A stretch of DNA of 64,000 nt from Piromyces finnis finn (taxonomy: Eukaryota > Fungi > Neocallimastigomycota): positions 806,001-870,000 of the forward strand of contig MCFH01000016.1 of NCBI GenBank assembly GCA_002104945.1. The letters run 5' to 3'. This document shows, piece after piece, positions 1 to 64,000 of this stretch. The notes under the pieces are model-generated. The model did not search any database, was not told the DNA's origin, and saw only the letters and a program-made list of their open reading frames with translations. How positions within the stretch are numbered: the stretch's first letter is position 1; every line of letters begins with the position of its first letter. The position numbers and the translations under genes were made by a program.

Positions 1-1286
1 TTTAATAGTACTTAATCTTGACTCTTCTTCACTCTTTATTGAATCGGTAATATCATTATTGTTTTTATCTGTTTCATCATCTTTTATTGATTGTGATAAT
101 TCGTTTACGTCTGTTTCTGTTATTCCTTCACTAGTTATTTGGGACACCTCAGTGTTTTCAATTTCTGTATTTGAAGCATTAATAATTTGTGATGAAGTAT
201 CGTTACTTTCAACCTCGGTTGTTTCTGTGTTAGTTATATTTGAAATTTCTGGGTTAGATGTTTGAGAAATTTCAGTATTATTTTGTTCAGCAGGTTGATC
301 AATTCTTTCTTTTTTACTTTCTTCAGCTTTTTCATCTACTAATTGTGAAACTGCATCCATTAAAGTAATTTTTTCAATAGTTTTTGATTTGGTGGCGTCC
401 GTTTTTGATGGTGCTGTAACATCACTATCTATTATTGGTGAAATATTGCCATTATCTACAGCCATTGAATTTAATAGTGAATCTTTATTCATAAAAAGTG
501 TATTTGGAGAAAGATTTGGAATTAGTGTTTGTGGTAATTTTTCTTTTCCTGATAATTCATCATCTTTTTGTTCTAAAAGTACACTATGAAAAACCATTTT
601 TTTGGTAGTTTGGGTTAAAGGAATAAGTGGGAAATCCTTTGAAGAATTATTGGAATTTTCACCTGTAAGATATGAATATAATGATGATGATTGTTTAAGT
701 GATGCATTGGATGGATGTATTGAAGATTCTAAATTATCTTTATTATTATTATTAATTTTATTTTCATCCACCTCAAAAATCAAATCTGTTCCTAACGAGT
801 AATCTACTTCTCCCTTATATACAAAATTTCCAATTTTAAACATTGGTTGATCTGTATCCAAACCCTTTATTATTTTTATTAAATTTTAATTATGATAAAT
901 GATTTGAAAGAAAGTAAACATCGATTATTGTTCAATCCCCCAAAAATTATATTACATTAATTTATTATTAATTTTTAATAATTTTAAATTAATTTTTAGT
1001 TTTTATTTTTTCAAAATCTTAATAATCATATATACATTAACTTACAATCAAGGAATAACCATTGTTAATTTCAAGAGATCTCTTTAATAAATCAATGGTT
1101 AAATCGGATCCTAAATCCATTATCATATAAGTTGACTAATTATTCAATATAATTTTATGAGTTTAATATTAAGCATTCAATATGATAAGAATATGTTGTT
1201 ATTAATATTTATACCTCTTCTTCCCATTCATCTTCAGAATCAACTTCCATTTTGTCTGAACTTGATGGTTTATCCTCTTTTAACAT
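1..1286 (-). CDS. GTF3C6: TFIIIC subunit 6-like protein (GTF3C6/Sfc7 family); 3 exons, runs off the left edge
   Basis: Manual splicing at GT..AG gives MLKEDKPSSSDKMEVDSEDEWEEE / STYMIMDLGSDLTIDLLKRSLEINNGYSLI / GLDTDQPMFKIGNFVYKGEVDYSLGTDLIFE. This matches the TFIIIC_sub6 pattern (acidic run, then GLDTxxP..IG..VY.G....LGT.LIFE), followed by an acidic S/T-rich tail still open at position 1. Confidence 0.75.
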
Positions 1287-2744
1287 TTTGAATTATTATT
1301 TTTAATTTTAGTACTTTTGTAATTTCGTTATATTTTTTTTGAGAATTGTGTATTGATATTTCAATTATCAGTAAAAGATAATAATAATATTAATATATTT
1401 TTAGTAAAATTTAAATTTAATTTTTTATATTTGGTATATGATTAAACTAATTGAAAAATATAAAATGCTGAAATGTTAATTTTAATCTTTTAATATTGAG
1501 ACATTTACTACTTTTTTTATTAGTTATAATTATATATCCAATATCTTATTATTGCTGTATATTTGTATATCTAGCAATAACAATATAAGTATGAATATTT
1601 GTATTTATTATTGCATGGGTAAAATAAAATATTCAATTTAAAAATTATTCTTTTTTTTTTAACTGAATATAAAGATTATTATTAATTTAAATTTACAAAA
1701 TTTAAAGTAATACAAAAAAATAAAAAAAAATTTTTATTAATTATTCTTAAATGAAAATAAATATATAATTTTTCTATTTAATACAATCTCTGCTTGATAC
1801 TGACTACTGATTTAATCATTTTTTCTCTTTGTTAATAATTATATAAAAGCTTTGTTTTCTTTAAAATATATATATTGAATTAAAAGGTGTAGATGAAATA
1901 AAAAAAAGACTACTAGTTATTTTCATTATTGTGGTTCTTCCACTTTTTCAAATACATCATATGATTATAATACATATAAAGAACTTTAATTTCTATTAAA
2001 ATTTAAAATTTTATTATATATAAAATTTTTTATAGAACATATTTTATTATTGATGTTAATATATATATTTTTTCTTTCTTTTTTATTTTTTTTTTTTTTT
2101 CAAAATTGAAATTTGATTTTTATTAACAGTGATAAAAATACAATTAAAAAATACAGAAAAATAATTATTAATGAACGTATGAGGGGAAAAGTATAAAATT
2201 TTAATAAAAATATACTTTTTTTAATTATCAATTGATATATTAGGAAAAAAAAAAAAAAACTGTAAATAGAAATAAAATATGAAATCCTTGGAATTTAATT
2301 AAAGTATGTATTTAATAAATATAACTAAAGCTTATGAATAATAAAGTTATATATTTAATAATGAAATAAAAAAGGAAAAACATTGTAAAATATTATTAGT
2401 TTAAATATTATATTGAATTATATTTTTGAAAAGTTATTATAAATTGTGTATTATTTTAAAATTTAATAATATAATTGTTAAAAAAAAAAAAAAAAAAATG
2501 ACACATAATATAGGAAATAAAAAATAATAAGAAAATAGTTAATTCAACAATTATTTCTTTTAAATATATACATATAAAAATATAAATGAATACTCTCTAT
2601 TATCAATTTTATAATAACTTTTTTTTTTATGTGTAATTTTATTTTTAAAAAAATATTTAAATTTTAATATTATTTTAGATAAAGTTCAATATATTTAAAT
2701 ACATTTTTATATAATACAAATTTAATGTTTAAATATTGGTGAAA

Positions 2745-4625
2745 ATGTCTAGTACACAAAACAATATAAATAAAAAGAGCATTCTTTATCGAATGTTTGA
2801 TAAAAATCTTCAAAAAAACCTAATAGGTTCAATGACTGGGTCAAAATCTTTGGATGAAGCTATTGCTGGTATTGGTGCAGGTATGGTTTCTACTTTAACT
2901 TTACATCCATTAGAAACTGTAAAGACAAGACTTCAAGGTATTTATTATTTTTATTTCTCATGTTAAATTTATATTTTATATTATTTAAAGTATATGAAAA
3001 AATAAAATAATAATAATTTAAAAAATAAAATTATTAATATATATAATTAATTTTTTATACATTATATCGATTTGAAAAAAAAAAACTCATAAAATGTTCA
3101 GTCCATGATGGCAGAATAATAGCTTTAAAACATAATGGTACTTTTAAAACTATGATAGATATTATTAAAAGTGATGGCTATAAAGGACTCTATCAAGGTT
3201 TATCACCAAATTTAATTGGTAATACTGTTTCATGGGGTATATACTTTTGGATGTAAGTGTTTAGAAAAAAAAAAAAAGTAGAAATTTTGCTCTTCTGGTA
3301 TAATTCGAAAAAATATATTTTTAACTTAATTTTAAATTTTTTTTTTTTTTTTAAAAAAAAAAAAGTTATTCTATGAAAAAAGACCAATACAGTAAACAAA
3401 ATAACGGCGAAAGATTAACAAAAACTCAACACATGAGAGCGTCATATCAAGCAGGTAAATTATTGACTATTAGTAAATATCACAAACAAACAAACAAAAG
3501 TATTTCTATTCTAATCTAATAATACTTTTAAAGGTTTAATTACTCAGGTAACTACAACTCCAATATGGTTAATTAAAACGAGAATGTGTATACAAACTCC
3601 AAGTGACCCAGAACGGTATAAAAGTATAATAGGTATAAATCATTTTTAATACATTTATATATACTATTATTAATAAAAAATTAAAGTCATATAAAATGAA
3701 AATTAATATATTAAATCAATTTAATTTTTATACTTTTATTTTTTTTTTATTTTTTAAATAAAAAATTAGATGCTGCCAGAAAAATTTATAAATATGAAGG
3801 AATAAAAGGATTTTATAAAGGAATGGTATCAACATTAGTTGGAACAAGTCATGGTGCAATTCAATTTATGGCATATGAAGAAATGAAAATTATATATAAA
3901 AATAGATATCCAGAAAAGGATAACTCTGTATGTATCTAGAAAAAAAAAAAAAAAAAAAACAAATTATTTTTCATAATTATTATTATTAATTTTTTAAAAA
4001 TTTTTCGTTATAATATACATATTTGTGTATATTCTAAAATATGAATATATATTATATATGTCATTTATTTAAATAATTTTTATATCGACAATCGAAAGGA
4101 TGCTTTAAGTTACATAGTGATGGCTGCGTCATCAAAAGTATTTGCTACCCTTATTACCTATCCGTATCAAGTTATAAGAGCTCGTTTGCAGGTAATTATT
4201 ATATTGTACTTTTTTATATATTTTTTATTTCTCAATATAAAATAATGCAATTTTTTTTTTTTAATTAAATCAATTTTTTTATTATTTTATTATTATTGTT
4301 ATTTTTTTTTTTTCAGACTCAAAGAAATAATGAATTTTATAATGGATGCATTGATGCTATCAAGAAAATTTATATGTAAATATATATATATAGTACATTT
4401 TTAATTCAATAATAATAATAAAGAAAAAAATATTCTAATTATTTAAATATTTATAAATTTAATAATAATAATAGTCGTGAGGGTGTATCTGGCTATTATA
4501 AAGGAATGTTTACAAATATTTTTAGAGTTCTACCAAATACATGCGTCACCTTTTTAGTATACGAAACCTTATCAAGATGTTTCTCTAAGAAGAATAAAAA
4601 GGAAACTAACAATGACATTAATTAA
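2745..4625 (+). CDS. FLX1: Mitochondrial carrier family protein, FAD/folate carrier type (FLX1/SLC25A32-like); about 8 exons
   Basis: Three carrier signature motifs across exons: [21 protein letters not shown] (Trp in place of the acidic residue, typical of FAD/folate/NAD carriers) and [11 protein letters not shown]. Also [22 protein letters not shown] and [25 protein letters not shown]. Stop TAA at 4623-4625. Confidence 0.8.
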
Positions 4626-4875
4626 TTAGAATGGTTAAAAAGAAGAAAAAATAATATAAAAACCAAAGAAAAATAATTATATGAAAATAGAACTCATTAA
4701 CAAAAATTTTTTTAATAAAAAAAAGAAGAAAGAAACAAAACAAAGCAAAACAAAAACAAAAACAAAATAATAACAATTATAATAACAATAATATAAAAAA
4801 TTAGATTTTATTTTATTAATATTTTTACTTTTTTTTTTAAAAAAAGTTGTAAATGAATAACTTATTTACAAAAAA

Positions 4876-4915
<40 letters not shown>

Positions 4916-5229
4916 TATACCCATGTTGAAGTAGATAAAAATAAATAAATTTAACTAATATAAATAAATTAAATTAAAAAAAAAAAAAGTTTATAGGATG
5001 AACCATATAATAAGAAATTATATGAAATATATTATCATTATGGTAATATGATTATTTTATTTTATTATATAAGAATTAAAATTTCCCAATGTTATTACTT
5101 GTTTAAATTTTATAATGTATATATAATTTTAATTGAAAGTAATACCTTGTTAAATTATTTTTACATTAATTTATTGTATTATATTATTTATTTTAAAGAT
5201 AGTTTTAATTGAATTCATGTACACTAATA

Positions 5230-6430
5230 TTATCTGTTAGATAAAAGATTACCTATTCTTCTTTTATCTTTATTACTTATATTTAAACAACTCCGTACTG
5301 GAATTGGTTTTAATAATAAATATTCCTTTAGTCGTATTGCATCTAAGGCAGTTTGTTGACCTTCTAATAGATGTTGAAGATCACCATTCTAAAAAAAATA
5401 TATATATATATATTTAATTTTAAAAAAAATTAATTAATAGTAATAAAATTTTCATTTGAATAAAAAAAAAAAGTAAATGTATAACTATAAAAATCACTAA
5501 AATTTTCAATCAAATTTAACTATACTAATTATATTAATTAGTTATTTAAAAAATAAAAATTACTCGACAATCTAATTGCCATAAAAATTGCTCTTTAATT
5601 CGTTGGTTTGCTTTTTGTGAAGCTTCTATAGATTCTTGTCTTTGTTTTTCTCTTATTTGTTGTAATTCATTAGCAGTTGGTTCTGTACCATAAATTGATT
5701 TTATTTTTTCTTGAATATTATGTTCATATTGATGATTTCGTTTATTTGTATTCATAATAAAATTTTGAATTTCTGGTAAAGGATTTTCATAAATATAATA
5801 TTTAGCTTGTAAATTTCTATCCATTTTTTCCCATTTACTTTTACTAATATTTTGACGATTGAATAAAGAAAAATTTACATTTCGATCATCTTCAGAATTT
5901 AAATCAATAGTCTTGGTAATTCTAGGAATTTGTTGATAGTCATTGAATGTTTTATTGGCTTCAAACCATTTCATTGGAAAAGCATGAGCTTTTTTTTTTA
6001 AATCAAAGTAGCATGTCGCTTCGTCAAATCTTTTAGAATAAGTTATTGATCCATCAGAATTACCTGTTTTATTATTCGGATCTGAACTTTTTCCAGGAGC
6101 TAGAATTTGTGATATTTTATCTTTAGGATTAGTTCCATTTGAGATATCATTAATGCTAAATCCTTCTTCATCATTTTCATCATCATCGTCATTATCATCA
6201 TCATCGATTTTATCTTTTGATTTTTTGTTGTAGTTTCGTTGTAGTATATTTTTACCATGTTTACGGTAATATGAAGAATAAAATACTAATGGTTGTGTTA
6301 ATTGCTCATTCAAAAATTTCATTAATTCAATTTTTTCTTTTGTCTTTAAGTTTTCCATAGATCGAGCACTCATTAATCCAATATCATCATCATTTGATTT
6401 TTTTTTTAAATTCTTTTTCTTCATTTCCAT
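5230..6430 (-). CDS. Uncharacterised protein with an LKAAEAR1-family-like C-terminus; 2 exons
   Basis: The 294-aa ORF spliced to an exon at about 5230-5388 gives ...KANQRIKEQFLWQLDCR/NGDLQHLLEGQQTALDAIRLKEYLLLKPIPVRSCLNISNKDKRRIGNLLSNR*. This resembles the LKAAEAR1 C-terminus as I recall it (R..EI..LI..QKSARAAIRLELFL...ERRRVETIL); not verified by search. Confidence 0.5.
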
Positions 6431-7192
6431 TGTATTCGAATTTATAAATAATTTAAAAACAAATACAATATATACAATATATATATATTTTTTTCTTTCT
6501 TTTTTTTTATTTTAGCCCCTCCTATTTTTCTTTTTTTCTTTTTTATTTTTTTTCTTCTTTAGATTGAATAATAATATTAAATATATTAATTAAAAACAAA
6601 AAAATATAGGAAAAAAATAAATGAAATGTAAAAATAGAAAAAGTTTATTTATATTAAAACTAATTTTTTCTATTCTTAATATTAACATGACTATTTGATA
6701 TATAGTAAAAAAAAAAAAAAATTATAAAAGCCTATTCTTTATAATTACATTCATATATAAAAATATTTTTATTATTAATACAATATACAAAATAACAAGT
6801 CTTTATATATAACTAAACAATTATAAAATATTATTAATTTGAATATTTATTATTATTAAAAATTAATGGTTTATGACATTTACACATTCAGTATCATGAT
6901 TAATAATAACAAGCAATTGTTATTATTATTATAATTATTATTAAAACTAATAAAATATTTATTATTTTTTCTATTGACTTTATTATACACTCTAGGATTA
7001 AAATATATCAATACATTTTATTCTTATATTATTTACAATATTTTATAAAAAATTAATGATTAAATAAATTACTTTTATAAATAAATAACTTAACAAATAT
7101 AGTAATAACATTAAATTTATATATAGTTAATTTAAAACAAACATTTATTTCTATTTTGGGGTTTTTAATATATATATATATAGCATTATTAT

Positions 7193-10100
7193 TTATTCCA
7201 TAAATCTATCCTCAATGATTATCTCAGAAATTTCTACCTCTTTACCATCATTAGTATAATAAATATATGGTTTAGGAGAATCAAAAATATATTCATCTAT
7301 TATTTCAATAGTTTCTACCTTATTGAAACCATTTTCTTTATCAATTGGTAAAATAACTGGTTTAAATATTTTTTGACTCGATGAATGATGAATATTATTA
7401 TTTTCTAAATAATCTGAATTATCATAATAATGATAATCAATTGCTGATGAAGATTCTGTCTCAATTTCATGATTAATAACATCGTCATTTTGATTATAAT
7501 TCTTTTGTTGATTAATGTATTCAGATCCATTATGATTCAAGGATGATCGGGTATAATTAACGGTGGAAGAATTATTAATTTCAAAGGAACTAGAAATTTT
7601 TGAAATTTGTTTGGCAAAAATATCAGTTTCTGTTAATGATGAATTCATTTTTTCAAAAGAGATAACTTGATCATTTTCTATTTCTTGCTGAATGGATTTT
7701 TCTTCATTTGATGTTTTAACGATTTCTTTTTTCTCACTGGTGTTTTTTGATTTTATAATAAAGTTATTTTTAAAAAGTGAAAAATAAGAAAAAGAATTAG
7801 TTTTTTTGTTTTTTATTAAATTATTATTATCAGTACTATTAATATCAATATGATGAGCTTGAGATATTGAATGACTATTTTTTTTTTTAAACATGCTAAA
7901 GAAAAAATTTGTATTTTTTTTCTTTAAAAATTTTTCTTCCTTCTTTTCATTATTATCTACTAATACATCTATCTTTTCTAAATCCTCTCCTCCAATTACT
8001 GTTGTAAGAGATGATTGAACTTTTTCTAATCTATTGTCTATAAAATTATTATTATTTTCTTCTTCTTCTTTTACATCATTATTTATACTAGATTCACTAT
8101 TATTTTCAAATAAATAAAAATCCATTTTATTTCCATTACCCTCATCATCATTTATAATATTACTAGAACTATTATTGACATTGGGTTCATAGACACCAGT
8201 GTTACTTATATCATTATTATTTTTATCATTTCCATTATTGTCATCTTTTTTTATTAATTTTTTTGTATAGAGAATTAAAAAAAAAAAAAAAAAAAAGTAT
8301 TGATGATAATAAATAAAATATTAAATTAATTATACTTTTAATAATATATATACATATTATTCCCTAGTTACTATATTCTAATAAAATTAAAACATTCATT
8401 ATTTATATTATTTTTTTTATTAAATTACCTGATCCATTTTTGGAAGTATCAGCTAATGATAAAGATTGTCTTATTGTTTTGCATACAGTTTTTATATAGT
8501 TCATTGATTTTGATTTTTTTAATAAAATCGGGTCATTATTTGAAAAGTTTGTTAATTCTTGTGTTGATTTTTGATCTTCTATTGAATTAGATTCAATATT
8601 TTCTTCATCTTTGCTAAATTCTAATCTCTTGGGTATTTTTGATGGTTCTATCATCTTTTTATCTTTCATAAGATTTGAATATTTTAATATTTTCTTCTCT
8701 TGTTCAAGGTAATATTTTTTTTCCATATCCATTACTTTATCAATTAATTTTTTGGCTATTCTTTGCTTTTCCTTATTTTTATGTGAATTAACCTTTCGTA
8801 AATAAAATGGTATTTCTTCATTTTCATCATTAATATATTTGGATTCCTCTTTTACTTCTGCAAATTTAACAGCTTTGGTATCATCATTTATTAATATAGC
8901 AAATTTAATGCTATCTTTTTTCATGTTATGATGATCATCATCATCTCTTTCTGTTTCGTCATTAATTTCATACTTATTACTTTTACAGGATTCATTATTG
9001 GATTCATAATTATTATAATATTGTTCAGTATAATCATCATCAACTTCAACTTCATCATATTCATTGGTAAAATCGATAACAATCTTTGGATATTCATTAC
9101 CGAAAAACAATACCTCTTTTTTATTATAATTATCATAATCATCATCAACATATTCTATTGTTATTACTGGCAATTCACTTCCACAATTAATGTTGGTTTT
9201 ATTATTTTTCTTATTATTACCCAAAAATAAATTTTTTAACTTTTTAAATCCTAATTTAAATTCATTTTTAATATAGGTCTTTAATGTGCCATCTTCCATA
9301 ATATCAACTCTATCGATTCTCTTTATCTTTACATTCTCATTAAATGTCACCTTTTTTTTAATCTTTAACTCTTGTTGAATATCACATTTTTCTGGATAGG
9401 TGTCATTATCTACGATATAAATAGCATCATCATCCACACTAATAAAATCATCATCATGATCATCATTATTATCATTCATTGGAGATTTTACCTTGTGATT
9501 TGATGTATCATTTATATTATCGGGATAAATGATTTTTAAAGGTAAATTATTAAATAACTTTACATTTTTATTAATAGATTTCAAATTTGTATATTCCTGG
9601 TCATCATGCAATAATAATTTAAGACTCTTTGGATGATCTGAAGTTTTATGACTGATATTTGGATCTCTTTCAAATAATGAATAATTTGAACTTCCTGAAT
9701 TATCTATACTATTGTCAAAATATTCATTATATGAATCTTCATTTATAAATGAAAATGCATTATCATCAAGATTATTCATTATTATTGCTTCATTATACAA
9801 CTCCTTTCCTTTTTCTCTTCTAATATCTTCATCATCACTTAAAATGATATCACTGTTATAATTAAATATATTATCATAACTTAGAGAATCATCACTTATA
9901 TTGATAAAACTGTCAAATTTATCAATTCTTAAATTGTTTTTATTTATATGATTTTCATTTTGATTCATTTCAAAATGTTCAAAGCTATCGGTCAAAACAC
10001 TACTATCGTTAATAATCTCATCAACAGCAGGATTAAAATCACATAAACTTTCTAGTGAATTAATACTTTGATTTGTTTGATATTTTATGAAATTCTTATA

Positions 10101-10622
10101 ATTATGTTTATTAACAAGGGTTTCTGAGTGAGTGACAGTAGTTGAGTCATCTTTTTCTGTTGTTTCTACAATTTCATTATTAACAAGAGTCTCGGAATGA
10201 ATAATGGGTTCATGATTTTTACTATCGCCAAATTTAATAATATCTTCATTAATTAAAGTTTCAGAATGTTTTAGTTGAGGCTTTTCCGATGTGATACTAT
10301 TAGATATTTCCTCTTCAAGAAATTTTGATTGTTTATTTTGTTCGAAAAGATATAAACTAGAACAAGAGTCTTTATTAATTATAGTTCTCTCTGAATCTTT
10401 TTTACTTACTAACCAATCATTTTTTTTTTCGAGGATATTAACTTTTGACAATGAATTTTCCTTTGAAGATTTTATTTTTTTTAAAGAATAGTCATTTGTA
10501 AGTTTATTAGAAATTATTTGCATTTCATTTATAGGTTTGAGTTTGACAGAATTTAATAAATTACTATTGGACTCCGAACCATCTTTCTCTATTAATTTTG
10601 AATTAATAATACTTGAATTCAT
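7193..10622 (-). CDS. Large low-complexity (N/D/E/K/S-rich) hypothetical protein; probably one gene with an intron at about 8260-8425
   Basis: The 739-aa and 310-aa ORFs are collinear and of similar composition, a GT donor lies near the end of the first, and the second frame is open upstream of its ATG. No recognisable globular domain. Confidence 0.55.
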
Positions 10623-13600
10623 TTTTTCTTAATAACTTTTTTATTGATATTATTACTTATTAAATATTAACGGTACTTATTACATAATATACACTATACA
10701 TAAACGAATATGAAAATATGAATGTCTATTTTTATTTAGTGAAAACCTTGAATAAACTCTCTAAATCTTTTATTATATTGGTTATATATTGGCTATGATG
10801 TATTTTATAAAGATATATTATAAAAAAAAAAAAGTATATAACTATATATTATATTTTATTGAATAACTTGATAAAAATTATATTTTTCTTTTGAAAAAAA
10901 AAAAAAAAAGTTTAAAACATTAATATTAAGAAATTAAATTTGCTTGGCAACGGTTTTTATATTAATATTGTTGAAAATAATAGAGGTAAGCTTTTCTTCT
11001 TTCATTATCATTATTTTTTTATTATTAATAAATATTATTGGATTATAAAACATATAAATAATATATATTTATTGTTCTATTTAATTAATTACAAGAAAAA
11101 AAAAGTGTATTTATTTATTCTATCATATGTTAAAAATTAGCATCTACAACTTTTCAATTTTTTTTTTTTCAAAATAATATATTAGGGGCTTTTAATAATT
11201 TATAATTACTTATCTGTTACAATATTACTTTTTTAATAAAATAAGTATTAATTATTATATATATTTTCTCTGTTAATTAGGCATTAATATCTTTTAACAT
11301 ATCATATTATAATCATAAATGAATAAAAAAAAAAAAAAGAATCAGGAAATTTAGATAGAACTTTAAAAAAAAAAAAGTTTGAAAAGTAATTAAAAAATTA
11401 ATTTCATAATTGAGTCTTTTTTTATTATTAATTTGAGGTTTTGTATTTATTATAAATTTAAGTTTTAAATTTTTAAAACTTTATTATACATATTTTTATA
11501 TATAGAATAATTATATTCTAATATATTAGTGATTTTATCTTTTACATAAAATTTGATACATTAATCAATATATAGTAATATTAATTCTTAATTTAATTAA
11601 TACATTACCATTTTTTTCACTTATTATTAAGAGAATGAACTATAAAATAAGAGTGATATTAATAATAAGACAATAGAAATAAAAATGAATTAGTTATGAA
11701 AGATTATAAATAATTCCTCTCATGTTTTTTAATATTTATAATACTTTTATTTTTTCCAATTATTACTTTAAACTTTTCGTATTAAATAATTTAATAAATT
11801 TAAAATCTTACTAATAGTTTTTTTTTTCTTTATTTTCCTAATAAAATCTGTAACAAACTAAAAATAAAATTTAAGATTATTATTATAAAAGTATAATGTA
11901 TAATAGCTCATAATAATTATAATGAATGTAGATTTATAAGAATAAATTAAATACAATTAAAATACAATTCACTCTTTGTAGAAGATATATATAAATATTT
12001 AATTAATAAATTGTGGCCATTCATCTATCCATCATTTTCTATCCACCATCGAAAAACTTTTTTTTAACTAATTTTGAATAGTAACCTTATTTGGTAAAAA
12101 TTATGTATTAAATTTTCTTAAAACAAAAAAAAAATAATAATAATTAATAAGAATATATCTTATTATATAAAAAAAAAACATTTTTATTATAAATTTAACA
12201 ACCCATTTTATTATTTTATAAATAATAATATTTAATAAGACTAGAAAGAGGGAATGTTATTTAAAAATCTTAATAAAAACTTTTATATCTAATAAAATTA
12301 TTAATATTTTAATTATTAATAACAACAGTCAAAAATATTTATGATTTCATATATCAAAGATTTTTTGAACAATTACCATAAAAAACTATTTTAAATGGGA
12401 ATTTAATATATAAAATGTTAAATATGAAAAAATGATATATAAAAATTATAATATTATATAAGTCAATAATGAATATAAAAATTATAAATCTTATTCATAT
12501 TATTATTATAAATTTTATGTATGTATATAGATGACCATTAAATTAATTCATGTAATTCTTTATCATTTTCTATTGATTTATTATCAGTTTTATTTATACT
12601 CAGATAATTTTCATATTACATTTTATTAATATTCTTTTTTTTCAATTTTAATTATTTTTCTTTTTTTCATTCTTGCTCTATTTCCTTTATCTTACTATAA
12701 TTATTATATAAAAACTTTTTCTTTATATACATTTTTATATTTTTTATATTATTATATTATTATTATTAGTATATTCCAAAAAAGGAATAATTTAACAATT
12801 TGTGTAGCATAAAAAAATGACATTTAAAATAACTAAAATTCATTATTATTAATTAAAAATAAATTAAAAGTTATTTTAATTTTAATATATATGATATTAA
12901 AAAAAAAGGATTAATAATTAATAAAAATAAATTTATAAAAATCCAATAATTAATAATCCTTTTTACATAGAATATAAAATGTATTTTTCACTTTTACTAT
13001 GAAAAAAAGAAAAAGATAAAAATATTTATAATAATATTTAATTGAAGGACCTTAAATATATGAATTATAAAGCAATAATAATATATTTTAATATATTAAT
13101 ATAGAAAAATTTTTATTAAAGATAAAATAAATTTTGGTGCTAACATTATATTGATTTTAAATGTCATTAAAAATAGAATATAATTATTTTTTTGTTAAAC
13201 AAAATAATTATTACAAAAATGGATGTCAAAAAAAACATAATATATATCATGTATTACAAATTGTATAAATATTCATTAAAAAAAAAAAAAAAAGCATCAT
13301 TGTATTATTTAGTTTATTTAAAAAATGAAAAATTGAATAAAATAAATATAGATAAATATAAATTAAAATATAGTTTTTTTATCAGTAGTAAATAAATATT
13401 TTATCAATAATGATAGTTTATATTAATATTTCATATGTATTTCTATAAAATACAAAAAAAAAATGTATATGAAGTATCAATTATTTGTTTACATAAAAAC
13501 AATTAAAAATCATTTTAAATTATTAAAAAAATCAACAAAAACAATTATTATAATAATTTAATTTAATAATAAATAAAAAGTGTATTTTTAAAGCATCCAA

Positions 13601-13648
13601 ATAATGAAAAGAATTATTGATATCAGAATAAAATATAATCAGTTTTTA

Positions 13649-13650
<2 letters not shown>

Positions 13651-13703
<53 letters not shown>
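13651..13703. repeat. (AAT)n microsatellite, about 17 units
   Basis: Direct reading of a perfect AAT run. Confidence 0.95.
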
Positions 13704-13706
<3 letters not shown>

Positions 13707-14308
13707 TACTTTGATAAAAAAAATATTTAAATTTTAATAATTAAATATTGAATTAATAAAACCATTTTTTTTTTAAAAAAAAAATAAAAATTCAAACGTT
13801 TTTTCAATAACAAAATAAATGTGATATAAACTTTAATTATTAGAAATATTATTATTTATAGTCAAAGATATAAAACCAGTGTGATATAAATTTATGAATA
13901 ATAATTTATGTAAATCGATTTTTATTATAAACTTTTTATTTTATAAATGAATGCTCAAAAAAAACTTTTTTTTTTCTATTAGTTAAATATTAATATTAAG
14001 AAATTAAATAATAAATAATAATATAAACTGATATAATTTTTTGTGTTTTTAGTATAGTAATAAAATAATAGTAAATAAAATTGCTTTTTTTTTTTTTTTT
14101 TTTTTTTTTCTGTTTTAAATATTTTTTTTCTTAATTGTTGATATACAAAGGTTTTAAATCTTTCAATAGTCTGTATAATAATAATTATGAATTAATTCTT
14201 TTTCAAAAAATAAATATATTTCTTTTTATATTATGCCAGCTGTTATATAGTATATATTAGTATTTATTATAAAAAATAAATAGCATTATTACTGGATATA
14301 ATAACATT

Positions 14309-17300
14309 ATGGAATTTATTCAATCAAATTTCTTAAATAAACCCATTAGCTTATATGATGAATCCTTACAGCAGAACATTAAGAGTGTAAACAATACAAA
14401 TGAAAATAATAATGAAAATACTACAAAATTAAATACTATAACAACTTCTCCATTGCTAAATTTAATATCTCATTCAAAAAAGGAATTTAATAATAATAAA
14501 GAACATTACAAATTATCACCATCTGCTTCCATATCTTCAATTGTTGATTATAATGCTTCATTGTCATCATCATCAATGTCAACCGTGGTTGAAAATGAAA
14601 ATATTCAATCAAAACATATTCTTTCATCCATAAAAACACCCATTTTATCAAATGAAAATTTAAATGAACTCATTTCATTTTCACCAAATAAATGCAAATA
14701 TCCATATACACCTTCATCTTCTTTATTATTTGCCTCATCTAAAGAATTTGTTAATCAAAACACAAATGAAAATACAAAGAATAATGCTAATGAATATTTA
14801 AATGTCAAAGAAGTAGTATCATCTTTAAATGAGAATAAAACTCAATCAGTAAAACCCACAGATGATCTTTTAAAAAATATATATAATATGGAGATTTATG
14901 GTCCATTTTCAACAAAATTAAATGACTATTCGAATATAAGTAATCAAGAAACTAAAGATACCTTAGAAGCAAATAATAGTAAATTGAGCTTACGATTTTT
15001 TTTTCAATTTTTTAAATAATTATATTTTAAAGCATTATTATATTAATTTATTAGAAGATTACAATTGTATTAATTGAAAACATATTTTTAAAATATATAT
15101 TGATGTTTTAATTATTATTACATTAATAAAAGTTGAAACTTCGATACTTAGGCCAATTGATACCTATATAGATTATTCAAGTATTAAGTCATTTATTAAT
15201 GATGACAATCCTAATAATAAATCTGGAACTCAGAAAGATCAAATAATTCCGTGCATAGAAGAAGTTCATAAAAATAAAAATGATGAAATACAATTGTCGA
15301 TTGAAAAAAAATTATATAAAGAAGAACAAAAAAATAAAAATGAATTGCATGTAGTCTCAGAATTAAAAAATATAGGTATTTCTATCATGGACATTGATTA
15401 TGAAAATAATAATAAAGATACTAAAGAAAATAAAAATTCACAAGAAACTGGGTCTTTAAATGAACCAATAATTAAAGCAAAGAAAAAAGATAAAATTGAT
15501 ATTATTCTTGGGAAGAAAATAAAGAAACTAATAAAGAAAAAAGATGTAATGAAATATTGATTTTATTTTATTATTAATTAATATCATTAATTATATATTA
15601 TGAATATAAAAATAAAAAAAAAAAAAAAAAACCTAAATTAAAAAAATTTATTATATATATGTCGATCTATTATATATTTGTTTATTCATTAATAATAATT
15701 TAATCTATATATATATATATGTATATTATTAATTAATAGGAGGAAGAAATTAAAAAGAAAATCAAAAGTAAAAAAAGTGAAATTACAATACTATCAGATA
15801 AAAAAAACCTAGTTGAAATGGATATGAACATTAATCCAATATTAGATGCCAATGGTAATAAAAAAATTGAAAAAGAATCCAGTGATGAACATACAGTTGA
15901 AAAAATAAAAGATAATACCCATATACAATATAATAGTAATAATAATAGTACCAGTAACAATAATAATATTAATAGTAATAATAATAATTATTATAATAAT
16001 AATAGTAATGATAATAATGATAATAATGATAATAATGATAAAAATAATGATAAAAATATCAATATTAATAATATTAATAATGATATTAACAATGATGATA
16101 TTAATAAACAATTGGATTCAAATTTATTACAATTACACCAATGTACAAGTCAATCTAAAAAAACACCACTTAAACCTTCAACTTATGTTACAGTTAATAA
16201 CAAATCAGAAAATTATGTTTTTAAAAAGAATCCTCATTATAAATCAAAAGAAGATTTAAAACTACATTTTAATTATCCACAGAATATGAATATGTATGGT
16301 CAAACCTTTAATTATTCATCCTCTCCATCTATAGGATCAAATACAAGTAAATATTGTATATAATTATATATATACACATTAAAAATCGTATATTTTCCCT
16401 ATTTTATTAATATCCATACAAAAAATTAAATTTATATTACTAATTATTAGATGTATCACAGTATAATAATCAAATTCCGTATAATATGCCAATGGAATAT
16501 AATATATCAACTCCAATTGAAAATGCAACAATAACCACAAATTTAAATTCATCATTGTCAATAGATTTATCTCAAAATATCTATACACAAATTAACAGAA
16601 ACTCTTTATTTCAACCTGTCACATATAATCTTCCACATCAACATGAAATAAATTCAGAAGGTAATGATGAAGACACAGAAAAAAAGGAAGAATTAATAAA
16701 AGAATATGAAGATTTCAAAGAAGTAACAAACACTCAAAAAGATGAAAAATTGTTAGGTAATAAAAAAACTCTTCATAAAAAAATTAAATTAAGAGTTCAA
16801 AAGAAAGAAAAATTAGAAAAATTAAAACAAGAATTGAAAAAAGACTCATCCTCTATTATTGCTTCTTGTGATCTTTCAGATAATTCAAAAATGACACCAA
16901 AAACAGAAAAGAAAAATATTAAATTTAACATTAAAAAACGATTAAAACTTAGAATTAATCATCAGAATACAGATGATGATATGAACAGAATGGAAAATGA
17001 ATCAACATCACGTTTTTCAGAAATATTAACAGAAAAATGTACTACAAATGTTGCAGTAGATGCTAATACAGAAGCTGTGAATATTACACCTATAATGAAT
17101 CCAATATCTACGACATACATGACGCCTGCTGCTGCTACCCAACCTTTCGTTCTAAACTCAGGTATTTCTTTTGACAGTAACTATCATAAATTATAAGAAC
17201 TTTTATTGATTGACAATTTTTTATTTTTTTCATAATACAATTATTCTAATTTTAAAATAAGGAAATCTTCAAAATAATTTATTACCAGAATGTGTATTAA

Positions 17301-18985
17301 ATAATAATAATACAAATTTAAAAAATGATATATTATATTACCAAAAACAGGATTCTTCTTTATCATTGGAAAAACCATCACAGTCATCAGATTCATATAA
17401 CTTTTCAATTCTTCAAATACAAAGTCCACAACAACAACAACAACAACAACAACATTCAACACAACATCCATCAATGCAACAGCAACAAACAAAATCCCAA
17501 ATTAATCAACCTCAATCTCAATTAAATTCTAAATTACAAGCAACATATTCATTTAATTCTCAAATTCAAAATGGAATGGAAATTTCGAGGCAATATCAAC
17601 AACAACAGCAACAACAGTTAGGACTACAGTTATCAGCACAATATCAACAACCATTATCTACACAGAATAATGTTCAATGTCAACTTCCAATAACAACATT
17701 AACTCAAATTCCAATTCAAACAGTAATGAAAACAGACAATTCACCTCAAATTCAAATTCCCCTTCCTCCGCAATTAACACAAATACCAATTATAAAAAAT
17801 GATAATACAACCACTAATGATAATCCTTTATCTATTCCAAATGAAATAAAAAATGAAGATATAAATATTTTAACTGTATCAATTCAACAATCAAATAAAA
17901 ATCAAATCAAACCCAATAATGCAATCATTAAAGACATTAATAAATCTCATTTATCCCCTATAAATCAATTATCTCAAACAACTGTATTAGATTCCTCTAT
18001 TAAAACAGAAAATTCTATTCAAAATTCCAATAAAATCGAATTAAATGGTAGAAATAATGATTTTTTTAAATATTTTTTTATATAAAGATATAATAATAAT
18101 AATAATAATAATAATTTTATTTAATATATATTTATAAAAGAATCTTCTACGTCATCTTTGCTAAATCTAGATTTAACAAATATTAATATTCCAAAAGTGA
18201 CTGATATTTCTGGTTTGGAAATACCTATTGAAATACAAAATTTGGATGAAACAGCCGACCAAATCTTCTCTTCATTATATAATTCTAGCAATTCATCTTC
18301 TACTGTGACAGCGGCAACTACTTCAAATAATACTTCTGTAGAATTACCTAATTTAAATGTTATTCATCCGATGCCAGATAATGCTATGGATAGTAATAAT
18401 AATAATAGTAATAATATTATGATTAATGCAGATCAAAGTATTAATTCAACAACATCAATGATAAATTTGAATTCACAAACAACTTCAACCATTCCTCCAG
18501 TCCCCATAAATATGATTAGTTCAACCATCCCGCTAGTCCCTTCAAATATAATTAATTCGGCAACAACAACCATAAATCATAATTTTTTAAATGCTACTGG
18601 ATCAACATCTAATATTCTTGGGCCTGTTATATCTGAAGGTTTAATGAACTATACTATGTATCAATATAATACTAGTTATTCCTCTCCAACTGCAACAGTT
18701 TCAGCAACAAATTCAATGAATAACTTAATAACTGTCAATCCCAATACAACAACAACATCAACAAACTTAATATATAATAATAATAATAATAATAATATAA
18801 ATCAAATGCCTAATTATTCTGTGTATCCTGTAGACTATCAAAATTTTAATGTCGCATCAGTAGTACCAGATTATGTTAATTTTAAATCAATACCACATGT
18901 TAAATTCGAAAAAATTCAAAAACCGAAAAAAGTTTATTACAAAAGGCCAAAAATATATAATACGAAAAAAAGAGGAAGACAATAA
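14309..18985 (+). CDS. Multi-exon low-complexity (N/Q/S/T-rich) hypothetical protein with a basic C-terminus; possibly nuclear
   Basis: Chain of collinear + strand ORFs (14309-15019, 15294-15560, 15818-16363, 16486-17196, 17366-18085, 18158-18985) separated by short AT-rich intron-like gaps. Contains polyQ/polyN tracts and ends KPKKVYYKRPKIYNTKKRGRQ*. It could be more than one gene. Confidence 0.5.
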
Positions 18986-19064
18986 GTTAAATTATTAATT
19001 AAATAGTTGAAGTATATAAATGGTAGAAAATAAAACAAATAATTATAATATTTATATTTAAATC

Positions 19065-19103
<39 letters not shown>

Positions 19104-19530
19104 AAGAAAATAAAATAGCTTAATAATATTTGTATGTTTAACATAATTATAACGATGTGTTTATTAATATCAAAAATATATCAAAAATATATATATAAAT
19201 TTACCTAATCCTAATTTTAATTACATTTTTTATAGATTATAGATTATACATCAATAATATTAATAACTACAATTTAGAATGTTTAATTATATTTAAAATT
19301 CTATTAACTTATTTTAATGACTTCTCTAATATAAAAACGAGAAAAAAAAATAATAAAAAATAAAATAACAAGATATATTTCTTTTATATTTTTTTTCTTT
19401 TCTTTTATTAACATTATATTATATACTATTATATATATACTATATTACATTTCAAAATTATATATAATCTAATATACAAAAAAAAATAAAAATAAAAATA
19501 AAAATAAAAATAAAAGCGGATATTATATAA

Positions 19531-20661
19531 TTATAGTGGTGGTGTCTTAAATGACCATGCAACACCCCATCTTACAGTTTTTCCTTGTTTAAAATTAGTA
19601 GTTTTAATTTCTTTTATATGTTTTATCCCTTTTAAATAAGCAACTATTGGGTCAATACTCTTTTTTTTACCAATAAGAGAAGTATACCATTGAAGAAGTA
19701 AACCTTTTTTATGCAATTTTTTATTATAAATTTTTTTTTGTAAATGTTTAGAATCATTTGTACTTTTCATTAATTTACAAATCTTTTTAATGGCTTTCCT
19801 TCTTTGTTTATATAAATAAACACTATCATCAATTATTTTAATTATAAATTGAACTTCACCACCTTCTGTTAACATTTCATTGTTAGAACCTGTACAAACG
19901 GAATGCGGTGCTTCGACTTTTAATTCTCTACTTTGCTTCATTTCTTCTTCAGAAGAATAAAATGGTGGATTGCACATACAGAAAGTATAATCAGGTTGAA
20001 TTATGGCTTGGCGAAGTAAATTATTATATAACGTCTGATTATTTATTGAATCATTGTTTGTTAAAAATAAAGATTCTATCCATTCACTGCCACAATTTAT
20101 TTTCTTTTTTTTTTTGAGTAGCAAAGAAAACACATTTTTTTGTTCATTTTTTACTCTTCTTACTTTTATTTGATTTATCATATTATTTCTACTTACATTA
20201 TCTTTTGCATATTCATAACTACGTTCATTAAGTTCTAATGCTTCGAAATTCCATTCTGGGTGTAATTTACATGCTAGTAAGGGGTATATACATGACGCTC
20301 CTGTACCAATATCAATTCCAGTAACAGATAAATTAGCATTTATATTATTATGGTTATTATTATCATTACTATTTGCATCTTTATTGTCATTTGAAAAAAT
20401 TAAATCTTCAATCCAATGTATATAATCTAATCGACCGGGTATAACAGGGCATAGGGTATCTAATGGAATTTCTAAACGAATTTTAAAATCACACCATAAA
20501 AGAGCATAAGTTAATTCTCTACAAGCTCTTGGATCCTTAAAATTGATGGATCCTTGTTTTGAGTATCTATTGAATTTAATATATTTTTTTAAAGAGGAAT
20601 AAGATTCAGCTAATTTAATAAAATCAGGTTCATTATTATAATATATATTATGTTGATGCAT
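19531..20661 (-). CDS. METTL16: METTL16/RlmF-family RNA m6A methyltransferase (methyltransferase domain only)
   Basis: MHQHN N-terminus, NFKDP, LCPVIPGRLDYIHWIEDL, SAM-binding GIDIGTGASCIYPLL, catalytic CMCNPPFY, TEGGEVQFI, WYTSLIGKK and FKQGKTVRWGVAWSF all match METTL16 motifs. Confidence 0.92.
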   Translation of the reverse strand: MHQHNIYYNNEPDFIKLAESYSSLKKYIKFNRYSKQGSINFKDPRACRELTYALLWCDFKIRLEIPLDTLCPVIPGRLDYIHWIEDLIFSNDNKDANSNDNNNHNNINANLSVTGIDIGTGASCIYPLLACKLHPEWNFEALELNERSYEYAKDNVSRNNMINQIKVRRVKNEQKNVFSLLLKKKKKINCGSEWIESLFLTNNDSINNQTLYNNLLRQAIIQPDYTFCMCNPPFYSSEEEMKQSRELKVEAPHSVCTGSNNEMLTEGGEVQFIIKIIDDSVYLYKQRRKAIKKICKLMKSTNDSKHLQKKIYNKKLHKKGLLLQWYTSLIGKKKSIDPIVAYLKGIKHIKEIKTTNFKQGKTVRWGVAWSFKTPPL

Positions 20662-21187
20662 AATAGAAGCTAAATGAAAGAGAATGCAATACTATTTTAT
20701 TTTTGATAAATAAACATATAAATAAAAAATATATATATATATAAATGTATATAAGTAATAAAGAATTAAAAGGATCCAAAACAAATTATAATTTGAAATT
20801 CATTATTATTATAATATTATACATTTATTACAAATTTGTACTACCTTTAAATATTTATATATAAAAAAAGAAAACTTGATTTGATTTTAATGATTTGAAT
20901 ACAAGATTATATTATTTAGTTTTATTGGATTTATTAGATTTTTAACAATAAATTTATTATTTTATTTTAATATTTACAATGGGCTTTTATTGTTAAAATA
21001 AGAATATGGTAAAAAAAAGTTATATCAACAGATATACAGATATAATATACTTTTAAAATAAAAAATGTTTAAAATTAAAAAGATAGTTGTTTTTTTTTTT
21101 TTTTTTTTTTTTTTAAGCGATAATAATTTTAGTTATAATATTGTACCATATAACAAAAAAATAAGTATAATTTTTTTTTATTATTAT

Positions 21188-21220
<33 letters not shown>

Positions 21221-21236
21221 TATAGAATATAAAAGA

Positions 21237-24200
21237 TTAAATTAATTTATTAGGTTTTGTATTTTCAGTTTTTTTTATAACTTCTAATGAAGTAGGTAAT
21301 GATTTTCTATTTGGTTTTATTCCAATATTAGTTTTACATTTTTTCGATAAGAACGATGTTGAAATAGATGATTTTCTTTTACGGCGGTTATTGGAAGAAA
21401 TTGCACTTGACGGTGATACAATTGTTGAATTATTTGCAATTGGTATATTAGAAGGAGAAAGAGTTGCTGTTTTAAATGTAGTTGTTTTCTTAACATTATT
21501 GCCTGAAGATGGTGATACCAATAATTTTGGACTTTTCAATATACTGTTAATGAATAATTATATAATTATTATTTTTGAAAAAATAAAATAAAATTAAAGC
21601 AATTAATTAAATATAAATAAAATAATTATTTTTTATATTTAGTAGAAGTTGTGTATATTAATTTTACCTTTTTTCTCCTTTCTCTGGTTTTAGTTTTTTT
21701 TTATCAACATTAATTATCCTTCTCTTAGGTCTATAAGTAATTTGATTATTAATATGAAACATAGCTTCATTAAATACTCTATTTTCAATTTCATTCTCTA
21801 AAATATCAAAGTAGATTTGACCTTCATAACAAAAATCATTAAATTCTTTATATTTGTTTATATTAATAAATGAATTTTTATAGTTTTTATTAGAGGAATA
21901 ATGGTTAGATACTTATAATAATACATTTATAAACATCTACAAGTGTATAATTACCTTCATTCATTAAATAATCTTTTAATTTTTCCTCTAAACGAACAAG
22001 AGTTGGAAATGAATTTTTTCTAAATTTTTCTTCTTCTATTAACCTAAATGAACTACCCTTTAATCTCATTGGGTCTGATGCAGTTTCTTCAAATTTTATC
22101 ATTTTCTTTTATAAAGTATTTATAAATTTTAATGAATAATAAAGGAAAATAAAATAAAGGAAAATGGTGCTATTTAAATATATATAATTATTAATATATT
22201 CGTATTATTACCTCTATTAAAGTATAACGTTCATCAATTAATTGATATATTACTTTATATTTTTCATAATGATTTGATAATCTCTCGATTTCGTTATTGA
22301 TAAATTCTAATGAACTTGGAAGATATAAATCTTTTATATAATTTAAGTCAGCATAAATAAATAAATAGCTTATTTAAATTGATATATATGAATATATAAC
22401 ATACTTGTCAAATTGCTATTTATTTCATCAATTTCTTCCTTACTAAGACAACATTTATTCATTAATTGTTTTAATTTATTATAAGCCTTAAAATAGTAAA
22501 AATTAATTATTTATACTCTCTTTTTCATATATATATTATTAATGTTATTATAGTTTCTTTTTTTTTTTTTTTTTAGAAAATCCTTACATTATCAACTTTT
22601 TCTTTTTGAGTATCTTGCCATATTTTTGAAAGATTTTTTAGTTCCTCTTCATACTTAATAAAATATAAATAATATTATTAATAATATGATAATATGAATT
22701 AAAACTATCTCTATTACCATTTATATCGAAAATTAGAAATAATATAAAAGTAAAAGAAAGGAAAAAAAAATACAATACTTACAATTGGAATGTTTTCTAA
22801 TTTATCTACTTCTAGTTTTAATCGTTTTGACTTTTCAATTTTTAAATCATCATATAAAATTCCAATATTTTTTAAAATAATTTCAATTTGTTTTATGTAA
22901 TAATTCAATTTATCTTCCATTAAATCTTTAACATCATTTAAATATTGAATAAATTCAGTTGTTAATTTTATTTGTTTAGGTAATTTTCCTTTAAAGTAAT
23001 TTAGATGATTAACGACAGCTGTTGAAATTGATTTAGGTATATTAAGAGTTTTGGTATCATCATTATTGTTGTCGTCATCATTAATAACTTGAATAGCATC
23101 GCCATTGTAATTTGATTCTTTCAGAGTATAAATAATGTCGGGTTTTGTATTTATTGTTTCGGCAGTCGATATTTTCTCTATTTTGATATTGGTTTCATTA
23201 AAATAATTCTCTATGATATCATCAATTATACTTTTTAAAGATATATTTTTGGATTGAGATGAATATATAATACTTTGATTTAATTTAAGTTCATTTATTT
23301 TATTTAAAAATAATTTAATAGCTAAAGATATATCTTCATTTGACAAGGCGCCATCTATATGCCTAAATTTCAATGAATCTATATTTTCCTGGAAAAAAGT
23401 TGAATATTTTAATTTCTCTTTTAATAAATAATAATCCCGAGTTTTGAAAATAAAATTATTAATATTTTTTGTCTAACAATAAAAGTGGCAATAAAAAAAA
23501 AAAAGATAGTTAATATTTATATATTATATAATTTAAATTTAATAAATAATTACATTACCTGTTGAATTTTCAATTGAGTAATATTGGTTTTAAGGGAATT
23601 AATATATTCGATAGATAAATCGCTAAATTTAATCTATATCATTTATAAGTAAAATAATAATTAAGATATAATTGTTAATAAGCATATGCATTTAAATAGA
23701 TATAGATATCATATGATTTTCTATTATATTACATCTTCATCAATGTTGGCTAGTTCACCTAATTCTAAATAAATTGAATTTATATTTTTTTTCAATTCTT
23801 TTATAATTGATTTTCTTTCAGATACCATCTATTATTTAATAAATAATATGTTTTTAATTATTGTTATTATTATTGTTATTATTATTGTTGTTGTTTTTTA
23901 AGTAATAAAAATAAGTGTTTATTATTAAATAAAATAAACTTACATGATTTAATTTTAATTCTAAATCTTGCAATTTCTTTTTTTTATCAATAAGTGATTC
24001 TAAATTTGTTATCTCTTCTAAATTTTTATAATTTTCCTTATCAAGTGATAGTATTTCACAAAGATATTTTACTGAAGACTTTTTTTTTTTTTTTTTTGAT
24101 AATTTGATTAAAATAATAATTTATTAATAATATAAATAATATCATTTAAAATATAATATATATTTTAAAAAAAAAAATGGATAAAGTACTATAATTCCTT

Positions 24201-24563
24201 GTATTTGCTTTATTATTTTATCTTTAAATTGATTTTCATTTTTGATAATTTCTACAAGTTGTTCACTTATACTCTATATTTTAGTAAATTTTTCATTTGG
24301 AATAGATGAATAAAAAAAAAAAAAGGTATAATTGAATAATTATAAACTTTATTATTATATTTAATATATATATTAAATAATTAATTAATTACTTTTAACT
24401 TTTTTATAGCTTCAGGTCCTGATAATATTTCCTCCTCTGTTTCCTCCTCTGAATTTTCTTCTACCGAAGTTAAACTTGATTTTTTAGTATCATAATGCTT
24501 TAATTGTTTCCATAATAATTTAATTTCATCAAGCTGTTCATATATTTTATTCATTTTTTCATG
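21237..24563 (-). CDS. ASE1: Ase1/PRC1/MAP65-family spindle midzone microtubule cross-linker; many exons
   Basis: The exon at about 21940-22102 encodes FEETASDPMRLKGSSFRLIEEEKFRKNSFPTLVRLEEKL, the MAP65/Ase1 microtubule-binding signature. Upstream exons are coiled-coil-like; the last exon is a basic S/T/P-rich tail. The start at 24563 is approximate. Confidence 0.75.
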
Positions 24564-25203
24564 GTTACTTTTTGTTTTTCCTTGTTTCTTTTATAATTTT
24601 TTAATATTTACTTGAATAGTTTCTTTAAATATGAATAATAAATGTTAAAATGGATAATTTTTATTTAATTTTAATAATATAAATCTATTCTTATGAATAA
24701 AGACATAAAAAAAATATTAAAAAGTGTATTAACTTTGTAAAATTTTAAATAATGAAATTGTGGTACAATGAAACAAATTTTTTGAAAATATTAATAGATA
24801 TACTTTTTAATTTTTTTGTAAGAATTAATTTAAATATTTAAGGAATAATTAATTAAAATTTATATAAAAAAATAAAGTTACCATAAAAAAAAAAATAAAG
24901 AAAAAAAAAAAAAGAAAAGAAAAAAAGGGAAAGGAAAGGGAAGAAACAAAAGAAAAAGAAAAAAGAAAATAAATATTTGTAATTAACAATTAATTATTGT
25001 GTTTTTTTTTTTCATTAAAGGTACAATATCAATTCTTTCATGTATTAATTATTATAAAATTTGAATGACATTTCATTTTAATTCAAAAAATAGTAAAAGA
25101 ATTTTTCAGATTTCAATACATTCTAAAATTTATCTATAAAAATAATTTAATGATATAATCTTGGAATAATTATTAATTATTATTTAATATTAGTTTAGTC
25201 AAA

Positions 25204-25237
<34 letters not shown>

Positions 25238-25419
25238 AAGAAACAAAATTTTAAAAATATTAAAACATTTATTTTTATTAAATTTGTTTTAGTAGTGGGT
25301 CTATTACTTGAAGATTTATGAAGATTTCGTTATTTGAATAACTTATCAATTAAAAAAAAAAAATAAAATAAAATAAAAAGTATATAATAAAAATAAAGTA
25401 TAATAAAAACAAAAATAAT

Positions 25420-27076
25420 ATGGATGAAGAAGAAAAAGCAAGAAGAGTTCAAGAACTTTATCGTGAAGCATTAGACCTTGCAGAACAAGGTAAATTTTAA
25501 TATTTTTATTCTACAACAAAAAAGAAAAGCGCGGATTTTGATTAAAATTTAAAAATATTATATAGATAATAAATTTCATTAAAAATAATAAATATTTATA
25601 TATTTTATTCAAATACATTTATGATTATAGTATTTAAATTTTTTTTTTTTTTTTTTTTTTTATTTTTTTTTTCCAATATGAGTATTGAAATATCTTACAT
25701 TTATTTTCGTTTTTTTTTTTGAATTAAATATTAGCTGTCTTAGCAGATAAACAGAAACAATATGATGTAGCTATTTGTTTATACAATGAGGCTGCAAAAG
25801 TAACATTAACATTATTTTTTTAATTTCTCTATAATATACTAATATATAAAAATAAATATATCGTTATAAAAAAAATAACAATAATTTTAATAATTATTAA
25901 AAAAAATATATATAGGTATTTAACCAAATTATCGATGAAGATTGTAATAAAATAAATAATTTATAAATTTGAAAATATACATATATATATAAAATTAATT
26001 TTTAATTCTAATTATCTATGCTTTTAATTAATATATTAATTCCGATACTCGTCACTTTTTATATATAATTCTCTAATGAAAAAATTTTATATAAATTACA
26101 ATAATCAAATTTTTAATAAAATATAAAAATAATAATAATGATTTCATTACAATTAAATGTTTAATATTTTTGTTCAATATATAATATATAATATATATTT
26201 CTATTTTAAATGGTATTCAACTTCAAAATCATTTTATTGTTATTTCAATAACTTTTTTCACTCTATTTGTAGTAGAAACTACGGATAAAATTATTCAAAT
26301 TCAACAGAAAGCCAATGAATATGTGACTAGAGCCTCCTTTTTAACCTCAAAAAATATGAATTACAATGAAAATAATTATATCAACCCTACAAATATTGAA
26401 GAACTTCCTTCATTGTATCATATTGTTGGATCTTTTGTTGAAAATAATAATAGAGGTAATAATAATTCTTCATTAGATGCAGGTTCCTCGAGATATAACA
26501 ATATTGGTTCTTCTAGCAATTACAATTATTCTGCTTATTATAATGATTATAGTATGATTAATAACTTTATATATATTTATATTATATATATATAAAGAAA
26601 AAATTATAGAATTTGAAAATTTAATACTTTATATAATAATACTTTACCGTATATATTCTTATTTATTTTAAAGGCATAAATAACAACAATAATGATAATA
26701 ATGATAATAATAATAATAATATCACTGAAAATATTTCCAGTTATAATAGCCAACCTTCATTAGTAACTAATATTAACACAGCAATAAATGAAAGCCCATC
26801 AAATACAATAAATAAAATTTCACCTAATATATCTACACCTTCTTCAACCACCTCTACCATTAATTCAAATACATTTAATGTCAATGTTAACCAAACTACA
26901 AACTCAAATACTCCTTCAATAAAATCCACAACTCCAACTTTTGTTACTTCTGCTACTATATCATCTACAAATAATCAAAGTTTATGTGCCAGCGAAGAAT
27001 TCAGTGATATGAAATATGTCATAGAAGTAAGTTTAGTATATTTATTTATTTCTATTACCAAATTTTTAAATATAGT

Positions 27077-27108
<32 letters not shown>

Positions 27109-28037
27109 TTATTATTATTATATTTAAAATAAATAATTTACAATTACATAAAAATAAATTTAAAATATATTTTTTTTCTAATATTTTTATAATAATTAAT
27201 ATATATATATATTTCTTTTTCTTTTCTTTTTTTTTTTTTTTTTTTTTTAATAATTATGAAGGAAATGGGTACTTGGAATTCAGAAAATGCCGGTGGTAGT
27301 ATATCAAATTATACTTTTTATAAAAATCCTCAATTTAAGTTGAATATATATCCTACCTTGGGAGAAAATGGTTTCCTTAAAGCTATAGCCAAAACAAAAA
27401 ATAATTTACCTGTAAATATAAGATTAGTTGGTGGAGGCAACAGAGTATCAACGTATGTTTATAATTAACTATACTATATATACTATATATATATTATATT
27501 TGAAATCATAATAATAAAACAATATTCATCTTGAATTAAAATATTATACAATGATTTTAAATAAATAATTAATTTTTTATTTTTTTTTCTGTATATAATA
27601 AAAAAAATACTTTTTTGATTTTATAACAATTTATGGAACAGGGTATCAAAATCAGATATTACTTCTGGTGCTTATCGTCATGGACATTGTAGTTTTGAAA
27701 TTCTCAGTATTGAACGTAAGAAGCTATTTATCTTTTCATTAACATTACTTAAAATATATATATATATTATATATCCATTCATTTTCAATACTTAAAATAT
27801 TGATTGATTGATTGATTGATATGTTAATATTATAAATGTTTACATAGCTGGTGATTACACTATCATTATATCTACTTTTCATAAAAATGAAGAAGGCGAA
27901 TTTTCATTAACTATAGGTTGTTCTATACCATTTTCATTAACGGCTATTCCACCAGAAGGAGATGTACGTTGTTGATAAATAAATTATTAATTCAATTAAA
28001 TGATTATAAATAACCAATACATATCCTTTTGTATATT

Positions 28038-28132
<95 letters not shown>

Positions 28133-28355
28133 TAGGGAATGCTTGAAACTGTTATTGATGGACAATGGTATATATTTACTTCTTGATTTTCTTAAGAAAA
28201 AATAAAGATTTTTAAAATAAATTATTCATTGTATATTATTAAAAAAACAGGATACAAGGTGTTACTGCAATGGGATGTGTTCACTATAACAATTACTTTA
28301 AAAATCCAACCTACAAAATAACTGTCAATGAACCAACTTATATATTGTAAATAAT

Positions 28356-28389
<34 letters not shown>

Positions 28390-28843
28390 AAAATAATATT
28401 ATTATATTGATTATTATTAATACTTTATATATGTGTATACCTTTACAATAAAATAGAATAAGACTTCAAATACAAACCATGAAACCTCCAGGAATGCATG
28501 TTGCTATATTTAAATTAAAAGAGGATGATACTCCAGATGCAGAAATTGCCTCTTCTGGAGCTTATAGTAATTTAATTCAAGGTGTACTTACCAATAAAAT
28601 TTTATTAATGCCCGAATCAGGTAAGCCATAATAAATAATAATAAAGAATTTAATTTATATTCACACCATCAGGATGACACATACCAATAATATATATATA
28701 TATAAATCTTTTTATTTTCCCAATTTTCGCTTAAAAAAGAATATATAATAATATTTAGTACTTGGGAACCTTCACCAGGACCATTTACTGCCTTTATCTA
28801 CACCTCTAATATGATAGAAATTCAAGAAATTTGTCATAACTAA
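25420..28843 (+). CDS. MIT domain plus two calpain domain-III (CBSW/C2L) repeats; calpain-7/PalB-like but with no CysPc protease domain
   Basis: Spliced N-terminus ELYREALDLAEQ/AVLADKQKQYDVAICLYNEAAK/VFNQIIDED/..KIIQIQQKANEYVTRASFL is MIT-like. After an N/S/T-rich linker come GTWNSENAGGS..TFYKNPQFKL...SGAYRHG...GDYTIIISTFHKNEEGEFSL and a second repeat GQW/IQGVTAMGC..NYFKNPTYKI...SSGAYSN...EYIIIFSTWEPSPGPF, ending at TAA 28841-28843. Confidence 0.75.
28037..28132. repeat. Intronic (TTTA)n microsatellite, about 24 units
   Basis: Direct reading; it lies immediately upstream of the AG acceptor at about 28134. Confidence 0.95.
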
Positions 28844-29502
28844 TATTTATATATCCTATTTAATGATAAAAGAAATATTGTAAATTTTTTTTCTGATAAC
28901 CTTCAGAAAATATTATAAATAAAAAAAAAAAACATTAAAAAAAAATAAAATAAAAATAATATTTTTAAAGATTAAATATAAATTATACATTTTTCAAAAA
29001 AAATTTTATATAAAAAAATTATAATAAAATACTTATATACACACTTTAACTTTATTTTTTGTTTTTATTTTTTTTTATTAATTATTTATTTTTTTTAAAT
29101 GTTTTTAAATAGAAATGCAAAAAATATAATGAAAATGAATTTAATTTAAAAAAAAAAAAAAAAAAACTGTATATACATAATAGTTTTTTTTTTTTTTTTG
29201 ATTGATTGATTGATAAAAAGTTCTTTTAAAAAAAAAAAAAGTTACCCTTTTCAATTAAAATAAAATATATATAAAATTAAATATTTAAAAAATGTTTCTT
29301 TTTTTTTTTTGTGGAATTTATTTTTTTCGATTTTTAAGAGTTGATCCATTCTCTAATCAACCTTATTTTTTTTTATGCCATATTTTTCGAAAAAAATATT
29401 ATCCACACCACAAAGATTAAAAATTAAAATTTGTTTTTAGTAAAAGAAAAAATATTTATAACAAAACAAGCGAAAAAGATTTCCACTATTTGAAAATCTT
29501 TT

Positions 29503-30867
29503 TTAATTCAAGTTTTTGCTTTGTTCAGCAGCAATGGCAATTTTAAGAAATTCTGTAGTTTCAGTATTGGTATATAAAATCTTACTCTTTTTGAAACCGT
29601 TGAATTCAGAAGCAGCACTAATAGTGTAGGCACCCATTTCATCAAAATATAACCAATCACCAACATCTAATTCTGGTAATAAGGTATTTTTGCTTAAACA
29701 ATCAAGAGAATCACAAGTTGGGCCCCAAACACTACAATTGAATTCAGTTTCTCTAGTCTCACCATTGTCAAATAAAAATTGACCATTCTTACATAATGGC
29801 TTTGGACGAGGATGTTGATGATCAAACATAATACTGTTAAAACTACCGTAAATACCATCATTAATATAGTACATAAAAGATGGATGATCATCATTTCCAA
29901 CAATACCATCATCAGATCCATCACGCTTAACAATACGACGAGCAATAATATTAGTAGCTATAGTGAAAGCAGAAGCAGAATAATAACGTCCTGGTTCAGC
30001 AATAACTCTAACATGTGCAGGGAAATACTTATCAACAGCAGTACGAAGAACTTCGCATACTTCCCCAAATGAAATGTTTTCATTATCGGATCCTGGGAAA
30101 CCACCACCAACATCTAATAAAGTGAAATCAAAACCAAGTTCTTTACCAATATCAAAGACGTTGCGAGCAACGAGAACAGCATCCCTAAAAGAAGAGGAGG
30201 CAAAACAACCACTACCAACATGGAAACTAACACCAATAACATTAATACCTAATTCTCTTGCCTTTTCTAATAATTCACGAGCAGCAGATGGAGAGGCACC
30301 AAATTTTGAACTAAACTTACAAAGAGAGTTTGAATCATCAATTAAAACTCTTAAAACCATCTTTGCAGATTTGTGATACTTCTTAACCTTATAGAGTTCA
30401 TCAACATTATCAAAAGTCATCATTTCAATTCCCTTTTCTGAAGCAAAACGAATGTGGGAATTTTGTTTACATGGGTTGGCGTAAATGATCTTACTTGGTG
30501 GTACACCATAATTCAACATATTTTGCATTTCACCTCTACTAGCACAGTCAAAACCAGTTCCCATAGAAACCATAGTTTTTAAAAGTAATGGATCACCACA
30601 ACACTTGACTGCGTAGAATGGTTCAATTCTTGGTAAGTTACGAACCCATTTGATATGTTGACGAACAACTTGTCCAATATCACAAACAAAGAATGGATCT
30701 TCATCTTCGTTTTCTAAAATGTGGTTCTTGATAACATCTTGAACTGAATGAGTGCATTTAAATAAATTAGCAAAAGCATTTTGTGATTTTACATCTTCAC
30801 TCTTAACAGAGGTTTGAGCATTAATAGAAGCAATTATTTCGTTAGCAATACCTGGATATTCCTTCAT
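29503..30867 (-). CDS. SPE1: Ornithine decarboxylase (eukaryotic fold-III PLP enzyme), single coding exon
   Basis: 454-aa ORF with PFYAVKC (PLP lysine), FDCAS, IIYANPCK, GVSFHVGSG, DVGGGFPG, AEPGRYY, YYINDGIYGSFN, WGPTCDSLD (catalytic Cys-Asp) and MGAYT. Catalytic residues are intact, so this is not an antizyme-inhibitor-like dead copy. Confidence 0.95.
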   Translation of the reverse strand: MKEYPGIANEIIASINAQTSVKSEDVKSQNAFANLFKCTHSVQDVIKNHILENEDEDPFFVCDIGQVVRQHIKWVRNLPRIEPFYAVKCCGDPLLLKTMVSMGTGFDCASRGEMQNMLNYGVPPSKIIYANPCKQNSHIRFASEKGIEMMTFDNVDELYKVKKYHKSAKMVLRVLIDDSNSLCKFSSKFGASPSAARELLEKARELGINVIGVSFHVGSGCFASSSFRDAVLVARNVFDIGKELGFDFTLLDVGGGFPGSDNENISFGEVCEVLRTAVDKYFPAHVRVIAEPGRYYSASAFTIATNIIARRIVKRDGSDDGIVGNDDHPSFMYYINDGIYGSFNSIMFDHQHPRPKPLCKNGQFLFDNGETRETEFNCSVWGPTCDSLDCLSKNTLLPELDVGDWLYFDEMGAYTISAASEFNGFKKSKILYTNTETTEFLKIAIAAEQSKNLN

Positions 30868-31269
30868 CTTGATAACTTGTCTTCTTAATAAAATATATCT
30901 AAATTTTTGTTTTAAAGTTCGATTTGTATTATAATAGGTTTAATAAATTCCTTTATTTTCTCTTTTAAACAAAAAGTTTGAGAATAGGTTTTATTAATTA
31001 ATTAATTAATTGAAAATGTAGATCAGTATAAGTTTTTCTTTGCCGCGTGGTTGCAAAAGGCCTTTTTCTTTTTCTTTTGATACGACTTTATTCGAATCCT
31101 ATGTTAAAGAAAAAAGAAAAAAAAAGGCTTTAAAAAAAAAAAAAAACGTTTGTTTTTTTTAGCTAATTTTTTAAAATAAAAATATTATTACTTAATAATA
31201 ATTATTGATTTTGGCAAAAAATCAGTATTGATTTTCTTTTATCGTTGATAATAATTTAAACTTCTTTAT

Positions 31270-31350
31270 TTAGTTCAAAACCCAGGGGGGGGCTGAACAG
31301 TGAGTATTGAAATATAAGTATTTAACTTGACTAATTGTCGTGAAAGCCGT
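31270..31350 (-). promoter_or_regulatory. Putative non-AUG upstream ORF (uCC-like) of ODC ending in PPW-VLN*
   Basis: The minus-strand frame reads ACG GCT TTC ACG ACA ATT AGT CAA GTT AAA TAC TTA TAT TTC AAT ACT CAC TGT TCA GCC CCC CCC TGG GTT TTG AAC TAA. There is no in-frame AUG, and the frame is closed upstream by TAA at 31375-31377. The start codon choice (ATA 31359, ACG 31350, ATT 31335) is inferred. Confidence 0.7.
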
Positions 31351-31359
31351 GATCGCTAT

Positions 31360-31387
31360 AACCCTTCCTACTGTTTATAGAAGGGTT
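31360..31387 (-). promoter_or_regulatory. Stem-loop immediately 5' of the ODC uORF
   Basis: Plus strand reads AACCCTT-C-CTA-ctgttta-TAG-AAGGGTT: a 7-bp plus 3-bp stem with one bulged base, in otherwise very AT-rich DNA. Confidence 0.55.
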
Positions 31388-34339
31388 GGGTCAAAAATTT
31401 TTTCTTTAAAAAGAAAAAAAAATATTGTAGTTGTACCTATTTTGGTATAGTATAAAATAAAAAGGTAATATATATAAAATAAAATTTATATATATTTTTC
31501 TTATCTCAATAAATATTAAAAAAAAAAGAAATCTATGATTATATAATAAATTTAAATTATTTAATATATATTCATATATATGTATTAATAAACTAAAATT
31601 GTTTTTTTATATAGTTTTTTTTTTATCAAATAACTAATATATTTAAATATATATTGTTAATTCTATTTTAATTGAACGTTTTTTTTAAGGTAACTCAAAA
31701 AAAAAAAATCGTTTATATTTATCGTTTAGTGTTCGAAACTACTAAGTAATAAATCAAATGATTATTATTTTTTATTTATAATAAAAAATGCTGATAGTAA
31801 AAAAAAAAAAAAAATTAAAGACATTTGATTTAGTTTTTATATGATTTCCCCTGATTATATTTACAACTGAATATGAAATAAATATAAACTATATAATAAA
31901 TAAAGATTTCTATATATTAAATAAATATGGAAAAATATATAAAATTTTAAATCAAATAATATATTAATATTTTTACTAAGAAAAATTGAAATACTAAATA
32001 TATTTAAATAAAAAAAATCATTACATATAAAAAATATATCATTCTTCTATATTATTTAATTAATATTATTAATTTATATTAACAATATAAATATATATTT
32101 GAATTTATTCTTTATTCAATATATTATATTTATAATAACAGTATACTGTAAATATATGATTCAAAAGAATTTTATTCTCATTATTATATATTATAGTATA
32201 TTAGAGTATATTATTTTTGATATATTTAATGCCAAAAAAATTATTATAAATTAAAATAATAATTATTATTAATAATTAATAATCTATAAAATATAAATTT
32301 ATATATTATATAATCGACTGTAGGTTATTTTTTTATATTGAAAAATTTGATTATATATTAAAATTTTAAAAAAAAGCGAATATATAATATAAAAATTGGA
32401 ATTCATTACTAATATATATAATGAATCGATCCATTGAAAAAATATATATTATTAATATAATAAAAATAAATTGGATTTATTCCAATATATTGAAATATAC
32501 TACAATATATGAAGTATATTACACTAGTAATATTCTTTTTTTTTAAAGTTTTTGAAATATTGTAATATTTTAAAATAATTTCTGCCAATATATTATTTTA
32601 TTTTTTATATTATTAATAATATATAATAATATAAAAGCCTTTCTAATCTTATCAACCAATAATATATTGATAACTATAATAAATGATTGACATAAAAGGA
32701 AAGGAAATAATTACTATAGCATGAAAAAAACCAGATTTAAATAATTAATCCATTCTTTTTATTATGACTGTAAAAAGGTATTTTTTCCATATATTATGAA
32801 TAGGATTTCTATTTCTATTAATCATATAAACCTTATATATTAAAATAGTTAGTGGTGATCTCTTAAATAAAAAAGTCAATCATTAATAATGATTTAAAGT
32901 AAAGGTTATCATTCTAACTCAGAAATACACAACTCAATGCATGAGCAATGCCTCGTATACAACATTCTTAAATATACATTAAATAAAAAATAGAAATATA
33001 TAGTTCATAGAATTAACCAATAAATAAAAAGGGTTGATCTAACATACATGTATCCAATAATACTTATTTAAAATATGTGATAAAGTAAAAAAGTCACTCT
33101 TTACATAGATTTATGTAAAGCAGAAAAAATAGATTATAAAGACATCATTTTTAATTATTATTCAATTTCAATTGACTCCACTTTTTTTAAAAAAATATAA
33201 TTGAACAATATATTAATATATATTTTAATATATAATGTTTATCTTTATAAATGTTAAATATGTCATAAATAAAAAACTAATTGTCTAATTATTAATACAA
33301 AAAAAATTTGGCTAAAAAGGTTTGGTGTATGATTTTCCCAAAATAAAATTAGGTGACATTTTTATTTGACACTATTATAATGGGATTAATCTGAAAAGAA
33401 AGTTGTACTCATAAAAGTGATTGACTCTATATAGATCGAAAATATCTATTAATTCAATGTAAGTATATTAATTCTATGAAGAATAAATTGCAGCTATTAA
33501 TTATTTTTTTTACAATTATCAAATAGTGAACCTTGGTTAAAATCCACCTCTTAGCCAGTAACAATGCAAAAAAAATGTAAAAATAAATAGAATGATTTTA
33601 TTGGTTAGTAGTTTAATAATAAAAGTTAACACGTGAAAGTCAACAAAAATTAAATTTAAACCATTTTTAATTTACTTTATTATTAAATAATGTATACATT
33701 AATGTAAGAAATTAAATTGATTTGTATAAAGATAGTATTTAATAAAATTTTTTAAAGTACCAAAATTTTAACAAGAAAAAAAGGATTTATTAAACTTAAA
33801 AAACTTAAAATTTTTATTAATTAATTATTTCCATTATATATTTTAAAACTTTTAATTTAATTATTATTATAAATAAAATTTAAAATTGACAAGACTGTTA
33901 TTTACTATTTATCAAAAATAATAATAGTATTATTTTTCTACTCTAATAATATTATTCATTATTATTTTAATAAAAAAAAAAAAAAACTAAATAATTGATA
34001 TTTTAAAGTTTTCTACAATATTTAATTTCAATATTTATCAAAAAAAAAATTTGGCATTTATCCATTTATCCTTTAAATATATATAGATTATTAACCTTAA
34101 ATGTTAATAAGACCGACTTTTTTTTTAAAAAAAAAAAAAACTATATTCCTAATAACTTTTAATATTGAATGCCAATGATTTATCTAAAAATAAACCTATT
34201 AATTTATTATAACTGAATAATCTGAATAATCTACCTCCTCCTAATAAGGTTTATTTATATCACTATTTAATAAAACAAAAAAAAAATACAGAAGTTAAAA
34301 TAGGAAATGAGTTTATATCAAAACTGAATTTTTTTGGAA

Positions 34340-34840
34340 ATATAAGCTTTTATAATTATAGAATATGATATTTTAAATGTATATATATAACTTTTTTCAA
34401 TTTCTCTATATTTTATTAATATTAAAAAAAATAGTAATATTAATAATGAAATATAATAAATGAAATTTATTCCTATGTTATTAATTTAAAAAAAAAAAAG
34501 TTTTTTTTTTTTTTTGTAATAATAGAATAGGTATTATGAAATGAAATATTGACTTTTTTAATTTTTCTTTTAAAAAATATTAGAGAACATTGGCATCCTC
34601 TATATAATTATTATATATTAATATTAAAAATATAGTTATACCATTATAACAAATGAAATTTATTCCTATACTATTTAATTAAGAAAAAATATAAGCTTTT
34701 TTTGTTATAATATAATAGAAAAAGGTTTTATTAAATGAAATATTAACTTTTTTCAATTTCTTTTTCTTTTAACCTTTTTTGTTTTTTTTTCTTTTACGAA
34801 TTTTCTTTTGTTTATTTTCTTAACATTGGCATCCTCTAAA
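34340..34840. repeat. Degenerate local tandem duplication (period about 195-235 bp)
   Basis: Motifs AAATGAAATTTATTCCTAT (about 34458 and 34651), AACATTGGCATCCTCTA (about 34586 and 34822) and ATATAAGCTTTT (about 34340 and 34690) each occur twice. Confidence 0.6.
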
Positions 34841-36736
34841 TAATTATTATTCTTATACAATACATTAAACCATATTTCCATAATACAAAAGTATTATTAT
34901 AAAACTTTTTTTTAAAAAAAAAAAAACCATTAATTATCTATTTAAATATATAAATACTACTAAAAAAAAAAAAAGGACTAAAAATACTCTGAGAACATTT
35001 ATATTAACTAATATTACAAGTATAAATTATTTAATAACAATGTAATAATTATTTAATGAAATATTTAATAAAATTAAATAATACTTGTTTAGTATAAAAC
35101 TGTATATTATGGTTTATTTCAAAATTCTTAACCATTTGTAATTTGTAATCTATAATGCAAAAATAAAAATTTATAATAATATAAAAATAAAGATGATAAT
35201 TATACAATTAAATCCATCCGATTCTATTATTATACTATTTTAAATTTAAACTTTTTTTTTCTATTTATTTATTTATTTATTTATTTATTTATTGTTAGAT
35301 TTTTCTTAATCTTTTTTTAGTATATACATTAAAATAAAATATAAATTATAAATAGCAATAATGATATATCCCCGTTAAAAAAAAAACTTCAATTTTCATT
35401 AATGAATATATAAAAAATAGAAGCATTCCTTATCCGTCATTATATATTTAAAACTTACAAATAATTTTTATTAATTTTTTATATAGTATAGATAAACTAA
35501 AATATCAAAGTGTAAGTCAGCTAAATTTATAAAGTTAAAGATAGTATAATACAAAAGAAAATAAAATATTCATATATTGTGGTATGATATAAATTCAAAG
35601 AAAACCTCTATTAATAAAAAAAAAAAAAAAAAAGATAATTTTAATTCTGTATCGTTTTGTACATTAATAATCGTATAAAATAGTTTAATGCAATTCTATA
35701 TCAAAATGTATCTTTTCTATATAATATTAAAAAAAGTATTTTATAATAAATGTTGTTGCATTATTAATTTTTATAAAATACCTTTTTTAGAAATTTTTCA
35801 TAGAAAGTAATATGACTTTATCTAGATGTTGTTGTCATATATATCATTGTCATTTATTAAAAATAATAATATATAACTATACATAATTATAGTATATTTA
35901 AAAAAAAAAAAAAAGACTTTTTATATTTAAATTTTTAAAAAAAATTTTTACCATATGACTTTACAATATCATTTCTACATAATGTATTAAAGAAAAAGAC
36001 AATATGGTGAAAGTAAAATATTTATTTTTATAGAATATTAATAAATCAATATCAGTATATCAATATGCATATATATATATGAAATTTATATTTTTATATA
36101 CTGTAAAATTAGTAGTTAATTAATAACATTAAAAATAATATATATATTTAAACACCTTATCAAAAGTGATTCTTTGAATAGCTCTTTAATAATTTACTAA
36201 TTTATTTTATATACATCGAATGGATTTGTTTTAAAAATTATTTATTACATTAACTATTACTATTTATAAAGTATATTTTAAATGAACTATACACCTTTCT
36301 ATATTAAAATTTTTTGGTCTTCCAATAAATATATTAATCTTTTTTTTTTTAATTATAATTAAAACTATCTGTTTTTACTATAACTGATAGAGAATTAATA
36401 TATAATTAATATTAAAAATAAAAAAAAATAAAAAATAAAAAAAAAAAAAGGTTTCAGCTAATATTACAAAATATAAAATATATGAATATTAAAAAAATTC
36501 TAAAATTATGTTTAAATAATATAAAAATCAAGAATAAAAAAAAACATATAATATATTATTATGTTGATGTAATATTAATTTTAATGGTAAAACAAAAAAC
36601 TACATTTATATTATAATCGTTAAAATAATCGTAGGAAATCAAATAATTAGTTAATAAAAAGAATTGAATATATCTGGAAACATTCATATATAAACTTTTT
36701 TTTTTTTTCATCTCCATGGTTGTATTATTTTATCAT

Positions 36737-36771
<35 letters not shown>

Positions 36772-37088
36772 AATATTCTACTTTATACTTTTAATATAAT
36801 TCATTTAATATAAATAATGTTAAAACTTTTCTTAATTTATGAATTTAAAAGTTTTCAAATTAACATGTAAAATTTAATATAAATATTTAATCATTAAATT
36901 TAAGTTTTCTTGGAATATATATATGCTTCTTTTTATTTATTTATTTATTTGTATGCTTGTTCATTAATTCATTGTGGAAACAAAACATCTTGTAATAAAT
37001 TATAATATTTAATTTGCTTTCAAGTCCTTTATGAAATATTCTTTGTTCTTCATTACATAAAATAAACTATATATATATATATAATGAT

Positions 37089-37094
37089 AAATTG

Positions 37095-37101
<7 letters not shown>
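37089..37101. repeat. Target-site duplication, left copy (AAATTGAGCTTTT)
   Basis: Identical to 42660-42672; its last T residues merge with the poly(T) tail. Confidence 0.9.
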
Positions 37102-37132
<31 letters not shown>

Positions 37133-37369
37133 GGCATCAAATATTTTAAACTTTATTATTAATTTAATTAAAATTATAATACATGTAATATAAAAATTAA
37201 AATAAAATAAAAATAAAAAAAAAATATGTTTAAATAAACACAAATGAATAAAAATTGGGTATAATGTATTCTAGTAATTTTAATTAAAGTAAGAAAGCCA
37301 CTATCATACTAAAGTATAATAATTGTATTTGACTTCCAATGGGACACCGAGCCAAAGATCAAAATTTTG

Positions 37370-40300
37370 TCATGGAACAAAATTATGATCTCCATTGGTT
37401 GCGCTGGCCCTCCTGGCCTGTCTTACTGTTTCTTCAGCATTGACGCTCTTGGATGTTGCTTCAAACCTTTTGAACATTGTCCATTGCTGGCCAATAGCAA
37501 AAGGCATGATTTTGGTTAGAAGTTCCGCGGTTACCGTCAAGAATGGTGTTCCTTCATTAGTACCAGATTGAATCTGACGCTTACAAAGTTCTTTCCATTC
37601 CCTTGAATTGTAATTAATATTGTTAAAACTTCTTCCCCCAAGAAGGAATTTAAATATTTTACTGCACACACTAGAATAATCATACACATTAATATTCACC
37701 GGATTATTAGAACTATTACTATCATTAACTAAATTACTATCTAAATTAGAATTATTATCTTCACTATTGCTATCATTACTAATATTATTATTTCTATTAT
37801 TGTTATTATTACTATTGTTACTATTACTATTGTTACTATTACTATTGTTATTACTACTATTGTTACTATTACTATTAATGTTATTGCTATCTCTACTGAT
37901 ATTATCAATTTCATTATCATTGATAGGACTATTGGAATTACGTTGACTGAAAAAATTTAATAGCTGGACTATGGAATCATAATGTTTAATACGGATATCT
38001 CTAAATGTTGGACAATCTAATAACCAATGTTTAATACTTTGAACACCACACTTGCAACATGGACAGTAGTTAGGACAAACTGGATCAACAAATTTAGCAG
38101 CTTTGGCAACTCTAGCATCCAACTTGTATCCGCTTCTTGCTTTCAATAGCCAGTAGAAGCCATAGGCAAACTCTGGGTACTCATAACATAATTTAATAAA
38201 ATCTTTAGTTTCAATAAATTTATTATCATCATAATATTGCGCTTTGATTGAATTCCCTTTGAGATCTTTCCAATAAAAGTTTTTAATTGCTTTAATATCT
38301 CCATGCTTCTTTAGTTTTTTATCAAGTGTCCTACTTGATTTGCACCACGTGTATTTTCTAAATTTAGGAATGTAATTGACAAGGTGTGAGATAATACAAT
38401 TTGAGTTTTTCCATTTGTTAAAACATCTAACCTGAGCTAACGCACATTTGGCTGACAATGGAGGAATATTCAAATCTTTTGAAATAGAGTATAAAGATAT
38501 AAACGATACAGCTTTATGAACTCCGGCAATCCATCGTATTCCTTTGTTAACATGCTTCTGAGCAATTCTAGACCTGGCTTTGTTGGATCCAAGTAATGGT
38601 GCAAAGTATGAAACTCTGCTAATCACTTGTGAGTTAAGTACTAGCTTTTTGAAGGGAATAGGAATATTAGGATTTCTTAAGAATTTACTGACTGAAAAAA
38701 GTCCTTTCAAAACCTTGTTATTAAGAGCTTTAATTACTGGTTTAAGGGACAAATTCTTATCAAATGGAACACCAAGATAAGTATAGCAATCAGTAGTTGG
38801 AATGGGTTGTCCTGCTAAGTAAAATGTTGGATCTCTCTTGTTCTGATTTTCTATTGATTCAGGACGAATCACCATCGTTGAACATTTCTGGATACCAAAT
38901 TCCATTTCATTATACAAGGCCCATTCATTAACTCTTCTAAGCATCTTTTTTAAGTATCCTCTTGTTGGAGCACAAATAACTATGTCATCTGCAAAAAGTC
39001 CACCACAGCATCGAGTGTCACCTAAACTGACTCCTAAATCTTCACACTCTTTAAATATATCATTAATAAAGAGATTAAAGAGAATAGGAGAAAGAGGGCA
39101 ACCTTGACGGACACCTTTCTTCACATCAAAAGATTTCGAGAATTTTCCATCTAATTTGACATTAGCCTTAGATGTTAAATATAAATTTTTGATAAATTGT
39201 AAACTCTTACCTCGGATTCCTAAACAATCTAATTTATGGAGAATATTACCGATTGGGACTGAATCGTATGCTTTCCTGAGATCTAAAAAGGCCAAATATG
39301 TCTCTTTATTATCTAATTGACGTCTACGGCATATTTCTTGGATTGAAATGAAAAGACTGATATTTTCTTCCTTTTTTCGAAAACCAAATTGTTCAGGTCT
39401 AATGAAATTATTCTTTAGACCATATTCTGAAATTCTAGTGGTGACAATTTTGGAAATCAACTTAATACCATTATTGATAAGTGATATACCTCGATAGTTA
39501 TCACAATCTGTCAAATCTCCCTTCTTAGGAATAGAAACAATACTGGATTCATTCCATGAGCTGGGGAAATCTCCATCCCAAATACGGTTGAATAATTTAA
39601 GAATAAAATTTAACCCATGAGCATCATTATCTGAAGTAGTATTACCAGAAGAATTATTACCTGTAGCATTATTAGAATCATTACTTGATGGAATTAATGC
39701 TTTGTAAAATTCAATTGGAATACCATCCGGACCTGATGCTTTATAATTTGGAGTAGAGAGGATAGCTGACTTGACTTCATCAATACTAATATCTTGGTTG
39801 ATATCCCATTCATCAAGCATAGGAAGTGAAAAACGTTTGTTCATTGGTTCTTCATACCAATGCTCTAAATCAAGACTTACACCACTTGGATCTGATGCAA
39901 GCTTTTCGAAATGATCATGCCACACATCTAGTTGTTCTTCCGTAGCAACAACTAATTCTCCATTTTTATTTTTAATTGGTTGAGCAATAAAGAAAGAATC
40001 TTTTCCAATTTTTGCAGTTTTCTTGATCCATTTCCAGGCCTTCTTAGGATTATGACTCTTCATATACTCACATCCTGTTTTAATCCAATGAAGATATTCT
40101 TGTTTCCTAAATTCATTACATCTTTTGTGGATGTAATCAATGAGCTTACGGTAGATTTTAATTCTTTTAATAAATTCATCTATATCATAAATTCTTTCTT
40201 TTTTAAATCTCTTATACAACTTCATTTTGATTTTTTGAAGATTAAAAATTTGTTGTGAAATATGAAATGAAGACTTTATAACATTATTTGCTGAAGTAAT

Positions 40301-41893
40301 ACTGAGCTCGTCTGCAATTGAAAAAGCAGTTGAAGTAAACTCTTTGGAAAGTTCATCTGTAGAAACATTAGGATCGTTGAATTTTGCTGAAAGTATTTGG
40401 AATTTATTATGACTGAGAATAGATTCCTTTTCCTCAATACATTTTAATCTATTCCATTTCAGAATTTTCTTAGGAACATTAAAGTCATTAGAAAAATCTT
40501 CCATAGGAATAATTTTACCATTAATAAGAAGTGGCTTATGGTCTGATACTGGATAAAAATTATTTATAAATGATCCTGAGTGAATAAGATCTTTCATCTT
40601 CGAATTGATAAGAGCATGGTCAATGTCGGAAGATTGTTCACCTCGAGTCCAAGAGATAGTAGACCCTCTAAGCGGAAGAATTTCCCAATCTCCTAATCCA
40701 TTAATTGATAACCAGTTGGATAACTTAACTTTAGACATATTAAAATCACCAACAAGAATCGATGGATGGGATGAATGAGTTTGTAACCACAAGCGAACTT
40801 CTAACTTTGCATGATCAACATAGATGTTGTGATGACTATGAGGCATATAAACATTTCCAATCGAGCATTTGAATCTATTCCAAAGACTAAAAGTATAAAT
40901 AGAAATAATATACTTTCCAGAGAAGTTTTCAAGTGAGGCTTGACACGAATTGTGAAAACCTAAATATAAACCTCTCATTCCCGGAAATGATTCATCAGCT
41001 TTCTTGAAAAAGTGTCTATAGTTTCGCAAAGTAACACGACAAGGATAATCTGTATTCGATCCAGAACCATTACCAGTTTCTTGGAAACATAAAAATAATG
41101 GTTTGAAAATAGCTGTGAAATAGCTAATACTATCTCTCTTTTCGTGATTCCACCCATTGGTGTTCCAACTAAGACAAAAAGAAAAGTTATCAGGCTTGTT
41201 GGATGAGGAAGAATCGTTGCTATTATTATTATTATTAAAGTCATCGTTATTAATGGACGATGCATCAGAGGAATAAGTAGAACTATTACTAGATGGCTGT
41301 GAAACTGAAGAACTATCAACTATTGAACTGTTATCAGAGTTGATAGAACTATTAGAATTAATTGTTGAATGTTGAGATTGAAATTGTGTTTGCTGTAGAT
41401 CTGGAATATTTTCATGATGGGAAACTTGTTGAAGATCTTGTTGAAGATCTTGTTGAAGATCGGATTGTTGATGAGATTGTTGAACTGATTGTTGAAATGA
41501 TTGTTGAATAGAATGTTGATGTTTACTAGAAACTAAAATTTTACGTTTGAGTGTGGAAAAAGTGTATTTGTGATTCCTTCTACTACGAGCTGAAAAGGAA
41601 ATTGAGGTAACTGAAAGTTTCTTCTTTAATATGTGTAAGATTTTAATACAATCTTTCGATGAACCATGAACCTTGACTAAGAAAAAGTGATCATTGAAAG
41701 TCTGAAAATATTTAACACTAATAACTGAATTAAATTTATCTTCTAGAATAACCTCGAGTTTTTCCCATAGCATATTTACTGACCATGATCGAATACCACG
41801 GATAAAGAAGGAGCGAATATCATCTAAGGGGATACCATAAGACCGTGTACCACGTCTGATATAATTCTTATCTTTAATATAAAGGACTGACAT
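37370..41893 (-). CDS. LINE polyprotein: N-terminal extension, apurinic-like endonuclease, reverse transcriptase, C-terminal CCHC motif
   Basis: 1507 aa, uninterrupted. EN motifs SWNTNG, CFQET, VGDFN, SDIDH, SDHKP; RT motifs NYRGISL, QFGFR, FLDLRKAYDSV, GVRQGCPLSPILFNLFI, LFADD, YLGV; C-terminal CPCCKCGVQSIKHWLLDC. Confidence 0.95.
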   Translation of the reverse strand: MSVLYIKDKNYIRRGTRSYGIPLDDIRSFFIRGIRSWSVNMLWEKLEVILEDKFNSVISVKYFQTFNDHFFLVKVHGSSKDCIKILHILKKKLSVTSISFSARSRRNHKYTFSTLKRKILVSSKHQHSIQQSFQQSVQQSHQQSDLQQDLQQDLQQVSHHENIPDLQQTQFQSQHSTINSNSSINSDNSSIVDSSSVSQPSSNSSTYSSDASSINNDDFNNNNNSNDSSSSNKPDNFSFCLSWNTNGWNHEKRDSISYFTAIFKPLFLCFQETGNGSGSNTDYPCRVTLRNYRHFFKKADESFPGMRGLYLGFHNSCQASLENFSGKYIISIYTFSLWNRFKCSIGNVYMPHSHHNIYVDHAKLEVRLWLQTHSSHPSILVGDFNMSKVKLSNWLSINGLGDWEILPLRGSTISWTRGEQSSDIDHALINSKMKDLIHSGSFINNFYPVSDHKPLLINGKIIPMEDFSNDFNVPKKILKWNRLKCIEEKESILSHNKFQILSAKFNDPNVSTDELSKEFTSTAFSIADELSITSANNVIKSSFHISQQIFNLQKIKMKLYKRFKKERIYDIDEFIKRIKIYRKLIDYIHKRCNEFRKQEYLHWIKTGCEYMKSHNPKKAWKWIKKTAKIGKDSFFIAQPIKNKNGELVVATEEQLDVWHDHFEKLASDPSGVSLDLEHWYEEPMNKRFSLPMLDEWDINQDISIDEVKSAILSTPNYKASGPDGIPIEFYKALIPSSNDSNNATGNNSSGNTTSDNDAHGLNFILKLFNRIWDGDFPSSWNESSIVSIPKKGDLTDCDNYRGISLINNGIKLISKIVTTRISEYGLKNNFIRPEQFGFRKKEENISLFISIQEICRRRQLDNKETYLAFLDLRKAYDSVPIGNILHKLDCLGIRGKSLQFIKNLYLTSKANVKLDGKFSKSFDVKKGVRQGCPLSPILFNLFINDIFKECEDLGVSLGDTRCCGGLFADDIVICAPTRGYLKKMLRRVNEWALYNEMEFGIQKCSTMVIRPESIENQNKRDPTFYLAGQPIPTTDCYTYLGVPFDKNLSLKPVIKALNNKVLKGLFSVSKFLRNPNIPIPFKKLVLNSQVISRVSYFAPLLGSNKARSRIAQKHVNKGIRWIAGVHKAVSFISLYSISKDLNIPPLSAKCALAQVRCFNKWKNSNCIISHLVNYIPKFRKYTWCKSSRTLDKKLKKHGDIKAIKNFYWKDLKGNSIKAQYYDDNKFIETKDFIKLCYEYPEFAYGFYWLLKARSGYKLDARVAKAAKFVDPVCPNYCPCCKCGVQSIKHWLLDCPTFRDIRIKHYDSIVQLLNFFSQRNSNSPINDNEIDNISRDSNNINSNSNNSSNNNSNSNNSNSNNSNNNNNRNNNISNDSNSEDNNSNLDSNLVNDSNSSNNPVNINVYDYSSVCSKIFKFLLGGRSFNNINYNSREWKELCKRQIQSGTNEGTPFLTVTAELLTKIMPFAIGQQWTMFKRFEATSKSVNAEETVRQARRASATNGDHNFVP

Positions 41894-42490
41894 GATAATA
41901 AATTCTAATTAAAAAATATTGAATATAAAATAAATACTAATAAAAAATATAAATATAACGTATATGGAAAAAAATCTGTCTCTCTCTCTCTTCTTAAAAG
42001 TACTAGATAGTACAAAAATTGTTACGATGCTTTGTTTAAAGTTTCTTTTTTTGAATTCTAGTTGTTAATTTTTTTTAAAAATTCTAGTTTTGGTTTGTTG
42101 TTAGTAAATTCAATTCGCTTTTTGACACTAAACTTGTTTGACTTTACTTTTCATTAAATATTTAAATTGGTAAAAAAATTTGAATCAAGAATGTCAACAC
42201 CAGAAAGCTTGTGAATAGTATTTTTACATGATGTAGAGTGAATCAGTCTCTTACAAGAACAATACAACAATAGCTACATGAATATAAAAATACAATGCAA
42301 ATGCTAAAGTTGACTACATTGGATTCTTACAAGAGAAGAGTAGTACTACATGAATACATGAATAAAAGAAAAAATACAGCAACAAAATGTATTACTCTTC
42401 TAATTAAATACTATACAAACTTACCTGAATATCAAACATTCAACTTATTCATCAAATACTTAAATTCGATGAATAAAATGTTTTTTAATC

Positions 42491-42659
42491 GCTCAGTACC
42501 ATGAGCTTAGTCCTAATAATTTTCCCTTAAAGACTAACCAAGCATCCATTGCGCAATGCTTGGATTTAATTCTTTCTACTCTCTCAGTACCATGAGCATG
42601 AGTAGACCCCCTTGAGAAACTACATTTATTAAATAAATGAAGGCACGTTTCCAAGAGGG
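42491..42659 (-). other. Array of five stem-loops at the 5' terminus of the LINE
   Basis: Inverted repeats at 42607-42659, 42575-42606, 42538-42563, 42507-42537 and 42491-42506. CTCAGTACCATGAGC occurs at both 42492-42506 and 42583-42597. Confidence 0.75.
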
Positions 42660-42672
42660 AAATTGAGCTTTT
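42660..42672. repeat. Target-site duplication, right copy (AAATTGAGCTTTT)
   Basis: Identical to 37089-37101. Confidence 0.9.
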
Positions 42673-45600
42673 ATCTTTTTGAAATACTTTTTTTTTTTTC
42701 TTTTATCATTATTCTACTGAAAAGATGTTACTTTTATTACAATTTATTTAAAAACATCAATAAATTGACTAGACATTAAATAATATTATTAATAATATTA
42801 TCTGTGTTATGCCTTATTCACTGGTTCAAGGTGTCGAAATAAAATTAATAAATAATAAAATATACCCGAAATTATAGATAGAAACTTTGACTATTTATGA
42901 ATTCAACTTAGAATGTAAAATTCAAAATGCATAATATAAATATTATGAATTAACAATTATAACTTTACAAATATTCCATAAATTAATTATTATTTTCATT
43001 TTCTCTTCTACCTATATAACTATTTAATTTCAAAGTTTTGAAATTTATAAACTAAATTAAAATAATAATAAAAGTCCAAAAAATTAAATATTATTTGATA
43101 AAAAAAAAAAAGACTAATATTAATGGTTATAAAATTAGATATTCAAATTCAAAGCATTATTCATTAATAATAATAATTTTATTTTTAATATATTTATAAA
43201 AACCGAACATTTCTATTATTAAAGTATTGCTTTAAAAATAATACTATAGGAACTATATATAAATAATATTTTAAGAAATTCTAAGTTAGTATTAGTTTAA
43301 TTATTATTATAAAAAAAAGGTCAAATTTATTCCTTTTAAATAATAATTAAATGAACTTTTTATATAATAACTAAAAAATTATTACTATCCAGAGTATTTA
43401 CCATATTTTTTCAAATAATAATAATAAGAAGAAGAAAATAAATAAATAAAAAGATTTAGATTATAATTTAATAATTTGTCAATATTTATTTCTAAAAATG
43501 AAATATTCACATTGATAAACATTATTATTTTAATATAAAATACCCAATTTATCATTTTCTAATAAACAACTTTTATTTCCAATAGTTAGAGTATGGAACA
43601 TGGGTAAAGTGGAACATGAGTATGGAACATTGAAAACAATATTAATAATATTTTTAATAAAAATAATAAAAAAAAAAAAAGGATGAGATTAAAATAATAA
43701 ATAAAGGTAAATAAATAATTGTCAATTTTATTTAGAGTTAATATGAAATAACATTCTTATTAAATAATTAAATATTCTTAATCCAAGAAGTATTTTAAGT
43801 GAAACATAATAGATTGTGTATATACTAAAATATATAAAAAAAAAAAAAAAAAACTTTTATTTATTCATATACATATGTTTAATAACATTAATATAAATAA
43901 AAAAGTTTAAATAAGTTTTATATATAATTTCAATATAATTTAAAGTATTTTATAAAGATTTTACTTATTTAAAAGTCTATTTAAGGAGAATGACATTCAA
44001 AAAGGAATACGTTTATTCATCCTACTGTAATAATGTTTATCTTCATTAATGAATAATAAAAAAAGTATTACTAGTTCAATAATTTTGTTTCTAATTTAAA
44101 AAAAAACATTGTAATTTTAATAATTAATTGAGTTTATTATATTTTAAAATCAAAACAATAAGTTTGATAATATTCAATAAAGGTTTCTTTTCCATAAAAA
44201 GTCAACAACAACAATATACTTTGAATGATTCACAAAAATTGAAAAAAAAAAAAAAAAAAGAATAATATAAATAAACAAAAAACCTTTAATAGAAATTTAC
44301 ATTCTTTATTAAATTTTTTTGTGTTTATTATTTTCTCCCATTTGTCTTCCATTATCATTATTAAAGAATATATATATTAGTAATAATAAATGAAATTTTA
44401 TAATTTAATTTATATTTGTCAAGAATAATAAAAAATATTTAATAAATTCAATCTTTAATTTTATTTTTTATTTAATTCCTTTTTTTTTAAAAAAAGCCTC
44501 CTTTTTTAATTTTTATTAGATTTTTATAATTATTTAAATTTAAAAAAATAGAAATTGTTATGTAGTACAAATTAATTAAGAATGATTTTCTAAAAAAAGA
44601 AAAAGAATATAATTTTTAGCATTATGCCACACCTTATAAATTATAGTTTATTTTGTTATGTTGTATAACAACAAAGTTAAAATAATAGAAAAGTTTAAAA
44701 AGAAATATACATTTTTTTAATTTATTTTATTTTCTCCATTTTATATAGTGTATTGTTTAAATCATATTTTATTATTTTGATTTTGAATAGATTAAACCTT
44801 ATTTATATAACTTTTGAAAAGAAAGAAAAAAAATTGATTTTCATTCTATGAAAAATTTTAGGTAAATCAATATAAGAAATAATAAATTGCCCGATTTATT
44901 AGATATAAATTAAAAAAAAAAAAAGATGTATATCTACACAGAAATGAATAGAAATATAGGAAAAGAAATGATTATATATAATGTGTATATATAGCATTTA
45001 ATAATACATTAATTTCAATTTTTATGTAAATATAATTTATTGATTATCAATAGAATTAAAATTTTAAAAACGATATTATATAATAATAATAATCTTATTG
45101 TACAATTAATATATTATATACATTATATATATATAATAGAATAATCTCCATTACATTATAGTATAATAATTTAATGTATCTATCTTTTTTTGTAGACCTA
45201 TAAAAGAAAAAAGACAGCTTATTCAATATGAAAGTAATAATACATCAATATATATTTTTCATCATTTAATTTATACAATCTGTGTAATTAAATTTATTAA
45301 CATAATGAATTTTTGTGTTTATTTTAGTTATACAACATTACTATGGTAAATTTTTACTAACAATATGAAGGATAGAATAAAATTTTTATATTGTTTCTCA
45401 TTTAATTAAATATTTTTTATATACATAATTATAATTTCTTTAATTAACAATAAAAAAATTTAAAATGAAATTCTAGATTCCTTTTTTTTTTTTAATATAA
45501 ATTTATAATTTCTTATCACTATTTCTGGTCAATTTCTTTTTAAAATATTTTGGGGTAGAACAAAAAGTTCTAGATCTTCTTTTTTAACTAGTTTATTGAA

Positions 45601-48600
45601 TTGTTATTTGAAAGTGTCTGATCATTTTAATTCAATGAAATTAAAAATAAAGTTTTATTAAAAAAAACTTTAATGAATATTACTAAATATTCTATAAAAT
45701 TTTATAGAGTTTTTACTATATTATCATCAAAAATGTTATATAAAATACTTGTTTATATAGGAATTATTTGGATAGTTAATAGTTTCTTTTAATAAATTAC
45801 TACTATGCTATTTATAATAATGATGTTTTTTTTTTCATATTTTTTTGACAACATAAGGTATACTCTAATTTTTTGATTGACTTGGCACATTTTATAATTT
45901 TAATTATTCTAGGTGGCTTTTTATTGCAAAGGCGTTTTTTTTAATGCCTTTTTAATTAATATAATATTAAGTTTGGATCTCATTAATTTTTCATTTCCCA
46001 TTTTATAATAATTAAACTTTTTTTAATCATTTCAATAGTTTTATTAATTCTTTTAATTTTTTAATGAAATAAATCTTAATAAATAAATGTTTACATTTTT
46101 TATATAGATTAAAAATGTGACTCTTTTATAAGAATAAATTAATTATTAAAATTATAAATGAAATAAATGAATTTATATATATATAAAAACAGTTATAATA
46201 GAAATAATTATTTTTAATATATATTAGTAGTATATTCCATGTATTGATTAATATAATTTTATTATTAAATAGTATAAAGATTTGATTTTCATTCATTCTA
46301 CCTTTTAATAAATAAAAATAAAATTAAAAAAAAAAAAAGCCAGATGATATTTTTAGTGAAGCATTATTTTAATCCTTCACTAAAAATATATTATGAATAT
46401 ATTGTTACATTGTTCATTTTTCATATGTTAAAAAATAAAATTCTTTAGACCATTCTTCTATTATTATTCTATCCTTTTATAAATTTTTAATATTAATTTC
46501 ATTTTTAATTATTAAAGAGAAAATAAAACTCAACCATAAAATAGTAGTATTTAATTAAAATATAAATTATACTGACCGCTTTCTTAATTCTATTAGAATA
46601 ATATATAATTTATATCTGTTTTTTTTTTTTTACATTAAAATTCAATTGCTTTAATGGCTTATATACCTTATAAAAATTGTAATCGAGTTTACTTTTTTTA
46701 AAATATATATAATATTTTAAAAAGTTCATAAGAATGAAATACTTTAATTCAACCTAGTTATTAATAAAGTAAAAAAAAATCATCTATAATTAATATTTTT
46801 ATTGTTGATGATGGTATTGATATTGTTGTTGATATTTTTTTTTTTTAACTGTTAAAGTATAACCTTACTTTTCTCTTTGTTAAATAATTAATTCCCATTT
46901 AACCGTCTTAATTAAAATATTAATTAATTCTTCCTCAAATTTAATTTAGTAAGTAAAAATTGACAAATATTAATTTGGTAACAAAAATTAAATGATAATA
47001 AAATGAAATAATTAAATAAATATTATAATGTTACACGAATTAAATGAGTTTTATTACTAATTTTTATTTATTTGATTTTGTTTTTTTATTTATTTATTTA
47101 TTTATTTTTTCTTATGCCTTTTATAAATATATACTGTATACTACTTTAAAATAATACTATAAAATTTACTTTTTCAGATATTATATTTTTGATATACAAA
47201 AGTTTTAATTAAACAAATACTACTTTTTTTAAACATCTTCAATTATCATTTTAGATATAATATATATATATATACATTTTTTTACCAACGCAACTTTTTT
47301 TTAACTATTAAAACCATTAATTAATATAATTATTTATTAAAAAAGTAATGAAATAATTAAACTTTTATAATTTTTATTATTAAATTTGTGATTTATGTTT
47401 CAGAAATAAATTAAAAAAAAACTTTAATTCTATGGTTAAAAAAAAAAAAAAAAAAGCTTTTTTAAAATCAAGAGAAAAATCTATTATATTAATTTAGCTA
47501 TATTAAGATTTTAATAATAATGTAAAAAAAAAAGTTTATTAAACAATGTATAAAATTATAACTTTTTATGTCTCAAATAATTATGTCATTTAAATATATT
47601 AAATATTAATATATACATTATAAATAGTATAATAAATTTAAATGTTTAATGGCAAATCATTTATCTTGATAAGATCTTGTTAAAATTTTGTTTTTCGGGT
47701 AGAAATATGAGTAATAATGAAAAATAAAACAATTTTTATTTAATACTTTGATGATGGTCGATAGAATAAAAATAATTCAAATAATATTATAATTTTATTC
47801 AATGTATGAATAATAATTAAGGATATTAATAAATTACAAATTATAAAATAGTCAAAAGCCATATTTCATCGAATGATAATTTTTAATTATAGATGATAGA
47901 ATAAGGATTCCTTTTTCCTTCTTCTATTATAATGTAATAGAAAAGGAAAAATAATACCTTTTTTTTTTGTTATATGATTTAAATATGATTTATAAGATTG
48001 TCTTTATTTTCAATTTCAATTCAATTAAACCAATCTAATTAACATAAAAAAAAATAATAAATAAACCAAAATTTTACCCATATTTTTATTTAAAAAGAAA
48101 AAAATCATCCAATTGTTTAAGAAAAAATAAACTATTATCTATAGAATTAATAAAATTTTAATTATTAAAATTATTAGTATTTAAATTTATGTAGAACCAG
48201 TCCTATTTTTTAATTTTGATTTTCATAAAAAAAATCCTATTAGTTTTAATTATTATTCATATAATCCTATTATAACAATATAAAAAAATAATTACTAATA
48301 AAAAAATACTAAAAAAGGAAAAAAAATTATAAATAATAAATAATATTATAATCTTTACTTTTTTATTTAATATTTAATAAATGGTAGTTTAACAGAAATT
48401 TTAATGATATAGAATTATAAAATGATTATATTAGTATCCAAGTCCAAAGTTAAAAAGTATATTCATAATAATACCAAACATATTAATAATAACTATAGTA
48501 TTTACAAATTATAAAAGTTTAAAAAAAATAATAAATATAAAAAGGAAATTTAAATAAGTTGTAATAAAAAAAATAAAATGTATGTTATGGGGTTTCCATT

Positions 48601-50001
48601 TTAAATAATACCATAAATAAATATTGTTACCCTTTTTTATTATAAAAAAATAAATATAATAGAATAAAATTTAAATTTAATTAATAAACAGTATAGAAAA
48701 TTAATTATTAGAGTTTATTACTAAAGAAATTATAATTACTAAGAAAATTATAAAAAAGTTTATTTAATATTATTTTTATAGAAATAATAAAATAATTATG
48801 AACTGTTTTTAATTTATTTATTTATGATAAACTTTATTTAATATAATAAATAATAAAATTATATTAAAAAAGGAATTTAAGGAAAAACCACAAAATTTTT
48901 TTAAAAAAAATTTTTAAGGGATAATAGTATAAATGTATTTTAATATATAAAATATATTATTGGATATTTATTAAAATATAGAAATAAAATGTATTGTTAA
49001 AATAAATTAAAAAAAAAAAAAGAAATTAATTTTTAATTTATTTTTTAAAAATGTATTGTTCAAATAAATTATTTTATATATTTTAAGGTTCTATATATAC
49101 AATCCTACTATAAAAGAATAAAATAAATATGATAATAGATGGTAATATATTATATTATTCTTATTTATTATACTTTTTGATATATTCATAACAATAATTA
49201 ATATATGAAAATAATACATTTTTTGATTTTTTTTTGTAAAGAATAAAATCTTAATAGTTAGGTGATACAATAATATTTTTTTTTAATTTATAATAAATAA
49301 AATATATTGTAATTTTTTATATTGAAATATATTGAAAGCATTTACAAAGTTTATAAAATAGAATTTTTTAAATTCATTATAAATTCATTCTTTAAAAAGT
49401 ATTATTTAATAAACTTTATTAGAATTATTTTTTATTATTCCATATTAAAAAAAATTAATAATTAGAAATAAACGATTTTTTAATATAAATACATTTTATT
49501 TCTTTTTTTTTTTTTTTTTTTTTAATTTTTTATTTTAACAAAGTAAAAGAATATTAAGAAATAAAGATATTATTTTTTTTTAAATAGTATAGAAATAAAA
49601 AAAAAAAAAGTATTATATAAAAAGTAATATAGACTATTAAATTATATAACTAGAAAAAGTGTTTTTTATTTCAAAATATTATATAAAAAAGAATAAGTTT
49701 ATAAATGTCCTATCATTTAAAAACTTTTTAATTTTAAAATTTTTTAAAATGCAAATGTAAAATGCAATTCTAAAAAAAAAAAAAATAAAAAGTAAAAAAA
49801 GAAAAAGAAAAACCAAAATAATTATTTAGAATTTTATTATTTATTTATTAAATCTAACTATTAATAAAATATTACAACAACCAAAAAAAAAAAAAAAAAA
49901 CTAAAAATAAAGTATTAAATACAGAACCTATTTATATTTCATAAAAATATTATAAATATTATATAGGTTTATTACTTTACATTTATTGTATATATAAGAG
50001 T

Positions 50002-51669
50002 ATGTCAAAAAATAACTTTCCTACTCAAGAAAAAATAAATACTATGAATATTAATAACAATCAAATGTATTCCTCAAATAAATTATCTGTTGTTCCTTCT
50101 TCCATACTTAGTACTAATATTATCTATACATCCTATCAAGACGTTGATTCTCAACCTTCGGTAATAGGTCAACAAGGACAAACCATTCAACAAAATCAAA
50201 TTCCCACCATCCAACAATATGCTCCAACTACTCAAAATCAATACGTAAGTTCCTTTCCTTCCCCAATGAATATAAATATAAAAAATGAAAATATAAATAA
50301 TACACAAAATCAAAATCAAGGTATTTTATATTCACCAGTATCTACTGCTTCTTCCTCATCTCCAACCGCCTCAAATTTCTTTAATGTGGAACCAAATAAT
50401 TTAAATTCTGGAATTAACGGAAATCCTACGACCATTCAAAATGAAGATAACAACAATAATAACAATAATAATGATAGTAATAAATCAATTCAAAATGAAA
50501 GAAAAATATCTCTTTCCATTGTTAATGAAAATTCTGAAAATACAAATACTATACAATATAATTCTTCAAATATAAATATGAATTTGAATGGGGAAAGAGA
50601 TAGTAATATGAATATAAATAATAATACTCTTTCTACATCCACTGCTGCTGCTTCAATGAATAATGGATCTTATGTCATGGAAACTCAACCTCAAAATACC
50701 TATTCTTCTAATTCATATTATTTAACTAATGGTTCAAATAATAATCAAATACCACCACCACCGCAACAACAACAGCAGCAACAACAACAACAAGTAACAC
50801 CACTTTCATTATCACAACAAAATATTTCTATGATTAATGGTAATACTTTAATACAACAATCTCAACAACAGCAACAACAACAACAACAATCTCAACTATC
50901 TTCACAAAATCATCAAAATAATCCTTTCTATATACAACAACAAAACATTCCTCAACAAAGCATTCCTCAACAAAACAATCAAAATATCCAAAGTATGCAA
51001 AATATGCAAAATATGCAAAATATGATGGTTGTTAATCCAAATCCTCAACAAATGAAATTACCTCAAGGTCAAATTTCAATTCTTCAAAATTCTACAACTT
51101 ATAATCAAGTATACTATTCAAATGGTCAACCTGTACCTCAGCCTATACCAAATCCAATTCAAAATCAATCTGTTCTTATCAATAACATAAATGAAAATAT
51201 TATTCGTGAACAACAAAAAATATCCATGGAATTAGCCATTAAACGTAAAAAGAATACTGAAGCCGCAAGAAGATCAAGAATGAGAAAAATGCTACGAATG
51301 GAAAATCTAGAAAAATATGTAAAACAATTAGAAAATGAAAACAGTACCTTGAATACAAGGATATCAATCTTAGAATCCGATAGGCCAAAATGGAATGAAA
51401 AAGAAAATAAATTAAGAGATAAAATAAAAGAATTAGAAAAAGAATTAACAGGTAAATATTTTTTATATAAGAAAGTAGTATTCTTGTATATAAATTTTTT
51501 TTCCGAAATGTAATTGACTGATTTAAAAATTTATATCTTTTTAAACATTATAGAACTTAAAGCCAAAAGAAAGTTAGAAAAAAATAAGTATGGTCAAAGC
51601 ATTCTTGAAAAAAAATTAAAAAGAAAGGAAGGAAAAGAGAATAATATTAGTAATGGAAAAGAGGAGTAA
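50002..51669 (+). CDS. GCN4/CpcA-like bZIP transcription factor, copy 1; 2 exons
   Basis: Basic region KRKKNTEAARRSRMRK (GCN4 has KRARNTEAARRSRARK), then a leucine zipper MENLEKYVKQLENENSTLNTRISILE, with a Q/N-rich N-terminal region. Intron about 51452-51553; stop TAA 51667-51669. Confidence 0.85.
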
Positions 51670-53642
51670 GCTTTTAAAATACAAATTACTATTCTTCCAT
51701 TTTAAAAGTTTTGGATGGGAAAATAAAAGGTTTTAACCCAAAATCTTTAGATAAATTATTTTTTCGTTTAAGAGAAAATATATTAAGTTTTTTTTATAAA
51801 AAAAAAATTAAAATATAGAGTAAAAAAAAAAAAAAAAATAAAGAAAAAAATAAATATATATATACATTTTGAAATACTGTAATTTCCATATGGATATATA
51901 TATTTAAATACATTTTTTCTTTGTTTCACTTTTTTTTTTTTTAAACATTTTCATACATTAGCACCCAATATAAAAAATTTATATCCCAAAAAATGTTTTT
52001 TATTTAAACCTTTTTTTTAATTAGTTTTAAATTAAGGAAAAAAAAAAAGTATTTATTATTACATACGCATATAATTATTACAAACGCACTTATCCAAAAT
52101 TAATAAATATTTTAACATGAAATTTATTTTTTTTTTTACCCAAAGTAAATTTTATTTATATATTTATTATTCATTTTAAATAAATTTTATTCATACAATT
52201 GTTGATTTAAGAAATATATACACATATATATATAATTCCATACCATTAAAAAAAAAAATAATAAAATAAAATAGCATATATCTTTAAAAAAAAAAAAAAA
52301 GTATTACAATGATTAAAGGAAAATCAATTAGTTTTATATATCTATATATTTCAATTATTTTATTTCATTTAATAAAAAGTCCAATAATAATTGATGTTAT
52401 AAAGTTTAATTATTACCAATAACTCTAGATATTAAAATATATAAAGGTATACATATTCCTTTTATAAATTTCATCAAATAGTTAAAGTATCTCTTAGTAC
52501 TTCATTATTAACTTTAAAATTTTAGAAATAATGGAATATTTAATTAGGGTAATACAAAAAATGAAGAATAATAATTAATTTTTCTTCTTCTAGAACTTTT
52601 TAATTTCAATTTATCATAGGTAGGACAACTTTTTGATATATTTTTAAAAAAATGGCATTTCATAGTAAAATATAAAAATAGAAATGATATATTACAAATT
52701 TAATTCATCACTTTTGTTTGTTTGTTTGTTTGTTTTGTAACTCTCTATTAAATAATTTACTTTTATTTCTCTTTCTCAAAAAAATCGACTGACAATTTTT
52801 ACACTTTTTTCTTTCAATATAATGAGATAAAAAAATAGTTATTTGATTCCATATATTATATAGTATAATCATATATATGCATCTATAAAAATAAATTATA
52901 AGATTTACTTTGTGTAATATAAAATATTTTTTAATAAGAATAAAATTTGATATTACGTGACACAATAATTATAGTTTTTTTTAGTTTATTAAATTAAATC
53001 TATATGAATAGTAATAGTATATTATTACATTATTAACATATATTAGAATATACTTTTATATATTATTAATAATTGTCTAAAAATTAAAATAATACATTTA
53101 TCTTTAGTATATTAAAAAAAAAATTTTAAATATAAACTTAAATTATTATTATTTTTCTTTTTTAATTAGTATAAATTATCATAATTTTATGAGAAAAAAA
53201 TTAATATAAATACTTTTTTTTTTAAAATTTTAAAAAAAAAAGTAGTAACAGTAATATTGTAAAAATAGAATTGAAGATATTTGTTTTTATTTTTGTTTTT
53301 TTAGGCATTCTTATGTATATAGGTATTAAACATTAAAATATTATAGCTTTTATATAAATTAGTATATTTCATTTTTTAATTAAAAATAAAAATGAAATTA
53401 AAATTGTATTAAATAAATTTTAAAATTTAACCAAAGTAAAGAAAAAAAATAGTATATACTTAAATTTCAATATTAAGTTAATAATATAAAAATTAGTACT
53501 AAAGATATTAAAATAAAAGACAAAAACTTGATAAAGAAATATTTATTAAAAGACCTATTTTTAAATAAAATATTATTTAGTAATATAAAAAAAAAAAAAG
53601 TATTATGAACTATATTCCTTTATAAACTTTGTAAATAAAAGT

Positions 53643-54454
53643 ATGTCAAATATCAACTTTACTAATCAAAAAAACATTAATAATATGAGCAATAATCAAA
53701 TATTTTCTTCGGACGAAGTATCTATTACACCACAATCTATTTTAAATAACAATATTAATAGTAATAATAGCAATAATAATGACAATACCTTTGATAATAT
53801 TATGTATACAACCTATCAAGAGGTTGTTTCTCATCCTTCAGTCATAAGTCAACAGAATCAAATTCCTTCTTTTCAGTCCTACACTTTCGCTTCTCAAAAT
53901 CAAAATACCCCTATTCAAACATATACTCAAAATCAATACATGAATTCGAATTCTTTTCCTTCTCCAATGAATATAAATATAAAAAATGAAAATATAAATA
54001 ATACACAAAATCAAAATCAAGGTATTTTATATTCACCAGTATCTACTGCTTCTTCCTCATCTCCAACCGCCTCAAATTTCTTTAATGTGGAACCAAATAA
54101 TTTAAATTCTGGAATTAACGGAAATCCTACGACCATTCAAAATGAAGATAATAACAATAATAATGATAGTAATAAATCAATTCAAAATGAAAGAAAAATA
54201 TCTCTTTCCATTGTTAATGAAAATTCTGAAAATACAAATACTATACAATATAATTCTTCAAATATAAATATGAATTTGAATGGGGAAAGAGATAGTAATA
54301 TGAATATAAATAATAATACTCTTTCTACATCCACTGCTGCTGCTTCAATGAATAATGGATCTTATGTCATGGAAACTCAACCTCAAAATACCTATTCTTC
54401 TAATTCATATTATTTAACTAATGGTTCAAATAATAATCAAATACCACCACCACC

Positions 54455-54485
<31 letters not shown>

Positions 54486-55356
54486 GTAACACCACTTTCA
54501 TTATCACAACAAAATATTTCTATGATTAATGGTAATACTTTAATACAACAATCTCAACAACAGCAACAACAACAACAACAATCTCAACTATCTTCACAAA
54601 ATCATCAAAATAATCCTTTCTATATACAACAACAAAACATTCCTCAACAAAACATTCCTCAACAAAACAATCAAAATATCCAAAGTATGCAAAATATGCA
54701 AAATATGCAAAATATGATGGTTGTTAATCCAAATCCTCAACAAATGAAATTACCTCAAGGTCAAATTTCAATTCTTCAAAATTCTACAACTTATAATCAA
54801 GTATACTATTCAAATGGTCAACCTGTACCTCAGCCTATACCAAATCCAATTCAAAATCAATCTGTTCTTATCAATAACATAAATGAAAATATTATTCGTG
54901 AACAACAAAAAATATCCATGGAATTAGCCATTAAACGTAAAAAGAATACTGAAGCCGCAAGAAGATCAAGAATGAGAAAAATGCTACGAATGGAAAATCT
55001 AGAAAAATATGTAAAACAATTAGAAAATGAAAACAGTACCCTGAATACAAAAATTTCAATCTTAGAATCTGATAGACCAAAATGGAATGAAAAAGAAAAT
55101 AAGTTAAGAGATAAAATAAAAGAATTAGAAAAAGAATTGGCAGGTAAATAACTTTATGATTTAAAAAATATATATATATATTGATTATAAACATTTACTA
55201 ATGTTTATTTTTTATAAAATTAAATATACACTTATTATATATTTAGAATATAAGGCAAAAAAAAAGTTTGAGAATGATACAGAAAATATTATTGAAAAGG
55301 AATTAAAAAGAAAAGAAATAGGCGAAAATATAAATAGTAATATGAAAGAGGAATAG
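53643..55356 (+). CDS. GCN4/CpcA-like bZIP transcription factor, copy 2 (tandem paralog); 2 exons
   Basis: Same basic region and zipper as copy 1, with the intron in the same position (donor about 55144). Stop TAG 55354-55356. Confidence 0.85.
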
Positions 55357-56279
55357 ATCACACAGATAAAATTTAAAAAAAGGAATTTTTTACCTTTGTT
55401 CTTATATTTGTATAGTTTCATTTATTCATCAAAATTCTATAAAATATATATATTATTATTATTATTATTATTATTTATTGATATGATACATAATCCCTAT
55501 CTACATTAAAATAACATAAAACAATGTATTTTTTTTTTATTTCTTCAAATGTTTTCATCTAAACTTTGTCATTAATTTTAAAAATCTCTTTTTTTTTTAA
55601 TTATCTTTTTTATTTTATATATTTTATATGTCACTATGAGTTTTTTTTTCCCAAATTATTTAAAATCTTTTTAGAAAAAAAGAAAAATCAAAAAAAAATA
55701 TATATTAATTTTTAATTGGGAGACATAGAAGGGATATAAATTTTTATTAATTTAAATTTTTTTCAATATTAAACTAATAAATGATAATACTAATAATTTT
55801 TATTCAAATCAAAAATAATGGTTATTCAAATCAACAAATCATTTTTTTATTTCTTTTTTTCTCTCCAAAGTTCAAAGTTGTTATTATATCATATTATATC
55901 ATATTATATAATAACAATTAATAATAATTAATAACAATTATATATTGAATACTAGTAAAATATAAAATTTTTAGCCTAATTTAAAAAATTGATACAAAAA
56001 ATTTAATTTAAAAAATAAATATTTAGTCTACCATTTTTTTTATTCCCCATAAACATTTGAAAAAGGGCTAATTTTTCCTGATAGTAAGATATTTTTTTTT
56101 GGTTACTAAATTTTATATTTTTATATTTTCAATAGTAAAGTTATTTCTAATGTTAGATACCAAAAAAAAAATAATTAATATTATTTAATAAATATTTTTT
56201 TTCTTTTAAAAATATTAAATATAATTAAAGGATAAGACCAAGATTTTTTATTTTTAAAAAAAAAACCTAATTATTGATT

Positions 56280-56322
<43 letters not shown>

Positions 56323-56928
56323 AGAATTATTCATTTTATTTCTCCTTTTTATTTGTATAAAAAATGGGTTTTATTAATTTTAACGGAATTTTTTTTAGAT
56401 GAAAACAACAAAGATAGATTAAAAAAAAATGGGCCAATCTATTTATTTTTTTTTCTATTAATAGGAAAAATTTGTCAGGAATTTTTTTAATTTTTTTATA
56501 CGGGTATTTTTTATATTAACTTTTTTTGATAAAATGAAAGCTTTTAAAATATTTCCCCCATTAAAAAAAATTATAAAGATGATCCATTAAAGTATAAAAA
56601 AAAAAAAAGGATAGGATATATATGATTTATATATAGTATAACATAAGCATGAGTATTGATTCAAAAAAATTCATAGCTTCATTATCAATCAAATACTTGA
56701 TTAGTTTATGAATTATTATTAAAAAAATTAATCTTTTAAATAAAATGTCACCATATTTCAAAGGAATTTATAGATCATCCAAATAAACTATAATTTACCA
56801 CCCATAGACCAAATTTTTTACCAATTATTAACAACAATATTAGCGATGCTAATTCATTTATATAATTATTATATTAATTTTATATATTATTATTATTATG
56901 TATATCATTATTGCGTTAAATATATCAC

Positions 56929-57510
<582 letters not shown>

Positions 57511-58490
57511 GAATAGTCAATTTTAAAATTTTAAAAGTGTGACTAGAAACAATAATATCATAAATATTATATATTATATATTATGTGCTTTATTACTTTT
57601 ATTTCAAAAAAAATAATTAATATTTTATTGGAATATTGGAATAGCTATGACATTATAAGCACCCATCACATAATAATTCTATCAAACTTTTTCATACTTT
57701 TAAAATAAACCATTTTTTTTATTATGGATATTTCATAATATTATAAGAAACAATTTTTTAAATAGTATTTTTTTTATATAAAATAGTATCAATTAGATTA
57801 AACCAATATGTTAATGAAACAATTTATTTTATTTTATTATTATTATTTCTTTACCTAATAATTAATTAACATTTATTTTTTTATATGATTTTTTAATTAA
57901 TAAACATGTAAAATTTTATTTTTATAAAGAGGATAATCAAAATTACATTTATTTATAAAACAATAAATATAAAATAATCTACTACTAATAATTTTGGTAT
58001 CTAATTTTTATATAAATTATATAAATTAGTTTTATTATTGTGTATATATATAATATTTAAAAAAATTGTTTCTTATAATATAAAAATTAAAAAATTAACT
58101 TTTTTATTTTGTTGAGAATATTGATAGAACTAATTGATTATTTTAATATATACGATTTTGGTTTAAGATTTTTGATTTATTTATTCTATTTAATAATTTG
58201 ATTACTTGACTGTGAGAAATTTCAAACTCATAGTTAAAATTTCTTGTTTCTTTTTAAATAGTTTTCAAATTCTTGTAAACTAATTTTTTATTTATTAAAT
58301 TTCTTTAAATAGTTTTGGTATAAAAGTTTTATTAATACTTAAATAGGTTAACTTTAAATAAATTCTTTTTTTTTTTTTATCCTGATAAATAAGTTCTTTA
58401 TTTGGTAAAAACGCACATTATATATGATACAATTATTATTTATATTGGTTAAGATTTCCTATTTCTTTTAATAATAAAACTAATAAAACT

Positions 58491-58804
<314 letters not shown>

Positions 58805-60130
58805 AATATTTAATATGATTTATTTTTTTTAAAAAAAAAAATTGAAAGTTTCATAAAGATATTTACATATTATTGTATAAATCATTTTCTGCTCTATTTT
58901 ATTCTTTTATCACTATTTATTTATTTAATAAATTACAACCTAACCAATATTATTTAAAATTTTTTGTAAAAAAGATAAACTTTTACTAATACTTTTTAGT
59001 TATTAATTAAAAAAAGTTCAATTTTTATTTTAAATAATTATTATTACTAAAAAAAAAGAAAGAAAGAAAGAAAATAATATTACCATAACTTTTATTATTC
59101 TAAACAGTAAAAGATTTTAAAGGATAAAGTAATTTTAATATATTATGCAATAATAGTCATTAATATTTTATTTGATTTTAATTATTGTACTAATAAACAA
59201 TTTATAAACAATTAAAACAACATGCTAAATTTAAAGATTATCATTAATGAATTAATTAGATATTATATTAAATAATATAATATCCGAATTATTTTTTAAA
59301 GAATTATAACTACACATATTAATCAAGTTATGGCATAAAAAGGGAAATTTTAGTTATTGAAATTAACCGAAATGGATAGCATAAAATAATATAATATATT
59401 TTTAAAAAGGTTTTATAATTTGAATATATAATACATTGAATGTTATTTATATAGAAATAGCTTCATTATTTTTTAATTGTTTGTATATGTAATAACATGT
59501 AAATTTCCTTTTAAAGGAAAATCCAATGGTTCTATCTTAAAGTATTGTAAATTAAAAAATCTATTATTTATTAGTAAATATATTCTCTACTAACCTATGA
59601 ATATATTAAAAAAAAAAAAAAAAAAGATTTTTATAAAATATATATATATATACACCTAATCTTTTTTATACTTATATTCTTTTACCTTTTTTTATAAATG
59701 TTTTTTTTTATAATATATAATTGTTTTTAGCATAATTAAACCATATTCTAATATGACTTGTTAGTAAATTAGAAAACTGTTCCTAATCTTACTATTACTT
59801 TAGAATGAATTATACAAACCTATTGCTCTAAATGTTTCTTTTCTATTTCATTTAATTAAAGATACATACAAGCAAAGTAATAATCCATTTTTTTATATTT
59901 TATTAATTTATTATCCTTTTTTAAAATATATAAATATAAATATATTTTTTATGGTCTAAATAAACAACTATAAACATCATCTTATAATATTTTTATTTTT
60001 ACCCAATTATAACATTAATAAGAATAATTTAACAGTTCATTATTAAATAATTATTTTTTATTAAAAGTTTAAATCATCAATATTATCATCTTCTAATATA
60101 AATTTATATTATTTTTATCTTTGTATAATT

Positions 60131-60201
60131 TTTATTCTTTGTAAAGACAATAGTTTTAGTATTATTTATTCTTTGTAAAGACAATAATAGTTTTAGTATT
60201 A
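60131..60201. repeat. Short tandem duplication (34 bp and 37 bp units)
   Basis: TTTATTCTTTGTAAAGACAATAGTTTTAGTATTA is followed by the same sequence carrying a 3-bp insertion. Confidence 0.9.
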
Positions 60202-63200
60202 TTTAAATACCCTAACCTCATAAAATATAAATAATCTTTATATGTAATGTATTAACGTTAATAATTTATGTAGATGTAATTCAACACATATAAATTATGC
60301 TTTTAAATTAATATCGTACAACTAGTTGAATAATGTAATATATTGAAATTTATAAAATAAATAATTGATAAATATTTATTTAAATTTTTATTACAATTGA
60401 AATTTATAATAATAATTCAAATATACAAACTATTATGAAACCCTTTATAAATAAAAATTTTGAGTTCTTTTTTCTTTTTCTATGGTCTTATTATAATATT
60501 AGTAATATCTAATTATAATAATATTTGATAATACTAGTAATAATAATACTACTAACAATAAAATTTAATATTCTATATACATTTAAAATTTTTCTACTTT
60601 TTGTGTAACAATAATAATTATTAATAGAATTACATATTTTAACATACTATAAAATTTTGTATATGCTTTTTTTTAAAGAAAAAATAAAATATGAAAAACA
60701 AACATTAGAATAGTTTAATTTTATTAGGAACTTTGAGATAATAAAGGTATAAAATTAATCTTATTATATAATAGTATCAACATCATAACGATAGATTAGT
60801 ATAATTTAAAATAATAGACTCTTTTTATTTAAGCTATAAGCCATCTTTTTTTTTTTTTTTATTTTGAATTGATGAATCATATAATACAAATTAACATCAT
60901 TTTTAGAAATTAATATTTTGCAAATAATAAATAAATTAAATATTTCTTGGGTGTATTCTAAAAAAAAGGTATGTAATTGATTTGGCCCTCATAAATAACT
61001 GATACTACACCATAATATTTTATTTTTTAATTAATACTTAATAAAGAATAATGTTTATATGAGTTTTTTATTAAATATTAATGTTAATTATTAATATTGT
61101 TTATGAGTTTTTTTTTTAAAAAATAGTTTATCTTTAATCACAATAGTGATGAAATATTAGCTATATTAATCATTATAATATTTTATATTAAATTATTCTA
61201 AAAGTAATTTCTTGTCAGCCCATAAAATAAAAAAAGAATATTTTATTAAATACAGAGAAACATATATAGTATATAATATATAATATATAATTAAAATATA
61301 TAATATCTTAATATTGTACTTTATTTTTTTTACTATATATTTTGATTTTTCATTTTAAAAACTTTATTTCATATAATAATATAATATTTAATAAAAAAGT
61401 ATATATTATTTTCAAAAATTTAATATATATTTAATTAAATAAATATATATTAAATAAAAAAAGTTTTTAATTAAATTTAAAAATATTGCCTATAAAATTA
61501 AAAATTATTATACTTCATTTTTTATCATATACATTATATAGTGATTTTAAATATTTTACTTTTTTTTCTTATGTTATTAATAATAATACTTTTTTCTATT
61601 AGACTAGTAGTATTCTTGGTAGTAAAAAGACATAAAAATGTAATGATATCAATCAATGTCTTTTTTTTCAACAGCTGAATAAAAAAATAATTTTGAAAAT
61701 CTACTTGACAGTTTGTTTATTTTTTGGTGACAAGAATTAATAATAATAGATGTATTATCTATATATTAATATTATATATATTTTATATCCATATAATATA
61801 TAAATATAAATATTTTCTATTGATGAAGTTAAATTTTACTAATAAATATTATATTATATATAATATATATTAATTATATTCATAATAGATATTATAACAA
61901 AAAATATATAATAACATTCCATCGATTTTTTTTTAAAATAGTTATAAAAGTATACTGAAAATTAAAACATTTACTGGTACGGTACATAGAACAATGTAAT
62001 ATTCTTTGTAATTATCATAATTAAAAATTTATAAAATTTATAGTTCTTTGATTATTAATGGCTATTTTAATTTTGATAAATTGTATATTAAGAAAAATAA
62101 TAGTTTATTTCATGTTATTCGTTCTCCTTTAATTTAAAATTTTCTAATAAATAAAGTTACTTATAAATCCAATAAAATACATTATGCATTTTATTAATTT
62201 ATAATAATAGTAATTTAATTAAACATTACTCATGATTAATATTTTTTTATTTCCTAAAATGAATAAATTATTATATTAAAATTTTTCATTCTATTCATTT
62301 TATTTCAGTAATAAAATATTATATTGTATTATTCTATAGTATTAATTTTTTAAAAAAAATCAATATATTATAAAAGGTTTTTTTTTATATAATTTTTAAT
62401 ATAAAAAAATTTTTAATAATTTCTAGTTAAATTAAAATTACTCATAGTATTAAATTATATAATTTTAATATCAATTAAAATTTTAAAAAAAAATTAATAT
62501 ATTATCAAACTTTAAGGGTCATATTTTTTTATATTGTATTATATATATGTGTTTTTTTTTTAAAAAGTTTAATTTTGAAACATTATATTGATTTAGAGAC
62601 ATTTTTTTTAATATATTAAAAATAATTTGTTTTTTAATCTATACTTTTATATATCAATTAAATTTTTGAGATTTTTTTTTATTTCCATTTCTTTTTGTAG
62701 GTAATTTAGAATTTAAAAAATTCAATATTTTAATTTTAATCTTCACTAAATTTTAATAACTTTTTTTTTTTTTTCGTTCTTTACATTATATTTTTCTTTG
62801 AAAAGTATCTCTAAAAGAATAATGAATATAATAGATATTCATTATATTGAAAATATGTTAAATAACAAATAATTTATGTATATGCTTCCATGTTCTTTTA
62901 ATTATTACTCATTTAAAGTCATGAATAATAATTAATGCATTAAATATACCTATATTCTATTCAAACTTAATCTTTTAATCGTTCAATCAACTTGTTTAAA
63001 AAAAAGTATTGTTTTTTTTTTATTTAACGATTAGAAAGATTAATTGACTATTAATAAAAATAATAGTAATAATAATTAAAAAAGAATTGAAGTGTTAAAT
63101 AATACAGCATTTAATATTATATAATTATTATATAATATCCAATGATGATTCATAATTATTATTAAAGTAACAATATCTAATATAAAATATCTCAAAAAAA

Positions 63201-64000
63201 TTAATGAAAGAATGAATAATAATGAATAATTATATTTATTATTAATTTGTCATCTTAATTGATAATTTTAATAGAATTAAAATCTACATTATTTAATTAA
63301 TATGTGAATTGTAATGATAACAATATGATATTAATTTAGGATTATTTTTAATTCGTTGAGTCATTGATCTTATTGTTTTGAACTTTAATTACTAATAAAA
63401 TAAAAAATTAATTTGAATTTAATATAACTTTTATTGAATAATATAAATTAATTTAATTGAAACTTATTCTAAATAATTTAAAAAAGAATGCAATATATAT
63501 AATACATTTTAATTAATAAGAAAATTTTAATATAATAATCTGTACACCGTACAACAGCTTAATATGTATATATATTTTTGCCGTTGTTAATGTTACATTT
63601 AAGAAATACAATGAATCAATTATATTAAAATTAAATAAGAATAAATTATAAAAGTCTCCTATTTAAGTAATTATGACTAGAAATTAATTATATTAATGAA
63701 AAATTTTTTATTTTAAAAAATATGTTTCAATATATATAATTAATTTAGATAATAATTACGGTTATTAATAAAAAAAATATATAAATAAGTTTTTTTTCCA
63801 AAAAAAAAAAAAAATTTAAAGTATATTCATAAATTAATATAAAAAAAAAAGTAATTACTTTTTTTTTTTGGTGTAAATATATATACATATATTTTTTTTA
63901 CATTGAATTGTAAATTTAAAATTTTAAAAGAAAAAATAATATTTATTATAAAAAAATTTTAATATTTACATTGAGCTGTAAATACGGAATTATTTTTATA

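Follow-up and report, generated by a model that had tools for sequence, protein, structure and literature searches.

The mRNA for antizyme inhibitor (AZIN1) in vertebrates carries an upstream conserved coding region (uCC) that is initiated at AUU and terminated by Pro-Pro-Trp (PPW) (Ivanov et al. 2008, 2018, as summarised in PMC2811004, PMC9082881 and PMC11550727). In the model put forward for AZIN1, polyamines interfere with eIF5A-assisted synthesis of the PPW, whereupon the translating ribosome pauses, scanning complexes queue behind it, initiation at the weak start is increased and the main ORF is repressed (PMC9082881, PMC11550727, PMC2811004). A 2009 review listed uCCs in animals, Pezizomycotina, Basidiomycota and Zygomycota, argued for four independent origins and gave a shortest example of 22 codons (PMC2811004). 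A first-pass annotation of the DNA examined here had proposed a uCC upstream of an ornithine decarboxylase (ODC) gene, an element not known to it from this lineage. In agreement with that, our literature search gave no paper placing a uCC in Neocallimastigomycota, the gut fungi, or in chytrids, with the proviso that the supplements of the 2008 and 2018 primary papers may cover chytrids.

The window, meaning the whole 64-kb stretch of Piromyces finnis DNA that was analysed, encodes ODC on the minus strand and, ahead of it, a short frame that likewise ends in PPW. The main features of the two are as follows (an asterisk in a peptide denotes the stop codon).

29503-30867, minus strand: ornithine decarboxylase CDS, 454 aa, intronless, single copy in the genome (domain matches and alignment)
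31270-31374, minus strand: uCC, an AUG-less open frame of 34 codons plus stop that ends ...HCSAPPWVLN* (translation; conservation in six distinct lineages)
31348-31350, minus strand: candidate near-cognate start ACG (-3 A, +4 G), which would give a 26-codon peptide (invariant with its context in 11 sequences, 6 of them distinct)
31282-31290, minus strand: Pro-Pro-Trp codons CCC CCC TGG, presumed eIF5A-dependent pause site (sole PPW in the window; Pro codons vary between CCC and CCT only)
31270-31272, minus strand: uCC stop TAA, three codons past Trp (position invariant; TAG in lineage L009)

With the AZIN1 uCC this frame shares its place in the leader of an ODC-family mRNA, the lack of an AUG, a conserved near-cognate start in good context, a PPW a few codons before the stop, and conservation that is strongest at the C terminus. 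The two differ in host, which is antizyme inhibitor in the one case and, judged by its sequence, a catalytically intact ODC in the other, and in their starts, the likely ACG lying about 21 codons before the pause here and the AUU about 30 codons upstream in AZIN1. In addition, the present frame is situated 400-540 nt before the main AUG in an AT-rich leader of about 1 kb that has two extra invariant hairpins. The ODC uCCs of Zygomycota (as few as 22 codons; PMC2811004) are similar in being short, in having adjacent prolines near the C terminus and in their non-AUG start. The frame of Rhizopus (Zygomycota) ends ...GFPPWLS*. It has no residue similarity to the gut-fungus frame beyond the PPW, and its distance to the ODC AUG is 136 nt, compared with 402 nt here.

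Two further groups of regulatory uORFs are related in principle. The MAGDIS uORF of mammalian AdoMetDC and the small uORF of plant AdoMetDC also bring about peptide-dependent, polyamine-responsive stalling in the leader of a polyamine-biosynthesis mRNA (PMC2811004, PMC4505036), but they are AUG-initiated, stall at termination and lack a PPW, and no queue-driven near-cognate initiation has been proposed for them. The fungal arginine attenuator peptide (arg-2/CPA1 uORF) is likewise a conserved-peptide uORF at which a metabolite triggers a stall and scanning is blocked (PMC4505036); it differs in being AUG-initiated, in sensing arginine, and in its unrelated peptide and other host gene. On the sequences compared, what is distinctive of the present locus is the combination of a long AUG-free leader, wide spacing to the main AUG and two additional, predicted hairpins that are invariant.

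The upstream frame and its host gene

The first-pass annotation had described an AUG-less, PPW-ended frame about 400 nt before the ODC AUG on the same strand, in a GC-enriched island and with near-cognate codons, and all of this was borne out on re-examination. Translation of 31470-31270 on the minus strand gave a frame that opens after an in-frame TAA and runs for 34 codons with zero Met to the end ...THCSAPPWVLN*; the stop and the ODC AUG at 30867 are separated by 402 nt. GC content rises from 0.07-0.15 in the flanks to 0.34-0.35 over 31250-31399. The near-cognate codons are ATA (31359-57), ATC (31353-51), ACG (31350-48) and ATT (31335-33), the ACG having A at -3 and G at +4.

The PPW of this frame is the only one in all six frames of the 64-kb window, which has a GC content of 19%, and the block occurs just once in the 56.5-Mb, 232-contig genome. 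A repeat element could be rejected, as the search of the organism's own genome returned the uCC block alone. Searches of 30000-33000 against Rfam at permissive E-values gave sub-threshold chance matches only and no tRNAs were found there, and a known RNA family was thereby ruled out as the identity of the block. The window also has a C8 run at 31285-31293 (minus strand), seen in this species only, at which the +1 frame reads QPPPGF*. This +1 frame was discarded as a conserved frame, as it reads QPPPGF* in the window but QHPLGF* in the relatives, and the effect of the C8 run on it is probably incidental.

The ODC ORF was matched by the domains Orn_Arg_deC_N (E 4.7e-82) and Orn_DAP_Arg_deC (3.5e-27). 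Alignment to human ODC (1d7k) keeps FYAVKC, GFDCAS, HVGSG, GGGFPG, AEPGRY, NDG.YGSFN and GPTCD; the active-site positions checked in this way were human K69 (the PLP-lysine), D88, H197, GGG 235-237, E274/R277, D332 and C360/D361. The protein scores 450 bits against ODC and 328 bits against AZIN1. With the PLP-lysine and active-site motifs kept, it looks catalytically intact, as the first-pass annotation had judged, and does not look like an antizyme inhibitor. Its closest relatives are the ODC proteins of Anaeromyces robustus, Neocallimastix and Piromyces sp. E2 (78-89% identity), with those of chytrids at about 55-60%; the best matches thus fall in Neocallimastigomycota, with Piromyces nearest, and the anaerobic gut fungus suspected as host from the letters alone is confirmed.

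Conservation among gut fungi

To follow the frame across species, DNA was collected from the regions around ODC genes of relatives, together with metagenome contigs scanned with a back-translated C-terminal pattern; the strict form of this pattern returned three contigs and is no measure of prevalence. Every Neocallimastigomycota locus fetched has the same frame upstream of ODC. The eleven sequences represent six distinct versions or lineages, which include Anaeromyces, Neocallimastix, Piromyces sp. E2 and two metagenome contigs. Sequences with the frame are those of A. robustus (loci and contigs L002, L011 and L012-L017), of Neocallimastix (three assemblies and four contigs; L003-L006, L008, L010, L019 and L020), of Piromyces sp. 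E2 (L007) and of two further lineages (L009 and L018). Across lineages the distance from the uCC stop to the ODC AUG is 402-542 nt. One additional contig, L021 (a Logan contig of 46% GC), has no PPW in the 1070 nt upstream of its ODC; this ODC is 61% identical to that of the window and the organism is not known, so the contig was set aside as uninformative.

The uCC is without Met in every lineage, and each lineage has a TAA or TGA that closes the frame upstream of it. Its end, HCSAPPW.LN*, is invariant across the six lineages except for one non-synonymous V-to-D change. Within the last 11 codons, four of the five variable sites are synonymous, namely those in Ala (GCC/GCA/GCG), in both Pro (CCC/CCT) and in the stop (TAA/TAG), and these same changes are silent in the uCC frame but would alter amino acids in the other two frames. 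In lineage L018, exactly one codon has been deleted in-frame. Among the near-cognate codons, the ACG and its -3 A and +4 G are invariant; the ATT five codons later is invariant too, in a weaker context, and ATA (31357-31359) and ATC (31351-31353) are each altered in one lineage. The ACG at 31350-31348 is therefore most likely the start, on this pattern of conservation, with ATA, ATC and ATT as remaining candidates.

Outside the C terminus a different pattern was seen. Changes in the N-terminal and middle parts of the uCC are mostly non-synonymous, and over the whole frame third codon positions are 77-97% identical, as conserved as first and second positions; third positions of ODC are 68-78% identical. 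As third positions are no freer than the others, the uCC must also be under constraint at the nucleotide level, and the clean peptide signature is confined to the C terminus. Of what the first-pass annotation had proposed to check in relatives, retention of the PPW frame was thus found in all six lineages, and synonymous-biased conservation was found in the last 11 codons and not, as an excess at third positions, over the frame as a whole. Invariant columns make up 72-85% of the uCC and 75% of a second conserved block, hairpin 2 (see below), compared with 17-54% of other leader segments and 38% of the whole leader.

The ODC leader and its transcription

Two further features were placed in the leader.

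30868-31769, minus strand: minimal ODC 5' leader, from the conserved block AATAATAATCA to the AUG (5' limit inferred from orthologues)
31561-31575, minus strand: sole upstream AUG, opening the tiny uORF MNIY* in the weak context TATATGA (ATG count of the leader)

Contigs with the ODC leader start no more than about 40 nt upstream of the block AATAATAATCA (window 31769) in at least four species, and, as far as these contig ends indicate, the true 5' end probably falls 0-40 nt to the upstream side of 31769. The leader so defined is 902 nt long here and 910-1066 nt in the other lineages.

Evidence at the RNA level came from A. robustus, for which six Logan contigs from two run-accession series are without a 134-nt GTAAGT...AG segment inside the ODC CDS. 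Since a canonical intron is missing from them, these contigs represent cDNA. They match the genome colinearly from a point some 460 nt upstream of the uCC as far as the ODC stop, the uCC included, which shows that the A. robustus leader is about 1.1 kb, unspliced and inclusive of the uCC. Placement of the region inside an unspliced ODC mRNA, on which the first-pass annotation had made its proposal depend, is accordingly established for the A. robustus orthologue. For the window species itself, four runs that are probably RNA contained 55-67% of the words of 29400-32900 and a true metatranscriptome contained 45%, and we infer from leader conservation and AUG depletion that the uCC lies within its mRNA. 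A gap in the 3'-UTR of the N. californiae contig L010 was considered as an intron and rejected as the collapse of a T-run, and no RNA evidence was taken from it.

The same contigs bear on a different origin for the frame, as the terminal exon of a small protein-coding gene in its own right, with its AUG in an upstream exon. A gene model of this kind has been deposited for N. lanati (GCA_016946835.1; L003:1-2013), where a 59-residue gene runs from beyond the start of the locus to 2013, ending exactly at the uCC stop. Against this, the A. robustus cDNA shows no splice junction in the approximately 460 nt upstream of the frame, in the Neocallimastix contigs, which may derive from RNA or from DNA, colinearity extends over 380-440 nt, also with no splice junction, and leader contigs run on unbroken into ODC; in addition, a TAA or TGA closes the upstream frame in every lineage. 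We regard a separate gene as very improbable, and the N. lanati model as probably a spliced gene wrongly modelled around the uCC exon.

The leader, which in our preferred reading holds a translated uCC, is poor in AUG. Each lineage has one sense ATG per leader, where about 12 (12.3) would be expected from composition, whereas the antisense strand of the leader has 5-12 ATGs and the 902 nt further upstream in the window have 7. Only 0.4% of 902-nt segments of the window with equal GC have one ATG or none. This depletion of AUG indicates that the leader is under selection to be scanned, as the uCC mechanism needs. The single upstream AUG is at the same place in the leader of all six lineages, and its uORF reads MNIY*, MKIY* or, in A. 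robustus, MIYFSL*.

Predicted hairpins

Structure prediction gave two conserved stem-loops in the leader.

31360-31387, minus strand: hairpin 1, with an 8-9 bp stem (AACCCTTC / GAAGGGTT), predicted at -12 kcal/mol, z -2.3
31060-31128, minus strand: hairpin 2, located between the uCC and the ODC AUG, a long U-tract/A-tract stem-loop with 18 predicted pairs

Hairpin 1 overlaps the 5' end of the uCC: the upstream in-frame TAA is in its loop and its stem ends 9 nt before the ACG. Its arms are nearly invariant across lineages. For hairpin 2, the 111-nt stretch that contains it was predicted at about -19.6 kcal/mol, and its pairs are essentially invariant, as conserved as the uCC; Rfam gave weak miRNA-like matches only. 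Covariation or compensatory changes were sought in both hairpins across lineages and none were seen; the pairs are invariant, and both hairpins therefore stand as predicted structures.

Such conserved structure raises the question of whether the whole block might be an untranslated RNA or DNA element, i.e. a structured or protein-binding part of the leader in which the PPW frame is incidental. This would account for third codon positions that are no more variable than first and second over the whole frame, for the overlap of hairpin 1 with the 5' end of the frame, and for the equal invariance of non-coding leader blocks such as hairpin 2. It would not account for variable sites in the last 11 codons that are synonymous in the uCC frame only, for a stop kept as TAA or TAG, or for a single indel of exactly one codon; nor is there a matching Rfam family, or covariation in the hairpins. 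Together with the outgroup result described below, in which a PPW near a stop recurs ahead of ODC in four further fungal lineages whose nucleotides show no evident similarity, these observations make an untranslated element an unlikely explanation, though one to be taken more seriously than a separate gene.

Outgroup fungi

The 1.6 kb upstream of ODC was scanned in Rhizopus, Batrachochytrium dendrobatidis, Spizellomyces and Gonapodya. All four have a PPW located 2-6 codons before a stop, on the sense strand and 91-136 nt upstream of the annotated ODC AUG, in the following frames.

L022:2173-2364, Rhizopus: outgroup PPW frame
L023:2133-2402, B. dendrobatidis: outgroup PPW frame
L024:2134-2385, Spizellomyces: outgroup PPW frame
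L025:2032-2409, Gonapodya: outgroup PPW frame

Each of these 6.4-kb loci contains only 1-3 PPW in six frames. By inspection of the unaligned sequences, the outgroup frames have no evident nucleotide similarity to the window; the end of the Gonapodya frame, ...HTAAPPWNTR*, resembles the gut-fungus ...HCSAPPWVLN*. Recurrence of a PPW near the stop where the nucleotides have no evident similarity is what speaks most strongly for the peptide motif as the target of selection. The Batrachochytrium and Gonapodya frames hold in-frame AUGs and for this reason may not be non-AUG cases. Geometry also differs: in gut fungi 400-540 nt, which include an invariant hairpin, separate the uCC stop from the AUG, compared with about 90-140 nt in the outgroups.

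The outgroup loci also dispose of the simplest objection, that this is a chance open frame in a GC-rich patch. Nothing speaks for chance other than the shortness of the frame, and as the PPW is unique in the window and is found at a corresponding place before ODC in other genera and phyla, chance is left with a negligible probability.

Proposed mechanism and polyamine machinery

Taken together, the frame appears to be a genuine uCC in an ODC leader of about 0.9 kb, of the same kind as the AZIN1 uCC and the non-AUG, PPW-ended uCCs of animal and fungal ODC mRNAs, and we hold this with good, if not complete, confidence. All features by which the uCC family is defined at the sequence level were found; repression by polyamines and dependence on eIF5A would be expected by analogy with AZIN1.

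On that analogy, ribosomes scanning the nearly AUG-free leader would for the most part pass over the weak start, in all likelihood the ACG at 31350-31348, and the few that initiate would translate about 26 codons. High spermidine would interfere with eIF5A, such that a ribosome with Pro-Pro in place and Trp incoming would pause, and later scanning complexes would queue behind it. By our own arithmetic, the ACG precedes the second Pro codon, in the P-site, by 63 nt (21 codons). This distance is about two ribosome lengths and would fit a queue of two. A queued complex would then dwell on the ACG, leading to more initiation, a stronger block and less synthesis of ODC.

The components of such a circuit were sought in the genome. 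It encodes an eIF5A with an intact hypusine loop, STSKTGKHGHAK (L027:1381-1722), and an antizyme, and deoxyhypusine synthase matches two loci (C203 and C71). For deoxyhypusine hydroxylase (DOHH), a HEAT_PBS scan of the genome gave no match. A scan with HEAT_2 gave no candidate among the matches inspected, which were all but L032 and L035 in very long open frames, and this is a weak negative; the inspected matches looked by eye like a beta-adaptin, proteins of the importin-alpha and importin-beta types and an Rpn2-type proteasome subunit, and were rejected as DOHH. Deoxyhypusine hydroxylase needs oxygen. Its loss is therefore plausible in a strict anaerobe, and the sequence searches suggest that this oxygen-dependent hydroxylation step may have been lost here.

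The frame might instead be translated and repress ODC, but do so constitutively or through a signal other than polyamines, such as start stringency, eIF5A supply or mRNA decay after the stall. Stalling at PPW depends on eIF5A in general, the tiny AUG uORF and the two hairpins could carry other inputs, and with no DOHH-like gene found the chemistry of eIF5A may differ in this organism. On the other side, in all lineages examined the gene that carries the element is that of the rate-limiting polyamine enzyme; in AZIN1 the same motif responds to polyamines (PMC9082881, PMC11550727); and antizyme, the other polyamine sensor, has been retained. A polyamine-independent function is on balance improbable, if somewhat less so than an untranslated element, and a polyamine-responsive uCC remains our preferred reading.

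A PPW followed by 2-6 codons and a stop precedes ODC in Neocallimastigomycota, two chytrid orders, Gonapodya and Rhizopus. A more speculative proposal, which we consider possible but rather doubtful, is that the PPW uCC is ancestral to Fungi and perhaps shared with animals, in place of the four separate origins of the 2009 review, that the sensor of the anaerobes works with eIF5A that is solely deoxyhypusinated, given that the scans gave no gene for the oxygen-dependent hydroxylase, and that together with the 1-kb AUG-free leader and the two invariant hairpins it forms a composite regulator.

Implications and gene models

If the reading as a uCC is right, a translational polyamine sensor is extended to strictly anaerobic gut fungi and, by the outgroup loci, to chytrids, and this wider spread bears on whether the uCC sensor had a single origin or multiple origins. 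Should the anaerobes truly lack deoxyhypusine hydroxylase, they would offer a natural test of whether the circuit of PPW, eIF5A and polyamines needs the hypusine hydroxyl. The leader is also a candidate polyamine-responsive expression cassette for the engineering of these lignocellulose degraders. Annotators gain a concrete, unannotated functional element in Neocallimastigomycota, by which the odd 59-residue model of N. lanati would be explained.

Minor discrepancies were also noted in the ODC gene models of A. robustus. Its cDNA supports an ODC of 454 aa (P0004) with one 134-nt GT-AG intron (L002:3754-3887, also in L011), and the deposited gene models differ from this cDNA (P0005, 450 aa; P0009, 445 aa). 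The two A. robustus ODC loci are 99% identical over 5.6 kb and may be alleles or a recent duplicate.
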